A stretch of DNA of 64,000 nucleotides. Origin: a candidate division WOR-3 bacterium (GTDB lineage Bacteria > Hydrothermota > Tepidihabitantia > Tepidihabitantales > Tepidihabitantaceae). Location of the stretch: positions 32,001 through 96,000 of the forward strand of contig CBFGJV010000002.1 of the NCBI GenBank assembly GCA_965649205.1, given 5' to 3'. The stretch's first letter is position 1, and each line of letters begins with the position of its first letter. The translations under genes and the position numbers were made by a program. Of the stretch, positions 1 to 64,000 are shown piece after piece. The notes under the pieces are model-generated. The model saw only the letters and a list, made by a program, of their open reading frames with translations, had not been told where the DNA came from and searched no databases.

Positions 1-330
1 ATAACTCTCGCCGACACGATAGCGCCACTCAAAACTGAAATAGTAACGGTGAACGGTTCGAAGATGCTTAAAATCAGTGGCAACGCACCGGACAAAGTTA
101 ACTGGCTAGGCATTTCTTTCTACAAGGAGAAATACGTTGATGCGGTGCTGGACGGCGAGTACCAGATGCTTTCCCTCCCCCGCGGCAGGTTTTCGCAGAC
201 CATTCCCATACCTAAGGGTTACGAAACCGGCTCCTACGAAGTTGCGGTGTGGCAGAAGGTTATTTCCCGGAAGCGGGTATTCCGGCTGGGTACTCAGCTG
301 GCATACAAAGAAGGCAAGATTGGAGAGTAA
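1..330 (+). CDS. Hypothetical protein, 5'-truncated by the window edge; first visible gene of the PqqD/ATP-grasp operon
   Basis: Frame 1 is open from base 1 (ITLADTIAPLKTEIVTVNGSK...) to TAA at 328-330; the next gene starts 3 nt later. Confidence 0.6.
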   Translation: MTLADTIAPLKTEIVTVNGSKMLKISGNAPDKVNWLGISFYKEKYVDAVLDGEYQMLSLPRGRFSQTIPIPKGYETGSYEVAVWQKVISRKRVFRLGTQLAYKEGKIGE

Positions 331-333
331 AAC

Positions 334-591
334 GTGGCACAGAGACAATCAAAATTGAAGAGTTTGTATTTGTCCGATAGTGGTTTCTTGTTCGATCCCT
401 ACACCGGTCTGACCTATGGTTTGAACGAGACCGGGGCGACCATTCTGCGGTGGTTGCGTGAGGGACTGGACAAGAGTTCGGTTGCGAAGAAGTTGACCGA
501 AGAGTTCGACGTACCGCTAGAAACCGCCCAAGCGGATGTTGAGGAGTTCTACGACCGGTTACAGCAACAGGGGCTGCTATGGACAAGATAG
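334..591 (+). CDS. PqqD-family / RiPP recognition element (RRE) protein
   Basis: 85 aa with the PqqD pattern LFDPxTGxxYxLNETGAxIxxxL...L.EEFDV..E.A..DV.EF...L...GLL; GGAG upstream of GTG. Confidence 0.85.
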   Translation: MAQRQSKLKSLYLSDSGFLFDPYTGLTYGLNETGATILRWLREGLDKSSVAKKLTEEFDVPLETAQADVEEFYDRLQQQGLLWTR

Positions 592-1631
592 ATTTTGCCG
601 TTACTGGTCTGCACGCAACGGACAATCCTGCTCCGGGGATAGCGGTAATACGTGCGATTCGTTCAGCGCCGCAGTGGCAGGGTAAGGTCGTGGGCTTGGC
701 ATATGATGCATTGGACACAGGTATTTACGACCCGGAGTTATGCGACCGGGTTTTCTTGATTCCTTATGCGACCGAGGGTGAACGAGCACTTCTGGCCCGG
801 TTGGAATACATCTATAGCGTTCAGCCGTTCTCGGTCTTGATCCCGACGCTCGATGCTGAACTCACCGGTTTCATCCGTCTGCGGCACGAACTTGAGCCTA
901 TGGGCATTCGCATGCTCCTGCCTACTGAGGAACAACTGGGTCTGCGGTCCAAGCAGAGGCTGGGCGATTTTGCCCACAGTCACGGTATACCCTTTCTCGC
1001 GACGCTTACTGTTACCACGCCGGAGATGCTCGCTGACGCGATGGAAAAACTCGGCACGCCAGTAGTAGTGAAGGGTTGTTTCTACGAGGCGCAGGTGTGC
1101 TATACGTTTGAACACGCCCAGACCGCATTTGCTTCTATTGCCGCCCGCTGGGGCCTGCCGGCGCTGTGCCAGGCTCACTTGTCCGGGGAGGAGTATGACG
1201 TATGCGCGCTCGGTGACAAGAAAGGAAAATTAAACGGAGCTGTGGCGATGCGTAAACTAAGACTCACCGACAAGGGCAAGGCTTGGGCAGGAATAACTGT
1301 GTGCGACGAAGAACTGCTTGACTTGACCCGAACAGTGGTTGAGGGACTCAACTGGACTGGGCCGATGGAGATTGAGTTCATTCGCTCCACTGCCGATGGC
1401 CGATTCCACCTGTTTGAGATTAACCCGCGATTTCCGGCTTGGTGTTACCTCACTGCGGGTGCGGGGCTCAATCTGCCTTACCGCTATCTCCAGCTGGCTC
1501 AGGACCGTGAGGTTCAACCCTCATTGGAGTATCGGCCCGGCACTATATTCGTCCGACACGCAACCGATATAATATGTCCGCTCGACATTCTGGAATCTTT
1601 GACTACTAAAGGCGAGGTGAAACGTGGCTAG
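579..1631 (+). CDS. ATP-grasp ligase (carbamoyl-phosphate synthase-like single ATP-grasp)
   Basis: Motifs IPTLDAEL, PVVVKG, GEEYDV, EIEF and FEINPRFP; overlaps the PqqD gene. Confidence 0.85.
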   Translation: MDKIDFAVTGLHATDNPAPGIAVIRAIRSAPQWQGKVVGLAYDALDTGIYDPELCDRVFLIPYATEGERALLARLEYIYSVQPFSVLIPTLDAELTGFIRLRHELEPMGIRMLLPTEEQLGLRSKQRLGDFAHSHGIPFLATLTVTTPEMLADAMEKLGTPVVVKGCFYEAQVCYTFEHAQTAFASIAARWGLPALCQAHLSGEEYDVCALGDKKGKLNGAVAMRKLRLTDKGKAWAGITVCDEELLDLTRTVVEGLNWTGPMEIEFIRSTADGRFHLFEINPRFPAWCYLTAGAGLNLPYRYLQLAQDREVQPSLEYRPGTIFVRHATDIICPLDILESLTTKGEVKRG

Positions 1632-3003
1632 ACAGCAGGAAAAAGTCAGAAAGACTTACAGCAAACCCTCCATTGCGCGGCACACGGTCAGTCTGATGGG
1701 CAAGCCGGGAATGGGCAAGCCTGGACGGGTTCCCGGCATTTCCACCGTAAAGCAGTTTGAGGGCCACCAGGTAGCGGAACTGGTTACCAAGTTTGGCTCA
1801 CCACTCTTTGTGGGTTCAGAACGGATACTGCGCGAACGGTATCAGAAACTGTATCGGGCGTTCTCAACCAGATATCCCAATTTTCAAGTAGCCTGGTCAT
1901 ATAAGACCAATTACCTGAAGGCAGTATGCAGTCTGTACCACAAACTGGGCGCCTGGGCCGAGGTAGTTTCCGGATTTGAGTACGAGTTGGCTCGTCGATT
2001 GGGTCGTCCTGGGCCGGAGATAATCTTCAACGGTCCGTATAAGGACGAGGCTGAACTGGAGCGGGCATTCCGGGACGGCGCCTTAGTGCACGCCGACAAT
2101 CACGATGAGTTGAGTCGTATGGAGATGGTGGCGGGTCGCACAGGTATGGAGCCCCAGATTGGGATTCGGGTTAATCTAGACTGCGGCATGTATCCACCTT
2201 GGAGCCGGTTCGGCTTCAATCTGGAATCTGGCGAGGCGTTCCAAGCCGCGCGCCGTATCAAAAATTCACCCCGGCTGAAACTGGTCGGTTTGCACTGTCA
2301 CATCGGCACGTTCATCCTTGATCCCGAGCTGTATCGCCGGGCCAGCGCTAAACTTGCTAATTTTGCCCGCGCCCTTGAAGCTGAATTGGGAATAGAGGTA
2401 AAATATCTAGACCTCGGCGGCGGGTTCTGCTCCGAGAATACGTTGCACACCCAGTGGTTGCCGGGCACTCAGGCCAATCCGACTATTGACCAGTTTGCTG
2501 AGGCAGTGACCGGTCCCTTGATGGAAATTGACTACCCTCCCGACAAGAGGCCATTGCTTATCACCGAGCCGGGCCGGGCGCTGGTGGACGATGGATTTGT
2601 CCTTATTTCTACTGTCGTAGCAGGGAGGCGCATGCCCGACGGCAGACCCAGTATTGTGATTGACGCAGGCGTGAACATCCTATTTACCTCTTTCTGGTAT
2701 AAGCATGAGGTAGCACCGGACAGCGACAGTAGTTTCATTTCCGAATTGACTGCAGTGTACGGGCCGCTGTGTATGAACATTGACCTGGTTCATCCCGCAG
2801 CCCTTCTGCCTCCTCTTTCTTTGGGAACGCACCTGGTGTTTCGGCATGTTGGCGCGTACAATATGACCCAGTGGATGCAGTTTATTCGGCTGCGACCCGC
2901 GGTAGTGATGGTGATGCAGGACGGCTCGGTTGAGATACTGCGCGAGGCTGAGACCGTCGACTACGTACAGGAACTGGAGCGCGTTCCGGAATTACTCCGG
3001 TGA
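1624..3003 (+). CDS. PLP-dependent fold-type III decarboxylase (diaminopimelate decarboxylase-like) with N-terminal extension
   Basis: YKTN (PLP lysine), EVVSGFE, FNGPYK, HCHIGT, DLGGGF, EPGRAL, GPLCMNID, GAY. Confidence 0.85.
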   Translation: MARQQEKVRKTYSKPSIARHTVSLMGKPGMGKPGRVPGISTVKQFEGHQVAELVTKFGSPLFVGSERILRERYQKLYRAFSTRYPNFQVAWSYKTNYLKAVCSLYHKLGAWAEVVSGFEYELARRLGRPGPEIIFNGPYKDEAELERAFRDGALVHADNHDELSRMEMVAGRTGMEPQIGIRVNLDCGMYPPWSRFGFNLESGEAFQAARRIKNSPRLKLVGLHCHIGTFILDPELYRRASAKLANFARALEAELGIEVKYLDLGGGFCSENTLHTQWLPGTQANPTIDQFAEAVTGPLMEIDYPPDKRPLLITEPGRALVDDGFVLISTVVAGRRMPDGRPSIVIDAGVNILFTSFWYKHEVAPDSDSSFISELTAVYGPLCMNIDLVHPAALLPPLSLGTHLVFRHVGAYNMTQWMQFIRLRPAVVMVMQDGSVEILREAETVDYVQELERVPELLR

Positions 3004-3016
3004 TGCCGTAGTGTCA

Positions 3017-4555
3017 ATGGCGTTGGCGGAAGTATTCCGGCTTGGCCGGCGTCTAGTTCGGGTCACGCTTGTCTCTTACGCCCAAGTACTCTTCTCCAGC
3101 CGGCCCGCTGCGGGGTGTTTCTTTCTTGCCGCTTCTTTTGTCTTTGACCCTTTGGTCGGTGCAACAGGACTGGTAGCAGCCATTTCCGCAAATTTGGCCG
3201 GGCTTGGGCTCTGGCATGACCGGGTTCGCTGGGAACTGGGCCTGGCCGGGTACAACGGGGTTTTACTGGGATTAGCCCTGGGCTTACTTTTGCCGCACAG
3301 CCGCCTCGTGTTTCTTCTGGCAGTTGTCGGCGGAGTAGTCTCTGCCGTGGCCACCGAGAGGCTGTATCATAGCCTCCGGCGCTGGAACTTGCCCGTGCTG
3401 GGCCTGCCTTTTCTTTTCTTTGCGTGGCTGATGTTCGCCGCTGTGCCCGATGGCGCCGTCCCTCGTTCACCCTTGCTTGACCTGCCAGTACCTGGCATCG
3501 CGGCCGAAACACTCAAGGCGTTCGGCGCAACATTTTTTTCTCCTGGTGTTCTGTCCGGCGCTCTCGTTCTGGCTGGCTTGTTTATTGCTTCGCGCATCAG
3601 CTCCGCTGCCGGATTGGCCGGTGCCCTGCTGGCTGTGGTCGTGGGCCTGTTTCGGCCCTCATCCGTGACGTTGTCTCTGAATTTGATAATAACTTCGGTT
3701 GGCCTATCCTTCTTCCTTGCGCCACGCTTGCGGGCCATATGGCAGGTACTTATGGGAATGTTTCTAACACTTGGACTGGTGCTGGTGATGGAACCCGCGG
3801 CTAGAGCAGTACGCTTGCCTTTACTGATATTACCTCTCACTTGTACCCTGTTTCTGTTTCTGCTCCTTGGCCGATGGCCACGCTCGGGCGTGAGGTTAGT
3901 ACCTATCCGATTACTCAGCAATCCGGAGGAACATCTACGCATCTACCGGAATTACGTTCCCGTAGCTCTTCGCCTTCCTTTTTGGGGCACCTGGTATGTG
4001 AGTCAGGGCATACGTGGTAAAGAGACACACAAAGGCCGATTGGCTTATGCGTGGGACTTCCAGGTGCAGGATGAACGCGGCCGTACCTTTCAGACTCCCG
4101 GGTATAGACTGAGCGATTATTACGCATTTGGGCTTCCGGTGTGCGCGCCGGCTCCGGGTCGGGTGGTAGCCGTAGAAAATGAAATACCGGACAATCCGCC
4201 TGGCAAATTAAACAAAGAGAAAAATTGGGGCAACTACGTAGTGATAGAACACAACGCTGTGGAGTATTCAATTCTTGCTCACCTGCAACAGGGGTCGGTA
4301 AAGGTGAAGAAGGGCGACAAAGTGGCCGCGGGCACGGTTATCGGACTGTGCGGCAACTCCGGATATTCCGGCCAGCCGCACTTACACTACCAACTGCAGG
4401 ACGGCCCAATACCAGGTAGTGATACGTTGGCGACGGAATTTCACAATTACTTGGTGCTGGAACGCGGGCAAGAACGTTTCGTGCCCCGCGGCCGGACGCG
4501 AGAGGGAGAAGTGGTTAGGCCAGCATCGCCTTCTGAAATGCGAGCCGCGTTATGA
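3017..4555 (+). CDS. Urea transporter (UT) family membrane domain fused to a C-terminal M23 metallopeptidase
   Basis: About 10 hydrophobic segments with SYAQVLFS and GLAGYNGVLLGL (UT-like); C-terminal TH...AWDF, APAPGRVV, WGNYVVIEH, GNSGYS..PHLHYQ (M23). Start taken at ATG 3017 rather than the ORF-track 2930. Confidence 0.8.
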   Translation: MALAEVFRLGRRLVRVTLVSYAQVLFSSRPAAGCFFLAASFVFDPLVGATGLVAAISANLAGLGLWHDRVRWELGLAGYNGVLLGLALGLLLPHSRLVFLLAVVGGVVSAVATERLYHSLRRWNLPVLGLPFLFFAWLMFAAVPDGAVPRSPLLDLPVPGIAAETLKAFGATFFSPGVLSGALVLAGLFIASRISSAAGLAGALLAVVVGLFRPSSVTLSLNLIITSVGLSFFLAPRLRAIWQVLMGMFLTLGLVLVMEPAARAVRLPLLILPLTCTLFLFLLLGRWPRSGVRLVPIRLLSNPEEHLRIYRNYVPVALRLPFWGTWYVSQGIRGKETHKGRLAYAWDFQVQDERGRTFQTPGYRLSDYYAFGLPVCAPAPGRVVAVENEIPDNPPGKLNKEKNWGNYVVIEHNAVEYSILAHLQQGSVKVKKGDKVAAGTVIGLCGNSGYSGQPHLHYQLQDGPIPGSDTLATEFHNYLVLERGQERFVPRGRTREGEVVRPASPSEMRAAL

Positions 4556-5544
4556 GCCTGCTGATTGTTCTACTGTTTTTTGCGCGGACCGAGTCAGGGG
4601 AACTGAGTTCTGAATACTTGGCTGCTATCAGACGCGCAGACAGTCTGTACTGGGCCGGCCGGTACCAGGCGGCCCTGATTGCTTACGAAACCGCGCAAAA
4701 TATTCTGCCCGACGAACCTGGGCCCCAGGTTGGTATCGGCTGGACTCTGTTGCGCATGTCTGAGTACGCGCGTGCCGAAGAGGTTCTGCGCCGGGTGCTT
4801 GAGCTTCACCCGGACAACGAACAAGCCCGCAGGGGCCTCGCGCTTCTGCCTTTGTTCTACCGCGTCAGGTTGACGGCTACGCTGACCGGCAGTTCTGACG
4901 CGGCGCGCATCCTGGCTGGTTTCCTTGAGTACAACCACCTATTTCGGACAACTTTCACCGTTGGCGTCCAGAACATCTCCTTACGCGGCGGCTGGAACGG
5001 AATGAACGCCGCGCTGGTTGTTTTTCACCGTTTGCGTTATCCCTGGTCTGTTCGGCTCGACGTTTTTCTCTTGGCCTCAACCAGCGACCGTGCTTATCGC
5101 AGATACGTCTACGCGCCTTCCTTAGGATATCGTTGGCGCGAATGGAATACACGCGCCGTTTGCTTCGGCTGGGACCGGCTGGGCACGGTTGGCCTACAAC
5201 TAGACATCCAGCATCCCCTGCCGTTTGGCCTGGACTTCCACGCCACGCCGACGCTTAACCGTTCGGGTGATTCTCTGGGGTGGTTCATTCCCGCCTCGGT
5301 CAGCCGGCAGCTGACGCCCTATCTGCGCACTCAGGCCATGGCCGGCTGGGGCTCCATTGCGGATTACATTGACCTTGATGTACCAGCGCTCTACAACCAG
5401 TGGGAACGCTTCACGGCGACTGCCCGGCTTGGGGCCGATGCTACCATTGTCCGCAGGTTCCGTCTCGCCGCCTTCGTCACTTGGGAGAAATACAGCACTT
5501 CCCATAGTATTTTCCTTTCTTTTGTCCTTTCGGCTCGTTTCTAG
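4552..5544 (+). CDS. Exported TPR protein with probable C-terminal outer-membrane beta-barrel
   Basis: Short hydrophobic N-terminus, TPR-like helices (GRYQAALIAYE...EYARAEEVLRRVLELHPDNEQA), alternating beta strands, terminal Phe; ATGA coupling to the upstream gene. Confidence 0.65.
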   Translation: MSLLIVLLFFARTESGELSSEYLAAIRRADSLYWAGRYQAALIAYETAQNILPDEPGPQVGIGWTLLRMSEYARAEEVLRRVLELHPDNEQARRGLALLPLFYRVRLTATLTGSSDAARILAGFLEYNHLFRTTFTVGVQNISLRGGWNGMNAALVVFHRLRYPWSVRLDVFLLASTSDRAYRRYVYAPSLGYRWREWNTRAVCFGWDRLGTVGLQLDIQHPLPFGLDFHATPTLNRSGDSLGWFIPASVSRQLTPYLRTQAMAGWGSIADYIDLDVPALYNQWERFTATARLGADATIVRRFRLAAFVTWEKYSTSHSIFLSFVLSARF

Positions 5545-5557
5545 TGGGTACGGACTG

Positions 5558-5594
5558 AAAAAAAAGAGGTGTCGCCTGCTCAAAGGCGACACCT
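5558..5594 (-). terminator. Rho-independent terminator between convergent genes
   Basis: Stem AGGTGTCGCCT/AGGCGACACCT with a 6-nt loop, followed by a T8 run on the minus strand. Confidence 0.8.
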
Positions 5595-5612
5595 GTTTGG
5601 AGATAGCGGTTT

Positions 5613-8462
5613 TTAGAACTTCACTACCTTCTGTCGGTAACCAGCCTCGCCTGTTTCCAGACGGATAAAGTATACGCCGGGAGCAACGTTGCGTGTGTTC
5701 CAGAGTAGTTTATGTTGTCCTGCCGGTCTAGCCTCGTCGGTTAGACACTCTACTTCGCGTCCGGCTGCGTCCAGAACCGAGATACGCACCCGGCCAGCTT
5801 TGGTCAGTTGGTAGTTTATTCCTGTCTGGCTAGCAAAAGGATTAGGTTTTACTGCCAGTACGATTTCTTTTGCTTCGGCGGGCGTGCGGGGTCCGGCCAG
5901 ACCTACATTGCGGTCATACCAGGACTGGGCCGAATCGGCGTTCTGGCGAATTTCACTTCCGCTAGTTCCACCAACAAAGGCGATGGCGAAATGCTGACGT
6001 GCGCCAGGTGACAGATTGAAGGGGCCGGAGGAAACGCATATAGACCAGTCGTAGGCTCGGTTGGAATTAGGCTGGCTGATGGTTCCGTTCAGAAACCTCC
6101 ACTTCTGGCCGTCGGTCATACAGGAGTCTGGATAAACATAACGAGCGTGGTCAATTGCGGCTGTCCGAGCGCCGGTGGTGGGAGAAAGTATTTTGACTCC
6201 AACTGAAGGATTGGCACTGGTAGATGGTCGCATGAAGGCAAGTCTGCGGGACACATCGCTGGAGCAGATGTTGGCTGTGGCTGTACCGATGTCAAAGTCC
6301 GCGATTATGCCGGCGTACATGCCGTTGACCGCAGAAGAGCCATTGTTGGTAATGTCGAAAGTCATTACCACGAAGTCATCGTAACCCGGCGAAGCTACTT
6401 GATAACTTTGCTGGGTGACGACTATGCCCTTGGCTGCGGGATGTCCGGCATCAGAATACGAGCCGCGGAAATGCTGGTCTGCGCCATTAGCCGGAGGCAT
6501 GACCGGCCGCAAACTTTCTTGCGGCATCAGGTCTTGATTAGGCGCGCCCGAGGCAGGGCGGCTGAAGAAACGGTCGGCCAGATATGTTTCGCTGTTGCCC
6601 ATGGCAAAGCTGCTGTAGAACAGCTGGCTGGCACCGGTTTTGGGATAACAGAAGCCAGCGCCAGCATCCAGTCCGGGTGGTACATCATAGCCGATAGAAC
6701 CCTGACAGGACACGGTGAGCTTGCAGTAACCGGTGTCATGGGTCATAAGCAGTTCACCCTGTACCGGCGGCTGACCTACTACCAGGCTGAAGGTGGTTGT
6801 GAAGGTGGTCTCATCGCAGACAAGGAAGAGGCTGAAAGGCACGCTTCTGCCTTCCGGACAGTTACCAGCAACAAGCAGACCGAAAAGGTCCCCGCTGTTA
6901 TTTGCACTGTCGCGGCCGGCTATGTTACCGAAGTTTGCGGTGGAATCGGTCAGAACCAGATAGGGATCAGAGGTGCGCAAGGTGCCGCGCACATTCGTCG
7001 CTCCCACAGTGGAGAAGTTACGCAGATATGCGACTAGGTTAGCGTTTTCGCCAGGATCCAGCCTGCCGTTGCCATTTCCGTCATTGATAACGCGCGTACG
7101 GGAAAGAGAAAGCAAGGGTTGGGTAGCAGAGCCGGTGCGGTCCAGTGCGGCTTTGCAGTTGAGTCTGCCCCAGCCGTAATTGTTGTTGGGATAAGGTGCG
7201 CCGCCAGAGGGTCTGTCGGCCCAGTCGGTGAGCAGTACGAAGATTTCGTCGTGGGTGAGGGTAGGTTTTTTCTGTAGGAGCAGAGCGGCTGCGCCGGCCA
7301 CGTGCGGGCAGGCCATGGAAGTTCCATCCATGGTGGTGTAACCGCCACCCCGGGTGGCAGAACGTACACCTGAGCCCGGAGCTGCAATGCTCGGGTTTAT
7401 CAGGTTCCAATCTGACCTTGGCCAGTAACGAGTTTCATTCCAGGGTGACTGATTCAGGGCCGGGCCGCGCGAAGAGAAACTGGAAATAGCGTCGGTGCTG
7501 GTGGTGGAGCCTACGCCTATCATTATGGGATACGATCCCGGCGGGTTGGAAGTATTCGGATTCGGTCCGGAGTTGCCAATGGACGCAACGCAGACAATAC
7601 CCAAACTGCGCAGATTGTTGAAAGCGTTGAACCAGGCAGTAGTTGTTCTATCTCCAGAGCCCCAGGAGTTAGAAATAACCTGAGGTCGACCTGTTCCGGC
7701 CATCCAGTCCAGACAGGCAGAAATCCAGCTTGACTGTCCACTTCCGGAAGAATTGAAAGCCTTGGCGCAGATAAAGGTGGCGCCTGGGGCCACACCGATG
7801 TCATCTACGGCCGGACCAAGACCATCGCCTCCGCAAATGGTGCCCATCGTGTGGGTCCCATGGCCGTTGTCGTCGTAGGGGCTGGCCTGCCCGTTTACAG
7901 CGTCGAACCAACCATTAGTGGAACGCCAGCGGCCTTGGAAAGCCGGATGACTCACTTCTACACCAGTGTCCACATTTCCTACCACGACGCCGGTACCGTC
8001 AATGCCTACGGCCCAGCAGGAGTCGGCTTTCACCTTGCTGATATTCCAGCCGGGTGCGTCCGGCTCGCTGGAAGGTACGGGGTCATCGAGCTGGACGATG
8101 AAATCGTCCATTACATACTCCACGTCCTCACGCGCAGCCAGGGCGCGGATTATATCCGGGGTGGCAGAGAGGGCGATTTTGCTTTCCAGCCAGAAACTGC
8201 GGATATTCGCCGCGTCGGTCTGGGCTAGAAAGGCAAGAATGCCTCGCTGTGCCTCCTGGGCGATACGTTGTAGATACTCAATTTTCTCGTCGTAGGTAGC
8301 ACTCGGTCCGAGCTTGTTCAGGTCAGCCTGCAGAGCGGTTTTGACTACTATGTCAATTTTCTGGTCCGGTTGTGCCGAAGCGAGTATTTGCTCCAGTTCC
8401 GGCACAATCGTCCCGCCGAACGCCATGGCGCATAGCGCCAGGCACACTACTAAATGCCTCAC
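5613..8462 (-). CDS. Secreted S8 (subtilisin-like) serine peptidase with propeptide and T9SS/FlgD-type C-terminal domain
   Basis: Signal peptide; triad motifs VDTG, HGTHTMG, GTSMACPHVAG; C-terminal PNPF...DAAGR...PGVYF; AGGAGG RBS. Confidence 0.9.
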   Translation of the reverse strand: MRHLVVCLALCAMAFGGTIVPELEQILASAQPDQKIDIVVKTALQADLNKLGPSATYDEKIEYLQRIAQEAQRGILAFLAQTDAANIRSFWLESKIALSATPDIIRALAAREDVEYVMDDFIVQLDDPVPSSEPDAPGWNISKVKADSCWAVGIDGTGVVVGNVDTGVEVSHPAFQGRWRSTNGWFDAVNGQASPYDDNGHGTHTMGTICGGDGLGPAVDDIGVAPGATFICAKAFNSSGSGQSSWISACLDWMAGTGRPQVISNSWGSGDRTTTAWFNAFNNLRSLGIVCVASIGNSGPNPNTSNPPGSYPIMIGVGSTTSTDAISSFSSRGPALNQSPWNETRYWPRSDWNLINPSIAAPGSGVRSATRGGGYTTMDGTSMACPHVAGAAALLLQKKPTLTHDEIFVLLTDWADRPSGGAPYPNNNYGWGRLNCKAALDRTGSATQPLLSLSRTRVINDGNGNGRLDPGENANLVAYLRNFSTVGATNVRGTLRTSDPYLVLTDSTANFGNIAGRDSANNSGDLFGLLVAGNCPEGRSVPFSLFLVCDETTFTTTFSLVVGQPPVQGELLMTHDTGYCKLTVSCQGSIGYDVPPGLDAGAGFCYPKTGASQLFYSSFAMGNSETYLADRFFSRPASGAPNQDLMPQESLRPVMPPANGADQHFRGSYSDAGHPAAKGIVVTQQSYQVASPGYDDFVVMTFDITNNGSSAVNGMYAGIIADFDIGTATANICSSDVSRRLAFMRPSTSANPSVGVKILSPTTGARTAAIDHARYVYPDSCMTDGQKWRFLNGTISQPNSNRAYDWSICVSSGPFNLSPGARQHFAIAFVGGTSGSEIRQNADSAQSWYDRNVGLAGPRTPAEAKEIVLAVKPNPFASQTGINYQLTKAGRVRISVLDAAGREVECLTDEARPAGQHKLLWNTRNVAPGVYFIRLETGEAGYRQKVVKF

Positions 8463-8559
8463 GGCACCTCCTGTGATTAGAACTACGAAGCCCTAAACTA
8501 GACAAGACCACAAGGACAGGTTTATCCTGCTTGGGTCTATCAAGCTGCTTCGCCCTGAT

Positions 8560-8587
8560 AGTCTAACACGGAGAGTTTTCTAGTCAA
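8560..8587 (-). promoter_or_regulatory. Sigma70-type promoter of the S8 peptidase gene
   Basis: TTGACT-N16-TAGACT. Confidence 0.55.
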
Positions 8588-8940
8588 TACGCATCTGTCC
8601 GATGCACAAAAGCAAAAGGACAATGCCATAGAGTAGTAATGGCACAGGAAAATGGCACTCTTAACTGGCAGATGCCGTGTCGGTCTTTGTTGTATCCAGA
8701 GGAGGTATGGGAGCGATTATCCGGGAGATTTGCGCAGTTGTAGGCAGACGCAAGCGGGAAGGAGACTGGTTGAGCAGGCGGCTACTGACCTCGCAAGCAG
8801 GAGAGCGGGATTGCTGCCAAGTGGTCAGGGCAGGAACTGTTGAGAGAGCTGGGTGGATAGCAGGGCGGGAGGTATTAGGGTTGGCAGACTGAGCTCAGAG
8901 GTAGAGGGCTTCGGGAGGTGCTTAGACAGGAATTTGCCGG

Positions 8941-9188
8941 GCCTGTGGCCAGGCGGTCCGGGGAACGGCTGGGGGAGCTGGGGAGGGGGTAGTAGGAGGG
9001 AACAGTATAACTATCTGTACAGGAAAGGGTTAGGTCAGGAATCACATAGGTAGTGGATAATACTCACGAGTATTATTGGGTTACTGTTGTTTTTGCGATT
9101 TATTGTTGCTCTATGGCGTTGTCTGAGACAGGAAGGAAACGGCCAGACCACTGCTGGAGAGGGTGGATTCTGATTTTGGCGGTGCGGA
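8941..9188. repeat. Dispersed non-coding repeat, copy A
   Basis: Colinear similarity to 42553-42799, with shared blocks GTGGCCAGG, GGGGAACGGCTGGGGGAGCTG, GGGTTAGGTCAG, TAATAC-N6-GTATTATTG, TGCGATTTATTGTTGC and GTGGATTCTG. Confidence 0.85.
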
Positions 9189-9339
9189 CCCCGCCTGGGC
9201 TATGAGTAAGTGGTAGGGCAAGGGGGGAAGATATGGGCCGGGGTTTTGTGCAGTTAGGTCAAGGCTTTCTTCTCTTACCTGCGTTCGACCTTGAACTTAT
9301 GGATTGCAGCAGTATTAGACAGAAAAAATGGATGGTGGC

Positions 9340-9367
9340 TTGACAGGCGGGGGGCGTGGGGTAACAT
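9340..9367 (+). promoter_or_regulatory. Sigma70-type promoter
   Basis: TTGACA-N16-TAACAT. Confidence 0.55.
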
Positions 9368-9456
9368 TTAGTTGCGACAGTGGGTCGCAGGTTACATCGT
9401 AAGACAGAAAACAAGGCGGCGCGTTGCTGCTTCGCCTGATTAATGGAGAAAACACC

Positions 9457-9777
9457 GTGCGTGGCCCATTTTTACTTAGACCCCTGCAGGTGGATATGTC
9501 AGTACCCGCAAAGGTGGGCGGAGTATACTGTCTGGGAAAAGACTCGAAAAATATAGCCGTAATCGCGCGAGTTGATGCCAATCTGCGGGAGGCAATAAAA
9601 GCTCACTGGAAGGAGTATAATTTTTTCTGGTTTCAGCCGGGTTTGACGCCGAGGGATTCATATGCCATCCATTGCCGTCAGTACCACAAATCTCTGAACA
9701 GCGGACAATTACAGGATACGACCCACCCGGTACCACCGGAAAAGTCCGACTTTAAATGTCCTGTGTGCGGTCAGTGA
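9457..9777 (+). CDS. Small hypothetical protein, degenerate GIY-YIG-like fold with C-terminal CPVC
   Basis: GGVYCL...NLREAIKAH...C.QYH...HP.PP...CPVCG; GGAG RBS before GTG 9457. Confidence 0.55.
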   Translation: MRGPFLLRPLQVDMSVPAKVGGVYCLGKDSKNIAVIARVDANLREAIKAHWKEYNFFWFQPGLTPRDSYAIHCRQYHKSLNSGQLQDTTHPVPPEKSDFKCPVCGQ

Positions 9778-9832
9778 AGGACGGATAAGGTTTTCTGTCC
9801 TGCAAGAAAAAGTAACTGGCGGGAAAAGCTTG

Positions 9833-12673
9833 TCAGCGTAGATACGCCGGGTCGAGACGGGCAGGGTTCCTGAAGATAAGAGCGTCCAGCATTGAACTGT
9901 TTGCGGTAAAGTACAGTTGGCTTGAGGGTATGGGCCTGAGTCCGCGTGCGTAACCAACAGTCACGCTGACTGGCAGGAGATGGGCAAGTATGAGGTCGGT
10001 TCGCAGTTCGAATCCTGCGCCCAGTCTTCCACCAGCCAAGTCTGTTTTCTCCGGTTTCCAACCGTTCCAGACTAGAGCCCAGTCGGCAAACAGGGCCGTA
10101 TTGATATTGCGCAAGAATATCGGAGCGGTAGAAATACCCCGTTCTGGCCAGCAGAGAGGCGTACGCAGCTGGATACCTGCAGAAGCAATGTGGCGACCAG
10201 GTCTGGAAGTAGTAGTGAAGCCACGAACTCCCAGAAGAGTTCCGTCAGGATAAATACTCCAGGAGGTTAGCTGCGAAGAGTCGCCCACGGAGGTGCCTGC
10301 GGCGCAGCGCAGGCGGAGGCTCCAGTTGAGGGGTAAGGGTGCAGGAAGAGCAGAAGAAGAGGGGCGAGAGAAAGATAAGGGTCGGACAAAACCGCTAAGC
10401 CAGAAAAGTGTACGAATGCGGTCGCGTCCACCGAGCATGTGGCGGGATTCCAGGTCGGTGGCAAAGCCGGCAAGGGTACCTTGTGCCGGGGCTACGTCAA
10501 AGCGGTAGGCAAACGCATTGGAAGTGGCAAATTCCAAACGGTAATGTGCAGAAAAAGAGGTGTCGTGTCGGACCGCGGTCGCGAAGTCAAACTGCGAGGA
10601 GCGTCTGTTGGTTAATAAGGGCAGGGTGAGGGAAAATGTCCCGGCTTGGGTCTGGCGGTCGGCTTCCAAAAAGAAGGCAGGCAAGGGGTGGTAGCGGCGA
10701 AGTTCATATCCGCAGAGCAAAAAAGGAGTGCGGTTAAACCGGTAGCCGGCGGCAACGGCGTAACGATGGAGTTGAAGTGCGTCCCAGCCCAAAGTGGAGA
10801 CAGCCAAAGTCCAGGTAGAGTCGTAGGCGGCAAAAGGAAGCCAGAATTTAGGCCAGAGAGAAGGGAAGGGATTGTAGTAATAAAGGCTGGCAGGCTTTTG
10901 AGAACCGGGGGCGGCGAAGTAGTCTGGCCAGTTGGGCAGGTTTGCGGTAGTATCGGCAAAAGCCGTGACCGGTTTCCAAGTTCTGGCGTCAAGGTTGAGC
11001 AGGGCTATGTTGTCTCCACCAGCTGTGTGAGTTACAAGTGCAAGGCGGCGATTGTCTGGAGATACGGCGGGGCTAAATACGCCGTAAGGTACATTCGTGC
11101 AGCGAAGTATTTCCCGGGTTTGCGGCGAGTAGGAGTAGAGGTTGAAGATGCCAGAGCGGTCGGAAACAAAGAACAGGTGAGTGGCGGTGCGGGACCAGAA
11201 AGGCGAAAGGTCCTGTGCCCTGTCTTCCAGAACCAGAGAGTTCCATCCTGATACCAGGTCAATTATTTGAATGTCAGTATATCCGCCGAGCCTGCTTGCG
11301 CAGACGGCCAGTTGTTGTCCGTCTGGAGAAAAACGGGGAGAGGAAAATACGGTATAGTCAGTTGTTTCCGTGAGATTTTTCTTTTCTCCGGAGGCGAGGT
11401 GGTAGAGGATTATGTCCGTCTGCCCGTGCCTGACCGCGACAAACGCCAGGTGCGTCGAATCGGGCGAGAAGTCCGGGTCGCGCGCACGCATGCCCCAGGT
11501 CAGCCGTTTGAGTTCTCCGGTAACCAGATTGAGGGTGTACAAGTCGGAGATGTCAGAGTAGTTTGTAAGTTCGTACTGAGCAAAGGCAAGCAAAGTGCCG
11601 TCAGGGGAAAGGGAAAGATTGCCCGCGACCCGGCCGCGGTGCAATACCCGGCAGTTTCCGGTGGCAAGGTCAACAGCCTTGATGGCGGGGTACTCGTTGC
11701 CGTTGCGAGACACATAATACACTTCCTTGCCGTCCGCTGACCAGAGTGGCGAGGATGTGTATGCTCCTTCGTTTGTCAGCAGGTACAGAGGGGTGAGGGC
11801 TTCATTTTCCAGACGTTGCCTGATTGAGTTGGCGTAGGCTCTGACTTCCTCTTGCCATTCAGACCACCAAGAGAAGAAGCTTCGTCCGAACACACGGCGG
11901 GCAAAGAAGTTGTCGAAAAAGGGCAAACCTTTTGCTCTGGTCAAACTGTACTTATCCCAGATGTCATTTCCGAACTTTTCCGCCAGGTAGAGAGCGAAAA
12001 GACCGCCGTAGAGATAAGGAGAAGTTCCTTGCGGCCACCTTGTGAGCTCGTAGTGGCAGCAGCGGTCAATGGGCAGAAGGGCGTCGGCGTCTGCCGCTGC
12101 CCGAATCATCATATCATATTCAGTGCTATGGGCTCGACCAAATCCGGCAAATCTTGTTTCGGCAAGGACTGCATATCCTTCCAAAAGCCAAATGGGAGAG
12201 AGCGGATTGGTTAGTCCAATGCGGCCGAAAATTGAGCGGGCCACGGCTGGCAGACCCGCTACCATGTCCATCTGCAGAATGTGGGCGTATTCATGGACGA
12301 GTAATGTGCGCAGCCAGTCGGTGTAATTGAGACGCTGGTCCAGAGGAGGGTATGGTAATATGGTAATCGTATTCCCGGGCAGGGGGGCAGCCCAGCCGTT
12401 TGTATAGTCAAAGAAATCGGCAATTACTATTTGCGTTCGGGGTCTGGGATTCCAGCCTATGCTGGTGGTGAGTTGTTCGTGTACTTCTTCCGCGAGGCAG
12501 GCCACGCGAAGGGCAAGGCTTTCGGTTTCGGGGTTGAGCCGGCCGCGAGAGGAAAAATGCACGGCGAAATTCGGGGTTTCCAATGTATACCAGGAAAGAC
12601 CCGGGTCATAGCCCAAGCTGCCCGGCACCTGGCCCGGGAGGAAAAGCACAAAGGCAAGAAAGAACGTCAACAC
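9833..12673 (-). CDS. Omp85-superfamily protein: zinc metallopeptidase-like domain, PD40/TolB beta-propeller and barrel
   Basis: Signal peptide, HEYAH...PIWLLEG, repeated P.(W/F)SPDG, C-terminal VRGF and LGAGFELR. Confidence 0.75.
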   Translation of the reverse strand: MLTFFLAFVLFLPGQVPGSLGYDPGLSWYTLETPNFAVHFSSRGRLNPETESLALRVACLAEEVHEQLTTSIGWNPRPRTQIVIADFFDYTNGWAAPLPGNTITILPYPPLDQRLNYTDWLRTLLVHEYAHILQMDMVAGLPAVARSIFGRIGLTNPLSPIWLLEGYAVLAETRFAGFGRAHSTEYDMMIRAAADADALLPIDRCCHYELTRWPQGTSPYLYGGLFALYLAEKFGNDIWDKYSLTRAKGLPFFDNFFARRVFGRSFFSWWSEWQEEVRAYANSIRQRLENEALTPLYLLTNEGAYTSSPLWSADGKEVYYVSRNGNEYPAIKAVDLATGNCRVLHRGRVAGNLSLSPDGTLLAFAQYELTNYSDISDLYTLNLVTGELKRLTWGMRARDPDFSPDSTHLAFVAVRHGQTDIILYHLASGEKKNLTETTDYTVFSSPRFSPDGQQLAVCASRLGGYTDIQIIDLVSGWNSLVLEDRAQDLSPFWSRTATHLFFVSDRSGIFNLYSYSPQTREILRCTNVPYGVFSPAVSPDNRRLALVTHTAGGDNIALLNLDARTWKPVTAFADTTANLPNWPDYFAAPGSQKPASLYYYNPFPSLWPKFWLPFAAYDSTWTLAVSTLGWDALQLHRYAVAAGYRFNRTPFLLCGYELRRYHPLPAFFLEADRQTQAGTFSLTLPLLTNRRSSQFDFATAVRHDTSFSAHYRLEFATSNAFAYRFDVAPAQGTLAGFATDLESRHMLGGRDRIRTLFWLSGFVRPLSFSRPSSSALPAPLPLNWSLRLRCAAGTSVGDSSQLTSWSIYPDGTLLGVRGFTTTSRPGRHIASAGIQLRTPLCWPERGISTAPIFLRNINTALFADWALVWNGWKPEKTDLAGGRLGAGFELRTDLILAHLLPVSVTVGYARGLRPIPSSQLYFTANSSMLDALIFRNPARLDPAYLR

Positions 12674-12683
12674 GACTTTAGTT

Positions 12684-13838
12684 TCAGCCGAGGGTAAGGC
12701 GTTTGATGATTACAGTTGCGTAAGAGCCTGCCGGAAGAAAAAAAGACAGCTTCAGTTTCAAGCGGCCCGGATACAGGTCGTCTGGTTCCGGCTGGCCAGA
12801 TTGCCAACTGGAAGGGATGACCAACGCCTGTCGGTCAAAGGGTTTGAAGAAAAGGCCGCGCAGACGAAGTTTGAGGCGAAACTGATCGAGTTCCAGTCCT
12901 TCTCGGGCCAGAACTTCAGAAGCGACTGCGGCTACGCGGTCACTCGCAAAGTTTGTGCCGGGGGCAAAAGCCGGTATCTTCTGGCGGCGGAGGTAGTGGA
13001 ATTTGTCAAGAGGGAGTTGTTCATAAAACAGCATCTTGCCTACTGAATATTCCACCGGCCGAGTCGGTATCTTCAGTCGCATTAGTAATCCGGCAAGGGT
13101 TTCATTCCATAAATAAGACTGATAAGCGTTGAGAAAAAGCTCCAGGAGGGGGCGCGGCAGAAGCTTGACCGCATTCTTGAAGTCAGTGGGATGAGAGACT
13201 AGGTACTGGAGAGCCGGTTTTGCTTCCGGGGGGGCGATTTCCAGGCAACGCTCCCAATTGCCCCAGTGTTCGGCTAATAATTGTTTGGTCCGTCGCGTGC
13301 GGGAGTCATCTGCCGCCGCTGGTGTAGCCAGGAACAATTTCAGAGCGCCGTTGTAATGGCCGGCTATCAGCTTGCGGGCGATAAATCCTTGTCCGTGCCG
13401 GGCCGAGCCAAAGCGCTGGTCGTCGTAGTAATTTGGCACACCAAAACGGCGTACCAAGGGGATAGCCTTTTCCACTGCGGCGAGTTCGTCGGTTGTGAGA
13501 GCGCGAAGGGTGATGATGAAGCGGTTTCCTAAAGCTAGCTCTTTTGTAACCGGCACATCAGCCATGCCTACCAGAGTGAGACGGTAGTTCTTTTCGTAAA
13601 TGGACTTAGGGCCGGCGCCGGGAGTAGAGAGGTACTGTACAGAATAGCCATAGCGGTCTTTCAGGCCGGCGCGGCCTATGGCGCGCAAACGGTGTCTGGT
13701 TTCCAGATCGCGTATCACATCCAGCGTATTCCAGTATCTTTTTTCCAGACGATAGATGGAATACGCCCCACGTTTTTTCAGGCGGAGTTTGAGTTTCTCT
13801 TCTACCTGAAAGTCTTCCGGTCTGCACTTGAGCTTCAT
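12684..13838 (-). CDS. truD: tRNA pseudouridine(13) synthase
   Basis: K..PEDFQVEE, AGLKDR, GNRF.I.LR, PNYY..QRFG, F.LPAGSYAT. Confidence 0.93.
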   Translation of the reverse strand: MKLKCRPEDFQVEEKLKLRLKKRGAYSIYRLEKRYWNTLDVIRDLETRHRLRAIGRAGLKDRYGYSVQYLSTPGAGPKSIYEKNYRLTLVGMADVPVTKELALGNRFIITLRALTTDELAAVEKAIPLVRRFGVPNYYDDQRFGSARHGQGFIARKLIAGHYNGALKLFLATPAAADDSRTRRTKQLLAEHWGNWERCLEIAPPEAKPALQYLVSHPTDFKNAVKLLPRPLLELFLNAYQSYLWNETLAGLLMRLKIPTRPVEYSVGKMLFYEQLPLDKFHYLRRQKIPAFAPGTNFASDRVAAVASEVLAREGLELDQFRLKLRLRGLFFKPFDRQALVIPSSWQSGQPEPDDLYPGRLKLKLSFFLPAGSYATVIIKRLTLG

Positions 13839-13886
13839 CTTGTTACTTCAGCCTGCATTCTTAAGCGCCTTTGGGCTTACTGTCTC

Positions 13887-14162
13887 TCAGCGTAAATTGC
13901 GCAGGATTATCACCACGCCCACGGCGATGAATAGCAGACCGGCAACCAAGGAGACGATGCGGGTAGGAACCAGTCGGGAGAGTCCTGCACCCAACAGACA
14001 GGCAACAAGGGAGGTGGAGACGAGAGCCAAGGCGCTGCCGATGAAAACGCTCCAGAAAGAACGGCCGGAAGCGGCAAAGCAGAAAGTGGCTATTTGAGTC
14101 TTGTCTCCCAGTTCGGCCAGGAATATGGCCCCGAAAGTTGTCAGGAGAAGTTTCCAGTCCAT
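13887..14162 (-). CDS. TMEM165/GDT1 (UPF0016) family, single-repeat protein
   Basis: ELGDKTQ motif, three hydrophobic helices. Confidence 0.88.
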   Translation of the reverse strand: MDWKLLLTTFGAIFLAELGDKTQIATFCFAASGRSFWSVFIGSALALVSTSLVACLLGAGLSRLVPTRIVSLVAGLLFIAVGVVIILRNLR

Positions 14163-14175
14163 AACGTTTCCGCTC

Positions 14176-15093
14176 CTATCCGGCCAGAATCGCTGCTACT
14201 TGGTCGGCAGTACCGGCTGGAGTAACGCTAAACTCAGGACTGATTCTTTTCGCCAGCCCGGCCAGTACTTTGCCCGGTCCGACCTCGATGAATTCCTGGC
14301 AACCGAGTTCTTTCGCACTTTGCATTGTTTGTACCCAGCGCACCGGACTGCGGAGCTGAGCGGAAAGACAGTTGCGAATTTCGGCCGCGGTTGTAACCGG
14401 TCGGCCTGTTACATTGGCAATCACGGGACAACGTGGTTCGGAAATACGGAAACCGGCGAGATATTCGGCAAAGAGCCGCGCCGATTCTTCCAGCAGCGGC
14501 GAGTGGAAAGCTCCGGACACGGGTAGCAGCACGGCCTTGATGGCTCCCCGGGTCGGTGCTAGTTCTACCACTTTTTTCACCGCCGGAATTTCGCCAGACA
14601 CAACTGTTTGTTTTGGTTCATTGTAGTTGGCACAGACGACCACGCCTCCCACTTCGGCGCAGAGGGCTTCAACCGCTGCGGCGTCCAGTCCTAATATGGC
14701 CGCCATGGTACCGGGATTTTTTTCTCCTTCGGCGGCCATGAGTTCAGCCCGACGTCGTACCAGCTTGACTACCGAATCAAAGTCCAGACTCTGGGCTGCA
14801 TACAGCGCGGAGTATTCGCCCAGGCTGTGGCCAGCGCAGAGCGCCGGTTCCAGTCGCTTGAGTATGGCTAATACGGCTAGAGAATGCACCAGAATGGCTG
14901 GTTGAGTATAGCGGGTCTGGCGAAGTTTTTCTTCCGGTCCCTGGAATGACACCTCACACAGGTCGAATTCCAGAATATCCATGGCACGGTGGTAGGTATC
15001 TTTTGCTTCTGGATAGCGGTCGTACAGGTCTGCCCCCATACCTACGTATTGGGAGCCTTGACCAGGAAAGAGAAAGCCAAAGTTTTTGTTCAT
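14176..15093 (-). CDS. fabD: Malonyl-CoA:ACP transacylase
   Basis: FPGQGSQ, TQPA, GHSLGEY, VSGAFHS. Confidence 0.95.
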   Translation of the reverse strand: MNKNFGFLFPGQGSQYVGMGADLYDRYPEAKDTYHRAMDILEFDLCEVSFQGPEEKLRQTRYTQPAILVHSLAVLAILKRLEPALCAGHSLGEYSALYAAQSLDFDSVVKLVRRRAELMAAEGEKNPGTMAAILGLDAAAVEALCAEVGGVVVCANYNEPKQTVVSGEIPAVKKVVELAPTRGAIKAVLLPVSGAFHSPLLEESARLFAEYLAGFRISEPRCPVIANVTGRPVTTAAEIRNCLSAQLRSPVRWVQTMQSAKELGCQEFIEVGPGKVLAGLAKRISPEFSVTPAGTADQVAAILAG

Positions 15094-15117
15094 TTTGTCT
15101 CCTCATCACATAGCGCT

Positions 15118-15145
15118 ATCATAGAATCTGCTGGCGGAGTGTCAA
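15118..15145 (-). promoter_or_regulatory. Sigma70-type promoter of the fabD operon
   Basis: TTGACA-N16-TATGAT. Confidence 0.65.
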
Positions 15146-15234
15146 ATCTCAGGAGGAAGTTAATTCTGTTATGGCAGAATTGTGCGAGAGCGGTGTTTGA
15201 CTGCTGCTGGCTTTGCGGTTAATATGCTTGCCGT

Positions 15235-15723
15235 TTGCGTGGCGTATTAGTTTGGTCATTTTTCTGCCTGGTGGCTCGGGCAGCGGTTGGTTTTCTATCC
15301 ATAGGGACGGATGAAGTTCCAGTAGAGGTGTATGTTGATAACCGTATGGTGGTTGTGAATGATTCGGTTAGACTGGTGGAAGTAGGGCCCGGGCGGCATT
15401 TTGTCAGCCTGTTTCCACCGGCGAAGGTGTACCAGGCTTATCGGGACGAAACCCCAGACCAGTTCTGGACTCCCATGCGCCAGGCCGGAGTGGTGAGTGA
15501 GTCCAGGCGGCTGCTATCCAGCTATGAAAGAGGAGCTGTGCGGGAAGGTACCAAATGGGTTTATGCCGAAGAGGACGATACGGTCACCGTAGCCTTGTCG
15601 GTTAGAAAAACGATGGAAAAGTATCGGCGAGATTCCTCCTGTTTGGTGGGAACTTTTCTGGGCTGGACTCTGCTCATTGGTGTAGGTATGGTGATAAGTT
15701 TGATTCTCGCCAAGCTTGATTAG
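15235..15723 (+). CDS. Hypothetical exported/membrane protein (PEGA-like N-terminal part, C-terminal TM helix)
   Basis: Signal-like N-terminus, EVYVD...PGRH, hydrophobic C-terminus; promoter TTGACT-N17-TAATAT at 15197-15225. Confidence 0.55.
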   Translation: MRGVLVWSFFCLVARAAVGFLSIGTDEVPVEVYVDNRMVVVNDSVRLVEVGPGRHFVSLFPPAKVYQAYRDETPDQFWTPMRQAGVVSESRRLLSSYERGAVREGTKWVYAEEDDTVTVALSVRKTMEKYRRDSSCLVGTFLGWTLLIGVGMVISLILAKLD

Positions 15724-15867
15724 CGGGGTTTTTAGGGGTGGAAGTTCAACGAAAACAATCAGTCTGTCCTGCGGGCGCCGAGCTGCTCCTATCTCCATTG
15801 GGCTTGACTTTTGGTCGCAGGAATCTATCTTCCTAGAGCAAATTACTATGGAATCCAAGGAGGCCTC

Positions 15868-16992
15868 ATGCCTAAGTTAAGAGTTGGAATAATCGGTATC
15901 GGTAACTGTGCCAGCAGTCTGGTTCAAGGTGTGTACTACTACCGGAATGCCCGGGAGGCCGACACCATTCCGGGCATAATGCATGTGAATCTGGGCGGAT
16001 ACCACATAAGCGATATAGAGTTTACAGTGGCTATCGACATCGATAAGCGGAAGGTGGGTAAAGATTTATCTCAGGCGATCTACACCTACCCGAATAACAC
16101 CTGGAAGTTTGCCGATGTGCCTAAGACTGGAGTAAAGGTTATTAGAGGAATGACTCACGATGGTTTGGGATATTATCTTTCCCAGATTATAGAGAAGGCA
16201 CCCGGGCCGACCGCTGACATCGTAAAGGAGCTTAAAGAAACCAAGACAGATGTAGTGGTGAATTTTCTGCCGGTGGGTTCGGAGGAAGCTACCAAGTGGT
16301 ATGTGGAACAGGTTCTGAAGGCCGGATGTGCCTTTGTGAACGGAATACCCGTATTTATTGCTTCGCAAAGGTACTGGGATAGAAGGTTCCGGGCGGCAGG
16401 ACTTCCGGTTCTGGGCGACGATATCAAATCCCAGGTGGGAGCGACCATAGTGCACCGCATGCTGGTATCTTTGTTCAACGACCGGGGTGTGAAGCTGCTG
16501 CGGACCTCCCAGTTGAATGTGGGGGGGAATACTGACTTCTTGAACATGCTGGAGCGTAGCCGACTGACTTCCAAGAAGATATCTAAGACAGGCGCGATCA
16601 CATCGCTTTTGAAGTACGACATCGGCGAAGAGAACATACATGTTGGACCGTCTGACTATGTCGCCTGGCTCAAAGATCGAAAATGGTGCTATTTGCGCAT
16701 GGAGGGACAGACTTTTGGTGATGTGCCTCTGAATGTAGAGTTGAAACTGGAAGTGTGGGACTCGCCCAATTCAGCCGGGGTAATGATAGATGCTATCAGG
16801 TGCGCGAAGTTAGCCTTAGACCATGGACTTTCCGGAAGTATAGTCGAACCTTCTAGCTATTTCTTCAAGACGCCGCCAGTGCAGTTTCCAGACGACGAGT
16901 GCCGGGACAAGACCGAGGCTTTTATACGCAAGTACAGCCGTAAAAACGGGGCGGATAAGTCGGCCGCCGGCTCTAAACCGCGCCGGTCATAG
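15868..16992 (+). CDS. ino1: myo-inositol-1-phosphate synthase
   Basis: [55 protein letters not shown] before ATG 15868. Confidence 0.95.
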
Positions 16993-17025
16993 CCAGATCA
17001 AACGGCTGGTCTGGCGGATGCTACC

Positions 17026-17664
17026 GTGCGCGGCGTACTCGTCACCTTCGAAGGCGTAGAAGGTTCGGGTAAATCTACTCAGGCTGCGTTGCTGGTCGCA
17101 AGGCTCAGGGCGTTGGGATTTACCTGTGAGTTTTCTCGCGAACCGGGCGGCACCGCAATAGGCGAGCGTATCCGCGAAATACTTCTTGATCCGACTAACA
17201 AGAACATGGATGCCAGAACAGAACTTTTTCTTTATCTGGCAAGCAGGAATCAGCATGTGCGGGAAAAGGTGAAAAGATGGTTGGACGAGGGAAAGATAGT
17301 GGTGCTGGATCGTTTTGCGGAATCGTCAGTTGCCTACCAGGGTGCAGGGCGGAGGCTGGGAGAGCGGGTTGTTTCCCGTCTGAACAAGATGGCTACTGCC
17401 GATGTGCGTCCTGACCTGGTTATACTCGTGGACGTACCTGTTGGTATCGGACGTGAGCGTAAGGCTGCGGCCAGGCTTGACAGGCTGGAAAGCGAAAAGG
17501 TAGAATTTCATGAACGAGTCAGGCATAGTTATCTGCGCATGGCCCGTAGGGCACCTAAGCGGATGAAGGTGTTGGATGGTACGGAGCCGGCCGAGAAGCT
17601 GGAAACAAAGGTTTTCCATGCAGTGCAGGAGTTGTTGAAAAGAAAGGGAATCTGGCGGCAATGA
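17026..17664 (+). CDS. tmk: Thymidylate kinase
   Basis: FEGVEGSGKSTQ, REPGGT, DRF..SS.AYQG. Confidence 0.95.
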   Translation: MRGVLVTFEGVEGSGKSTQAALLVARLRALGFTCEFSREPGGTAIGERIREILLDPTNKNMDARTELFLYLASRNQHVREKVKRWLDEGKIVVLDRFAESSVAYQGAGRRLGERVVSRLNKMATADVRPDLVILVDVPVGIGRERKAAARLDRLESEKVEFHERVRHSYLRMARRAPKRMKVLDGTEPAEKLETKVFHAVQELLKRKGIWRQ

Positions 17665-19193
17665 AAAGAAGAGCGGCATTGGTAGGCTCAATTGTGGCAG
17701 CTGCGCTTCTGGGCGGTCTCTTCGGCCGTCTTTGGGCGATGAAAAAAGGCGCCACTCTGGCAGAAAGTCTGCAACTTTTTTCCCGGGTAGTGGGGTTAGT
17801 TACCACTAACTACGTTGAACCGGTGGAGCCGGAGAAACTGATAAAAGCGGCGTTGAAGGGGATGCTGGAATCATTAGACCCCCATACCAGCCTGTTGGAA
17901 GAAAAGAATTACAAAGAACTGAAGGTGCACATTGATGCTCAGTTTGGCGGTATCGGCATTCATATTGGCCTTGTGGGAGAGGTGCTTACCGTCATTGCTC
18001 CCATTGAAGGAACCCCAGCCGAGAGGATGGGTATCCGGGGTGGGGACCGCATCGTGGAAATAGAGGGCAAGAGCACCAGAGGATACACCACCGAGGACGC
18101 GGTCAAGCTGCTGCGTGGAGAACCGGGCACCAAGGTGAAGATTACAATCGAACGGCCGGGCGTAGCTGATTTGATTCCTATGGAAATAACCCGGGAGATA
18201 ATCAATATTGCGGCCGTGCCTTACGCGGGAATGGTTACCAAGGATATCGGTTTTGTTCGGCTGGCAGATTTTTCCCGTGTGGCGAGTCGAGACCTTTCTC
18301 ATGCCCTGGATTCTCTATTTGCTCTGGGAGCAAAGAAAATTATTTTCGATTTGCGTTCCAATGGCGGAGGGTTGCTCAAAGAGGGATGCGAGGTTGCGGA
18401 CCTGTTTCTCCCTCCGGGCAAGGTGATAGTGGAAACCAGGGGCAGGATACCGGAAAGTCGTCGCAGTTTTGTTTCTCAGACGCAGGACAAGTATCAGGAT
18501 TTCCCGCTGGTAGTGCTGGTAGACAGGGGTAGCGCTTCTGCTGCCGAAATAGTGGCTGGTGCTTTGCAGGACTGGGAGCGGGGAGTGATACTTGGTGACA
18601 CTACTTTTGGCAAGGGATCGGTGCAGAACATAGAGCAGTTGGGTCCTGATCTGGCGGTACGCCTGACTACGGCTTACTGGTATACGCCTGCGGGGCGGTG
18701 CATAAACCGGAAGCGGAATGCTGACGATGAAGTAGTAGAAGACTCTACTACTTCCAAACTGCTTTATCATACGCTGGGAAAACTGCGTCGGCCAGTGTAC
18801 GGCGGTGGAGCAGTGGCGCCGGATGTTTACCTTCCTTACGAGAAGCTGAGTGCTTTTGAGATGAAGGTGAACCGAGATGCGTTCTTTGATTTTGCCGTCC
18901 GGTATGTCCAGAAGCACCCGGGCCTGGATATGAGTTTTTCTGCCACTCCGCAGGTTCTAGCCGAGTTTGCCGAATACCTGCGCACAGAGAAGAAGATGGA
19001 TTTCACTCCTGCCGAGTTTGATTCTGCTTCCGACTGGTTTGCCGCCAGCATAGAACGGGAGGTGGCCGGTAAGCTCGGGGGTATGAAGGCAGATTACGAG
19101 ATGAGGCTGCGTCGCGATCCCCAGGTGAAAAAGGCCGTAGAACTGCTTACGGCTGCCAAGTCGAATGAAGGGATGCTCGCAAACCTCAAGTAG
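17661..19193 (+). CDS. ctpA: S41 carboxy-terminal processing protease
   Basis: LDPH, PDZ GGIGI, DLRSNGGG, SASAAEI, GDTTFGKGSVQ. Confidence 0.92.
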   Translation: MKRRAALVGSIVAAALLGGLFGRLWAMKKGATLAESLQLFSRVVGLVTTNYVEPVEPEKLIKAALKGMLESLDPHTSLLEEKNYKELKVHIDAQFGGIGIHIGLVGEVLTVIAPIEGTPAERMGIRGGDRIVEIEGKSTRGYTTEDAVKLLRGEPGTKVKITIERPGVADLIPMEITREIINIAAVPYAGMVTKDIGFVRLADFSRVASRDLSHALDSLFALGAKKIIFDLRSNGGGLLKEGCEVADLFLPPGKVIVETRGRIPESRRSFVSQTQDKYQDFPLVVLVDRGSASAAEIVAGALQDWERGVILGDTTFGKGSVQNIEQLGPDLAVRLTTAYWYTPAGRCINRKRNADDEVVEDSTTSKLLYHTLGKLRRPVYGGGAVAPDVYLPYEKLSAFEMKVNRDAFFDFAVRYVQKHPGLDMSFSATPQVLAEFAEYLRTEKKMDFTPAEFDSASDWFAASIEREVAGKLGGMKADYEMRLRRDPQVKKAVELLTAAKSNEGMLANLK

Positions 19194-19217
19194 AGCTTAA
19201 GGAAAACTCTACCAGTT

Positions 19218-20117
19218 GTGCCTGAATTGCCAGAAGTAGAGTCTATTCGTCGGCGGCTTCTGCCGATTGTAGGCAAGGTTATCAAATCGGTAAAGATTGC
19301 CAGACCAGAAATGATTAAACATCCCAGCCCTTCCCGGCTGGCAAAAGAGTTGAAAGGCCGCAGAATTAAATCCCTGAGGCGCCGGGGTAAGTACCTGCTT
19401 TTTCATCTGGACCGGGATAAAACGCTGGTCTTGCATCTGGGAATGAGTGGAAACTTGAGATTGCTTTCTGCTGTAGAACGCGACCGGGAGTCGGTAGCGC
19501 AGGCTGGTACTTTGCATTCACACAGCTCGACCAAGAAAGAGGGGGGGGGGGGAAACAGGCAGTACGAAAGAATACGATTTGAGCTTTCAGGTGGAGAAAT
19601 ACTATCTTTCGAAGATATGCGAACGTTCGGCAAGGTTTTCTTCTATGGTAAGGAGGAAAGACCGCCTGCTCTTGCGGGTATGGCCGCGATGGGACGGGAG
19701 CCGATTGAACGCGGATTTTCTCCTGCCTATTTGGCAGAGCGTTTTCGGAATAGAAAGACGGCGGTGAAGAATCTGCTACTGGATCAGAGAATTTGTTGTG
19801 GTGTAGGTAACATTTACGCTAATGAGGCATTGCATCGAGCTGGTATCCGACCGGACCGTCCGGCCAAAGAATTAACCCGGGTTAAGCTGGAAGAATTAGC
19901 TCGAGCTCTGCGCACAGTGGTGCGTGAGGGTATCAGATGGTGCGGGACTACTCTGGACGACGACGGCTACAAACTGCCTGACGGAGGAAGGGGTGGATTT
20001 CAGAGGCACCTGCGCGTAGTAGGTCGCGCGGGAAAACAGTGTCGATGCGGAGGAGTCGTGGAGAGAATAATCTTGGGGGGGCGAAGCAGTTATTTTTGTC
20101 CGCAATGTCAAAGTTAG
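19218..20117 (+). CDS. mutM: Formamidopyrimidine-DNA glycosylase / AP lyase
   Basis: PELPEVE, RRGKYL, HLGMSG, LLDQ...GVGNIYA.E, C-terminal zinc finger C.CG...CPQCQ. Confidence 0.95.
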   Translation: MPELPEVESIRRRLLPIVGKVIKSVKIARPEMIKHPSPSRLAKELKGRRIKSLRRRGKYLLFHLDRDKTLVLHLGMSGNLRLLSAVERDRESVAQAGTLHSHSSTKKEGGGGNRQYERIRFELSGGEILSFEDMRTFGKVFFYGKEERPPALAGMAAMGREPIERGFSPAYLAERFRNRKTAVKNLLLDQRICCGVGNIYANEALHRAGIRPDRPAKELTRVKLEELARALRTVVREGIRWCGTTLDDDGYKLPDGGRGGFQRHLRVVGRAGKQCRCGGVVERIILGGRSSYFCPQCQS

Positions 20118-20192
20118 TTTCTAGATGAGCAGAACTTGATGTTTTCCCAGGTTAGCGTCGTTATGTACTAAAAAAGAGTAAAAGGAGAAACG

Positions 20193-21107
20193 ATGAATGG
20201 ACCGCTGGCTCTGATTTGTCACGGCGGAGCAGGGGTGTTGGATGACAGGAAGGCCGCGGCCGAAGGTCTGGCGGAAGCACTGGAGAGGGGGTATCTTCTG
20301 CTGCGTCAGAGCGCCACAGCCTTAGACGTGGTGGTGGAGTGTGTCAGGTTGCTGGAGGATAACCCGGTGTTCAATTGCGGAACCGGTTCCAATCTGAATT
20401 TAGAAGGCGTGGCAGAGATGGATGCAGCGGTGATGACACAGGATGGAAGGTTTGGGGGTGTATGCTGTATTACGGGAGTGAAAAACCCGGTTCTGGTTGC
20501 ACATAAGGTTATGACCGAGACGGACCATCTGTTGCTCTGCGGAGACGGAGCACAGGCATTTGCCCGCAGGATGGGGTTCGCCGCCTACGATGTTACGACA
20601 CCGAGAGGCAGAGAACGACTGGAAAAACTGAAGCAGGCTGGCACATCAGAGTATTATCCCAAGTTGGGTGCCTTTTTGAAACAGGCCAGCCCGGGCGGTA
20701 CCGTGGGGGCGGTAGCGTTCGACAAGTATGGAGTTCTGGCCGTAGCCACGTCTTCTGGGGGTATTACCGGCCGACTTCCAGGTCGAGTGGGGGACTCGGC
20801 CATTCTGGGAGCTGGTACTTATGCCAGTGCAGTGGGAGCAGTGTCGTGTACCGGTCACGGGGAGTCCATAATGAAGATGATGCTCGGTCGGGAAGTAGTA
20901 GAACGGATGCGCACGATGCCCGCGGCGACCGCGATTATTCTGGCTATGGCTGAAGCCAAGAGGAAAAAGGTGGTTTGTGGTTTAGTGGGAATTGACGCCA
21001 GAGGGCAGGTAGGATTCGGACATACGACACCGGATATGGCATACGGTTATATGGTGGCAGACAAACTTTTTCTTTTTACTGATGGTGATGGCAAACGCAG
21101 GCAGTGA
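20193..21107 (+). CDS. iaaA: Isoaspartyl peptidase / L-asparaginase (Ntn hydrolase)
   Basis: HGGAG, LED.P.FN.G.GS, GTVGAVA, GRVGDS, TGHGE. Confidence 0.9.
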   Translation: MNGPLALICHGGAGVLDDRKAAAEGLAEALERGYLLLRQSATALDVVVECVRLLEDNPVFNCGTGSNLNLEGVAEMDAAVMTQDGRFGGVCCITGVKNPVLVAHKVMTETDHLLLCGDGAQAFARRMGFAAYDVTTPRGRERLEKLKQAGTSEYYPKLGAFLKQASPGGTVGAVAFDKYGVLAVATSSGGITGRLPGRVGDSAILGAGTYASAVGAVSCTGHGESIMKMMLGREVVERMRTMPAATAIILAMAEAKRKKVVCGLVGIDARGQVGFGHTTPDMAYGYMVADKLFLFTDGDGKRRQ

Positions 21108-23989
21108 TTTTACAGGTCTATGAAATCATGACGGACTCATTTGGCTTCACAAACCCGAAGAAAAAATGTGACTGGCTGATTGCGCTCATTGTCTTCAGTA
21201 CGGTTTGCAGTATCGCTTCTGCCCAGTATTCATACTTTGGAAAAAACAAGGTACAGACCAGAGATTATGAGTTTAGAAGTTTTCAGACCGAACATTTCAA
21301 TATTCTTTTCTATCCCGGCGGGGAGGTCCTAGCCGAGTTTGCCGCCAGAGTAGCCGAGGAATACTATCGTCAGTTTGAGCAGGACCTGGGATTTGGGCTG
21401 GAATACAAGATTCCTCTCATACTCTATCTTTCGCCGGCGCAGTTCAGTGAGACAAACGTGATTACTGATATTATTGAAGAAGGTGTGGGTGGTTTTTCGG
21501 AGCTATTCAAGAACCGGGTAGTGGTGCCCTTCGATGGTTCCTACTTCAATCTGAGGCGTGTGTTAGCGCATGAGCTCACGCACTTGTTTGAGTTTCAAAT
21601 GTTTTATCGTTCCAGACTTGCCGCTCTGCTGGGTGCCATCGGCGAGTTTCAGATTCCTTTGTGGGTGCTGGAGGGTTTTGCGGAATTTCAGTCAGGTTGG
21701 GCAAATGTGCGTTCTGAAGTATTCATGCGGGATTTGGTGCTTTCTAACCGTCTGGTTCCTTTGCAGAATCTGCACGATGGAATGGGATACCTTGTTTACA
21801 GAGTGGGACAGTCGTTTTTTGAGTTTGTGGCTGAACGATATGGCCGGGACAAGGTGTTTGAGTTCATGCACACCTTAAAGAACAAGCGCAATTTGGAGGC
21901 CACTTTCAAGGCAACTTTCGGTAAGGAAGTAAGCCGTATGAGCGAAGAGTGGGAGAAGTGGTTGCGTATCAAGTACTGGCCTCAAGTGGTAAAGGTTATG
22001 AATTTCGATACGTTGTGCCGCAAGTTGACAGACCATCGCCGGGATGGTTCTATCTATAATACGGCTCCGCGAATTTCACCCAGCGGCACGAAGATAGCAA
22101 TGATTTCTGATCGACTGGAGTATGCCGACTGTTATGTTATTTCCGCGTTGGACGGTACGGTGCTGAAACGGTTGGTTAAGGGTGGGCGTTCAGGCGGGTT
22201 CGAGACTATGCATCTTTTACGGCCGGGACTGGCCTGGTCTCCTGATGAACAAACCCTGGCGGTAGTGACGCAGAGTGCAGGACGGGATAATATTGCCCTC
22301 GTGGATTATGCTACCGGGCGCGTACGCAGACGTCTGGCCTTCGGGTTGGATGCGATATTTACTCCCGTGTTTTCTCCGGATGGAAAGAAGCTGGCCTTTG
22401 TGGGTCTGAAGAACGGTTTTGCCGACATATACGAAGTAGCGGTTGCAGGTGGGGATCCGCGGCGGGTTACCTATGATATGTATGACGATCGAGACCCGAC
22501 TTACTCTCCCGGCGGAGAAACACTGGCATTCGTCTCTGACCGACCTGACGCGGGCGAGGAATACCAACCGGGAAGATATGCAGTCTGGCTTCACGCTGGT
22601 GGTGGTGCAGTCCACAGGATTACTGAACGTTATGAGGATGCCGGCTATCCGGTATTCACTCATTCTGGCGAATACCTGTTTTACGTAGCCTTTGATTCGG
22701 CCAGGAATATATACTGCTACTCTTTTGCTGCAGGCAGACCGGTCAGGCGCACAGATTTGTTAGGTGAAGTGTCTTATCTGTCGCTTTCGCGCGATGATCG
22801 CAAGCTGGCTTTTTCTTATTACGCTGACGTAGGTTTTGACATAGCAGTTATTCTCGAACCGCTGGAGAGGATACCATACGACACCATTGTTCCCACCGCA
22901 GAGGAAAGGGATACCTTCCGTTTTTCTCGTCGGGGATTGGATTTCGAACGTGTCAAACCGGCTGGTTTTTCGCTTTCGGCCGATTATGCGGTTGGCACCG
23001 TTTCCTATACTTCATCTAGCGGTGTTTCCGGCACGGTGAATATCGCCCTGTCTGATATGCTGGGAAATCACCGTTTTGAGATTTTTACTGATGTGTACGG
23101 TGATATCCTCAATTCCAATCTGATTGTGCAGTACTGGCTTCTGCCATTTCGGGTGGATTACGGTTTTGCGCTTTTTCAGCTATACGACATTCCTTACTTC
23201 AACTATGTTGATTTACTGGTGGAACGTATCAACCGGGGAGGTCAGGCTGTAGCGGTGTACCCCTTCGATTTTTTCACCCGCGCCGAGCTGGGTCTTACCG
23301 GCTATGCGAGTGACGTGCAGGTGTGGAAATTCTTTCCCTATCCTTTTGACGGTTGGCAGCGAGTAGACAGGTGGCTGGAAGCAGTATTCTATGCCAGTCC
23401 CGCACTTGTGTTTGACAATACCTTCTGGGATCAATATGGTCCGGCCAGAGGAGTCCGGTGTCGGTTTGGTGCAGATTTGGCCCTGCCGATGGTATCTGAC
23501 CGTCAGTTTCAGAGCCCGTATCTGGATGCACGCAACTATCAACGTCTGGGCAGAAGGTTTGTCTTTGCGTCTCGCCTCTACGGTGTTGCCAGTTTGGGGC
23601 GCGATGCAGACCAATATTACTTAGGAGGAGAAACTGTACGCGGCTACAACTGGGGCGAGTTCTATGACGATACCGGTTCATACGCAGGACTCGCAGGTAT
23701 AGAGTTACGCTATCCGTTCTTGGACAAGCTCAAGCTGGCTTTCCCTTTGCCCTTAGAGATAGGGGGCATAAGGGGGGTCGCTTTTCTGGACGGTGGGATG
23801 GTATTCCGGCGCGGCATGAGGGTATGGGACCCCAGGCGCAATCAGCTACAAGATCTGAAGCTGGGTATTGGTACCGGGTTGCGTATACAGGTAACATCAC
23901 TTTTTATCAAACTGGACTTTGCCAAACCATTGTCGGCCACCCAGGATAAAGGGTGGAAGGTTATTCTTGGGCTTGGAACTGATTACTAG
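21104..23989 (+). CDS. Omp85-superfamily protein: metallopeptidase-like domain, PD40 propeller and BamA/TamA-like barrel
   Basis: YFGKNKVQ, HELTH...PLWVLEGFAE, PD40 repeats, VRGY, ELRYP, FLDGG, GIGTGLR, C-terminal LGTDY; start uncertain (21104 or 21128). Confidence 0.85.
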   Translation: MILQVYEIMTDSFGFTNPKKKCDWLIALIVFSTVCSIASAQYSYFGKNKVQTRDYEFRSFQTEHFNILFYPGGEVLAEFAARVAEEYYRQFEQDLGFGLEYKIPLILYLSPAQFSETNVITDIIEEGVGGFSELFKNRVVVPFDGSYFNLRRVLAHELTHLFEFQMFYRSRLAALLGAIGEFQIPLWVLEGFAEFQSGWANVRSEVFMRDLVLSNRLVPLQNLHDGMGYLVYRVGQSFFEFVAERYGRDKVFEFMHTLKNKRNLEATFKATFGKEVSRMSEEWEKWLRIKYWPQVVKVMNFDTLCRKLTDHRRDGSIYNTAPRISPSGTKIAMISDRLEYADCYVISALDGTVLKRLVKGGRSGGFETMHLLRPGLAWSPDEQTLAVVTQSAGRDNIALVDYATGRVRRRLAFGLDAIFTPVFSPDGKKLAFVGLKNGFADIYEVAVAGGDPRRVTYDMYDDRDPTYSPGGETLAFVSDRPDAGEEYQPGRYAVWLHAGGGAVHRITERYEDAGYPVFTHSGEYLFYVAFDSARNIYCYSFAAGRPVRRTDLLGEVSYLSLSRDDRKLAFSYYADVGFDIAVILEPLERIPYDTIVPTAEERDTFRFSRRGLDFERVKPAGFSLSADYAVGTVSYTSSSGVSGTVNIALSDMLGNHRFEIFTDVYGDILNSNLIVQYWLLPFRVDYGFALFQLYDIPYFNYVDLLVERINRGGQAVAVYPFDFFTRAELGLTGYASDVQVWKFFPYPFDGWQRVDRWLEAVFYASPALVFDNTFWDQYGPARGVRCRFGADLALPMVSDRQFQSPYLDARNYQRLGRRFVFASRLYGVASLGRDADQYYLGGETVRGYNWGEFYDDTGSYAGLAGIELRYPFLDKLKLAFPLPLEIGGIRGVAFLDGGMVFRRGMRVWDPRRNQLQDLKLGIGTGLRIQVTSLFIKLDFAKPLSATQDKGWKVILGLGTDY

Positions 23990-24009
23990 CTGGGCTGGGA
24001 GAGACCACA

Positions 24010-25188
24010 GTGCGGCTGCGTAATCCTTTTCTTGTCGGTCTGATATTCATTGGCGTTGGTTGCTATCGCTATGTTAACTTGGAACCCCCGCCAGATGCTC
24101 ATGCTGCGGCCCGGGAAACCTGGTTGCGTTTGGAGCAGCTGGGGTCTTTCCGGTTCCGGTTAAACTACCGCAGTTCGGCACCGTTGTCCTTGGGAGGCAG
24201 TTTTACCGGTACATGGCAGCGGCCGGACAGGGAATGGTGGCGAGGTTTCCGTTGGAGAGGCATGGAGGTTGACAGGGTTGAGCTGCGGGCCGCAGGAGAA
24301 GTTCAATATGAAAAGCAGCCGACCGGATGGAAAAAGACGGTACGGGGCGTGGAGACACGTATATTACAGCAGGTAAGACAGGTATTAGGCGACGGAAATG
24401 TAATTCCCCAGGATTCTGCGGCGGATACGTATGTGTACAGGTTTGAGTCCAGATTGCCCGTACTTGATCCAGCCAGACAACGGGTGTTTTCGGGACGACT
24501 GGAAATACACCGCCGCAGCGGTTTGCCTAGCAGAATGCTCTGTCAGGACAGCGCAGGTACTGTACAGTGGTCTTTGCTGCTAGATCGATACAACCAGGCC
24601 GGAAAGGTGGTTTTGCCCTTTGTAGGAGTGCAGGAATTATCTATTGGCACGCAGACCAGACTTTCCCGTGCCCGACTAGGACAGGCCGTAAGAATACTAC
24701 GCATGCGTCTGGAAAAACTGGGCTGGGAGTATAGCTTGAAGCGTAAGCGGGGCCAGCTGGTGCTAACCCTTGACCGGAGGCTGTCCGCGGATGCACTGGC
24801 CCTGCTGCTTGCTGCAGGTCAAATGGAATTACGGGCGGCGGCAAGTACGGCAGATGGAGGACTACAGGTCGGAGATGATGTGTCGTTTAAAGTGAGTACG
24901 GGAAGCCTTCTTGCCCGGAATGGCGATTGGTCGGTAGGGGAAGAGAGGGCACCTTTACCAGAACCTAAGATTGTTTTCGTTCCTTCAGAAGCCGGACGCC
25001 AAAAACTTTCGGCACTGGGTGATAGTCTAGTAGCGTTCATGTTGGATGGTAGGGTCCTGGATTATGCTCGAATTTCGACAGAGGGGAGACTCGTCTTCAA
25101 TTTCTCCGGTAGACCAGAATTAGCTTCGATCCTCGCGGTTGTTGTTTCTCTTCCTCCCAGTCCTGCGAGTTTCAGAATATTCAACTGA
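24010..25188 (+). CDS. Lipoprotein with LolA/LppX-like N-terminal region and SecD P1-like C-terminal domain
   Basis: Lipobox GVGC; C-terminal half resembles the SecD periplasmic domain (QAV.IL..RL..LG, G..E.R, AF.LDG.V, A..LA.V....P). Confidence 0.55.
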   Translation: MRLRNPFLVGLIFIGVGCYRYVNLEPPPDAHAAARETWLRLEQLGSFRFRLNYRSSAPLSLGGSFTGTWQRPDREWWRGFRWRGMEVDRVELRAAGEVQYEKQPTGWKKTVRGVETRILQQVRQVLGDGNVIPQDSAADTYVYRFESRLPVLDPARQRVFSGRLEIHRRSGLPSRMLCQDSAGTVQWSLLLDRYNQAGKVVLPFVGVQELSIGTQTRLSRARLGQAVRILRMRLEKLGWEYSLKRKRGQLVLTLDRRLSADALALLLAAGQMELRAAASTADGGLQVGDDVSFKVSTGSLLARNGDWSVGEERAPLPEPKIVFVPSEAGRQKLSALGDSLVAFMLDGRVLDYARISTEGRLVFNFSGRPELASILAVVVSLPPSPASFRIFN

Positions 25189-25330
25189 CGTTCCTGAAGT
25201 TCAGTCGTAACCTCCCTCCGTTTTGTCTTTCTGGCAAGAGATTGTTGGTAACCTAATTCCCACAGCGAGAGTTGAGACGACGGAAGTATTCTTGGTTTGC
25301 ATTGTCTGTTCTGTGTTCTAGAATGGCGTA

Positions 25331-27556
25331 GTGCGACAGGTAGCTTTTGTCTCGTATATGCTGCGGTACGCTCGGGCGTTTCTGCTGGTTGGAATCTTGT
25401 TACAGGCTAGCGTAGCACAGCCGCCGGACACGGGTACTGTGCGGGTGGGGCTGGCGCTTTCAGGGGGCGCGGCTCTCGGATTGGCACATATCGGCGTTTT
25501 GAAAGTACTGGAAGAAGCCGGGATTTCTGTCTGTTGTATTTCTGGTAACAGCATGGGCTCGATGGTGGGCGGTGTGTACGCAGCGGGGTATTCAGCTGCG
25601 GCAATAGAGAGCATTGCCGTGAATGCGGACTGGGGCACACTGTTTTCTTCTGGCGTACCTTTCGGCGCCAGGTATCTGCCGGAAAGACAGCAGGTACAGC
25701 GTTATGTGATACAACTCCGGCACAGGAATCTCTTACCCTCGCTTCCGTCCGGACTGGTTCCCCTGCAAAATGTGGAGTTTCTGCTTATGGACCTTCTGTC
25801 CGAGATTGAGTACAACACCGGCTTCGATTTTGACAGCTTGCCTATTCCCTATCGGGCGGTTGCGGTCGATTTGACTTCCGGCAAGTTGCAGGTTCTGTCC
25901 CGTGGCCGGCTTTCTCAGGCAATTCGAGCCAGCATTGCAATTCCGGGGGTTTTTGCGCCAGAGCGACTTGAGGGAATGGAGTTGGTAGACGGAGGGGTGC
26001 AGCGGTATCTACCAGTAAGTGCTCTAGAGGAATTTCAGCCGGACCTCATTATTGCAGTACTGACTATGAAGCATAATCAGGAGACAGGCATTTCCCTGAT
26101 AGACATAGCTTCGCGAAGCAGTGATATCGTGGGCATGGAAGACTTGGCTCGGCAGAAGGCGATGGCGGACGTGCTGATTGAACCGAATGTAGACCCTTTT
26201 ACTCATTCTGACTTTGCCCGGGCTAGAGAGTTGATTGCGGCAGGAGAGGCAGCCGCGCGTGCGGCTCTGCCAGAGATTCTTTCCAAGCTTGCCGGTCGCC
26301 GTACCTTTAGTCCAGTACGGGCTGTGCAGATGCGCCCCCTGCCTCGCATTGGGGCAGTGCGGTTTTCAGGTTTGAAGGTGACACGTGAAGGAATGTTGCG
26401 TCCTCTGCTTGTTACCCGGCCGGGCAGATATCTTGTGTTTTCCCGGTTGCGCGAGGATTTGCGGCGATTATTCCATACTGGGCTGTTCGAAGATGTGAAT
26501 TACGCTCTAACAATGTTGGGACCTGATTCTGTGGAAGTCACAATAGAGTTGGAAGAGCGGCCTTACGGTTTTTATTCATTGGGACTGCGTTACGACAACG
26601 TTGACAATGTCGGGCTCGGCATAGAGGTCGGGCAGGGAAATCTGTTTGGTTCTGGCGCAAGCGTGAGAGCGGTGCTGGGGCTAGGCAATCCGAACGAGTT
26701 GCGTTTAGGTTTGACAGGCACCCGCATATTCAATTTTCCGTTCGGTTACCGGTTGGATGGTTTCTGGAACGCAATTGACCGGATGTATCGATCGGAACAG
26801 TGGGAAGCAGGCTATAATGTGAGCCGGCGAGGCGGCTTGGCCGAAGCCGGGTATATAGTGGGGAAAAACGCGTTTTTCAATCTGGGGATGACAGCACACC
26901 AGGTTTCCTACCGCTTTCCGCCCTTACCCTTTTTTGATTCACTGGGAAGGGCAAAGGAGTGGCTGATGGGGCCGACGTTCCGGTTTGAGTTCAACAGTTT
27001 TGACAACCTGTATTTACCCACGAAGGGGATGACATACTCTTTGACTGCTTTCTACTCTACACCAAAGATGAAAGCAGATAGGCATTTTCTTAAGGCAGAG
27101 GCTTTGACCAGCAGGGTGTCTTCCCTAGGGACACGCTTGACCTTGAACTGGGGGGCGGAGTTTGGTTTAGTACTGGGGCAGCCATCTTGGGCTGAGCAGT
27201 TTCGTTCGGGCGGGGCCAATCTTCCCGGTTTTGCCAAGGAGCGGTTTACCAGCCCGTACAAGGCTATACTCAAGCTGGGCGTGGAATACCGCCTGACCAG
27301 ACTTTTCAATCAGGAGAGTTATCCTTTTTATGTGGGGCTCTTCGGCAATGTGAGCAGTTTTGATCCGCTGGACCAAGTGCTGGCCGGCCCGGACCGCATA
27401 TCGTATTTACACTGGGGTAGTGGTGTAAGCTTAAAGACTAATACGCCAATAGGTCCGTTTATCTTTACAGTTGGGGCAGCCGATCCGATTCGAAAAAAGT
27501 GGGAGTTTAACGCGTTTCTATCTGTAGGACGCGATTTTCGCTATACCTATTATTAA
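25331..27556 (+). CDS. Patatin-like phospholipase-POTRA-Omp85 barrel protein (PlpD / type Vd-like)
   Basis: LSGGAALG.AHIGVL, GNSMG, DGG, POTRA (L..LF.TGLFEDV), barrel end TPIGP...SVG.DF. Confidence 0.88.
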   Translation: MRQVAFVSYMLRYARAFLLVGILLQASVAQPPDTGTVRVGLALSGGAALGLAHIGVLKVLEEAGISVCCISGNSMGSMVGGVYAAGYSAAAIESIAVNADWGTLFSSGVPFGARYLPERQQVQRYVIQLRHRNLLPSLPSGLVPLQNVEFLLMDLLSEIEYNTGFDFDSLPIPYRAVAVDLTSGKLQVLSRGRLSQAIRASIAIPGVFAPERLEGMELVDGGVQRYLPVSALEEFQPDLIIAVLTMKHNQETGISLIDIASRSSDIVGMEDLARQKAMADVLIEPNVDPFTHSDFARARELIAAGEAAARAALPEILSKLAGRRTFSPVRAVQMRPLPRIGAVRFSGLKVTREGMLRPLLVTRPGRYLVFSRLREDLRRLFHTGLFEDVNYALTMLGPDSVEVTIELEERPYGFYSLGLRYDNVDNVGLGIEVGQGNLFGSGASVRAVLGLGNPNELRLGLTGTRIFNFPFGYRLDGFWNAIDRMYRSEQWEAGYNVSRRGGLAEAGYIVGKNAFFNLGMTAHQVSYRFPPLPFFDSLGRAKEWLMGPTFRFEFNSFDNLYLPTKGMTYSLTAFYSTPKMKADRHFLKAEALTSRVSSLGTRLTLNWGAEFGLVLGQPSWAEQFRSGGANLPGFAKERFTSPYKAILKLGVEYRLTRLFNQESYPFYVGLFGNVSSFDPLDQVLAGPDRISYLHWGSGVSLKTNTPIGPFIFTVGAADPIRKKWEFNAFLSVGRDFRYTYY

Positions 27557-28326
27557 GTGTTGGTTTCAGCAGGGGGGTAGGTTTGTTTGCTTTTGCCCGG
27601 GCAGGAGCGCACACATAGACCGCAGATGTACTGTGATACGTATCGCTTTCGTTGAAATTCTTTCAGTAGTGTAAAACAAGCCTGATGGTTGAAGTCTTCC
27701 GGTCTATCTGAGATTGCTTTTGCCGGGCAAACAGCAACACAGGCGCGGCAGGAACCGCAAGAGAAGGGCTGGATTTTGGAAGCTGGAGCTTGGCAAACGG
27801 GCAGGTCGGTGAGAACGGTGACGAGGCGGATTTGGGAGCCAAATTCAGGGGTGACAAGGAGATTGTTTCTTCCCAGCCAGCCAAGGCCGGCAGCAATGGC
27901 GATGCGCTTGTGCGAAAGATGGGCACGTTGATTTTGCCAGTCCACAATCTGGGATGCAGGTATTGGCAGAGCGCGATGATTGAGCGACTGAATATATTCG
28001 GTTAAAGCAAGGGCCAGGCGGTCGAGGGCAAAGTTCAGTTGACGATAGTGATGCTCGTACAAGAGGTTTGGGTGGTCTGTAAGAGTGGACAAGACGGAGG
28101 GAGAGAGACGCAGCGCGAGACTAATGGCAAAGGGCAGGGTCTTGAGGACCGATTCTGGTAGCAGGAAGTCATCGGTACTTACGGAAGAAAGCGCGGTTGC
28201 TCCCCAGACGGCAACATGGTATTCGTGGCAGAATTGGGATATTGTTGCCGCTACGCGGTCGTTTACTATTTGCCCGGGCATAATCCCTTGTCTGCGTTGC
28301 TGGCTCCGGGGAGTTTCGGCGTTCAT
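27553..28326 (-). CDS. 4Fe-4S protein of the epoxyqueuosine reductase / reductive dehalogenase-like family
   Basis: SHK..A..AGLG.LG.NNL..TPEFG...RL..VLTD, CxxCxxCxxx[11 protein letters not shown]. Confidence 0.8.
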
Positions 28327-30185
28327 TTCTTCCCCCGCAAAAACATCATCAGGGCAAAAGTAGCGGCGGGAGTGACTCCGGGTACCTGTTCGGCCTGGGC
28401 AATCGTCGCCGGTCTGACCCGGGTAAGTTTTTCTCTGATTTCTGTGGATAGACCAGGCACAAGTTGATAGTTCAGGTCCGCCGGTATCCTGACCTGTTCC
28501 AGCTCCCGGAATTTTTCGGCCTGGCGCTGCGAACGTTCAATGTAACCTTTGTATTTTACTTCCACCTCTACCAAATCAATCACCTCTGAAGGCAGGGAAG
28601 GGGCAGAAGTGTCTGATTGGGCAAGGTCCTTCCATCTGACTTCAGGGCGGAGGAGTAGCTCATGGGCTGGTACGCTTTGCTGCAGGGGCGTGGTTCCCAG
28701 TTGTTTAAGTTTGCGGTTGACTGCGGGCGTGGGTTTTATCCGGGTGCGTTGAAGCCAGTCTATTGCTTTGCGGTAGCAATCGTGTTTTTTTCTTATCTGT
28801 TCAAATTGGGAAGAGGATATGAGGCCAAGCTGATAAGCCTTTGGTCCTAATCTGAGATCAGCGTTGTCCTCGCGCAGAAGCAGGCGGTATTCCACGCGGG
28901 AAGTAAACATACGATAGGGCTCATCTGTTCCTTTGGTTACCAAGTCGTCTATCATTACGCCAATATAGGCTTCCGTGCGGGAAAGGGTGAATTCGCCTTT
29001 GTCTTTTGCGCGCAGCGCAGCGTTTATCCCCGCTATGATTCCTTGGGCTGCGGCCTCTTCATAGCCGGTGGTACCGTTTATCTGTCCGGCCAAAAATAGG
29101 TTACGAACCAACCTAGTTTCCAGAGTGTGCTTTAGTTGTGTGGGTTGAACATAGTCGTGCTCTATGGCATATCCTGGCCTCATCATTTCGCATTTCTCCA
29201 AGCCGGGTATGGAACGAAGCATTTTAAGCTGGTAGGAAACGGGCAAGCTGGTGGAGATACCATTGGGATAACATTCTTTGGTGTTTGTGCCTTCGGGTTC
29301 GATGAATACCAAATGATGGTTGCGATCCGGGAATTTCACTACCTTGTCCTCTATGGAAGGGCAATAGCGCACCCCCCGTCCTTTGATAATGCCGCAGTAC
29401 AGAGGCGATTGTTTCAGGCCAGAACGTACAATGCGGTGGGTCTTCGGTGTGGTGTGGGTAACATAGCAGACCAACCGGTTATGAAGAGTATCCTGTGTCC
29501 AGTATGACATAGGTCTAACGGGTTCATCTCCAGGCTGTACGGCCAGCTTGGATGTGTCTACCGTACGAATGTCAATTCTGGCAGGGGTACCGGTTTTGAA
29601 ACGGCCCAGGTCGAATCCGAGTTCGGCAAGATTGCGGGCCAAGGAACAGGACGGCTCTTCTCCTAAGCGGCCGGCTGGAAAATGGACGAGGCCGATGTGG
29701 ACAAGCCCGTTTAGGAAAGTGCCAGGAGAAAGGACAATGGCTTTAGCCCTAAACTTTTCTCCCAGTTCAGTTTCTATGCCGACAGCGGTGTGGCCACGCA
29801 GCAGTACCCGGGCGGCCATACCCTGGTATATGCGTAGGCCCGGAATGGCTTCCAAGTATTGCTTGATCAACGTACGGTACATTTGGCGATCAACCTGCAC
29901 CCGGGAAGAACGAACAGCTCTGCCTTTGGAGGTATTGAGCTGTCGAAAATGTATGCCGGCTTGGTCGGTGATATTCGCCATAATGCCGCCCAGAGCGTCT
30001 ATCTCCTTGACAAGCTGGCCTTTACCCAATCCGCCTATGGCCGGGTTGCAGGACAAAAGGCCGGCTGTGTCCAAGTTGGCGGTGAGTAGGAGGGTAGTAC
30101 ACCCTAGGCGGCATGCAGCTAGGGCTGCTTCAATGCCGGCGTTGCCGGCGCCAACCACTATGACATCGTAAAAGACGCTTGGCAC
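28323..30185 (-). CDS. mnmG: tRNA uridine-5-carboxymethylaminomethyl synthesis enzyme (GidA)
   Basis: [50 protein letters not shown]. Confidence 0.97.
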
Positions 30186-30194
30186 AATTAAAAC

Positions 30195-30222
30195 ATTGTA
30201 AATTGAGTTAAAACCGAGTCAA
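30195..30222 (-). promoter_or_regulatory. Sigma70-type promoter of mnmG
   Basis: TTGACT-N16-TACAAT, 9 nt upstream of the GTG. Confidence 0.65.
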
Positions 30223-30296
30223 AGACAAGTCGGGGGAAAAAATTAACAATGGCCGCAGGTATATAAAAAACGAAAGTGCCCCCTGTATGAAACTAC

Positions 30297-30324
30297 TTGA
30301 CAGACAAAGAGTTGACCCTAGAAT
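30297..30324 (+). promoter_or_regulatory. Sigma70-type promoter
   Basis: TTGACA-N16-TAGAAT. Confidence 0.65.
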
Positions 30325-30437
30325 TGCAGCAGTTGTGGAAGGTTAGGGTGGAGAGGAAACAGGGATAAAAAGGAGATAGGGCGCAAAAGCGCCAAGGAAG
30401 CAAGAAGGACCGTAAAAAGCTAGCAAAAGGAGGAAAC

Positions 30438-30719
30438 GTGAAGAAGGCACTGGCTACGCTTGCGGTGGTAGCGTTGCTGCTTGTGGTTGCTGGTTGTCCG
30501 GGTGCCCAGAAGGTAAAGGACTTGGAAGCCCAGGTAGCAGCCCAGCAGCAGAAAATCACCGAACTAGAAGGTCAGGTAGCGACTTTGACAGCGACAAATG
30601 ATTCGCTGACCAAAGTCATTGCTGACATGGTTGCGCAGCAGCAGAAGGCTGGAGCAAAGCAGACCACAAAGTCCGGTGGCACTCAGCCCGGTACTTTGAA
30701 GCCGCCAACCCAGAAGTAA
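30438..30719 (+). CDS. Small coiled-coil lipoprotein
   Basis: AGGAGG RBS, lipobox VAGC, heptad-rich body. Confidence 0.8.
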   Translation: MKKALATLAVVALLLVVAGCPGAQKVKDLEAQVAAQQQKITELEGQVATLTATNDSLTKVIADMVAQQQKAGAKQTTKSGGTQPGTLKPPTQK

Positions 30720-30738
30720 AGCAAGAGGAGTAACTGCT

Positions 30739-31521
30739 ATGAAAAGAATGACTTGGCTGGTTGTACTTGCAGGACTGGTACTCCTGGTGGGTGCAGGCTG
30801 CGAGCAGATGACAGAGCTCCAGAAGCCGGTGGTTACCTTGGTTTTGCTGAATAATGGCGGCGGCTTGCGGTTGACTTGGGCTGCGGTTCCGGATGCGGAT
30901 GGCTACCGTGTTAAGGCCGGCGACTCTACCTACACAACTACCGCGCTTACCTATGATGTGACTAGACCGGTGAAGAGAATAGAAGTTACTGCCTATAGTG
31001 GTTCTCTGGAAAGCGATCCGTTTGTGATTGACTGCGGACTGGTTGAGACGTCTTCGCTGGTACTCTACGGCAAGAAGGATCCGGATCCAAATCATCCGTC
31101 TGGCCTTGCCTTTACCTCTACTGGTACGGCTACGGCTATGTCACTGGCGGATGCGAACAAACCTTCGCTGGACTTTGTGTGCGACGACGAGTCTCCAGGA
31201 GTCCTGCCGATTGGTTTGGCTAATGCCGGCGACTACGGCTGGCCGCAGAATACCAAGGGTAACGCCCTGAAGAATTCTGGTGCCAGCAGCTATGATGCAG
31301 TCACCATTGCCGACCCGCCAGGTGGTTATCTTACCTCGCTGACGATTTCCAGTGGCGCGGTGTACTATCTGTGGCTGGATGCCCTGAACAATGGCTGGGA
31401 TGCCAATGACCACTATGCCAAGGCCCAGGTGGTCAGCATAGAGAACATCGGCAACTACAAGAAAGTTACGCTGAAGATCGGTTGGCAGAAAATCGGCGGT
31501 CTGCGCTGGCTGGTGAACTAA
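30739..31521 (+). CDS. Lipoprotein, paralog 1 of a tandem trio (FN3-like plus HmuY-like C-terminal region)
   Basis: Lipobox GAGC; C-terminal YAKAQVVS...V.LK..WQ...GLR shared with the next two genes. Confidence 0.75.
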   Translation: MKRMTWLVVLAGLVLLVGAGCEQMTELQKPVVTLVLLNNGGGLRLTWAAVPDADGYRVKAGDSTYTTTALTYDVTRPVKRIEVTAYSGSLESDPFVIDCGLVETSSLVLYGKKDPDPNHPSGLAFTSTGTATAMSLADANKPSLDFVCDDESPGVLPIGLANAGDYGWPQNTKGNALKNSGASSYDAVTIADPPGGYLTSLTISSGAVYYLWLDALNNGWDANDHYAKAQVVSIENIGNYKKVTLKIGWQKIGGLRWLVN

Positions 31522-31542
31522 AACAGACTGAACAGTGTATTG

Positions 31543-31571
31543 CCGGGGAGCATCTGCTCCCCGGTTTTTTC
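31543..31571 (+). terminator. Rho-independent terminator
   Basis: CCGGGGAGC-ATCT-GCTCCCCGG followed by a T run. Confidence 0.8.
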
Positions 31572-31637
31572 TCCATATAGAGACTTCCTTGACTAGAGAT
31601 TCCTCTCGGCTAGTCTTTTCGCATCTGCAGGAGGAAT

Positions 31638-32471
31638 GTGTTGAGAAAGAGCTTGAAGCTGGTGAGTGTTGCCGGCCTGACCGGATTCTGCCTGCTTATG
31701 TTGCTCTCTGCTTGCGGAGAATTGGGAGGGCCGCCGTTGGATGTGAGGCTGGGAACAGATGTTACGGGGTTGAAGGTGCTGATTACTTGGAATATGCCGC
31801 GGGAGAATGTGCCGGACAAGTATCGGTTATACTTTTCACCTTTGCCTTGTACGAGTCTGCGGCAGATTGCGGAAACCACTGCGACCTCGTACCTGCACGA
31901 CCCGAAGGAAACTACGGGAGTATATGTGGTGGCCGCAGTTTTTGGTACGAAGGAGTATTACTCAGAGTCGCTGCGCACTATTCCGGTATATAACGATACC
32001 GTGACGCTGGCTGAACTGGATGCTTCGGGCAATGATGCTTACGGCTGGAATTTGCGCACCGGTTTTGGTCGAACCTGTTCTATGCATGAGCTGGGTAACA
32101 CCCGGCTGGCTGATTTCTTCGTTACCGATTTTCGCGTCGGTTCCAGTCGGTTGCCTTACGCACTGGCCAGTCCCCACATGGGGCCTGCAGACCCTTCCGG
32201 ACTCGTTCCTACCAGCGATGCATGGCGAAGGAGCAAGTTCACCGATCCGCTTGCATCCGAACAGTCTCCTTTGCCTGTGTGGTCTGATACCACTTATTTC
32301 GATTGGACATATATTGCTCCTCTGCCGGCCACTATTGGCTGTCGCACCCAGGATGGCCATTTTGCTCTTGTCAAAGTTATCAGCGTAGATGCTGGCGCAG
32401 GAGACGTGAGGCTGGTGTCCTGGTTTCAATTGGTGCCTGGACTGAGGCTGATGATGCATCCGACTGAATGA
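31638..32471 (+). CDS. Lipoprotein, paralog 2
   Basis: Lipobox LSAC; shares VTDFR.GS....Y.LASPH.GPADP.G.VP and T.DG..ALVKV...WFQ.V.GLRL with 32468-33283. Confidence 0.75.
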   Translation: MLRKSLKLVSVAGLTGFCLLMLLSACGELGGPPLDVRLGTDVTGLKVLITWNMPRENVPDKYRLYFSPLPCTSLRQIAETTATSYLHDPKETTGVYVVAAVFGTKEYYSESLRTIPVYNDTVTLAELDASGNDAYGWNLRTGFGRTCSMHELGNTRLADFFVTDFRVGSSRLPYALASPHMGPADPSGLVPTSDAWRRSKFTDPLASEQSPLPVWSDTTYFDWTYIAPLPATIGCRTQDGHFALVKVISVDAGAGDVRLVSWFQLVPGLRLMMHPTE

Positions 32472-33283
32472 GAATGAGCGCAAGACGATGGTTATTTCTG
32501 TTGTGTTTGGTCTGTCTGGCAAGCTCTGGGCGATGTGATACAGTGTCGGGCGGACCTCCGCACAACCTGCGAATTACAGCAGAGACAGATTCTACAGTGC
32601 GTATTGTCTGGAGTGCGCCGGTGGAAGGGATCCCCGATGACTATCTGCTTTACTTCAAGGATGTGCGGGAATCTGGTTTTCAGCTGCTGGGCAGTTTTGC
32701 TGATACTGTTTGCGTGGTTGACCCGGATGGAGCAACAGGAGTTTACAAAGTGTTAGCCCGTTACGGGCGGGAGACATTTGATTCCGGGGAAAGGCTTTCG
32801 ACCGAGCCGGTCTACAGTGAGACTGTTTCTCTAGGAGAATTGAACACAGCGGTTAATGCAGGGTATGGTTGGTGGCGCGGACCGGGGACAGGTGCCTCCT
32901 TTGACATGAGAGAGCGGCTGAGCGAGTACGATGTTGATTTATATGTAACTGATTTTCGTCCCGGTTCTGCCGGGCCTGACTACTATCTTGCCAGTCCTCA
33001 TCTGGGACCGGCTGATCCGGGCGGAGGTGTGCCCTTAGCCGGCTGGCGGGTTTCCGGATTTACTCCTCCGCTGGTGTATGAGGACAGGCCTCTGCCTTCT
33101 TCTGGTTCCGGCGTTTATGCAGACAGGCAGGCGCTGGGCAGGGTTCCGGCTGTTTACGGGTGTTATACCGAGGACGGATATTATGCTCTGGTAAAGGTTG
33201 TGTATTGGAACACGGTCTCAGGTCAGGTGAAGGTGAAAACCTGGTTTCAACCGGTAAGAGGACTGAGGCTTGTAAAGCATTAG
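32468..33283 (+). CDS. Exported protein / lipoprotein, paralog 3
   Basis: Signal peptide, FN3-like P.NL...V...W..P, same shared motifs; ATGA coupling. Confidence 0.75.
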   Translation: MRMSARRWLFLLCLVCLASSGRCDTVSGGPPHNLRITAETDSTVRIVWSAPVEGIPDDYLLYFKDVRESGFQLLGSFADTVCVVDPDGATGVYKVLARYGRETFDSGERLSTEPVYSETVSLGELNTAVNAGYGWWRGPGTGASFDMRERLSEYDVDLYVTDFRPGSAGPDYYLASPHLGPADPGGGVPLAGWRVSGFTPPLVYEDRPLPSSGSGVYADRQALGRVPAVYGCYTEDGYYALVKVVYWNTVSGQVKVKTWFQPVRGLRLVKH

Positions 33284-33290
33284 CAGGCTT

Positions 33291-33536
33291 ATGGCTGAGA
33301 AAAAAATATCAGGTTCGCAACCCGGGCAAGACCCGGCGAGCTATGCCCCGCCAGCCGAAACAGAGGAAAAGTTTCTTGAGCTGGAGCGGAGAATTGAAGC
33401 GGTGGTAGAGCTGGTGGATAAACTGAGGCAGGAAAACCGGATTCTGTCTGAGCGTCTGGCGCGAGTTGAGGAAATCAGGCGGCGAGCTTTAGAGAAACTG
33501 GAGGCGTTGCTTGACAAGGTGGAGATGCTGACCTAG
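33291..33536 (+). CDS. zapB: ZapB-like coiled-coil cell division protein
   Basis: LE.RIE..VEL...LR.EN coiled coil directly upstream of zapA. Confidence 0.6.
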   Translation: MAEKKISGSQPGQDPASYAPPAETEEKFLELERRIEAVVELVDKLRQENRILSERLARVEEIRRRALEKLEALLDKVEMLT

Positions 33537-33556
33537 AGTTACAAGATGGGAGCCTG

Positions 33557-33823
33557 ATGGAGACTTTTGTTGTTAAAATATTTGGAAGTGAATATAGTGT
33601 TAGATCCGATCGTGATGGCGACCATGTTAGGCAAATTGCCCAAATTGTGGATAAGAAAATGAAAGAAATGGGACGACAGTATACCGGAGGTTCGCCTTTG
33701 CGGACCGCTGTACTGACTTGTCTGAATTTGGTGGATGAATACGAGACAGGCAACCGGGCTAATGCCGAATGGGTAGGTCGTCGGATCGATTCGCTCATTG
33801 AAAAACTGGATAAGGTTCTTTAG
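33557..33823 (+). CDS. zapA: Cell division protein ZapA
   Basis: V.IFG.EY, A..VD.KM, AVL..LNL.DE. Confidence 0.88.
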   Translation: METFVVKIFGSEYSVRSDRDGDHVRQIAQIVDKKMKEMGRQYTGGSPLRTAVLTCLNLVDEYETGNRANAEWVGRRIDSLIEKLDKVL

Positions 33824-33825
33824 GC

Positions 33826-33996
33826 TCCCTGCCGTGTCCGTGATGGACGGCTAGAGTCTTGTTCCAACACCCAAGATTCGGGTGCCGCTATGGAACGGTG
33901 GATTGCAGCTCCCTAGCGGAGCAAGCGAGAAGCCGTTTTGAGGTGCCCGCTTAACTTTAGGGTTCAAGACTTATCGCCACACGACAACGGCGGGGT
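33826..33996 (+). ncRNA. ssrS: 6S RNA
   Basis: About 170 nt between zapA and rny (typical context); terminal pairing CCCTGCCGT/ACGGCGGGG and inner pairing AGTCTTG/CAAGACT flanking a central bubble. Confidence 0.85.
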
Positions 33997-34013
33997 TTTG
34001 TTTTGGAGGAAAT

Positions 34014-35585
34014 ATGAGTACTTTGGGATGGATTCTGACAATCGGCGTGCCGATTGTTCTGGGAACTTGTGCTTTTCTGGTGGGCTACAGGGCAAGCATT
34101 TTGAGTCTGAGAAGTAAGCGGGAGCAGGCGGAGAAAGAGGCAGAGGCCTTGCTGGCCCGGGTCCGGCAGGAAGCGGAAGAACTGCGTCGTAAAACAACCC
34201 AGGAGTGCAGGGAGGAACGAGACCGCGAGCGGATGCGGTTTGAATCAGAAACCGCAGCTACGCGGCGGGAGCTGGAGAGACTTGAAGAGAAGCTGGCCAC
34301 TAGGGAAGCCCAGCTTTCCCGCCGGGATAACGTGCTTACGCAGAAGGAAGCAGACTTGATCCGCAAGGATCGGGACTTGGCTGCGCGGGACAAGATTCTG
34401 AAGGCCAAAATGGAGCGGCTGGATCAGCTGATAGCAGAGGAAACTTCGCGTCTGGAACGGGTGGCGGCCCTGACGGTTGAGGAGGCACGCCGGGAATTGT
34501 TCCGCAATCTGGAGAACCAGGCGCGTCTGGACGCAGCGCAGCTGGTCAAGGAGATAAAGGAGGAAGCGAAAGCCCGGGCTGAGGCTGAGGCTCGAGAAAT
34601 AATCGTAACCGCTATTCAGCGCTGTGCAGTTTCACACGCGGCCGAGACTACAGTGTCAGTTGTGAATCTGCCGTCAGACGAGTTGAAGGGCAGAATCATA
34701 GGTCGGGAAGGGCGAAATATCAGGACTTTCGAGACTCTGACGGGCGTAGAGGTGATGATTGACGATACACCGGGTGCCATCATCATTTCCGGGTTTGATC
34801 CGGTTAGGCGAGAGGTGGCCAGAATAGCGATGGAAAAACTGGTTCAGGACGGACGCATTCATCCTGCCCGTATTGAAGAATTGGTGAATCAGACCGCGGC
34901 CGAGCTGGAGGCTACAATCAAGGCTACGGGTGAATCGTTGGTGCTGGAGATGGGTATTGTGGGGTTGCACGATGACTTGGTTAAACTGCTGGGACGGCTG
35001 CGCTATCGCACCAGCTACGGACAGAATATGCTGATGCATTCCCGGGAAGTGGCCTATCTGGCTTCGCTGATGGCGCAGGAGCTGGATTTGGATGCGGCTA
35101 TTGCCAAGAGGGCCGGTTTGCTGCATGATATCGGCAAGGCGGTGGACCATACGGTGGAAGGTCCGCACGCCCGCATTGGCGCTGATTTGGCGCAGAAGTA
35201 TGGCGAAGACCGTCTGGTAGTGAACGCCATCGCCGCCCACCACGAGGAGGTGGCGCCGGAATCGCCCTATGCTTTCCTGGTTTCAGCCGCAGACAGCATA
35301 TCGGGTTCTCGACCCGGAGCCAGAAGGGAAAGTTTCGAGGCTTACATTAAGCGGGTGGAAAATCTGGAGATGATAGCTTCTTCTTTCCCCGGGGTGGAGA
35401 AGGCGTATGCAATCCAGGCAGGAAGAGAAATACGGATAATGGTGGAGCCAGACAAAGTCTCAGACAAGGATGCTTCGGAGCTGGCTTCCAAGGTGGCTAG
35501 TCAGATACAGAACGAGCTGAAATATCCGGGCCAGATAAAGGTTACGGTGGTGCGTGAGACCCGGGCTGTAGACTATGCCCGTTAG
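34014..35585 (+). CDS. rny: Ribonuclease Y
   Basis: N-terminal TM, coiled coil, KH domain (KGRIIGREGRNIR), HD domain (LLHDIGK), AIQAGREIR. Confidence 0.97.
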   Translation: MSTLGWILTIGVPIVLGTCAFLVGYRASILSLRSKREQAEKEAEALLARVRQEAEELRRKTTQECREERDRERMRFESETAATRRELERLEEKLATREAQLSRRDNVLTQKEADLIRKDRDLAARDKILKAKMERLDQLIAEETSRLERVAALTVEEARRELFRNLENQARLDAAQLVKEIKEEAKARAEAEAREIIVTAIQRCAVSHAAETTVSVVNLPSDELKGRIIGREGRNIRTFETLTGVEVMIDDTPGAIIISGFDPVRREVARIAMEKLVQDGRIHPARIEELVNQTAAELEATIKATGESLVLEMGIVGLHDDLVKLLGRLRYRTSYGQNMLMHSREVAYLASLMAQELDLDAAIAKRAGLLHDIGKAVDHTVEGPHARIGADLAQKYGEDRLVVNAIAAHHEEVAPESPYAFLVSAADSISGSRPGARRESFEAYIKRVENLEMIASSFPGVEKAYAIQAGREIRIMVEPDKVSDKDASELASKVASQIQNELKYPGQIKVTVVRETRAVDYAR

Positions 35586-36360
35586 GCGGGTGCTCTTTTT
35601 AGGTGATATCTGCTCTGAGGCTGGCAGGGAGGCGGTCAAACGCGTACTGCCCGAACTGAAGTCTGCGCAAGGGGTGGATTTTGTCGTGGCCAATGCCGAG
35701 AACGCTGCCGGCGGCTACGGCATCACTCCGCGTGTGGCGGAAGAGTTGCTGGCGTCAGGCATTGACTGTCTGACTATGGGGGACCATGCGTTTGAGCGCC
35801 GGGAATCTTGGGAATACTATCAGACGCAACCCAGGTTGCTGCGTCCCCTGAACTTTCCTCTGGCAGCGCCCGGCAGGGGAGAAGCGTGTTTTGAGGTGGC
35901 GGATACCAAACTGGCGGTAGTGAACCTGCAGGGCAGGGTTTTCATGAAGCCATTGGACTGCCCCTTTCAAAGAGTGGAGGCAGTTCTGGACCGGTTACGG
36001 GCAGAGACGAAGATCGTAATCGTGGATTTTCATGCTGAAGCCACGGCCGAGAAGCAAGTGATGGGGCGTTTTCTGGATGGCAGGGTTTCGGCTGTACTTG
36101 GGACTCATACGCATGTACAGACTGCCGACGAGCAGATACTTCCGCAGGGAACTGCTTACATCAGCGATGTGGGTATGTGCGGCGCTTTCGACTCCATACT
36201 GGGGATGAAAGTAGAGGGAGCGATGGTACGTTTGCTGCACCAGTTGCCGGCGCGTTTAGAACCGGCCCGGGGTTTGCCGCGGGTGAACGGCGTAGTGGTA
36301 GAAGTCTATCAAGAAACGGGAAGAGCCTGTTCCATTTGGCGGGTGAATCTGCCGGCGTAG
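35575..36360 (+). CDS. ymdB: YmdB-family metallophosphoesterase
   Basis: FLGDI, NAENAAGG, DFHAEATAEK, GTHTHVQTAD; follows rny. Confidence 0.92.
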   Translation: MPVRRVLFLGDICSEAGREAVKRVLPELKSAQGVDFVVANAENAAGGYGITPRVAEELLASGIDCLTMGDHAFERRESWEYYQTQPRLLRPLNFPLAAPGRGEACFEVADTKLAVVNLQGRVFMKPLDCPFQRVEAVLDRLRAETKIVIVDFHAEATAEKQVMGRFLDGRVSAVLGTHTHVQTADEQILPQGTAYISDVGMCGAFDSILGMKVEGAMVRLLHQLPARLEPARGLPRVNGVVVEVYQETGRACSIWRVNLPA

Positions 36361-36394
36361 AGCAGGTTACGTCAAGACTGCGTTCGCAGATAAA

Positions 36395-37702
36395 CTACAG
36401 CGGCCGATAGCCGAGGGTGAAGAGCTTTTTTGTTCCCCGACGTTTGATGGCGTTACGAGTGTCGAGAATCAGTCGGCTGTGCTGGAAGATGAAGTCGTAG
36501 TCAAAGCAGGAGTGATCGGTAAGAATCATAACCAGGTCCGCGCTCCGGAGTCGGGCAGCAGTGAGAGGCACAGAACTGATCCGGCGGGAATTCAGCATAA
36601 ATTCGGGTACGTGCGGGTCGTGATAGTCTATCTTCTTCACCTTGTTTTCCAAAATCTCCATCACTTTGATGGCTGGGGAATGACGGGTGTCCTCAACATC
36701 GCGCTTGAAGGCGGCGCCCAAAATAAGAAGGCGGGCTCGGGATGCTGGTATGCCGTTTGTGCCCAGCACTTCCATAGTCTTTGCCGCCACAGCAAAGGGC
36801 ATATTCTCGTTGGTTTCTGCCGCAAGTTCTATGAAATTGGAATGGAAGTCATATTCCCGGGCTTTCCAGGCGAGATAGTAAGGGTCAATCAGTATGCAGT
36901 GTCCGCCGATGCCCGGACCCGGATAAAAAGGCATAAAGCCGAAAGGCTTGGTGGAAGCGGCCTGGATTACTTCCCAGATGTCTATGCCGCCCATGCGTTC
37001 GCACATAAGAGCCAGTTCGTTGACCAGAGCGATGTTTACCGAACGGAAAATATTCTCCAGGAGTTTGGACATTTCGGCGACCTCAGGTGAGGAGACTGGG
37101 AATACTGTGTCCACAAACTGAGCGTAGAAGAGGCGAGTGAGTTCGGTGCAGGTTCGGGTCAGACCTCCAACTACCACGGGAGTGTTACGGGTGGTGAATT
37201 TCTTGTTTCCCGGATCGATGCGCTCGGGAGCAAATGATAGATAGAAATCTTTACCTGCGACAAGACCGGTGGATTCCAGTATGGGCTTCAGAACTTTGGT
37301 GGTGGTTTCAGGATAGGTGGTGCTGCGCAGGATTATGAGCTGACCTTTATGTAAAGTCGGCGCAATACGACGACCGGCATCCGCGATAAAGCTGACATCC
37401 GGGTCTTTGGTAGCGGTGAAGGGAGTAGGTACGCATATGTTCACAATATCGCACTCGTGGCATACCCGATAGTCGCTTGTAGCCCGGAATTTCTTCCTTA
37501 CTTCCCTGATGTCGGAGGAAGGCACGTCTTCTATGAAACTCCGACCTGCTCGTATGGCGGCAATTTTTGCAGGATCCACGTCCACGCCTATGCATTCGTA
37601 CCCGGCGCGGGCAATTTCCACGGACAGCGGCAGTCCGACATAACCGATGCCTATGACTGCCACTCGGGCTTTCTTATTGAGAATTTTGTCTTTTAAGTCC
37701 AT
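36395..37702 (-). CDS. Nucleotide-sugar dehydrogenase (UDP-GlcNAc/ManNAc 6-dehydrogenase type)
   Basis: GIGYVGLP, CVPTP, STTYP, PERIDPG, KLLEN, PGPGIGGHC. Confidence 0.9.
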   Translation of the reverse strand: MDLKDKILNKKARVAVIGIGYVGLPLSVEIARAGYECIGVDVDPAKIAAIRAGRSFIEDVPSSDIREVRKKFRATSDYRVCHECDIVNICVPTPFTATKDPDVSFIADAGRRIAPTLHKGQLIILRSTTYPETTTKVLKPILESTGLVAGKDFYLSFAPERIDPGNKKFTTRNTPVVVGGLTRTCTELTRLFYAQFVDTVFPVSSPEVAEMSKLLENIFRSVNIALVNELALMCERMGGIDIWEVIQAASTKPFGFMPFYPGPGIGGHCILIDPYYLAWKAREYDFHSNFIELAAETNENMPFAVAAKTMEVLGTNGIPASRARLLILGAAFKRDVEDTRHSPAIKVMEILENKVKKIDYHDPHVPEFMLNSRRISSVPLTAARLRSADLVMILTDHSCFDYDFIFQHSRLILDTRNAIKRRGTKKLFTLGYRPL

Positions 37703-37761
37703 ATCTATTCCTTTCTCCAAAGCCGTTTGGCGGTTTATCTGGTCATTTGCGGTTTCGTCTT

Positions 37762-39303
37762 TTACCAGACAGAGCGGTCCAGACTGCGATACTGTACCGC
37801 CTCTGTGAGTTGTCGGGTGGCTATTGTAGCAGAATTATCTAGGTCGGCAATGGTGCGGGCCACCTTGAGCACGCGATGATAGGCGCGGGCGGAGAGTCCC
37901 AGCCGTTCAATAGCGGTGCGCAGGAAGTTCTCGCTCTCCGGGCTGATCTGGCAGAACTGGCGTATGTGGCGAGGAGACATCTGCGAGTTGGCATAAACCG
38001 GACGCCGGCTGCGGATGGCGGAGAAACGTTGGCGCTGTCTTTCTCTGGCCTGCTTTACCCGCAGGGAGATTTCAGCCGAGCTTTCGCCCGAGGTTCCAGT
38101 TGTCATTTCCCGGTATTTGAGGGCCGGCACTTCCACGTGCAGGTCAATTCTGTCCAGAAGAGGGCCGGAGATGCGAGAGCGATAATTGCGTACCTTCAGA
38201 GGAGTGCAGGTACAGACGTGTCCCGGGGCTCCGTAATAACCGCAGGGGCAGGGGTTCATGGCGCATACGAGCATAAAGCGGGCGGGGAAGGTAAGCGTAG
38301 ATTTGGCGCGGCCGATAGTTACGGTGCCGTCTTCCAGCGGCTGACGCAGGGATTCAAGCACGTCGCGGCGGAATTCAGGCAGTTCGTCAAGGAACAATAC
38401 ACCGTTGTGCGCCAGGGAAACCTCCCCGGGTCGGGGAAAGGTGCCGCCGCCGATGGTCCCTGCTTCGGAGACGTTATGATGCGGAGAGCGAAAAGGCCGG
38501 ACAGCCACCAAGGGCTGATCAGGAGGCAGAGTGCCAGCTACAGAATGAATTTTGGTTACTTCCAGCGCCTCTTCCAAGTCAAGAGGTGGGAGAATAGTGG
38601 CAAGTCTGCGAGCGAGCATGGTCTTACCGCTTCCGGGTGGTCCAACCAGAAGCAGGTTATGCGCACCGGCAGCAGCTATTTCCAGCGCCCGTTTGGCATG
38701 TTCCTGACCCTGCACCTCGTTCATATCTACCTGATAATTGGCGGCCTGGGCGAACAGACTTTCCCGATCAACCTGGGTGACAGGAATTTGTACTTCTCCC
38801 TTCAGGAATGAGACAGTTTCACTCAGAGACGTAAGCCCATAGACTGGCAGACCTTGGACAATTGCTGCCTCGGCCGCATTGGTTGCGGGCAGAATCAAAC
38901 CTTTGAGGCCTGCCTGTCTGGCGGCCAGGGCCATAGCTATTGCGCCCTTCACCGGCCGGAGAGAGCCGTCCAGAGAAAGTTCCCCTAAGAAGAGATAGTC
39001 CCGGTACATCGCGGGCGGGAGTCCTTGAAATGCGGCCAGTATGCCTATGGCTACAGGCAGATCAAAGGCGGCCCCTTCTTTGCGGATGTCAGCCGGTGCC
39101 AGATTGACAGTCAGACGACGATTGGGAAAGCTGAAGCCAGAATTTTTTACTGCCGCTTGGACCCGGTGTTGGGATTCTTTGACCGCAGCATCGGGCAGTC
39201 CCACGATTGTGAAGTTGGGCAGGCCTAAAGCCACGTCTGTTTCCACAGAGACTATGAAGGCATCTACACCATACACCGCAGCTGAAAGCACTTTGGCCAG
39301 CAT
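37762..39303 (-). CDS. comM: YifB/ComM Mg-chelatase-like AAA+ ATPase
   Basis: VGLPD.AVKES, GPPGSGKTMLA, PFRSPHH, LFLDELPEF, MNPCPCG, RISGPLLDRID. Confidence 0.93.
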   Translation of the reverse strand: MLAKVLSAAVYGVDAFIVSVETDVALGLPNFTIVGLPDAAVKESQHRVQAAVKNSGFSFPNRRLTVNLAPADIRKEGAAFDLPVAIGILAAFQGLPPAMYRDYLFLGELSLDGSLRPVKGAIAMALAARQAGLKGLILPATNAAEAAIVQGLPVYGLTSLSETVSFLKGEVQIPVTQVDRESLFAQAANYQVDMNEVQGQEHAKRALEIAAAGAHNLLLVGPPGSGKTMLARRLATILPPLDLEEALEVTKIHSVAGTLPPDQPLVAVRPFRSPHHNVSEAGTIGGGTFPRPGEVSLAHNGVLFLDELPEFRRDVLESLRQPLEDGTVTIGRAKSTLTFPARFMLVCAMNPCPCGYYGAPGHVCTCTPLKVRNYRSRISGPLLDRIDLHVEVPALKYREMTTGTSGESSAEISLRVKQARERQRQRFSAIRSRRPVYANSQMSPRHIRQFCQISPESENFLRTAIERLGLSARAYHRVLKVARTIADLDNSATIATRQLTEAVQYRSLDRSVW

Positions 39304-39317
39304 CAGTGGTTAGTTAG

Positions 39318-39358
39318 GGAGTAGAGAGTAGGGGGTAAAGAGTAGAGAGTAAGTAGAG
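39318..39358. repeat. Degenerate purine-rich 7-mer tandem repeat (GAGTAGA-like)
   Basis: GGGAGTAGAGAGTAGGGGGTAAAGAGTAGAGAGTAAGTAGAG fills the yraN-comM spacer. Confidence 0.6.
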
Positions 39359-39364
39359 CATGGG

Positions 39365-39721
39365 TCACGTCTGGAATGCTCCCGGAATGTGCTCAATAAA
39401 GGGCTGTCCTGCTTCCAGTTGCACAGATACTACGTCAAAGCGTACAGCTGTTGATTCAAGTTGGTGAGAGACTAGATAAGCCTGTGCCAGACGGGCGAGT
39501 CGTTTTTGTTTGCGCATTCCTACTGCTTCGCTGCCGCTGCCGTAACGATTTGAGCTGCGGGTTTTTACTTCTACAAAAACGATAGTGTTTCCCTCGCAAC
39601 ACACGAGGTCAATTTCACCCAGACGGGTGCGGACGTTTCGTTCCAGTATCTTCATACCCTGCGTTTGCAGGAAGTGGGCGGCCAGTTGTTCCCCGGCAGT
39701 GCCGAGGTTTTTAGAATTCAT
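39365..39721 (-). CDS. yraN: YraN (UPF0102) family endonuclease-like protein
   Basis: G..GE..A, GEIDL, VFVEVKTR, RFDVV. Confidence 0.92.
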   Translation of the reverse strand: MNSKNLGTAGEQLAAHFLQTQGMKILERNVRTRLGEIDLVCCEGNTIVFVEVKTRSSNRYGSGSEAVGMRKQKRLARLAQAYLVSHQLESTAVRFDVVSVQLEAGQPFIEHIPGAFQT

Positions 39722-40341
39722 GGGCGCAGGGCCCCTTGCTGCACGGGAGAAAAGGTTAGACGGTGAAGAGAGGAGGGGCCGAGCGTTTTCAGCCGTTGGA
39801 GGTGTTCGCGCGTAGGATAACCTTTGTGTTTTGCCAGATTATAGCCGGGCACAATGCGGTCCAGCCGTTCCATCAGCTGGTCGCGGTAAACTTTGGCCAG
39901 GATGGAGGCGCAGGCTATGCAGTAGCTGCGCTGGTCGCCCCGCACGATGCCCCGACAGGGAAGTCCAAGGTCGGGCAAGGTCCAACCGTCAGCCAATACC
40001 AGGTCGGGCCGCACTTTCAGACGTAGAACAGCCCGACGCATCGCAAGGAAGCTGGCCTGGCGAATGTTTTCCCGGTCAATTAGCTTCTGATTGGCCAGGC
40101 CAATGGCCCAAGCTAGGGCCGTCTCTTTTATCTTCAAACTCAGGAGTTTCCGCCGAGCCGGAGAGAGCTTTTTTGAATCATCTACTCCCGGCACGCATTG
40201 GCGCGGAGGCATTATGACCGCAGCGGCAACTACCGGTCCGGCCAGAGCTCCCCGGCCGGCTTCATCTACGCCGCAAAGTAGCTTGGCTTCTTTGTGCCGG
40301 CGTCGGTCCAGGTTCTGCCTCACAGAAAGACAGGCGGGCAA
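39718..40341 (-). CDS. rnhB: Ribonuclease HII
   Basis: GVDEAGRG.LAGPV, DSKKL, DG, ASILAKV.RD, HKGY.T..H; start approximate. Confidence 0.93.
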   Translation of the reverse strand: MPACLSVRQNLDRRRHKEAKLLCGVDEAGRGALAGPVVAAAVIMPPRQCVPGVDDSKKLSPARRKLLSLKIKETALAWAIGLANQKLIDRENIRQASFLAMRRAVLRLKVRPDLVLADGWTLPDLGLPCRGIVRGDQRSYCIACASILAKVYRDQLMERLDRIVPGYNLAKHKGYPTREHLQRLKTLGPSSLHRLTFSPVQQGALRP

Positions 40342-40362
40342 GGTCTGTACCCGCCGTTTTGG

Positions 40363-40761
40363 CTAAGCCGTAGTGGTTTTGGCGTCTTCTGTGCTGGTGT
40401 TAGCCGCAGCTTTGTACTCTTTGAGCCGGGCGCTGCGGCCCTTTCTGCCTCGCAGATAATAGAGTTTGGCCCGACGTACGCGGCTGTGGTGTTTTACTTC
40501 TATCTTCACCAGAAAGGGAGAGGAGAAGGGGAAGATACGCTCCACTCCTATTCCCCGGCTTACCTTTCTAATCGTGAAAGTCTTGTGGGCTCCTCGTCCT
40601 CTTACGCTTATGACAGTTCCTTCGAAAACCTGAATACGTTCTTTATCGCCTTCTACGATGCGCAGATGCACGGCCGCCACGTCTCCGGGTTTCAATTCCG
40701 GATGGGTAGTGGCGGGCTGGGACGGTAATGTCTTAGCCTCAGCATCCTTCTTCTTAGCCAT
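40363..40761 (-). CDS. rplS: 50S ribosomal protein L19
   Basis: [30 protein letters not shown]. Confidence 0.96.
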
Positions 40762-41491
40762 AGCTTAGCTCCTTTTCTAATTCCCGGGACAAGTAGTCCC
40801 GCTCTTCGCTGGTCAGAACTTCGTTACGCAGCAGCTCGGGGCGCCGGCGGGCCGTAATCAGCAGGGCCTGCTGTCTCCGCCAACGCTTCACGGCTGCATG
40901 GTCACCGGACAAGAGCACAGCCGGTACCCGCATACCCCGAAACTCTTCCGGCCTGGTATAGTAAGGTGCGTCCAGTATGCCGGCAGAGAAGGAGTCTGTG
41001 TTCACTGATTCCTGGTCGTTGACTACACCCGGCAGCAGGCGGGCTACCGCTTCCACGATAGCACAGGCGGCCACTTCTCCGCCCGCCAGTATATAGTCTC
41101 CGATTGACACTTCTTCATCCGCCAAGCCGATGCGTACGCGTTCGTCCACTCCTTTGTAGCGGCCGCACATAAGGATAAGGTGCGGAAGCCGGCTGAACTC
41201 CATTGCCAGATGCTGGTCAAACAGCCGGCCCTGGGGCGATAGCAGAACGGTACGGGCTTCTGGGGTACGTACGCTCTCAACGGCGCGGAAGATGGGTTCT
41301 GGTTTCATAACCATACCCGAGCCGCCGCCGAAAGGGTAGTCGTCCACTGTGCGATAGGAATCGGTGGTGAAGTCGCGCGGGTTGGTTATGGTTATGGCAA
41401 GTATACCCTTCTGCTGCGCTATACGCGTAGGACCGCAGTCGAAGGGACCACAGAAGAATTCAGGAAAAACGGATATGATATGAATCCGCAC
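40754..41491 (-). CDS. trmD: tRNA (guanine37-N1)-methyltransferase
   Basis: VDD.PFGGG.GMVMK, LSPQG, CGRY.GVDER, SIGDY.L.GGE, YTRP; start taken at GTG 41491. Confidence 0.95.
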
Positions 41492-41518
41492 AGGACCTGC
41501 CCCGGGTTTTTTTAGGAT

Positions 41519-41550
41519 ACGGGACTCGGGTCCCGGCACCCGAGTCCCGT
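41519..41550. other. Perfect 13-bp inverted repeat between khpA and trmD
   Basis: ACGGGACTCGGGT-CCCGGC-ACCCGAGTCCCGT. Confidence 0.75.
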
Positions 41551-41554
41551 TTTC

Positions 41555-41785
41555 CTATTCCAGAATCTCCAGCTGCGCCCGCTTGCCGACCTTCATTGCG
41601 GCGGCAGTGATGATGGCCCGGATTGCTTTCGCTGTCCTTCCGTCCTTGCCGATGACTTTGCCGATGTCACCCTGACCAACACGCAGTTCATATATCAGCG
41701 TTTTTTCGCCGGCGATTTCTTTCACTTCCACCTGGTCGGGATGGTCTACAAGCGCCTGGGCGATATACTCGATAAGTTGTTTCAT
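41555..41785 (-). CDS. khpA: KH-domain RNA-binding protein
   Basis: LVD.PD.V, GKVIGK.GRTA.AIR. Confidence 0.93.
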
Positions 41786-41797
41786 AGCGGTTCCTCC

Positions 41798-42154
41798 TTA
41801 TAGTTGAGTTTCGTTCACTTGTGCAGATCGTTCTTGACTAGCGTCTGTTGCTGTTTCCAGACTCGCGGTTGCTGCCGAATTTTCCTCTTCAGCGGTTGCA
41901 ACATCTTCTTCGGTCACAGGATGTTCTTTGCGGAAGCGGCGGATAAGACTGCGGGCAGTACTGGTAGGTTGAGCGCCGTGCGCCAACCAGTATTCCACAC
42001 GCTCCAGTTTCATGGTCAGCAGCTTGCGACGGGGGTCGTAATACCCCAGAGACTCCAGATACTCGCCGTCTCGCGATCGCCGCGACTCTATGGCCACGAT
42101 ACGATACGAAGGCTGCTGACGCATCCCTATTCTTTTTAATCTAATCTTTACCAA
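41798..42154 (-). CDS. rpsP: 30S ribosomal protein S16 with acidic C-terminal tail
   Basis: VKIRL.R.G, YRIVA..SR..RDG, LGYYDP, GAQPT. Confidence 0.96.
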   Translation of the reverse strand: MVKIRLKRIGMRQQPSYRIVAIESRRSRDGEYLESLGYYDPRRKLLTMKLERVEYWLAHGAQPTSTARSLIRRFRKEHPVTEEDVATAEEENSAATASLETATDASQERSAQVNETQL

Positions 42155-42552
42155 ACGAGTCTCCTTTTTATAGACTCAAACGATACTCAAGACTGGTTAA
42201 ATGTCAATAGCGACGGAGTCGATGGTGGCAGGTGTAAGACTGAGAAAGTCCGGCTTAGGTTTGGGTAGATAAGAGGGCGTTACAATCCTATATCTATTCT
42301 GCCGGATTCAAGGGAGAGAAGGGGCTAGGAATCCGGAAAATTCTCAGACTTGGAGGCAGAGGCTAACGGGCAGGAACTCGGTCGGGCAGGTGGCGTCCTT
42401 TTCGGCGAACTGCACGGTAGCGTACCTGTCATACGCGCAGAAGAATCGCTGACTAGAACGTTGTCCGGAGAACGGAAAAGAAAGCTGCGGGAAGTGCGGG
42501 GTGAGCCGACATAACAAGAACCCAGTAGTTCGCCAAGGAAGCAATCTGGAGA

Positions 42553-42799
42553 GCCAGTGGCCAGGTGACTGGGGGAACGGCTGGGGGAGCTGAGGAGGGG
42601 GTGGCAGGGAAAACAGTGTAACTGGCTGTACGGCAAGGGGTTAGGTCAGAAATCATATGGGCCGCGGGTAATACTTATGGGTATTATTGCTCAATGTCGA
42701 TTCTGCGATTTATTGTTGCGTTACGCTGCTAAATAAGATAGAACAGGAAGGGTGCGGGTTTCTGTTGGAGATTGTGGATTCTGGTCTTGGCAGTGTGGA
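42553..42799. repeat. Dispersed non-coding repeat, copy B
   Basis: Colinear, same-orientation similarity to 8941-9188. Confidence 0.85.
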
Positions 42800-42905
42800 T
42801 TGGGTCTAAAGCGAAAGTGACCCCAGGGGCAGGCGGGGTATTGAAGCGGGTGTCAGTTTTTGTTTCAGTGGCACAACAAGTTTTGGCCTCTAACTGGCCG
42901 GCTGT

Positions 42906-43163
42906 TTATTCTGTATCCGGTTCGGCTGGCGGATAAGCGGGAATAAGGTCTTGGGCAGGTTCTTCTTCTTGTTCCTGAACAGGGGGCTGCGAACAGCTCA
43001 AACGGCTAAAGGTGTACCATATACCGGCCGCAAGCAGTAGGAGAAGAAACAGAGAGACAATCGTACCTGTCCATAGATTCCGACGACGCAAGCGCTGTAC
43101 GTCGGAGAATTCGGATTTGCCCAGTTCCTCGTCAAATTTTCTGGGCGGCAGCTCTGGTTTCAT
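42906..43163 (-). CDS. Small single-TM hypothetical protein
   Basis: 3' part of the 42906-43769 ORF starting MKPELPP; one TM helix and acidic tail; own promoter TTGACT-N16-TAGCAT at 43195-43222. Confidence 0.6.
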   Translation of the reverse strand: MKPELPPRKFDEELGKSEFSDVQRLRRRNLWTGTIVSLFLLLLLAAGIWYTFSRLSCSQPPVQEQEEEPAQDLIPAYPPAEPDTE

Positions 43164-43265
43164 TGGCGGTGTCGTGTTTCCTGTATTTTTGTGAATGCTA
43201 TACGCGCGAGTTGGCAAGTCAATAAACGTCTTGACACCAAGGAAGGCGGGGATAATCTTGGCCCG

Positions 43266-44171
43266 GTGAGCGTGTCCCGTATCTCCAGCTTTGCCGAGCT
43301 TCTCGCCATGGCCCGCCAGCGCGGCCCCAGGCGTTGCGTAGTGGCCTGTGGGGACGACTGCGCTACTCTGGAAGCGTTGGCTGCTGCCCGGTTGCAAGGC
43401 ATAGCCCAGGGTGTGGTGTATGGCCAGAGGGAAAGGGTGAGCACCATCTGTGCCAGCTTGAAGATAGACGAGTCGCAGATTGAGGTTCATGACGTATCCG
43501 AACCGGAGCAGGCGGTTATGGCAGCGGTGGCCGATGTGGCAAGAAACGGCGATTTTCTCATGAAGGGGCAGGTTGATACCACCACTTTCTTGCGCGGAGT
43601 GCTGGATGAAAAAGCGGGTTTGCGCGGGGAGCGTATTCTGTCGCATGTGGCGTTGTTGGAACTTTCCACATATCATAAGCTTCTGGCAGTGACGGATGGC
43701 GGTATTAATGCGGAGCTGGACCTGAAGAGGAAGATTGACATAGTGCGCAATGCCATAGAGCTGGCTCACCGGCTGGGTAACGAGCGGCCCAAAGTGGCTC
43801 TATTGTCCGCCGTGGAACGTATCAAGCTCAACTTGGCCGAAACTCTGGACTGGGCCATAATTACCAGGATGGGAGACCAGGGAGATTTTGGCCAGGCGGT
43901 AGTGGAAGGGCCGCTGGCCGCGGATGTGGCGTTGTCCCGGGAGGCGGCCCGCATAAAGCGGGTGGCAAGCGAGGTTTCCGGAGATGTAGATGTGCTCGTG
44001 GTGCCAACGATGACTTCGGGCAACATTCTGGCCAAGGGACTGCAGCATCTGGGCGGCGCCATAGCCGCAGGTATCGTGGTGGGTGCAAACAAACCGGTGG
44101 TGATGCTCTCTCGGGCAGACAATGCAGAAACGAAATTGTACTCTATTGCTCTGGGAAATGTATCTTCGTAA
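43266..44171 (+). CDS. ptb: Phosphate butyryl/acetyltransferase family protein
   Basis: LMKG...T...L..VL, LSHV, TDGGIN, PKVA.LSAVE, EGPLA.D.A, GNIL.K, SRAD; promoter TTGACA-N16-TAATCT at 43231-43258. Confidence 0.88.
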   Translation: MSVSRISSFAELLAMARQRGPRRCVVACGDDCATLEALAAARLQGIAQGVVYGQRERVSTICASLKIDESQIEVHDVSEPEQAVMAAVADVARNGDFLMKGQVDTTTFLRGVLDEKAGLRGERILSHVALLELSTYHKLLAVTDGGINAELDLKRKIDIVRNAIELAHRLGNERPKVALLSAVERIKLNLAETLDWAIITRMGDQGDFGQAVVEGPLAADVALSREAARIKRVASEVSGDVDVLVVPTMTSGNILAKGLQHLGGAIAAGIVVGANKPVVMLSRADNAETKLYSIALGNVSS

Positions 44172-44201
44172 CGTAGAGAAAATCAGAACGGAGGAAAGCA
44201 G

Positions 44202-44576
44202 ATGGAAGCGGTAAGGACAGATAGAGCACCAGCCCCAATAGGGCCTTACAGTCAGGCAGTAAAATGCAAAGGCTTTGTTTTTACTTCTGGTCAGATTAGC
44301 CTTGACCCCGGCAGCGGCCAGCTGGTGCAAGCAACTATTGAAGCAGAGACGGAGCAGGTGTTTGCTAATCTGGCGGCAGTGCTGGAGGCTGCGGGGACGA
44401 GTCTGACCCAGGTAGTCAAGGCGACTGTATTTTTGACGGATATGGGAGATTTCACCGCCGTAAACCAGGTTTATGCCCGTTACTTTCGTGAGCCGTTTCC
44501 GGCCCGTTCCTGTGTGCAGGTTTCAGCTTTGCCCAAGGGTGCAAGGGTGGAGATTGAAGTCGTGGCGACTGCTTAG
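44202..44576 (+). CDS. ridA: RidA family reactive intermediate deaminase
   Basis: APAPIGPYSQA, SGQI, PARSCV.V..LPKGA.VEIE. Confidence 0.93.
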   Translation: MEAVRTDRAPAPIGPYSQAVKCKGFVFTSGQISLDPGSGQLVQATIEAETEQVFANLAAVLEAAGTSLTQVVKATVFLTDMGDFTAVNQVYARYFREPFPARSCVQVSALPKGARVEIEVVATA

Positions 44577-45549
44577 CCTGCTTTCTGCGCTGCTCGGATT
44601 CCTTTCTTTTGCCGCCGCGCGACCGAGCCACCTGTTGCAGGCGATAGAAACATGCTACCGTCAGCAATACGACAGCGCCTGGCAGTTGCTTGCGCCCTTG
44701 GCGGCAGACACTACTGATCCGGAACCGGTTTTCTGGCAGGCGAACCTGATGCAGATGCTGAGTTACGAAACAGGAGAGAAGTGGGCGCTGGATTCCTTCT
44801 ACAGGCTGAATGCCCGGGCAGAGACACTCTGTCGCCGACGGCTGGCTCGGCACAGCCGCGACGCACACGGGTATCTGTATCTGGGGCTGTGTCGTTTGAG
44901 TCTGGCTAATGCCCTGGGTTGGGAAAGAAGGCGAGTGCAGGCTCTGCAGGTGCTGCTGGGAGCTGCTGCTCCGCTGGAGAAGGCGAGAGAGCTGGATAGC
45001 ACGCTCAGGGGTGTATGCTATGGTCTGGGAATGGTAGAGTACTTTCGTTCTCGAGCCGACAAGTATCTTCTGAGTCTGGGCATTTTGGGAAGCAGGGACC
45101 GGGCGCTGAACCTGTTGCGCCGAGCGGCTGCAGATTCCGGTCCCTGCGCGGCGCCGGCCCGGTTTGCCCTCGCCTGGATATTAGGCCAGGAGCAGGAGTA
45201 CGAGAAAGCACTGGTCTCTTGTCACGAATTACTGCGGAGTTATCCTGAGAACCGGATGGTTATGCGCACGATGCGCGATATCAGGCTGAGAAAGGCGGAT
45301 TACGATTCGGTTCTGGCGGTCGGGCGCAGGCTTCAGACCAGTATTCTGCGGGCGTTTCCGCGTAACCGTTACTATCTGGCAGAGAATTGGTTAGTGATGG
45401 CCAAAGCGTTTCGCGGCCTGGTCATGAACGACAGTTGCTTACGTTGTCTGGACAAGGTTATCGCTTGGGAACAGTACCAGGAAGAGGTGCCTTGGTTGCC
45501 GGTTTATGTGGCTGAAGCCAAAGGGCTCAAGAGGGAGTTGCAGCCTTGA
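44554..45549 (+). CDS. Exported TPR-like helical protein
   Basis: Signal-like LLSLLSALLGFLSFAAA followed by helical repeats; start uncertain. Confidence 0.6.
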   Translation: MKSWRLLSLLSALLGFLSFAAARPSHLLQAIETCYRQQYDSAWQLLAPLAADTTDPEPVFWQANLMQMLSYETGEKWALDSFYRLNARAETLCRRRLARHSRDAHGYLYLGLCRLSLANALGWERRRVQALQVLLGAAAPLEKARELDSTLRGVCYGLGMVEYFRSRADKYLLSLGILGSRDRALNLLRRAAADSGPCAAPARFALAWILGQEQEYEKALVSCHELLRSYPENRMVMRTMRDIRLRKADYDSVLAVGRRLQTSILRAFPRNRYYLAENWLVMAKAFRGLVMNDSCLRCLDKVIAWEQYQEEVPWLPVYVAEAKGLKRELQP

Positions 45550-46049
45550 GCTCTGCAATTCCGCCTTCCGCAGGGCAAAACAAAAGATACGATTTTCAGC
45601 CTAACTCCTGCTCAGTTCTGCTGGGCGTGGGGAATCGTCTGCGGGGGGACGATGCCATCGGCAGTCTTATTACAGAGGAGCTGAAAGATATTGAGGGACT
45701 AGTAGTGTTTGATTGTGGTACCACACCGGAGAATTTCATTGAGCCGGTAGTGCGGTTACAGCCGGCTCGCATTCTGTTGGTGGATGCTTGTGCGTTTGGC
45801 GGCCAACCCGGAGAGTTTCGGCTATTTGAGCGGCAGGATTTGGAGCGACTGGCAGCGGGATTTCTGTCTACTCACACCCTGCCTCTAAGCCTGGTGGTGG
45901 CAATGTTGGAGCAGGAAGTGAGGGCAACTATTCAATTGTTGGGAATACAGCCGGAACAACTAAAACCCTGCGCGGGTCTTTCCCAAGCGGTGCAGGATGC
46001 CATACCGGCGTTGCGGCAGTTCATTAAGAAGTGGGCAGCTGGACAATAA
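45546..46049 (+). CDS. Hydrogenase maturation protease (HycI-like, peptidase A31)
   Basis: LGVGN.LRGDDA.G, D.GT.PEN, VDA, STH.LPL, LGIQP. Confidence 0.88.
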   Translation: MSSAIPPSAGQNKRYDFQPNSCSVLLGVGNRLRGDDAIGSLITEELKDIEGLVVFDCGTTPENFIEPVVRLQPARILLVDACAFGGQPGEFRLFERQDLERLAAGFLSTHTLPLSLVVAMLEQEVRATIQLLGIQPEQLKPCAGLSQAVQDAIPALRQFIKKWAAGQ

Positions 46050-46056
46050 GCCGAAT

Positions 46057-46251
46057 TTAGAAACGGGCTGGGCCCGGTTGCTCTTCCACCTCGGATATCG
46101 TAAAGCCGATAACCCGGTCGGTGCGGAAGCGAGCAACCTCTCTGTCGGCTCGGAAGATGACCCATTCGTTGTCTTGACGCTCTATTCTGTCTCCGTCGGC
46201 ATAGGCACTGCGGGGGGGATTAGTATCTAGAAGCATGTCAAAACGTTTCAT
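46057..46251 (-). CDS. Small hypothetical protein
   Basis: 64 aa, AAGGAGG RBS, promoter-like TTGACA-N16-TATTTT at 46308-46335. Confidence 0.65.
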   Translation of the reverse strand: MKRFDMLLDTNPPRSAYADGDRIERQDNEWVIFRADREVARFRTDRVIGFTISEVEEQPGPARF

Positions 46252-46374
46252 TTTGTCCTCCTTTGCGACAGAAAAAGAGAGGGATTCTCATACTCAGGAC
46301 CAGAAGGAAAATAACCCTTAGAAAGAGCTTGTCAAGCGGAGGCGAGAAGCAGGGACAGGTTTATACGCTGATAA

Positions 46375-46409
46375 GGACAGAGGGACAGAGGGACAGAGGG
46401 ACAGAGGGA
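46375..46409. repeat. Perfect 8-mer tandem repeat (GGACAGAG)x4 plus partial copy
   Basis: Read directly, just downstream of purF. Confidence 0.85.
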
Positions 46410-46433
46410 ACTGCCGGTTGTTGGCCAAGGAGA

Positions 46434-47864
46434 CTACCTGATCCAGCGACGACGTTCTGCCTCAAGACGGATGAGGTCCTTTCTGGTAATGCCGGTGGGA
46501 TACTTGCCGATGAAACAGGCAGTGCAGAAATTTCTGTTTGAGTCGTCGCCCCGCACTGCGGTTACCAGGCCCTCGAAGGTCTGGTATATCAGCTCGTCAA
46601 CGCCTATTTTTTCCCTGATTTTGTTTAGAGGTAGCCGACGGGCGATGAACTCTCCGCGGGTCATCATATCTATGCCGTACACGCAGGGATGGCGCAGCGG
46701 TGGAGCAGTAATCGCCAGATACACTCTTCGCGCACCTGCTTCCCGGACCATTTGCACTATCTCCCGGGAAGTGGTGCCCCGCACGATGGAATCGTCCACC
46801 AGCAACACGTCCTCGCCTTTTACCTGCGAGCGGACCGGATTCAACTTCTGGCGGACCGATTGAATGCGCTGTTTCTGGCCGGGCATGATGAAGGTGCGGT
46901 GCACGTAGCGGTTCTTGATGAGACCTTCGCTCAGCCGCACCCCCAGACACGGAGCCAAGCAGTGGGCTGCGGCTCGGGCCGTATCCGGAACAGGTATGAC
47001 CACGGTTGGTCTGATGCCTCTCCGTTTAATTTCCGCGGCGAGTTTTTCGCCTAGGCGCAGCCGCGCCTGGTATACTTCGATGCCGTCAAGGACAGAGTCG
47101 GGCCGGGCAAAATACACATACTCGAAGATACAGGGACGCGGAGTGGCGGGCGCGAGCAGACGTGTGTGTATGCGACCGGCAGAGTCGATGAAGACAGCTT
47201 CGCCGGGCAGTACATCGCGGAAGCGACGAAAGCCCAGCCGGTCCAGAGCTACGCTTTCCGAGGCAAAGCAGAATTCACTTCTGCGCCGGCCGAACACTAG
47301 GGGTTTGATCCCGTAGGGGTCGCGGAAGGCCAGCATTCCTTTCCCCTGGATGAGTCCCACTACAGAATAGGAACCCTGCACCCGTCGGAAAACACCGCTT
47401 ATGGCCTGGAAAACAGAGTCTGGTCCGAAGCAGGACAGGTCAGTTTTCTCCAGCTCCTGAGCGAAGACATTGAGGATAGGCTCTAAATCGGAGAAGCTTG
47501 TAAGCTGCCGTCTGTCTTTTAGCGTGAGCGAACGTCTGAGGTCGTAGTAGTTGGTCACATTTCCGTTGTGCACCATGGCGATACCGAAGGGATGATTCAG
47601 AAAGAAGGGCTGGGCGTCTTCGTCAGAGCCAGGGCCTACCGTGGGATAGCGTACATGGCCGATGCCCACATGGCCGGTTAACCGGGCCAGGTTTTTCTCG
47701 TTGAAAACCATAGCCACAGTACCATTGCCTTTCTTCAGATGGAAGGTTATATCCGAGGTAACTATGCCGGCTGAATCCTGGCCGCGATGTTGCAGGGCCA
47801 CCAGTCCTTCCACCAGACTTTTGGCTACAGGCTGGTGCAGGCGAAGACCGAGTACGCCACACAT
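46434..47864 (-). CDS. purF: Amidophosphoribosyltransferase
   Basis: N-terminal MCG, LQHRGQ, GHVRYPT, HNGN, CIFEYVYFARPDS, VDDSIVRGTTS. Confidence 0.97.
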   Translation of the reverse strand: MCGVLGLRLHQPVAKSLVEGLVALQHRGQDSAGIVTSDITFHLKKGNGTVAMVFNEKNLARLTGHVGIGHVRYPTVGPGSDEDAQPFFLNHPFGIAMVHNGNVTNYYDLRRSLTLKDRRQLTSFSDLEPILNVFAQELEKTDLSCFGPDSVFQAISGVFRRVQGSYSVVGLIQGKGMLAFRDPYGIKPLVFGRRRSEFCFASESVALDRLGFRRFRDVLPGEAVFIDSAGRIHTRLLAPATPRPCIFEYVYFARPDSVLDGIEVYQARLRLGEKLAAEIKRRGIRPTVVIPVPDTARAAAHCLAPCLGVRLSEGLIKNRYVHRTFIMPGQKQRIQSVRQKLNPVRSQVKGEDVLLVDDSIVRGTTSREIVQMVREAGARRVYLAITAPPLRHPCVYGIDMMTRGEFIARRLPLNKIREKIGVDELIYQTFEGLVTAVRGDDSNRNFCTACFIGKYPTGITRKDLIRLEAERRRWIR

Positions 47865-47870
47865 GGTCGG

Positions 47871-47898
47871 ATTCTAGGACGGGACGGTTACAAGTCAA
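47871..47898 (-). promoter_or_regulatory. Promoter of a probably leaderless purF transcript
   Basis: TTGACT-N16-TAGAAT with the ATG only 6 nt downstream and no SD sequence. Confidence 0.65.
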
Positions 47899-47939
47899 AT
47901 ACAGTCCCTGTGGGGTGTTGCGGCGTCGTTGCGGCGATA

Positions 47940-49151
47940 CTAGGAGGTCTGCTTGCGCACCAGGCGCAGAAAGCGGCGCTTGCCTATTTTGAGAATGCGC
48001 GGTGCAGATTCCACCTTCACTATCAAGTTCGGGTCGGTCACACGCACCGCATCCAGATGAAACGCTCCCTCAGCCAGTTTCCGTCGGGCTTCGCTTTTGG
48101 AAGGCAATAGACCTGATTCTACAGCTATAGCAATTATGTTACTGCCTTCGGGCGGTACCGCATACTCCGGCATTTCCTCGGGCAGCCCCTTTTCCCGGAA
48201 CACCTGATTGAATTCCTCTTCTGCCTGCCGGGCTTCCGCGGCGGAATGGTAAATGGTCACTATTTCCCGGGCCAGTTCTGCCTTAAGGTCGCGCGGATTC
48301 TCGGTCCGCAGCCGTTTTTCCAGTTCGGCCAGTTCTGCCTCTGTGCGGTCGGTGCACAGACGGAAATAGTCCATAATCAGCGTATCTGGTATGGACATAA
48401 GCTTACCGAACATCTCAGCGGGCGGGTCGGATATGCTTACATAGTTGCCATAGGACTTGGACATTTTCTGTCGGCCATCAAGGCCCAAAAGCAGAGGCAC
48501 AGTCATTACCACCTGTGGTTCCTGGCCGAATTCTCGTTGCAGCTCGCGGCCTACCAAAAGATTCCAGTACTGGTCTGAACCGCCTAGCTCTATGTCTGCC
48601 TGGACTGCCACCGAATCGTAGCCCTGGAACAGGGGATAAAGCAGTTCGTGCACGTGTATGGGCACGCCCTTCTCCAGCCGCGATTTGAAATCTTCGCGTT
48701 CAATCAGACGAGCCAGGGTGTAACGCGAAGCTATATGCACCAGCTGCTTGCCCGTAAGCGGGTCGGACCATTCCGAGTTGTAGCGGAATTCACATCGGTC
48801 CGGACGCAGAATCTTGAAGGCTTGCTCCCGGTAACGTTGCAGGTTTTTCTGTATTTCTTCTTCTGTAAGCTGAGGTCTGGTCTTGGAGCGGCCGGTAGGG
48901 TCTCCGATTCTGCCAGTGAAATCGCCCACGATGAGCACGGCCGTATGTCCTGCATCCTGAAACTGACGCAGTTTGCGCAGAGGCACAGCAAAGCCGAGAT
49001 GGATGTCCGGGCCGGAAGCGTCTATGCCGAGTTTTACCCGCAGGGGTCGTCCGGTTCTCTCTGCCTTTTCCAGTTTGGCGACCAGCTCCTGCTCTGTTTC
49101 CAGGCGATCTACTCCTCGGAGAAGCAGGGCAAGGTTGGTGGCGGAATGCAT
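47940..49151 (-). CDS. tyrS: Tyrosine--tRNA ligase
   Basis: KLG.D....DIHLG, IGDPTGR, YPL.QGYDS, GG.DQ, KMSKS, C-terminal S4 domain. Confidence 0.96.
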   Translation of the reverse strand: MHSATNLALLLRGVDRLETEQELVAKLEKAERTGRPLRVKLGIDASGPDIHLGFAVPLRKLRQFQDAGHTAVLIVGDFTGRIGDPTGRSKTRPQLTEEEIQKNLQRYREQAFKILRPDRCEFRYNSEWSDPLTGKQLVHIASRYTLARLIEREDFKSRLEKGVPIHVHELLYPLFQGYDSVAVQADIELGGSDQYWNLLVGRELQREFGQEPQVVMTVPLLLGLDGRQKMSKSYGNYVSISDPPAEMFGKLMSIPDTLIMDYFRLCTDRTEAELAELEKRLRTENPRDLKAELAREIVTIYHSAAEARQAEEEFNQVFREKGLPEEMPEYAVPPEGSNIIAIAVESGLLPSKSEARRKLAEGAFHLDAVRVTDPNLIVKVESAPRILKIGKRRFLRLVRKQTS

Positions 49152-49153
49152 GA

Positions 49154-49636
49154 TTACAGTTGGAAGTCGCCCAACTGTTCCGGATCAAGAGAGCGGAGCC
49201 GGGAGCGGATTTCGGCCAGTTTTTCTTCGTCTTCGGGCGAAACTAGCTGGCCAGCCTTGTCCATTACTTCTTCGGCCACGAAGATAGGGGCCTTGGTTCG
49301 TAAAGCCAGGCCGATAGAATCGGACGGTCTTGCGTCAATGACTATTATCCTGCCCTGGGTTTCGACAACTACATCTGCGTAGTAGGTATCGTCCTCAATA
49401 CGAGATACTATTACTCGTTTTAATTTGCCCTCCAGTCCTTCCACGAGCAGTTTCATCAGGTCCAGTGTAAGAGGGCGGGTAAAGGGCGTGTCCTGCAGAG
49501 CGTAGGCTATGGCGGACGCTTCGTAGGGGCCGATGTAGATGGGGAGCAGACGGTTGCCCTCCAGTTCTCGCAAGAGAACTACGGGAGAATTATTTGAGCT
49601 GTCCAAGAGCAGTCCTTCAACCCGGACTTCAATCAC
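49154..49636 (-). CDS. Bifunctional nuclease family (DUF151)
   Basis: LPIYIG..EA.AI, RPLT.DL, DARPSD.I.LALR. Confidence 0.9.
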   Translation of the reverse strand: MIEVRVEGLLLDSSNNSPVVLLRELEGNRLLPIYIGPYEASAIAYALQDTPFTRPLTLDLMKLLVEGLEGKLKRVIVSRIEDDTYYADVVVETQGRIIVIDARPSDSIGLALRTKAPIFVAEEVMDKAGQLVSPEDEEKLAEIRSRLRSLDPEQLGDFQL

Positions 49637-49713
49637 AGAACAATCAGCAGACTGGGGAGAAAAACCAAAACCTGATTCTGCTGTTTCGGAGAAAGATGAG
49701 GCGCGCTGGGTTT

Positions 49714-50172
49714 TCAGGCATGGGAATAAGGGGAGACTTCAGCCACCCAGACCTTGACAGTCGCTACGACTTCGTGCCCCAGCTTTACTGGTATATCGTA
49801 AGTGCCGGGATGTTTAATCGGTTCTTCCAGGACGATGGAGTGTCGGTCCACCTTGTATCCCTGCTGGGCCAGAAGTTCACAGATGTCAGCGTTGGTAATG
49901 GCGCCGAATGCCCCTTCTTCTCCCATTTTTAGCTCGGCCTTCAACACCAGTTGCCCCAGCTTCTCGGCTAGACCTGCCAGGCGTTGTCTGGTCTTTTCTT
50001 CTTTAGTGGCAAGCTGGCGTTGCAGGGCAGATAACTGTTTCATCTGTGCCGGAGTGGCGCGCAGAGCTAGGCGGCGAGGAAGCAAATAATTGCGGGCGTA
50101 CCCGTCCTTCACGGTTACGACCTGGCCTCTTGTTCCCAGTCGGTCAATATTTTCCAGTAAAATTACCTTCAT
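49714..50172 (-). CDS. rplI: 50S ribosomal protein L9
   Basis: [19 protein letters not shown]. Confidence 0.96.
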
Positions 50173-50417
50173 GATATCACGTAGGGCAGAAGCGCCAGGT
50201 TGCGGGCAATCTTGATGGCCCGGGTTAGAAGCCTCTGGTGTCGGGCACAGGTACCCGAGAGCTTGGAGGAAACAATCTTGCCTCTCTCGGTAAGAAAATT
50301 ACGCAGACTCTGGTCCCGGTAATCTATGTATTTGACGTCCCGCTCGCAGAAACTGCAGGTACGGCGGTGCCTGCTTGCCGGCCGTCGCGGTCTTGTGGAA
50401 TTGGTTCGCTTCATCAT
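50169..50417 (-). CDS. rpsR: 30S ribosomal protein S18 (zinc-binding form)
   Basis: CSFC, IDYRD, TERGKI, CARHQR, AIK.AR..ALLPY. Confidence 0.96.
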
Positions 50418-50471
50418 AAGTGGTTGAAGGATAGGAGAATCCTAGAGAAAGTCAAGATGCTAACGTGCGGG

Positions 50472-50912
50472 TCAGCATTCTTCTTCGTCTTCTGGGGTTA
50501 TTTCCAGTAATACCCCTTTGTCTTTCAGCCGGGTACGTAATGATTCGGACAAACCTTCTACGCGGCATTGGCACCAGCGCTCATATTCGGCTTTGCTGTC
50601 ACGTAGAGTCTGGCGGAAGGCACGAAAGGGGTTCTGCTTGTCCAGAGCTGAAATCAGCTTGGCACGGAGTTCCTGATTTGCTACTGTGGTGGCAAAGCGC
50701 TTCATTATGGCAAGCTCCTTTCCCGGGGTTTGGGGAGCAATGCGTACAAAGCGGTTCGGTTCTGCTTTGATCATGGCGAGAATTCGTTCGCGGTTAAAGG
50801 AGAATACGGGCATTATTTCGCCGGTGGAAGTATCAAGGTAATGAGGCGTCTCCGGCATGCGGTTGGTGAGAGCAATAAGCAGCTCGCGGCCTGAGACTTT
50901 TATGGTGCGCAC
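50472..50912 (-). CDS. UPF0158 family protein
   Basis: YLD..TGEI, M..F...V....LR..L..AL....PFR.FR..L, W. Confidence 0.75.
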   Translation of the reverse strand: MRTIKVSGRELLIALTNRMPETPHYLDTSTGEIMPVFSFNRERILAMIKAEPNRFVRIAPQTPGKELAIMKRFATTVANQELRAKLISALDKQNPFRAFRQTLRDSKAEYERWCQCRVEGLSESLRTRLKDKGVLLEITPEDEEEC

Positions 50913-50953
50913 CGCAGGATTCTAGTGTGTTCCGCGTGGGCGTCAATGTGAAA

Positions 50954-52030
50954 CTAGCGCCAGTGAAAGATTTCGCCCGGATAAAAGCGAAACAAGTTTT
51001 CCCGCAGTTCCAGCCAGCCGGGTTTGCCGGCGAGCGTGAAGCGACAGACCGGTCCGGACAGTCCCCTGGCCTCCTCGATAATTCTCAACAGTCTCCATTC
51101 GCCGTCCTGCAAGGCGGCAAAGCCTCTTCCTTTTCCGGTTGTTCCCAGTCCGGGCACAAAAAAGCCGTAGGCTACCAGAGTATCCCCCACGTTGAAAAGC
51201 GAAAGTGGACCTGCAGCCAGTACCTGTTCTTTGGAAAACCAGTTTCGCCAAGGAAAAGGAGTGGTGGTGAGCAAAAGAGAGTCTTCCTGGCGGGTAAGTA
51301 CGGCATAGACACTGGGCTGCAGGGTAGGATAAACGCGGGCCAGCACTGGCAATACGCCCCAGTACTCCTCCAGCCGACAGGCGCCACAAAGGATCGGTTC
51401 TTGTTCCCAGCGCAGGCCGAGAGCATAAGCATTACGGGGAACAAAGGCGGAATCAGAAATGTCATAAAGCCGTACAAGCCTTGCCGACAGAGAAGAATCT
51501 AACGGTGACAGCTCCAGGGTGGCAATCTCTGGTACCGAGTCGTCTTCCAAGTCACATACGACAGCCGCAACCGGCCAGGCTCCGGGCATGGGAACGGTCC
51601 TCTTCCTGATGGAATCTGAGCCGAAACTTACAACTACGCACGATTCAGCGCCGAAAAGCAGGAGCTCGCTCAAACCGTTTCGGTCCAGGTCGCAGACGGT
51701 CCAGGGAGTTGCTCCCAGGCGGGCTGCAGGCACGTTGGAAGAAAGCAACGGTTCACTTTGCCAGACTGGCACAAATTTCTGGCCGGCCAGCCGGAGCAGC
51801 ACCAGGCGATAGAGCTTTGCTTCTGTTTTAGGGCGAAGAGAGCCTGCAGACAAAGTGATGGTGCCCAAAGACTGTTCGGCCAGCACGTCGTCAATGTCAG
51901 TGGAGACAAATCTGGCAGAGACGATAGATGTGATATTTTCCACTGGCGAACGGCCCAGAAGTTCAGCCCCCGGTTCGGCAAGACTCAGAAACAGACTAAG
52001 AGCCAGACCCAAGAGCATTTGTTGTAACAT
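50954..52030 (-). CDS. Exported hypothetical protein with FG-GAP/VCBS-like repeats
   Basis: Signal peptide; CDLDRNGLSEL and CDLEDDSVPEI motifs. Confidence 0.6.
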   Translation of the reverse strand: MLQQMLLGLALSLFLSLAEPGAELLGRSPVENITSIVSARFVSTDIDDVLAEQSLGTITLSAGSLRPKTEAKLYRLVLLRLAGQKFVPVWQSEPLLSSNVPAARLGATPWTVCDLDRNGLSELLLFGAESCVVVSFGSDSIRKRTVPMPGAWPVAAVVCDLEDDSVPEIATLELSPLDSSLSARLVRLYDISDSAFVPRNAYALGLRWEQEPILCGACRLEEYWGVLPVLARVYPTLQPSVYAVLTRQEDSLLLTTTPFPWRNWFSKEQVLAAGPLSLFNVGDTLVAYGFFVPGLGTTGKGRGFAALQDGEWRLLRIIEEARGLSGPVCRFTLAGKPGWLELRENLFRFYPGEIFHWR

Positions 52031-52320
52031 TAGGGTGCAAAGCGCTTTCTGTCAACTCGCTTACACACTTCTCCCCACTTTGGTAATTATGAGCCAGAAA
52101 GATGGTAACTAAAATATATTTATTTCATTGTCCAATTTCGGTTACTATAGTTAAAGCTTATATGAAATTTATTAATATTATTGCAACCAATGCTTGACTT
52201 TTTCGTCTAAGGTCTATAGAATAACATCAAGTCACCGAGATTAGCTCCTGACATGTAGTCAGGGATTGGGTTGGTTTTGTAAGCCAAGGTGAGATATAAT
52301 GAACACTTGGGAGGTCAGTA

Positions 52321-52578
52321 ATGTGTTTGTTATTTAGATTGTTACTTGGTCTGGTGTTTATAATTCTTCTTATGTGGAATTTACCGGGGTTGCCTACGGT
52401 TGGATCGATGCCTGAAGTGGTTGTCAGGGCTTGTCCGCCAGAATATGAATATGAGTCAATCCCGGAAGTGGTAGTTGTGGCCACAGGACCCACGGGAGAG
52501 TTGCCCGAGGTGGTGGTACGGGCAAAAGCTCCACGTCTTGTCAGTGACGCAACTCAGGGTCTTTTTCGTAGCAATTGA
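52321..52578 (+). CDS. Small membrane-anchored/exported protein with three PEVVV repeats
   Basis: GGAGGT RBS; hydrophobic N-terminus; MPEVVVRA, IPEVVVVA, LPEVVVRA; promoter TTGACT-N17-TAGAAT at 52194-52222. Confidence 0.7.
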   Translation: MCLLFRLLLGLVFIILLMWNLPGLPTVGSMPEVVVRACPPEYEYESIPEVVVVATGPTGELPEVVVRAKAPRLVSDATQGLFRSN

Positions 52579-52588
52579 GGAGGTATGA

Positions 52589-52969
52589 TTGAATCAGAAG
52601 AACAGGCTAATCACTCATTGTCCTGTATGCAATTCCGGTATGACCATTACCGAGTTGAGCTGTGACGCCTGTGGTACGACGGTGCGAGGCAGATTCGGCA
52701 TTCCTGAACTGTGTCGGTTGCCCCCCGCCCTCTACCAGTTTCTCATCGTGTTTGTGCGTAACCGCGGCGTGATCAGGGAAGTGGAGCGTGAGCTGGGCAT
52801 CTCCTATCCTACGGTACGTTCCCGGCTGGATGCGCTGCTTTCTGCTCTCGGGTATGCCTCTCCTTCCTCTCGTGCAGAAGTGGACAGAGCTCAGGTGCTT
52901 GAACTTTTGGAAAACGGTGAGATTACGCCTGAGGTAGCGGAGAAGATGCTGAGAGGTGAGCCAGTGTAG
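52589..52969 (+). CDS. DUF2089 family zinc-ribbon/HTH protein
   Basis: CPVC...C..C.T...G.F, G...EVERELGISYPTVRSRLD, C-terminal L..LE.GEIT. Confidence 0.9.
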   Translation: MNQKNRLITHCPVCNSGMTITELSCDACGTTVRGRFGIPELCRLPPALYQFLIVFVRNRGVIREVERELGISYPTVRSRLDALLSALGYASPSSRAEVDRAQVLELLENGEITPEVAEKMLRGEPV

Positions 52970-52993
52970 GGTCTGGACAAAGAGGAGGAAAAT

Positions 52994-53890
52994 TTGCATG
53001 AGGAGAGGGCTAGAATACTTAGGTTGCTGGAGGAGGGGAAGATCACTGCCGACCAAGCAGCCAGATTGATACAGGCACTGGGTGCCGGCCGTACAGAATC
53101 AGAAGAGTTTTCTAGTGGGTTTGGGCATCGGCGCTGGGGAAGGGCTATAGTTGGGGAGCTGGACCGCATACCGGATATTGTGGCCCAGGCGGTTTCCTCG
53201 GCTCTGAGTTCCGGCTGCGGCGCGAGCGAAAAATCCCAGGTGGAGTTTTCGGACAAGAAGAACCTGTTTCTGAAAAGCGTGAGCGGCAATGTGCAGCTGC
53301 TGGGTTGGGACCAGAAACGAATCATTCTGGAGGGAGGTGGGACCTTTATGCGAGTGCGGGAAAAGGGAGACCAGTTGATGGTGCGCTCCATCTCCGGTGA
53401 TATTACCGGTAATGTACCGGCAGAAACTTGTCTGGAAGTCGCTTCTGTTTCCGGGGATATTACCGTGAGCGGGGTGCGTGGTAAATTCGGTCTCAAGAGT
53501 GTATCCGGGAATGTGGAGCTGGCGGATTTCCAGGGAGAGGTGGAAATTGCTTCGGTCTCTGGGGATGTCAGTCTGCTGCGCGTTTCCGGCAGAATGAAGA
53601 TAGAAACTCATTCGGGTGATATAGAGATTCTGCCGGTGGGCGAGTTTGAAGGAGAGGTGGTCACCAAATCAGGAGATATTGAGTTGCGGATGGGGGATGG
53701 GGTCGATGTGTTGCTGGGGGCAGAATGCGAAGAGGCCGGGGAAGTTCACCTGGAGGAAGGACTCGCGGCCGAAGTACTAGAGCAGACCGGACGGTTGGTC
53801 AGGTTGAAGTTTGGTGCAGGCAGTCGAATAATGAAACTGAGAACCCACTGCGCTGATATCAAGGTGCGCAGGGTGGGAAAGGAACCGTGA
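52994..53890 (+). CDS. SHOCT-like plus DUF4097 (Toastrack) beta-repeat protein, YvlB/LiaX-like
   Basis: EER.RIL.LLEEGKITA..A..LI.AL followed by repeated S(V/I)SG(D/N)(I/V). Confidence 0.85.
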   Translation: MHEERARILRLLEEGKITADQAARLIQALGAGRTESEEFSSGFGHRRWGRAIVGELDRIPDIVAQAVSSALSSGCGASEKSQVEFSDKKNLFLKSVSGNVQLLGWDQKRIILEGGGTFMRVREKGDQLMVRSISGDITGNVPAETCLEVASVSGDITVSGVRGKFGLKSVSGNVELADFQGEVEIASVSGDVSLLRVSGRMKIETHSGDIEILPVGEFEGEVVTKSGDIELRMGDGVDVLLGAECEEAGEVHLEEGLAAEVLEQTGRLVRLKFGAGSRIMKLRTHCADIKVRRVGKEP

Positions 53891-53914
53891 AAAAAAGAGA
53901 GAAAGGAGGCAGAA

Positions 53915-54100
53915 ATGATAAGAGGAATTGTATGGGGCCTGGTGGTCATAGCCATAGGACTGTGGATATGGTTGGCTAATCTGGGCGTACTTACATCAGG
54001 CATTGTATTCCGCCGGGACTGGCCGGTGATAATCATAATCATCGGCCTTTTGAGCGTAGCTGAGGCCCTGTCGTGGTACATACGGAGGAGGAAACCATGA
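53915..54100 (+). CDS. LiaF/LiaI-like (DUF5668) two-TM protein
   Basis: WGL..I.IG...WL.NLG...WPVIIIIIGL. Confidence 0.75.
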   Translation: MIRGIVWGLVVIAIGLWIWLANLGVLTSGIVFRRDWPVIIIIIGLLSVAEALSWYIRRRKP

Positions 54101-54360
54101 GGCGTTTGTGGTGGGGGCTGTTCCTGCTGATACTCGGAGTGTGGATATGGCTTTCGCAACTGGGCGTGCCCTATGTTTCTTTTTCCCGTAACTGGCCGCT
54201 CATTCTGATTGCTTTCGGCGTTTACCTTATTGTCCGGACACTAAGACGGAAACGGAGAGACGGACGAGGCAGGGTTAGGGTCATTATTGACCGGTTGGAA
54301 GAAGGGCGCATCGGGGTGGAAGAGGCTATAACCGAAATAATGGGGGATCACGATGACTGA
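54097..54360 (+). CDS. LiaF/LiaI-like two-TM protein with C-terminal SHOCT-like helix
   Basis: WGL.LL.LG..WL..LG...WPLILI..G; LEEGRI.VEEA; ATGA coupling. Confidence 0.75.
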   Translation: MRRLWWGLFLLILGVWIWLSQLGVPYVSFSRNWPLILIAFGVYLIVRTLRRKRRDGRGRVRVIIDRLEEGRIGVEEAITEIMGDHDD

Positions 54361-54712
54361 AGAAATGAGGAGAATCCTTAAGCTTCTGGAAGATAGAAAA
54401 ATAACTGCCGTAGAGGCAGAGAAGCTGATTTCCGCTTTGGAAGCAACAGAAGCCAGTTCAGAGAAGAATCGGTTTCTGAAGGTGAAGGTGTGGGAAAAGG
54501 GAAAAGAGCGGGCGAAGGTCAACGTGACTTTGCCCCTGGCGCTGGTGAAGTGGGGACTGAAGATGGCTCCGGCGTCGGCAAGGGCCAAGATTGCTGAGCA
54601 AGATATAGACCTGCGGATGGTATCTGATGCCTTGGAGAAGGGAATCGTGGGTAAGATTGTGGAAGTGGATGACGAGGCCAGGGGCGAGCATATAGAGGTG
54701 TGGCTGGAGTAA
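54353..54712 (+). CDS. SHOCT-like domain protein of DUF2089 operons
   Basis: EE..RILKLLE..KITA.EA.KL..AL; KVNV.LPL.L; G.IVEVD...E...V..E. Confidence 0.8.
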   Translation: MTEEMRRILKLLEDRKITAVEAEKLISALEATEASSEKNRFLKVKVWEKGKERAKVNVTLPLALVKWGLKMAPASARAKIAEQDIDLRMVSDALEKGIVGKIVEVDDEARGEHIEVWLE

Positions 54713-54773
54713 CTCTGGTCCGGGGAGAAGAGGAAAACAGACCTTGCTCTGAAGAGGAAGGAGACAGAGAATT

Positions 54774-54801
54774 TTGACACTGCCCTGAGAATCGCTATAC
54801 T
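54774..54801 (+). promoter_or_regulatory. Sigma70-type promoter of the peptidoglycan-remodelling operon
   Basis: TTGACA-N16-TATACT. Confidence 0.7.
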
Positions 54802-54815
54802 GGACGCGATTTTTC

Positions 54816-55730
54816 ATGCTCAGGGTTGTTGTTTTTTCTTTTATCTTGCTTGGCCTGGCCGCGGGTTCTAATCTGACCGATTTTGCGGTCCGAGGGGGCG
54901 TAATTCCAGCCACAGTAGATGTGAACGGACAGCCTTATTACTGGAGCCAGTTCGCCCGTTTTCTACTGCCCGGTGAGACATTGCGTTTGCGGCTTCATTC
55001 TGGCAGAGAGGGCAGCGGCTGGATAGCGGCGGCAGGAGAGCTTCTGGAAAAAGACGGTTTTACCCTATGGGTAGCACCTTTTGTGCCTGGTCTTTATCCT
55101 TTGCTGGCGACTGTGGGCAGTACCATTATGCGTCTTAATGCGTTTGTAATGGTACCGGCAGAGCGGGTGAACAACGGCGTTCTGAACGGTTTTTCTATCG
55201 GCAAATACGAACGCACTCCGCCATTTGTCAGATTTGGAAAACCGCGGGGGTTCATCGAGGTTACGGCTGACAATGTGCACACGCCGGTGTCACCTCGGTA
55301 CACTCTGGGCGATTTTGCGCCGCATGTGGAGGGCTATCCCAAGTATATGCTGCTGCGTGAGGAGCTGCTCGTTAAGCTGGAGCTTCTTACCGATTTGGTG
55401 TGTTCCAGGATAAAGGGGCTGGACAGATTGAGCATTCTGAGCGGATACAGGACCCCGGCAGGACACAGACCGGGCAAGAGCAGCGCTCACTATTACGGGG
55501 GCGCGGTGGACGTATTCGTCGATGTCAATCACGACGGCACTATGGACGACTTGAATGGTGATGGTCAGTCCAATGCGGCCGACGCCAAGTTGCTTGCGTC
55601 TTGGGTGGATGAACTGGAAAGTATCTACCCGGAGTTGGTGGGCGGCTGTGGCTGGTATCGCCGTACCAGGTCGCGCGGTCCCTTTGTCCACACTGATGTG
55701 CGTGGCGAACCGATACGCTGGCATCGGTGA
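54816..55730 (+). CDS. Peptidase M15A (D-Ala-D-Ala carboxypeptidase-like zinc peptidase)
   Basis: SGYRTP, S.H.YG.A.D, FVHTDVRG; signal peptide. Confidence 0.85.
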   Translation: MLRVVVFSFILLGLAAGSNLTDFAVRGGVIPATVDVNGQPYYWSQFARFLLPGETLRLRLHSGREGSGWIAAAGELLEKDGFTLWVAPFVPGLYPLLATVGSTIMRLNAFVMVPAERVNNGVLNGFSIGKYERTPPFVRFGKPRGFIEVTADNVHTPVSPRYTLGDFAPHVEGYPKYMLLREELLVKLELLTDLVCSRIKGLDRLSILSGYRTPAGHRPGKSSAHYYGGAVDVFVDVNHDGTMDDLNGDGQSNAADAKLLASWVDELESIYPELVGGCGWYRRTRSRGPFVHTDVRGEPIRWHR

Positions 55731-56416
55731 GGTCCTTTTCGTTTCTTCAGTCCCTCAGCTTCATAATTTTGGCTTTACTTGTGGTTGGCTGGGCAGAATT
55801 ACTGCTGCCGGTGAAGGAGAGCATCCACACGGATGTAATCCATCTGGCCGGGCGAATATACCAGCTACGCCGCATGAGGGAGAGAGAACGGCTGTTGATT
55901 CCCAAACTGGAGCAGGAAATCAGAGAGCAGGCCCGGGCGGCGAGCGAACTGGCTGACAAGTTCGCCAGCGCCTTTTCCAATGACCTGTATCTGGCCATAA
56001 ACACTGCGGCTAACCGTTTGTACCTGCGTCGGGGAAGAGAGTTGAGACATGAGGCGGTTATTTCCACCGGCACCAGCGATACGTTGAGAGCCCCCGGCCG
56101 CAGATGGATATTCGATACTCCCCGAGGTATTCTTACCGTGCAGCGCAAGAAGGAGAAGCCGGTGTGGATAAAACCGGACTGGGCTTTTCTGGAGAAGGGG
56201 GAACCGGTGCCACCTCAGAACTCGCCCCTGCGCATACAGCGGGGGATGCTGGGAGAGTATCTGCTCGATCTGGGCGGAGGTATAGCCATTCACGGCACGC
56301 CTTATGAGAACCTGCTGGGTCGGAGCGTAACGCATGGCTGCATCCGGGTAGGAAAAGAGGACCTGAAGGTGCTTTATGATTCTGTGCCTGTGGGCACGAA
56401 GGTGTATATTTACTGA
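55727..56416 (+). CDS. L,D-transpeptidase (YkuD) family protein, N-terminal TM plus coiled coil
   Basis: TPRG, P.W..PDW, IHGT....LGRSVTHGCIR. Confidence 0.9.
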   Translation: MRSFSFLQSLSFIILALLVVGWAELLLPVKESIHTDVIHLAGRIYQLRRMRERERLLIPKLEQEIREQARAASELADKFASAFSNDLYLAINTAANRLYLRRGRELRHEAVISTGTSDTLRAPGRRWIFDTPRGILTVQRKKEKPVWIKPDWAFLEKGEPVPPQNSPLRIQRGMLGEYLLDLGGGIAIHGTPYENLLGRSVTHGCIRVGKEDLKVLYDSVPVGTKVYIY

Positions 56417-57072
56417 TGGCGCTACAAAAGCTGAGGCAGACTTTATCCATTCTTTCTGTGGTGTTGCTGGCTCTAGCTCTGGCTCGTCTGGCCGATGCTG
56501 TGGGTAAGAGAGAACTTTTGCGGGCGGCGCGTGAGGCGCAGGAAGAGCAGGAGCGAGTGAGGGCCGAGTTTGAGCGCCTGGTGGATGAAAAAGTCAGGTT
56601 AGAACTGGACCAGCAGTTACTTCAGCAGAGATTGCAGTTTCTGTCTCGTTCAGAGCATTATCTGGTCGTAAATAGGGCGAAAAGTCGCCTGCAGATGGGG
56701 CTGGGTGACAAGATTCTGCTGGAGGTGCCATTCCGTTTGCGCGGTACTCCGGACGGAGTAGATGATTTCCTGTCTTTGCCCAAGGGAAAGTTTGAGATTC
56801 TGGGCAGGCGAGAGAATACAGACTGGTACATTCCTGACTGGGTATATCGCCTGCAGGGAGTGGAGCCACCGGCCGAGTCTGCTGCCAGGGTAATCAAGTA
56901 TGCGTTCGGTTCTGGTGAACTGTTTTTGGGCGGGGGTATTTCCATACACGGCCCGGTGCGAGAGGAAGTTCCCGAGGGCGCCATCGACCATACTTACATC
57001 GAACTGGATAATAAATCGCTCACGGCGGTGGTGACTGCGCTCAAGGCTGGTTCGCTTGTGTTCATAGACTGA
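56416..57072 (+). CDS. L,D-transpeptidase-like protein lacking the catalytic Cys
   Basis: LPKG.F, WYIPDW, IHGP; the HGC site reads HTY. Confidence 0.7.
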   Translation: MALQKLRQTLSILSVVLLALALARLADAVGKRELLRAAREAQEEQERVRAEFERLVDEKVRLELDQQLLQQRLQFLSRSEHYLVVNRAKSRLQMGLGDKILLEVPFRLRGTPDGVDDFLSLPKGKFEILGRRENTDWYIPDWVYRLQGVEPPAESAARVIKYAFGSGELFLGGGISIHGPVREEVPEGAIDHTYIELDNKSLTAVVTALKAGSLVFID

Positions 57073-57167
57073 CCAAGCGTTGACAGCTGCTGCAGCTTGG
57101 TTATTCTGCCTTGACCGCGGAGTTTTGTAGAGTGTTTGCGCTCTTTTTCTGATTCTTGGTCGCAACC

Positions 57168-57254
<87 letters not shown>

Positions 57255-57331
57255 TTTCCGCTGGGTAGTTGCGTACCTTCCATCTCGCATAGACGCAACA
57301 TCCTATTTCTTCAATTGTGGTCTAAGTGCTG

Positions 57332-59830
57332 ATGGAAGAGAAAACGCGTATTCACATTGATCCGGTATGCCGGATGAAGGTCACAGAAGGCCAGCAGGCG
57401 GCCACATCCGTGTACAAGGGCGACACCTACTATTTTTGCAATCTGAAGTGCAAATTACGTTTTGACCAAGAGCCGGAAAAGTTTCTCAAATTCCAGGAAG
57501 AAGGAAGGACGGCGGTTCAAAATGAAATCAGTCGGGAGGGTGACGTCGAGTCGGGAAGGCCAACTGCCCAGCCGGCGGGCAGAACGCGGATTGCAACGCT
57601 TACAATCGGCGGTATGACCTGTGCGTCTTGTGTTACCACGGTTGAGAAGGCACTTTCCCGCGTGCGAGGCGTGAGGTCCGCGGTCGTAAACTTTGCGGTT
57701 GAGAAGGCGATTGTGGAGTACGACCCGAATGTGGCATCAGTAGCTGATCTGGAAAGGGCGGTAATTGAAGCAGGGTATGAGATTCTCCGGCCACAGGCCG
57801 GGACCAAGGACGGGGCTGAGGAAGAACAGCGACGGGCAGCAAACAAACTCGTCTGGGTCTGGTTTCTGGCGGGCGTTCCCATGGCTCTGATGCTTTTGCA
57901 TCATCTTCTGCATCTGCGTTTGCCGAGCAAGGTTGTGGTTGATGTTCTTTTTGGCGCTGCAGCGCTTTTTGGTCCGGGATGGAATACTCTTAAAGGTGCG
58001 TGGAGCTCAGTACGGGCTGGCTCAGCTTCTATGGATGTGCTCATTGTGTTAGGGGCGGCGGCGGCGCTGGGGTCCGGGATTGCGGTGTTAACTGGATTGC
58101 CCATAAGAAGTTTTGCAGACGCTGGGGGCATGATTCTAGCTGTGTTTCTTATCGGCCGGTATATTGAGGCAAAATCCAAGGGACGTACGTCGCAGGCGAT
58201 TCGCAAGCTTGTCGCTCTGGGCGCGAGGACCGCGCGAGTACGGCTGGCTGATGGCACAGAGAAGGAAATACCAGTCGCCCAGCTTCGTCCTGGTGATGTG
58301 ATGGTGGTGAGGCCGGGTGAAAAAATACCGACAGACGGTCTGATTCTGGAGGGTTCAACAGTGGTGGACGAGTCAATGGCTACCGGTGAGCCAATGCCGG
58401 TGGAAAAAAGGCCAGGGGATGAGGTCATTGGGGCGACTGTAAATGGCAATGGGGTTATTACTGTCCAGGCCAAAAAGGTCGGTGCAGACACATTTCTTGC
58501 GCAGGTTATCAAGCTGGTTGAAGAGGCTCAGAGCGCAAAGATACCGATCCAGGCATTCGCTGACAGGGTTACTGCCCGGTTCGTGCCGGCTGTGCTTGTA
58601 ACCGCAATAGTGACTTTCCTTACCTGGTTTTTCTTTCCTTCTCTATTCCAGCCAGTTTTGAACTGGGCCGCAGGTTTCCTGCCTTGGGTTGATCCCCAAA
58701 TGCCGACGTTTTCACTTGCATTCTTTGCCAGTGTGGCGGTTCTGGTTATCGCTTGTCCTTGTGCTTTGGGTCTGGCCACTCCGACTGCGCTCATGGTTGG
58801 CTCGGGTGTGGCTGCGGAGCGGGGTATCCTTTTCTGTTCGGGTGAGGCGGTCCAGACCTTGAAAGATGTGAAGGTGGTGGCGTTCGACAAAACCGGGACC
58901 ATAACTAGGGGTAGGCCCGAGGTAACAGACGTGATTACCGCAGCCGGTGTAAGCCGGGAGGAATTACTTGCCTTTGCGGCCGCCTTGGAGCGAGAATCAG
59001 AGCATCCATTAGCTCAGGCGATTATGGCGGCAGTGGGGGAGAATTGTGGGGCGGGTCAGATATGTCAGATTGCTCGGGTGAGTTCAAGCGGAGTTGAGGC
59101 TGTGCCGGGTCTTGGAATTAGAGGGTTGGTCAAAGGTAGGCTGGCTTTGGTTGGAAAGGAGAAGCTGCTGACCGAACACGGTATCAAGACAGATTCTTTG
59201 CAGGTTCAGGCTGCAGAGCTTGAAGCCCGGGCCAGAACCGTTCTGTTCGTCGGGCATGATGGCAGGGTACTCGGACTGATTGGCGTGGCCGATGCGGTCA
59301 AGTCGGAATCGGCTCAGGCAGTTGCGGAGTTGAAGGCCCTTGACATTGTACCGGTGATGCTCACCGGTGACAACCGTACCACTGCTGAGGCGGTTGGCCG
59401 AGAGGTAGGTATCGAACGGGTGGTGGCTGGTCTGCTGCCAGCACAAAAGCAGGAGGTTCTGGCATCGCTGCGGAAAGAATTTGGGCCTGTGGCGATGGTA
59501 GGAGACGGTATCAATGACGCACCAGCCCTCAGAGCGGCAGATGTCGGTATTGCCATAGGCACTGGGACAGATGTTGCCATAGAGGCGTCTGATGTAACAC
59601 TGATACGAGGCGATTTGTCAGGTGTGGTTACGGCTATAAGGTTATCGCGTGCCATTTTTGCCAAGGTTAGGCAGAATCTTTTCTGGGCCTTTTTTTACAA
59701 TGCAGTGGCCATACCTGTGGCAATGCTTGGTCTGTTACATCCGATAGTCGCCGAGGCGGCTATGGCTTTATCTTCAATCAACGTCGTGTCTAACTCTCTG
59801 CGTTTGCGGGCATTTCGTGACCGCGGTTAG
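57332..59830 (+). CDS. copA: Copper-translocating P1B-type ATPase with YHS and HMA domains
   Basis: DPVC.M..YYFC...[41 protein letters not shown] and MALSS. Confidence 0.93.
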
Positions 59831-59912
59831 CCTGATATTAGTGTTGACACTTTTGAAGAGTGTTTTAGGATAACAGTAGCTGTAAGAGCAAGCATAAAAA
59901 AGGAGGATGCTT

Positions 59913-61679
59913 ATGTACCGATTGCTGTTCGTAGGCATGATTCTGCCGGCATTGCTTCTGGCAGGTTACACTCAGCCTTTAATAGTTCTGCCAGAGGAGA
60001 AAGCGCCGGTAGTGACGGGTCCGGCTCTGAAAGAACCCGGCCAGTATTCTTTTCCTCCAGAAGGCGAGATTTGCCTTCTGGGTACGCTGGATACGGTAGG
60101 TGGTACTACTTATGACTGGCAGGCTAACGGTCCGGCCTTGCGTATGCTCGTGAATTCTCCAGGTCACGGAGTACATGTCCTTTGGATGTATTCAGCTTCT
60201 ACTTCTGGTACCACATTTCCAGACCGTAACATGCGCTACAACTACTACGACTATACGACGCGTTCCTGGCTGTGGGTTGATCCGGATTTCATGCAGTCGG
60301 GTGTGAACGTGTATACCTACCGTACTGGTTTTGGTTCTCTGTCAGCTCGACCCAGCGACGGAGCGGCCGTGATTTCTGCTCACCACGCTACGAGTTCTAT
60401 AGCTCCCGTGTTGGCGCGTGATGTTGAAGCTGGTGCGGGCATTTTTGACTACCTACCCGGTGAACCCACGATTGACGGCTACCAGTGGCCGTATGTATCA
60501 GTAGGTTCTCAGGAATACTACCAGCTAGCGATGATAGAAGGAGCAACGCAGGATTCGTTGTACTACAGCCGTTCCCCTAATTTTGTGAACTGGGTGCAGG
60601 CTCAACCCATTCCTAGTCCCAAACCGGACGCCATGTTTCCTACCCACCAGATTGCTGCCTCGCTTGTTCCTGGTTCACAAAAAGTGGTTATTACCTGGGT
60701 AGCTACAGGTAGCACACCCTATACAGGACATTATCGTTTGTCTACAGACGGTGGGGTTAATTGGCAGGCTCCTCAGGATTTGCCGCATCCCCCTGCTTAT
60801 GGTGGAGATACAGTGACTTCCTATCATATTACTTCGCTTTTCCCCATGTTTGACCGAAATGACAGGTTGCACGTAGTGGCTAACGTTATGCCTTATGTAG
60901 GCGGCAACGGTTACATCATTCCGGCGCAGTTGTGGCACTGGTGTCCAGAGAATACTCCAAACTGGTCAAGAATAGCCATTGCTACCTGTGACCCGAATAA
61001 CCTGAGGGCGGCTGTGGGGTATAACGCCATGTATGCCTGTCGTCCTAGCATGGGAGTAGATGGAAACGGCAACCTGTTTGTTGCCTGGGAGCAGTTTGAT
61101 TCGGCTAATGTAGAGCCGGGACCTCCGGAGCGGCTTCGGGCAGATATATTCGTAGCCAGTTCTAGTAACAATGGGCAGAGTTGGACGGCGCCGCAGAAGT
61201 TGACTAATGCTGGCACCAGTTCGTGTCGTTTTCCGTCCATATTGGATAACATCGCTGATACAGTAATGGTGGCGTATATGATTGACCTCAAGGCGGGGTT
61301 CTTCCTTTACGGTGAAAATGTGGCCACAAACAATCCTATAGTGGTACAAAAGTGGCCTAACCCTTATGTCGGAGGTGTGTCTGGCGAGAAACATTTCCGT
61401 CCCGCGCACGCCGGCATTTCAGTCAGCCCAAATCCTTTTGCCAGAGACGTACATATAACTTATGAGGTGCCCAGACGGAGCAAGGCAACTATAGAGGTTT
61501 ATGACCCTGTCGGCAGACTCGTGCGTGTTATAGTTGCTGGCCAGCAGGACCCGGGACGGTTTTCAGCGGTCTGGAACGGATGCGATGACGCTGGAAACAG
61601 AGTGTCTCCGGGGGTGTATTTCTACCGGTATTCTTTGGACAAGGAGCGTTTGACCGGCAAATTGATGCTTATAGATTGA
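59913..61679 (+). CDS. Secreted protein with BNR-like repeats and T9SS/FlgD-type C-terminal domain
   Basis: Signal peptide; STDGGVNW and SSNNGQSW; SPNPF...YD..GR.VR...WNG.D..G..V.PGVYF; promoter TTGACA-N16-TAGGAT at 59844-59871. Confidence 0.8.
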   Translation: MYRLLFVGMILPALLLAGYTQPLIVLPEEKAPVVTGPALKEPGQYSFPPEGEICLLGTLDTVGGTTYDWQANGPALRMLVNSPGHGVHVLWMYSASTSGTTFPDRNMRYNYYDYTTRSWLWVDPDFMQSGVNVYTYRTGFGSLSARPSDGAAVISAHHATSSIAPVLARDVEAGAGIFDYLPGEPTIDGYQWPYVSVGSQEYYQLAMIEGATQDSLYYSRSPNFVNWVQAQPIPSPKPDAMFPTHQIAASLVPGSQKVVITWVATGSTPYTGHYRLSTDGGVNWQAPQDLPHPPAYGGDTVTSYHITSLFPMFDRNDRLHVVANVMPYVGGNGYIIPAQLWHWCPENTPNWSRIAIATCDPNNLRAAVGYNAMYACRPSMGVDGNGNLFVAWEQFDSANVEPGPPERLRADIFVASSSNNGQSWTAPQKLTNAGTSSCRFPSILDNIADTVMVAYMIDLKAGFFLYGENVATNNPIVVQKWPNPYVGGVSGEKHFRPAHAGISVSPNPFARDVHITYEVPRRSKATIEVYDPVGRLVRVIVAGQQDPGRFSAVWNGCDDAGNRVSPGVYFYRYSLDKERLTGKLMLID

Positions 61680-61700
61680 GTGATTTGGTAGTAGGATTTC

Positions 61701-61730
61701 AAGGGCGCTTGCTTCGGCAGCGCCCTTTTT
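61701..61730 (+). terminator. Rho-independent terminator
   Basis: GGGCGCT(T)GC-TTCG-GCAGCGCCC followed by T5. Confidence 0.8.
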
Positions 61731-61776
61731 CACTTTGCATTGACTGAGCCGGACCCAAGATTATGATGATTATGGA

Positions 61777-63252
61777 TTGGTGAGATTGATGCTTTCAGTA
61801 CTTCTGGTTCTGGTTGGAATGTCCTGCGCCGGACAGAAGGAGGTTACTATGATTAGACAGCCGGCGGTTGCCGGTCAATTCTACCCACAGGATGCAAAAA
61901 TCCTTGCCAAAATGGTAGATCAAATGCTGGCCGATGCTATTCCCCCAGTTATCAGCGGTCGGATTATAGGCGTGCAGGTTCCACATGCGGGGTATCCGTA
62001 TTCCGGGCCCACTGCAGCTTATGCCTACAAGCTGTTATCCGGCATTGATTCAGTGACAGTGGTAATGCTGGGACCGAGCCATCGCGTACTCCTGCAACGG
62101 GCTGCTGTATATGCCAAAGGTTGCTGGCGTACTCCACTGGGAGACGTGCCGGTAGATGCGGAGCTGGCAAAGAAGATCCTTGCCGAAGACGACTATTTTG
62201 TGGAGCAGCCCGAAGCACAGAAAGAAGAACATTCATTAGAAGTACAACTACCTTTTCTGCAGCGCGTACTGCCTAATTTTAAGATTGTGCCGATTATGCT
62301 TCTGCAGCCTACTTGGGAACAGTGTGAGAGAATGGGTAAAGCGATTGTCCGGGCGGTAAAGGGAAGGAAGGTAATCCTTTTGGCCTCCAGTGATTTATAC
62401 CACGGATATGACTATGCAGAGGCTAAAACAACCGACAGCGCTACCGTTGGCCTTCTGGCGGCATTCAGTCCCAGAGCGCTGTATCAGTCACTGCAAGAAG
62501 GCAAGGCACAGGCCTGTGGTGGATACCCGATAGTCTGTATTATGATAGCAGCTCAGGAATTGGGCGCAGACCGGGCAATAGTTCTCCATACCACAAATTC
62601 TAATGATGTAATGGGAGAACGTGGTGGCTATTGTGTAGGATACAGCGCAACGGTTTTTGTCGCTGGGGCCTCGAATGCAGAGTTGGGTACGGATGCAGAG
62701 TACGGATTGACAGAAGCAGAAAAGAAAAATTTGTTGGAGATAGCCCGCAACACTCTGGAAAGCTACATACGTACGGGAAAGATTCCGGAAGCGAGACCGT
62801 TGACTGCGCGTCTGAGCGAAAAACGCGGGGTGTTCGTTACTCTGCACAAGAAAGGGCAACTGCGGGGGTGTATCGGCTATGTGGAGCCGGTGAAGCCTCT
62901 GTATGAAGCTGTGAGTGACATGGCTATTGCGGCTTCTACTGAAGACCCCCGTTTTCCCCAGGTGCAGGCAGCGGAGCTTTCAGAGATTGATATAGAGATA
63001 ACCGTACTCAGCCCCTTGGTGCGTATCTCTGATCCGCAGTCGGTGGTGGTGGGTAAACATGGGCTCGTGATGCGTCGAGGCGGCCGGTCTGGTTTGCTTC
63101 TACCGCAGGTGCCAGTGGAGCAGGGCTGGAACCGGGAGGAATTCTTGGCTTATACCTGTCTCAAGGCCGGTCTCCCTCAGGACGCATGGAAGGATAAGGA
63201 TACCGAGATATACGTTTTCACCGGCGAAGTATTCGGAGAGAAGGCGCATTAG
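61777..63252 (+). CDS. AmmeMemoRadiSam system protein B (MEMO1) / protein A (AMMECR1) fusion
   Basis: R.PAVAG.FYP, PHAGY.YSG, EHSLEVQLPFLQ, SSDL.H; then GVFVTL...G.LRGCIG, DPRF, GLLLPQV; alternative start at ATG 61849. Confidence 0.92.
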   Translation: MVRLMLSVLLVLVGMSCAGQKEVTMIRQPAVAGQFYPQDAKILAKMVDQMLADAIPPVISGRIIGVQVPHAGYPYSGPTAAYAYKLLSGIDSVTVVMLGPSHRVLLQRAAVYAKGCWRTPLGDVPVDAELAKKILAEDDYFVEQPEAQKEEHSLEVQLPFLQRVLPNFKIVPIMLLQPTWEQCERMGKAIVRAVKGRKVILLASSDLYHGYDYAEAKTTDSATVGLLAAFSPRALYQSLQEGKAQACGGYPIVCIMIAAQELGADRAIVLHTTNSNDVMGERGGYCVGYSATVFVAGASNAELGTDAEYGLTEAEKKNLLEIARNTLESYIRTGKIPEARPLTARLSEKRGVFVTLHKKGQLRGCIGYVEPVKPLYEAVSDMAIAASTEDPRFPQVQAAELSEIDIEITVLSPLVRISDPQSVVVGKHGLVMRRGGRSGLLLPQVPVEQGWNREEFLAYTCLKAGLPQDAWKDKDTEIYVFTGEVFGEKAH

Positions 63253-63285
63253 CCGGCGATAGCTTTTGGGAAAGCAAAGAGTGCT

Positions 63286-63936
63286 CTAGCGTAGGAAGAG
63301 TAGTACGCGAACAGACAAGAAAATAAAGTAGATTCCGACGAGAACTGAGGCGAACCGGGCCGCAAAGCGTACAGAATCAAAGCGGGCTGCCAGGCCGGAG
63401 AAAAGTAACGGTAGCAGGTAGACACTGGTAGCCAGGAAGAATGCTAGAAAAAATACCATTCCCTGTATTATTCCACCTACATCTAGTACTGCCGTGACGG
63501 CCAGCAGGAAAGGCGGACAAAGGTTGATGCCGGCCAGGAGACCGAGTAGAGCTGGGTACCAGCGAGATTGAAACCGAGGGCGGAGTACCCGGCAGAGTTC
63601 CAGGCGGGGAAAACTATGGGCAAGGCCATAGAGTATCATCAGGAAGCCAAGCAGGGCATGGAGAATTGGCACCCAGATGGTGCGAAAAGACCAGAACCGA
63701 ACCAAGAATCCGCCTAAAGCACCGAATACCAGTCCAAACAACAGGTAGGCAGAAAGCCGGCCGAGGAGGAATAATGCCAACGTTGCGGCGGATTCGCGTA
63801 AGTGACTTCTGTATGATAGCAACACCGGAGCGACAAGAGGAATACAGAAGCCGAGACAATAGAGGCCAGTAGACAAGCCGAGGAGGAGGGCTCTGCTGGT
63901 CAGGAGCAGAAGCGGCATAGGAGGTTGCGAGTTCAA
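63286..63936 (-). CDS. Sulfite exporter TauE/SafE / DsbD_2-like membrane protein
   Basis: G..C...C.P, F..GRL.AY, G...G...CPP; 6-7 TM helices; start uncertain. Confidence 0.7.
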   Translation of the reverse strand: MNSQPPMPLLLLTSRALLLGLSTGLYCLGFCIPLVAPVLLSYRSHLRESAATLALFLLGRLSAYLLFGLVFGALGGFLVRFWSFRTIWVPILHALLGFLMILYGLAHSFPRLELCRVLRPRFQSRWYPALLGLLAGINLCPPFLLAVTAVLDVGGIIQGMVFFLAFFLATSVYLLPLLFSGLAARFDSVRFAARFASVLVGIYFIFLSVRVLLFLR

Positions 63937-64000
63937 TAGTTCACCTTCCGCCAGAATTCTGGTTCGAAAAAAGACTTTCGTATTGCTGCCGGGCTTTGTC

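Follow-up and report, generated by a model that had tools for sequence, protein, structure and literature searches.

The question posed by this locus is what a PqqD-like RRE, an ATP-grasp ligase, a PLP-dependent decarboxylase, a urea transporter (UT) fold fused to an M23 peptidase, and a TPR-barrel protein do together. The genes lie at the start of the window, i.e. the whole 64,000-nucleotide stretch of a candidate division WOR-3 genome that was analysed, where six forward-strand open reading frames are packed into positions 1–5544 and are spaced, in order, by a 3 nt gap, a 13-nt overlap, an 8-nt overlap, a 13 nt gap, and a 4-nt overlap. This agrees with the sequence-only reading of the region, which had described six overlapping or closely spaced genes on one strand and had ended the operon at a hairpin at 5567–5594. 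The hairpin is real (z −4.9, matched by 0 of 200 shuffles), but the T-tail follows it on the minus strand. It primarily serves the convergent subtilase gene as an intrinsic terminator, and could at most act in both directions. A promoter scan gave a chance-level result (4 versus 4.2), and a plasmid comparison gave no match.

The first reading frame (1–330, forward) is cut by the window edge and is the 3′ end of a 270-residue accessory gene whose start lies 482 nt outside the window, overlapping another gene further upstream. Its product contains a small domain in two repeats and a hydrophobic N-terminus, is likely exported, and matches MG2 weakly, below the cut-off. Homologues are found in five of the 81 loci of our neighbourhood survey and in further locus sets, and the gene is lineage-restricted and outside the core. 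The earlier reading had suggested looking for a precursor upstream of base 1, and no precursor peptide is present there in the retrieved flanking sequence.

The core, comprising RRE, ATP-grasp ligase, decarboxylase, and UT fusion, is observed in the same gene order across many phyla, so that the co-occurrence on which the earlier proposal depended is borne out. Literature searches found no description of the cluster, in keeping with the earlier view that its architecture has no known match, and no described system appears to correspond to it. The large data sets of PMC12710340 may list this RRE group; the available part of its supplement contains no match to the cluster, and a graspetide survey mentions neither decarboxylase, urea, nor M23. 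The neighbourhoods of the 81 loci contain no conserved lasso cyclase, B2 protease, NIS synthetase, PEARL, RimK-type ligase, or ACP, and neither these neighbours nor the inserts in split cassettes share a clue to the substrate.

The RRE (334–591, forward; 85 aa; Pfam PqqD, E 2e-15) stands alone and is the sole PqqD-family gene found in the genome; its best RRE-type model is lasso_PqqD_Strm (E 1e-13, below cut-off). The 350-residue ligase (579–1631, forward) matches ATPgrasp_Ter (PF15632, E 1.2e-10) and PRK12767-like models, none of the models listed being of graspetide type, and residues K125, K165, E266, E280, N282, and R284 are invariant in an alignment of 48 sequences (48/48). Its fold is CPS-like, with CPS the best PDB match (E 2e-18).

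The decarboxylase (1624–3003, forward; Pfam Orn_Arg_deC_N, E 3e-33) is a fold-III PLP enzyme of the FigC/FslC-like kind, with the PLP lysine (Lys94) and Cys383 both present. The residue after the catalytic cysteine is Met384, as in FigC, in 66 of 66 of these decarboxylases, rather than the acidic residue that marks LysA. The possibility that it is simply the housekeeping LysA had been raised with the original proposal; the TIGR01048 (lysA) score is 204 bits against a cut-off of 298, and a separate gene resembling LysA, in which the cysteine is followed by the acidic residue, lies on contig C13 after an aspartate-kinase-like reading frame (labelled by eye) and branches apart in the tree, so that the decarboxylase is not the housekeeping LysA. 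The best solved match by sequence is FigC (7KH2, E 2e-61), which is also close by fold (E 5e-41, TM 0.91 by target), and the FslC model scores 236 against a cut-off of 500. The sequence-only reading had invoked the logic of BtrJ, an ATP-grasp enzyme, and BtrK in butirosin synthesis; ligation followed by decarboxylation does fit the data, but BtrK is only a distant match (E 7e-21).

Ahead of the enzyme body is an N-terminal tail (1624–1743, forward) that is predicted to be disordered, with pLDDT below 50 at residues 17–35 and above 90 in the body. It contains a YxxPxI motif (1657–1674, starting at Tyr12) and a fixed lysine, Lys27 (1702–1704), at +15 from Tyr12. With three cut and three unparsed tails left out, all 161 remaining tails match the pattern [YWF]xxPx[ILVF], and 160 of them have Lys at +15; among M23-type loci with an intact tail this is Lys in 150/150 and Arg in 0/150, although these tails were drawn from 202 loci with the decarboxylase that are kin and not independent. 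Residues following the lysine are poorly conserved beyond two positions. In the window, a 15-nt tandem duplication of five codons around the lysine (1696–1725, forward), missing from the 14 closest homologues, leaves one copy of the lysine region correctly spaced from the tyrosine and the other from the enzyme body, and the tail tolerates a five-codon duplication. The motif is found in 23 of 150 distant representatives, and their +15 residue is Lys in only 12, Arg or Thr in three each, Pro or Ser in two each, and His in one. At the locus L238, where an RRE is present and the ligase is intact, the residue is Thr. Tail-less decarboxylases also occur inside the clade, but L236 alone shows one with neither RRE nor ligase nearby.

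YxxP-type motifs are recognition sequences of RREs, and in StsA a Trp occupies position −15 (PMC12710340), from which our own arithmetic makes +15 the first core residue. A predicted complex of RRE and tail scored 0.50 against 0.02 for the best control, with contacts agreeing in at least 98% and partner pLDDT of at least 57. The mark is reached by 116 of 157 solved and by 2 of 215 mismatched pairs; those that reach it with scores of 0.60 or less comprise 18 of the 157 solved pairs and both mismatched ones. The prediction thus weakly supports binding of the tail by the RRE, and the pass may mirror likeness to solved lasso RRE–leader complexes. A search of 177 loci for a separate tail-like reading frame with a tail HMM, which finds motifs of this type and does not reach a precursor with an unrelated motif, gave 161 matches in decarboxylases and 13 others at E of 0.5 or above, with no separate frame; in the genome the decarboxylase tail alone scored (6e-6, next 0.42). 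No separate precursor was thus found, and it is the decarboxylase itself that carries the motif of RRE type.

The next gene (3017–4555, forward; 512 aa) encodes the UT–M23 fusion (Pfam UT, E 4.2e-39; Peptidase_M23, E 4.9e-17), whose transporter part is above the PF03253 cut-off and matches 3K3G by Foldseek (E 1e-15). The zinc ligands of the M23 domain are H338, D347, H455, and H457 in the window, and the His, Asp, and HxH set is kept in 65/65. UT termini are intracellular (PMC11589576), no helix of membrane-spanning length separates the two domains, and K+R bias places the M23 side inside in 57/57 (9.0 versus 2.9). A protease–channel fusion, as earlier described, is encoded by a single reading frame, but the M23 domain is predicted to be cytoplasmic and hence no cell-wall enzyme. 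The window's protein has lost a C-terminal domain, retained by 63 of 65 relatives, that resembles DUF3108/LolA-like folds, below the naming bar; such folds are often periplasmic, a small caution on the M23 topology.

The Q-T-T-Q residues that recognize urea are altered in the 57 UT domains, in a mapping done partly by eye in the second UT half: the first Gln is kept in 43, the first Thr site is Ser in 44 and Thr in 10, the second Thr site is Ser, Val, Ala, Ile, or Leu, and the second Gln site is Ala in 39 with Gln absent from the five commonest residues. The two Thr sites of the window's protein are occupied by Gly and Ile. Urea uptake coupled to carboxylation, a scheme raised by the CPS likeness of the ligase, was rejected on these altered residues, the failure to find a urease, and the absence of a biotin-carrier family conserved in the loci. 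It is very improbable that these are ordinary genes side by side, with the housekeeping LysA next to a urea importer and a peptidase of the cell wall. Automatic annotations of the proteins as diaminopimelate decarboxylase and carbamoyl-phosphate synthase favour this view; the separate LysA-like gene, the lysA score, the fixed gene order across phyla, and the failure to find a urease alpha gene in a genome 97.95% complete speak against it.

A variant cassette bears on what the channel-bound enzyme cuts. A Sir2 domain is observed in place of M23 in 11 of 11 variant cassettes scanned, its catalytic motifs are kept in 10/10, and at L239 the sirtuin is a separate adjacent gene. Sirtuins are acyl-lysine deacylases that normally need a peptide-bound acyl-Lys and do not cut peptide backbones; the replacement of M23 by a sirtuin makes an amide of the Lys type the likely target of the channel-bound enzyme. 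The tails of 14 sirtuin-type loci have Lys (5) or Arg (8) at +15, the motif being missing in one, so that all 13 with the motif are basic at this position. These loci keep an intact ligase copy, with a dead ligase paralogue beside the decarboxylase. The tails of L227 and L232 have no Lys anywhere downstream of the motif, and at such loci the tail cannot be the acyl acceptor.

The reading we favour, tentatively, is that the cluster is a line for loading, decarboxylation, and release that operates on the decarboxylase's own tail. The RRE would grip YxxPxI and offer the lysine 15 residues on to the ligase, which would link an amino acid (Glu, Asp, and aminoadipate are guesses) to it as an amide via the side-chain carboxyl; the tethered decarboxylase would then remove the alpha-carboxyl, and the predicted cytoplasmic M23 domain, placed where the modified UT channel opens inward, would cut the amide and regenerate the tail, and the released product would be exported through the TPR and barrel part. 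The decarboxylase belongs to a group acting on conjugates, and its FigC-like Cys-Met favours this reading, as does the existence of a natural ligase–decarboxylase fusion, whereas the Arg of 8/14 sirtuin loci, the Lys in only 12 of the 23 distant representatives with the motif, the Arg and Thr of P0250 and L238 with their intact ligases, and the lost C-terminal domain of the window's own fusion argue against. The earlier idea of peptide- or protein-directed ligation and decarboxylation survives in its logic, but neither a separate precursor nor an ACP was found, and ligation onto a protein is what we infer.

The main rival, possible though doubtful, is that the tail serves only for docking. The RRE–YxxP contact would clamp ligase and decarboxylase together with the basic +15 residue as a binding finger, the ligase would acylate free Lys or Orn, the FigC-like decarboxylase would yield an N-acyl-diamine as rhizoferrin synthesis does, and the channel-bound amidase would trim or release the product. 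Lys or Arg in all 13 sirtuin-type tails fits a charge contact, FigC itself acts on the small N-acyl-ornithine, and retention of a dead ligase paralogue beside the decarboxylase in the variant indicates that structural roles matter. A natural ligase–decarboxylase fusion, P0250, has an intact ligase and Arg at +15, which fits docking, but it still carries the YxxP motif, which counts against it; a charge-only role also sits poorly with the lack of Arg in 150 M23-type tails, and the usual need of sirtuins for peptide-bound acyl-Lys is a further point against docking. A second apparent fusion, P0232, was dropped as it looks like a frameshift artefact.

Since sirtuins are classic erasers, the cassette could alternatively be a signalling switch, although we consider this unlikely. 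Ligase and decarboxylase would write an unusual acyl-Lys on the tail or on another protein, barrel and TPR would deliver an outside amide or amine, and the UT fold would sense it and control the fused eraser, M23 or sirtuin. The altered urea-recognition residues suggest a pore that may sense rather than conduct, and 19 of the 81 loci have two-component or regulator genes nearby, but the search found neither a conserved output gene in the 81 loci nor, in the genome, a second protein bearing the tail motif. A classical RiPP with its precursor fused to the enzyme is less probable still: the tail would be modified once, M23 would cut the backbone, and the modified peptide would be exported. The leader-like motif and spacing recommend it, as do borosins, which are fused enzyme-precursors (PMC8429565), but the M23–sirtuin swap argues for a side-chain amide rather than the backbone, residues beyond the lysine are poorly conserved, and the UT pore is narrow for peptides (PMC11589576).

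The final gene (4552–5544, forward) encodes a protein with a signal-peptide-like start, TPR repeats (Pfam TPR), and a YaiO-like outer-membrane barrel with a terminal Phe; the likeness to YaiO is a lead from language-model features only (0.95). Close homologues occupy the same position at L103 and L186. Comparison with barrels of distant loci was negative by BLAST, and hhalign gave probabilities of at most 8% (E 0.004–0.33; reversed control E 0.11–0.28), so that homology to them was not established. An iterative line is improbable: in it, rounds of ligation and decarboxylation would grow a polyamide without branches on the tail lysine, a biological nylon of the poly-GABA or poly-beta-alanine kind, which the channel-bound amidase would cut free and which would pass out through a widened UT pore, TPR scaffold, and YaiO-like barrel, in the manner of synthase-dependent export but with a non-sugar polymer. 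In PgaA-type export a TPR scaffold and outer-membrane barrel act downstream of an inner-membrane channel and hydrolase; here there is no glycosyltransferase, the hydrolase is predicted to be cytoplasmic, and the YaiO likeness is at the feature level.

Several described systems share parts of the favoured scheme. In pearlin and AmCP pathways (TglA/TmoA; LysW) a carrier takes up an amino acid through an amide bond, and after modification of the amino acid a protease releases it and the carrier is regenerated, TmoG being a membrane-bound protease and RRE-containing partners taking part (PMC9303977). In contrast, the present cluster has no PEARL and no free carrier, the candidate carrier being the enzyme's N-terminal tail; attachment would be through the side chain of a Lys instead of a C-terminus, and the enzyme responsible for release is part of a fusion with a channel of UT fold. 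Ligation then decarboxylation, with a Cys-Met loop in common with our decarboxylase, is seen with FigA/FigC (FslA/FslC) in rhizoferrin synthesis, SbnH, and AcsE, but here an ATP-grasp enzyme replaces the NIS synthetase and an RRE, a leader-like tail, and a channel–amidase are added. BtrI, BtrJ, and BtrK have a carrier-bound glutamate decarboxylated by an AR-fold enzyme (PMC7857480), unlike the conserved gene set here, which lacks an ACP. Leader recognition by lasso B1 RREs shares the YxxP motif, and the best RRE model is of lasso type, but neither cyclase nor B2 protease is present among the window genes or at the 81 loci. Borosins carry a C-terminal core on the enzyme, and the available part of PMC8429565 notes no RRE of this type; the present cluster has no methyltransferase. 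Graspetides differ in that there is no graspetide-type ligase model or precursor with acidic residues here.

These genes point to a conserved cross-phylum pathway whose parts carry wrong annotations, namely LysA, carbamoyl-phosphate synthase, and urea transporter. Should the favoured reading be true, the reusable carrier that the RRE delivers would be the tail of an enzyme, which would explain a group of orphan RREs without precursor genes, whose leaders should be sought on enzymes; it would also make this M23 domain the first known to off-load as an amidase in the cytoplasm, and would assign a new cargo to a channel of UT fold. Even if the tail serves for docking, we have found in print neither an RRE–leader pair used as an enzyme clamp nor the M23–sirtuin swap on one channel, and the tail lysine makes the carrier question testable experimentally.

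All six genes of the operon (coordinates 1–5544, plus strand) are present at the positions proposed in the sequence-only reading, with gaps and overlaps of 3–13 nt, and domain searches of the window genes upheld their assignments: an edge-cut ORF, a PqqD-like RiPP recognition element (RRE), an ATP-grasp ligase, a fold-III PLP decarboxylase (DC), a urea transporter (UT)-fold protein fused to M23, and a TPR-barrel protein. The hairpin proposed at the operon end (5567–5594) does fold far beyond shuffled sequences (z −4.9), but its T-run belongs to a convergent gene (5613–8462, minus strand) encoding a secreted S8 subtilase whose C-terminal tail is of a secretion type. The first ORF begins outside the window, 482 nt before its edge, and overlaps a gene for a beta-propeller protein that ends in a secretion-type tail; a terminator-like hairpin lies ahead of that gene. 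Operon GC content (53–57%) is in line with the genome's 54%. Elsewhere in the window a minus-strand gene (9833–12673) encodes an exported 946-residue protein that, by eye, starts like a HExxH peptidase, carries TolB-like repeats and may end in a barrel, and upstream of the window (L001, 2925–7944) there is one run of GAF/sigma-54 activator, Ser/Thr kinase (with a PEGA-like end), Kelch-repeat and TPR genes, also assigned by eye. Homologues of the accessory first gene, with 1–3 repeats each, are present in loci L008, L027, L029 and L188–L190; most contain a Cys-rich motif that the window copy lacks.

Co-occurrence elsewhere, named at the outset as a check on this operon, was found for the core genes in two locus sets and several phyla. 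A profile from a 48-sequence ligase alignment found at least 599 stretches, 596 of them confirmed, and the best 80 GTDB loci were used; according to their titles they come from Bacteroidota, Ignavibacteria, Myxococcota, Deltaproteobacteria, Gammaproteobacteria, Planctomycetota and Marinimicrobia. Scored with gene profiles derived from those same 80 loci, the DC is present in 79 (one cut), the RRE in 76 (three cut; one absent, with an orthologue elsewhere in that genome), the UT fusion in 68 (11 cut, one absent), the small TPR gene in 56 (19 cut, five absent) and the barrel in 42 (23 cut, 15 not detected). A second set, independent of the first and made up of 80 metagenome loci with the DC as anchor, contains the ligase in 70, the RRE in 64 and the UT in 75, with contig ends accounting for every miss, and the barrel in 47, with four not detected. 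It is extremely improbable that these are ordinary genes lying side by side. The cassette is patchy, occurring in 13/272 genomes of the window's phylum and in 23/351, 9/301 and 20/301 genomes sampled from three other phylum-level groups, and the single other genome of the same genus yielded no copy. By eye, an RRE orthologue in L181 (G272, contig C113) lies apart from the cassette between pyruvate-kinase-like and PHP-family-like genes, and the DC and UT genes are repeatedly separated by inserts, an eIF2B-like gene in L119, L127 and L144 and a sensor plus aminotransferase in L055 and L129.

The DC has an N-terminal tail with the motif [YWF]xxPx[ILVF]. The N-terminus is present in 117 of the 120 best DC homologues, with Tyr (115) or Trp (2) and an invariant Pro (117), and the tail Lys is present in 119/119; in the locus sets all 161 uncut, parsed tails have the motif, and 160 have Lys at +15 from its first residue. 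AlphaFold confidence is below 50 for tail residues 17–35 and above 90 for the body, and in the window DC a 15-nt duplication repeats the five codons that include the Lys. RRE recognition sequences include YxxP and W/Y/LxxP/L/I (PMC12710340), and since the StsA Trp is numbered −15 in the same source, we infer that the core would begin with the residue at +15. The predicted RRE–tail complex scores 0.50 versus 0.02 for the best control (contact agreement at least 98%, partner pLDDT at least 57) and is graded weak; similar complexes have been solved, and the score may reflect that likeness. The mark is reached by 116/157 solved and 2/215 mismatched pairs, with 18 of the 157 and both mismatches at or below 0.60. 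A search of 177 loci and of the genome turned up no free peptide with the tail motif. The RRE of L239 (9627–10010, minus strand) has an additional N-terminal Cys/His-rich segment resembling a small zinc finger.

By both sequence and fold the top match of the DC is FigC, whose C354-M355 shares the Cys-Met of the cluster enzyme (Met follows the catalytic Cys in 66/66). FigC, SbnH, AcsE, MccE and BtrK form one clade, the members of which, except DAPDC and D-ODC, decarboxylate conjugates (PMC7857480). In a tree of 113 rows (leaving aside representatives shorter than 385 aa, five named rows and any row in which no PLP-Lys motif could be parsed) every tail-bearing row falls in a single group of weak support (SH-aLRT 85) that includes some tail-less rows, and the genome's LysA-like and ODC-like genes are separate from it. 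The genome has four fold-III decarboxylase genes; the one on contig C13 lies behind an aspartate-kinase-like ORF, and the residue following its catalytic Cys is acidic (by eye). Another (C4, 58318–59601, minus strand) has a Cys-Thr loop as in conjugate decarboxylases and adjoins an unknown 318-aa gene, and an ODC-like one (C21, 20883–23215) adjoins, by eye, a deoxyhypusine-synthase-like gene. Representatives P0250 and P0393 are natural 871-aa ATP-grasp–decarboxylase fusions that keep the YxxP motif in the linker, with Arg at +15; no gene neighbourhood was found for them.

The N-terminal part of UT-M23 has the UT fold, with alterations of the Q-T-T-Q residues that serve for urea in urea transporters (PMC11589576). 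UT termini are cytoplasmic (PMC11589576) and K+R counts are higher in the C-terminal-side loops (9.0 versus 2.9, in 57/57 sequences), and M23 is therefore predicted to be cytoplasmic. Its Zn ligands are invariant (65/65). The window protein stops after M23, where a further domain follows in 63/65 relatives and in the 55% identical L103 copy; no remnant of it was found in the genome.

A variant cassette (L226–L229, L231–L235, L237, L239, L240, L286, L291; G272 and G274 phylum groups) has the order RRE, intact ligase, usually genes for long TPR proteins (830–1180 aa where read), a second ligase copy, the DC, and UT fused to a sirtuin. The second ligase copy lacks the catalytic residues in the eight loci aligned, and in four more the ORF at this position is too diverged for scoring. 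Sir2 was confirmed in 11/11 loci scanned and is a separate, adjacent gene in L239, its catalytic motifs are intact in 10/10, and its best matches are NAD-dependent protein deacylases. An NAD-dependent enzyme in place of M23 supports the cytoplasmic topology. Sirtuins act on acyl-Lys, and this replacement suggests that the bond cut is an amide of the acyl-Lys type. Among 204 loci tallied, 202 with a DC, +15 is Lys in 150 M23-type loci (nine cut); in sirtuin-type loci it is Lys in five and Arg in eight (one without motif), and where the hydrolase is absent or cut it is Lys in 25, Thr in two and Pro in one (one without motif). The strict tail Lys is thus associated with the M23 type, and most sirtuin loci would work, if at all, without it. 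These loci are kin, and the variant may be one event.

We tentatively favor a reading in which a substrate would be loaded on the DC's own tail, decarboxylated there and released; the Arg in most sirtuin-type tails is the main result against such a carrier. A close rival, in which the tail serves enzymes working on a small-molecule substrate as a docking site, is somewhat less likely; a signalling role is unlikely, and release of the tail as a peptide is improbable. Loading on the tail would have a similar logic to BtrI/J/K, of which BtrJ is an ATP-grasp enzyme, and to the pearlins and amino-group carrier proteins (PMC9303977), and a fused precursor would parallel the borosins (PMC8429565), but the defining genes of all of these are absent here.

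The sequence-only reading knew of no characterised pathway of this architecture, and we found no description of the gene combination in literature searches whose scope stopped short of subscription journals and the large PMC12710340 data sets. It is unmentioned in the accessible text of a graspetide survey and, by term search, in RRE-Finder, and 'urea transporter' has no mention among the matches listed in related searches. The system is real, widespread and, in the literature searched, undescribed. Its TPR-barrel, resembling YaiO by features, suggests that the cargo requires a dedicated exit through the outer membrane, the basis of an unlikely further reading in which a polyamide would grow iteratively on the tail Lys and then be exported.

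Follow-up and report, generated by a model that had tools for sequence, protein, structure and literature searches.

A decarboxylase N-terminus as a possible built-in leader and lysine carrier peptide in a PqqD/ATP-grasp cassette

RRE genes serve as markers of peptide natural-product clusters, many of which come without an identified precursor, as described in the available part of PMC12710340. A cassette of this kind lies near the start of the 64,000-nucleotide stretch of DNA analysed here (the window), raising the question of which peptide its RRE recognizes. In this order and all on the + strand, the cassette encodes a discrete PqqD/RRE of 85 aa (334..591; PF05402, 2e-15), a PRK12767-like ATP-grasp ligase of 350 aa (579..1631; domain and family profile matches), a decarboxylase of 459 aa (1624..3003), a membrane domain with the urea-transporter fold, fused at its C-terminus to an M23 peptidase (3017..4555; PF03253, PF01551) and a TPR protein (4552..5544). 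Literature searches found no published account of the cassette or of the decarboxylase tail discussed below.

The earlier note on this DNA had claimed that a separate precursor is missing, and this holds across the loci compared. Short YxxP-like ORFs, 112 in number at 80 loci, are scattered with none being recurrent; clustering of small ORFs from 160 loci yielded none recurring inside the cassette and no small ORF present at more than 9 of the 160 loci; and in searches of 401 and 201 genomes, matches to the tail profile were confined to decarboxylase-length frames (372-496 aa). The non-recurrence of the short ORFs and the restriction of the tail to decarboxylase-length frames together speak against a stand-alone precursor at the loci and genomes compared. 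A linked carrier-protein gene was likewise not recurrent in the clustering of the 160 loci.

The decarboxylase ORF begins MARQQEKVRKTYSKPSIARHTVSLMGKPGMGKPG, and its translation bears out the earlier placement of YSKPSI, encoded at 1657-1674, within an N-terminal tail. This YxxPx-hydrophobic element (Y12, P15, I17) is a putative RRE recognition motif within residues 1-40 (1624..1743), which are predicted to be disordered and precede the fold-type III PLP decarboxylase core (1744..3003; PF02784/PF00278). In the structure model, a monomer only, built from 39 sequences, the core fold begins near residue 41 and pLDDT lies below 50 for residues 1-3, 8-10 and 12-37. The first possible start is GTG at 1624, upstream of the motif; it is preceded by a ribosome-binding site, GAGGTG (1614-1619), and by an in-frame TGA at 1618-1620, the whole element spanning 1614..1626, and the decarboxylase start overlaps the stop of the ATP-grasp gene (1629-1631). 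An in-frame stop occurs no more than 15 codons upstream of the tail Tyr at 50/76 homologous loci, and the commonest decarboxylase start lies 4-6 codons before this Tyr (69 of 75 loci); the YxxP motif is therefore within the translated frame.

A single occurrence of YSKPSI is weak evidence on its own, as this genome has 1297 long ORFs, of which 20 contain a loose [YW]xxPx[LIVFA] pattern in their first 25 residues and three a similar motif with its +15 Lys inside the first 45; the counterweight is its fixation in all 275 distinct homologues. The tailed decarboxylase family is present in hundreds of bacteria from several phyla, and [Y/F/W]xxPx[I/L/V/F] occurs in 275/275 distinct members, with Y (255), F (18) or W (2) at the first position and the Pro and the final I/L/V/F in all 275. 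Equally fixed is the residue at Tyr+15, K27 in this protein (1702..1704), which is Lys in 275/275 and Arg in none, while Lys and Arg replace each other at other tail positions (56 K/190 R at +2, 95/24 at +6, 163/81 at +7). The residues between motif and Lys vary, and the tail is predicted to be disordered despite the conservation of both. Among 119 database proteins, the Tyr-to-Lys spacing is 16 in two, and three are annotated without the tail. K27 lies within a 15-nt tandem duplication encoding MGKPG twice with one synonymous difference (1696..1725), which is confined to this genome; one copy is carried by L111 and by the 14 closest proteins (P0122-P0135, 73-81% identical), and the single DNA read run examined gave no coverage of the duplicated segment. 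With single copies in the relatives, a multi-core reading of the doubled MGKPG is out, and the alignment indicates K27 as the relevant tail Lys and the second MGKPG as a local duplication.

Aligning the N-termini of PqqD-linked and unlinked decarboxylases, as had been suggested, gave the motif in 275/275 linked enzymes and neither motif nor Lys in any of 33 unlinked ones, a contrast that is confounded by all linked enzymes forming one family (whole genes scoring >530 bits versus <=256). PqqD lies directly upstream at 67/67 genome loci with enough flank and is present overall at 129/129 such loci, this genome having a single PqqD and a single tail match. A natural PqqD-less family member was sought and none was found, and a plasmid search returned distant enzymes only. 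P0232, at first sight a fusion of ligase and decarboxylase, seems to be an artefact of a frameshift. One unlinked decarboxylase (L246/L312), considered as a contrast locus for a carrier protein, has a weak ATP-grasp match.

The best PDB matches of the PqqD profile are TbiB1 (1.4e-13), TfuB1 (7.8e-9), PbaB1 and LppB, and N31 (424-426), D68 (535-537) and F72 (547-549) of PqqD align with N33, D70 and F74 of LppB. By this comparison PqqD is closest to the lasso B1 RREs, with the YxxP-gripping Asn and Asp kept. According to the accessible part of PMC13381572, the lasso/LPP systems (TbiB1, TfuB1 = FusB1, PbaB1, LppB) share a [Y/W]xxPx[L/V/I/F/A] motif and an Asn/Asp/Phe pocket, which in crystal structures holds the Pro kink and the Tyr of the leader, the Tyr being hydrogen-bonded to the RRE Asp. 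In those systems the motif sits on a short precursor, whereas here it forms the N-terminus of a 459-aa enzyme, and the B2/LppS protease, the lasso cyclase and the kinase are absent from the cassette and its recurrent neighbours. A single, marginal PF13471 match lies on another contig.

The same Tyr and Asp change together. Among 241 gene pairs, the tail residue and RRE residue 68 combine as Y-D (218), Y-E (1), Y-N (2), W-D (2), F-D (0) and F-other (18), the Asp thus accompanying a tail Tyr in 218/221 pairs and a tail Phe in 0/18. This covariation stems from one clade of 20, with one origin and a probable reversion; a second independent Tyr-to-Phe event was sought in further homologues, and all 18 Phe tails belong to this clade. 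Within it, the tail Tyr and the RRE Asp are the only positions lost among 216 columns conserved at >=90%, and of 740 columns the RRE Asp shows the strongest tree-corrected co-change with the tail Tyr (p 0.0008). A second pair, tail +7 and PqqD 26, is weak after tree correction (p 0.009 for residues and 0.28 for charge classes), and a coupling of tail +8 with PqqD T27 was dropped (tree-corrected p 0.73). The predicted PqqD-tail complex scored 0.49 compared to 0.01 for the best control, with contact agreement between runs of at least 95% and partner pLDDT of at least 55. In the benchmark, 116/157 solved and 2/215 mismatched pairs reached the mark, scores <=0.60 that do so comprising only 18/157 solved pairs and both mismatches, and the score may reflect memory because like complexes have already been solved. 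The docking of the tail to PqqD proposed by the earlier note draws on B1-RRE kinship and Tyr/Asp covariation, to which the complex prediction adds weak support. We consider it very probable that the RRE binds Y12, P15 and I17 in the manner of the lasso B1 proteins, with D68 holding the Tyr hydroxyl. For RRE clusters without a precursor this would mean that a neighbouring enzyme can supply the leader as its own N-terminus, invisible to small-ORF searches.

What the bound tail is used for depends on the enzymes around it. In the ATP-grasp ligase, E280-x-N282-x-R284 is invariant; PF15632 was found in 39/39 members and PF21360, a PylC-like N-terminal domain, in 12/39. PylC acylates the epsilon-amine of Lys. 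In the decarboxylase, K94 (1903-1905) is the PLP Lys, and the catalytic C383 (2770-2772) belongs to a C-M-N-I-D loop where the Cys is followed not by an acidic residue but by Met, as in 273/273 sequences; the aligned DAP decarboxylases 2p3e and 1twi have C-E-T/S-x-D in the same loop. The best solved relative, by sequence and by fold, is FigC/FslC (7kh2), matching from residue 42 and hence past the tail, with a likewise acid-free C-M-Q-H-D loop, and BtrK is a further solved relative (E 1e-20). Scores for the FslC family NF041039 (236.5 bits, cut-off 500) and for LysA TIGR01048 (203.6, cut-off 297.9) fall below the respective cut-offs. In the membrane fusion, the model of the urea-transporter domain matches the D. 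vulgaris UT fold over its full extent (TM-score 0.80 on the target), and H338, D347, H455 and H457 of the M23 domain are invariant.

The cassette has the same adjacent ATP-grasp ligase and fold-type III PLP decarboxylase, with catalytic residues present, as butirosin (BtrJ/BtrK/BtrI) and closthioamide (CtaD/CtaF/CtaE) biosynthesis. There, as reported in the available part of PMC7183216, the ATP-grasp enzyme (BtrJ, CtaD) loads Glu or Asp via the side-chain carboxyl onto a carrier, and the PLP enzyme (BtrK, CtaF) decarboxylates the tethered residue in a cycle that can be repeated. Those systems use a phosphopantetheine carrier and a thioester, in whose place we propose the RRE, the Lys-bearing decarboxylase tail and an amide. 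Tethered chemistry on ribosomal peptides also has precedents: the accessible text of PMC13622209 describes fosfazinomycin FzmZ as a YxxP-led peptide serving as temporary small-molecule scaffold that is later cut away, and that of PMC7857480 describes MccE, of the FigC subfamily, decarboxylating a group tethered to a RiPP. FzmZ itself stands alone as a 22-mer, is modified at the C-terminal end and gives residues to the product (PMC13622209), while in this cassette the peptide is part of an enzyme and offers only a side chain. Of the two roles that the earlier note offered for the tail, scaffolding or modification by the ligase, the single fixed Lys (275 K, 0 R) tentatively favours modification, with K27 as the candidate site. 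Substrate peptide and modifying enzyme form one polypeptide also in borosins (OphMA) and in further RiPP precursors fused to enzymes. There the core lies at the C-terminus and is released once the fused enzyme has modified it, whereas in this cassette a separate RRE and ligase would act on an N-terminal tail, which would be reused.

In the mechanism we propose, the RRE would grip YxxPxI and bring the tail to the ATP-grasp ligase, which would form an amide on the K27 epsilon-amine, likeliest with Glu or Asp joined by its side-chain carboxyl; we lean slightly towards this delivery and acylation of the tail. The decarboxylase could then strip the free alpha-carboxyl of the tethered residue to give a 4-aminobutyryl or beta-alanyl arm, which might be extended again in the manner of BtrJ/BtrK and CtaD/CtaF without a thiol carrier protein. 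From the inner face of the urea-channel-fold protein, its M23 domain may cut the amide and thereby restore the Lys, whereupon a small amine or oligo-amide may exit through the channel; this release and export step is the least supported. That residues 1-40 form a built-in leader and carrier peptide for the RRE and the ligase we judge an evenly balanced proposition. The complete scheme of templated biosynthesis, with an enzyme-borne RiPP-style leader and reusable Lys carrier, an ATP-grasp-built amide chain, decarboxylation by the host enzyme and M23-mediated release and export, requiring neither precursor nor phosphopantetheine carrier, is put forward tentatively, as somewhat short of even. One carrier per enzyme subunit would mean low throughput for an exported product, and FigC, the closest solved decarboxylase, works on a free metabolite. 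If K27 is indeed loaded, RiPP recognition and carrier-templated chemistry would meet in one system that needs no carrier protein. A function would then emerge for a common orphan family that is wrongly annotated as LysA or alanine racemase, and for the bacterial urea-transporter-M23 fusions.

Of the alternatives, the one that survives best, though we think it rather unlikely, takes the tail as a scaffold only: the RRE would tether the decarboxylase to the ATP-grasp ligase or to the channel while free small molecules are processed, as in the rhizoferrin route of FigA/FigC (FslA/FslC), in which an acid is ligated to the side chain of ornithine or lysine and then decarboxylated. All evidence for RRE-tail docking fits this as well, as does the best solved relative being an N-citrylornithine decarboxylase with a likewise acid-free loop; among the cassette genes and recurrent neighbours no NIS synthetase was found, the partner of the decarboxylase being the ATP-grasp enzyme. 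It also agrees with the missing covariation of tail and ligase: the top raw signal, a tail +13/ATP-grasp 285 contact (mutual information z 9.6), disappears on tree correction (p 0.47), as does tail +13/ATP-grasp 227 (p 0.27), and therefore nothing directly ties the Lys region to the ligase. K27 would then be a contact residue or a substrate mimic and not an acceptor, which leaves unexplained why a Lys at near-fixed distance is never Arg in 275 sequences and why an intact M23 amidase domain is fused to the channel.

Built-in carriage is also to be weighed against an improbable regulatory use of the tail, in which the ligase would modify K27 once, or the free Lys would plug the active site, with the M23 domain reversing this upon a channel signal and a free amino acid derivative serving as substrate. 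The invariant Lys with its docking motif, the single tail per enzyme and the presence of a writer (the ligase) and a candidate eraser (M23) within one cassette suit such a switch, but a ligase paired with a decarboxylase fits the sequential chemistry already known for a single tethered substrate (PMC7183216, available part), and the recurrent-neighbour survey found no recurrent sensor or output gene in the cassette core. Finally, that the tail does not dock at all but packs on the decarboxylase dimer as a family-specific structural element, the RRE serving another, unseen partner, would accord with the confounding of PqqD linkage and family membership, a disorder prediction from a monomer model of 39 sequences, the weak complex score and the single covariation event, but is highly improbable given that the sole two conserved sites lost in the Phe clade are the pair hydrogen-bonded in RRE-leader crystals, that no other partner peptide recurs at the loci and that this genome has one PqqD and one tail match.

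The TPR protein, with a hydrophobic N-terminus, a domain profile match and a C-terminal region to which no domain was assigned, is the last cassette gene here, and two TPR-type gene clusters come after the core at 104/160 and 102/160 loci. At the other end, 3 nt before pqqD, lies the 3' end (1..330, + strand) of a 270-aa ORF that begins 482 nt before the window and has a hydrophobic N-terminus and an internal repeat; its in-window part has no Pfam match. This first gene is lineage-specific, being absent at the other loci compared and present also at L110 and L111 and, weakly, at L311.

The fold-type III PLP decarboxylase (459 aa; ORF 1624-3003, forward strand; translation and domain match) carries the motif YSKPSI in its own translated frame (1657-1674), as the earlier note had read it. 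That note held that a true start downstream of the motif would speak against its reading; GTG 1624, lying upstream, is the earliest start possible in this frame, with an in-frame TGA at 1618-1620, and it is preceded by GAGGTG at 1614-1619 and overlaps the stop of the ATP-grasp gene. The N-terminal tail (residues 1-40, 1624..1743; numbered from the motif Tyr, Y12, as position 0) is predicted to be unfolded in the monomer, since AlphaFold2 with 39 sequences gives pLDDT values below 50 for residues 1-3, 8-10 and 12-37, rising to about 95 from residue 41. The motif by itself is cheap evidence and gains weight from its conservation; [YW]xxPx[LIVFA] is found within the first 25 residues of 20 of the 1297 long ORFs of this genome. 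A doubled MGKPG in the tail stems from a 15-nt duplication whose copies differ by one synonymous change; the first copy retains Lys at +15 (K27), and the second was not found in the homologous locus L111 or the 14 closest proteins.

The decarboxylase is part of a cassette starting with the genes of PqqD (334-591), i.e. the RRE, and the ATP-grasp ligase (579-1631), and continuing behind the decarboxylase with a urea-transporter-fold/M23 fusion (3017-4555) and a TPR protein (4552-5544). The gene order is identical in the best 80 of 582 genome matches and the best 80 of 591 metagenome matches. All 67 genome loci whose flank reaches at least 1600 nt have PqqD directly upstream in the same orientation, and PqqD is found in 129/129 loci with at least 1700 nt. 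Loci L001-L080 belong to Bacteroidota (69), Ignavibacteriota (7) and Chlorobiota (1), three being unassigned. The decarboxylase family is present in 13/272 genomes of the window's phylum, 46/401 of the phylum of genome G272 and 21/87 of that of G273; tail-profile matches occur in 31/401 genomes around G276 and 30/201 around G275, two overlapping sets.

We recovered tails from 286 of 289 family loci (the other three being cut at the 5' end), 275 of them distinct. Position 0 is Tyr in 255, Phe in 18 and Trp in two, +5 is Ile (232), Leu (32), Val (8) or Phe (3), and both Pro at +3 and Lys at +15 are present in 275/275. Lys and Arg exchange at +2, +6 and +7 but never at +15, the positions between the fixed ones show 2-3 bits of entropy, and even close relatives differ in the length ahead of the Tyr, which ranges from 3 to 23 residues. 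A further set of 119 database proteins, lacking gene context, contains the exceptions: two place the Lys at +16, three have their start annotated behind the motif and one is probably a frameshift fusion. Neither such a tail nor a nearby PqqD was found for 33 distinct lower-scoring decarboxylases (≤256 bits; one 5'-cut), 16 checked by pattern with 1.5 kb flanks and 23 N-termini (6 repeats) by eye, 20 with ~6 kb flanks. The comparison of PqqD-linked and unlinked N-termini proposed earlier thus separates 275/275 from none of 33, linkage being confounded with family because all linked enzymes form one family without a known PqqD-less member. The decarboxylase gene is split by a stop or frameshift in L043 and L186, the upstream piece having an intact tail, reflecting assembly errors or pseudogenes; equal-scoring tail matches at opposite contig ends (G1099:C1:3822 and 3735238) are probably an assembly overlap.

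A 51-sequence PqqD profile ranks TbiB1 (1.4e-13), TfuB1 (7.8e-9), PbaB1 and LppB above PqqD proper among solved structures. The lasso leader motif is [Y/W]xxPx[L/V/I/F/A], its Tyr being hydrogen-bonded by LppB D70, while N33 fixes the kink at the leader Pro, which is flanked by F74 (PMC13381572). In the profile alignment these residues correspond to D68, N31 and F72 of the window's PqqD (chain 9x8z_B carries an 18-residue tag offset, inferred from seven matching residues). The D70-Tyr bond predicts Phe tails to lack the RRE Asp, and 241 distinct tail/RRE pairs comprise Y-D 218, Y-E 1, Y-N 2, W-D 2 and F-D 0, the 18 Phe tails pairing with Ser, Tyr, Thr, Val, Asn or His. In a FastTree phylogeny built on the decarboxylase core plus ATP-grasp, these 18 group with both Y-N pairs in a single clade of 20 (support 0.991), arguing for one origin of the Phe/non-Asp state, not 18 events, with probably one reversion. 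Out of 216 columns conserved to at least 90% outside the missing-Asp set (PqqD 7, decarboxylase 132, ligase 77), just two, the RRE Asp and the tail Tyr, are lost from at least half of that set, which was chosen by the missing Asp so that only the Tyr loss is independent. With branch-wise rate correction, none of the other columns among the 740 co-changes with the tail Tyr as strongly as the RRE Asp does (p 0.0008, two shared branches). WxxP tails occur in L297, L305 and the proteins P0145 and P0179; unlike Trp-selective PbaB1, the RRE beside those of L297 and L305 retains the Asp.

Other covariation was less robust. The top raw pair, tail +13 with ligase residue 285 adjoining the catalytic Arg (Met with Phe 96/102, Pro with Phe 0/76), was rejected after correction (p 0.47), as was tail +8 with PqqD T27 (p 0.73); for tail +7 with PqqD 26 the p value was 0.009 at residue level and 0.28 when residues were grouped by charge. 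Structure prediction of PqqD with the decarboxylase tail, suggested in the earlier note and run here with residues 1-42, scored 0.49 against 0.01 for the best of three controls, with at least 95% contact agreement between runs and partner pLDDT of at least 55. The score mark is met by 116/157 solved and 2/215 mismatched pairs, at ≤0.60 by only 18/157 solved pairs plus both mismatches, and the pass may reflect memory, similar complexes being already solved; the prediction thus argues weakly for the complex. Docking of the RRE on the decarboxylase tail is very likely and the best supported of our conclusions, and as a built-in docking site the tail is real, conserved and well supported.

The earlier note's remark that no separate precursor ORF can be seen in the operon held up. 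Short YxxP ORFs in 80 loci were scattered and mutually unrelated, revealing no recurrent precursor, and among 1839 small ORFs of 160 loci the largest cluster covered at most nine loci, none lying inside the cassette. In the window's genome, which encodes a single PqqD, the tail profile matched the decarboxylase gene and nothing else; in the genomes around G276 and G275 its matches were all frames of 372-496 aa.

The decarboxylase retains K94, C383 and the remaining PLP motifs, falls below the LysA and FslC family cut-offs and has FigC (7kh2) as nearest relative by sequence and fold. Its Cys loop, C-M-N-I-D, resembles C-M-Q-H-D of FigC, in contrast to C-E in aligned DAP decarboxylases; this loop contributes to specificity, and the FigC-clade members BtrK and MccE work on tethered substrates (PMC7857480). 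The ligase has an invariant E-x-N-x-R, 12/39 members matching a PylC-like N-terminal domain. In butirosin and closthioamide biosynthesis an ATP-grasp enzyme charges a carrier with Glu or Asp, and a same-fold decarboxylase acts on the tethered residue, iteratively for closthioamide (PMC7183216). This precedent, the presence of both enzymes, the lack of a carrier gene and an amine irreplaceable by Arg at a near-fixed distance from the docking site lead us to favour, at roughly even chances, a testable role of the tail Lys as carrier: the RRE would grip the tail, the ATP-grasp enzyme would load the Lys and the decarboxylase would process the tethered residue. Docking as a scaffold, the Lys having no carrier role, is the less probable reading; it shares the motif and Tyr-Asp evidence and leaves aside the invariant Lys. 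A regulatory switch, equally built on docking, is unlikely beside the biosynthetic precedent, and absence of any docking, set against the Tyr-Asp co-change, is most improbable.

In the carrier reading M23 might release the product prior to export, the weakest steps. The channel domain matches the complete D. vulgaris urea transporter fold by model comparison, and all 45 sequences compared keep the M23 zinc ligands; we take the transporter C-terminus, hence the fused M23, to be cytoplasmic. Many UT-M23 proteins (e.g. in L003, L017, L078) have ~700-750 aa with an extra domain C-terminal to M23, which the window's 512-aa copy lacks. Bacterial UT-M23 fusions in general are noted, with no function given, in PMC12998343.

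The RRE/tail pair is like the lasso B1/leader pair in working, the cassette being no lasso or LPP system, as precursor, protease and cyclase are missing; BtrJ/K/I may work alike, with a carrier protein that is lacking here. FzmZ is a precedent for a YxxP peptide serving as scaffold of a small molecule (PMC13622209). The literature covered, mostly open-access journals and main texts, yielded no paper on the cassette or on an RRE bound to an enzyme's own tail, so an entry in a table of an RRE or ATP-grasp survey is possible.

Three nt before pqqD, a 270-aa ORF (window 1-330; G000:C2:31518-32330) has a hydrophobic N-terminus and an internal repeat; it also precedes the cassette in L110 and L111 and is absent from most loci, suggesting a lineage-specific addition. 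In 30/160 loci a recurrent ~200-aa gene lies immediately upstream of the cassette (e.g. L056:786-1403), its N-terminal start resembling a metal-binding domain, possibly a regulator. Convergent with the cassette is the gene of an S8 subtilase (5613-8462, reverse strand) whose C-terminal domain is Por_Secre_tail/FlgD-like; it appears unrelated. In L078 an IF-2B-family gene (PF01008; 8358-9179) lies between the decarboxylase and UT-M23 genes, a possible clue to the chemistry.
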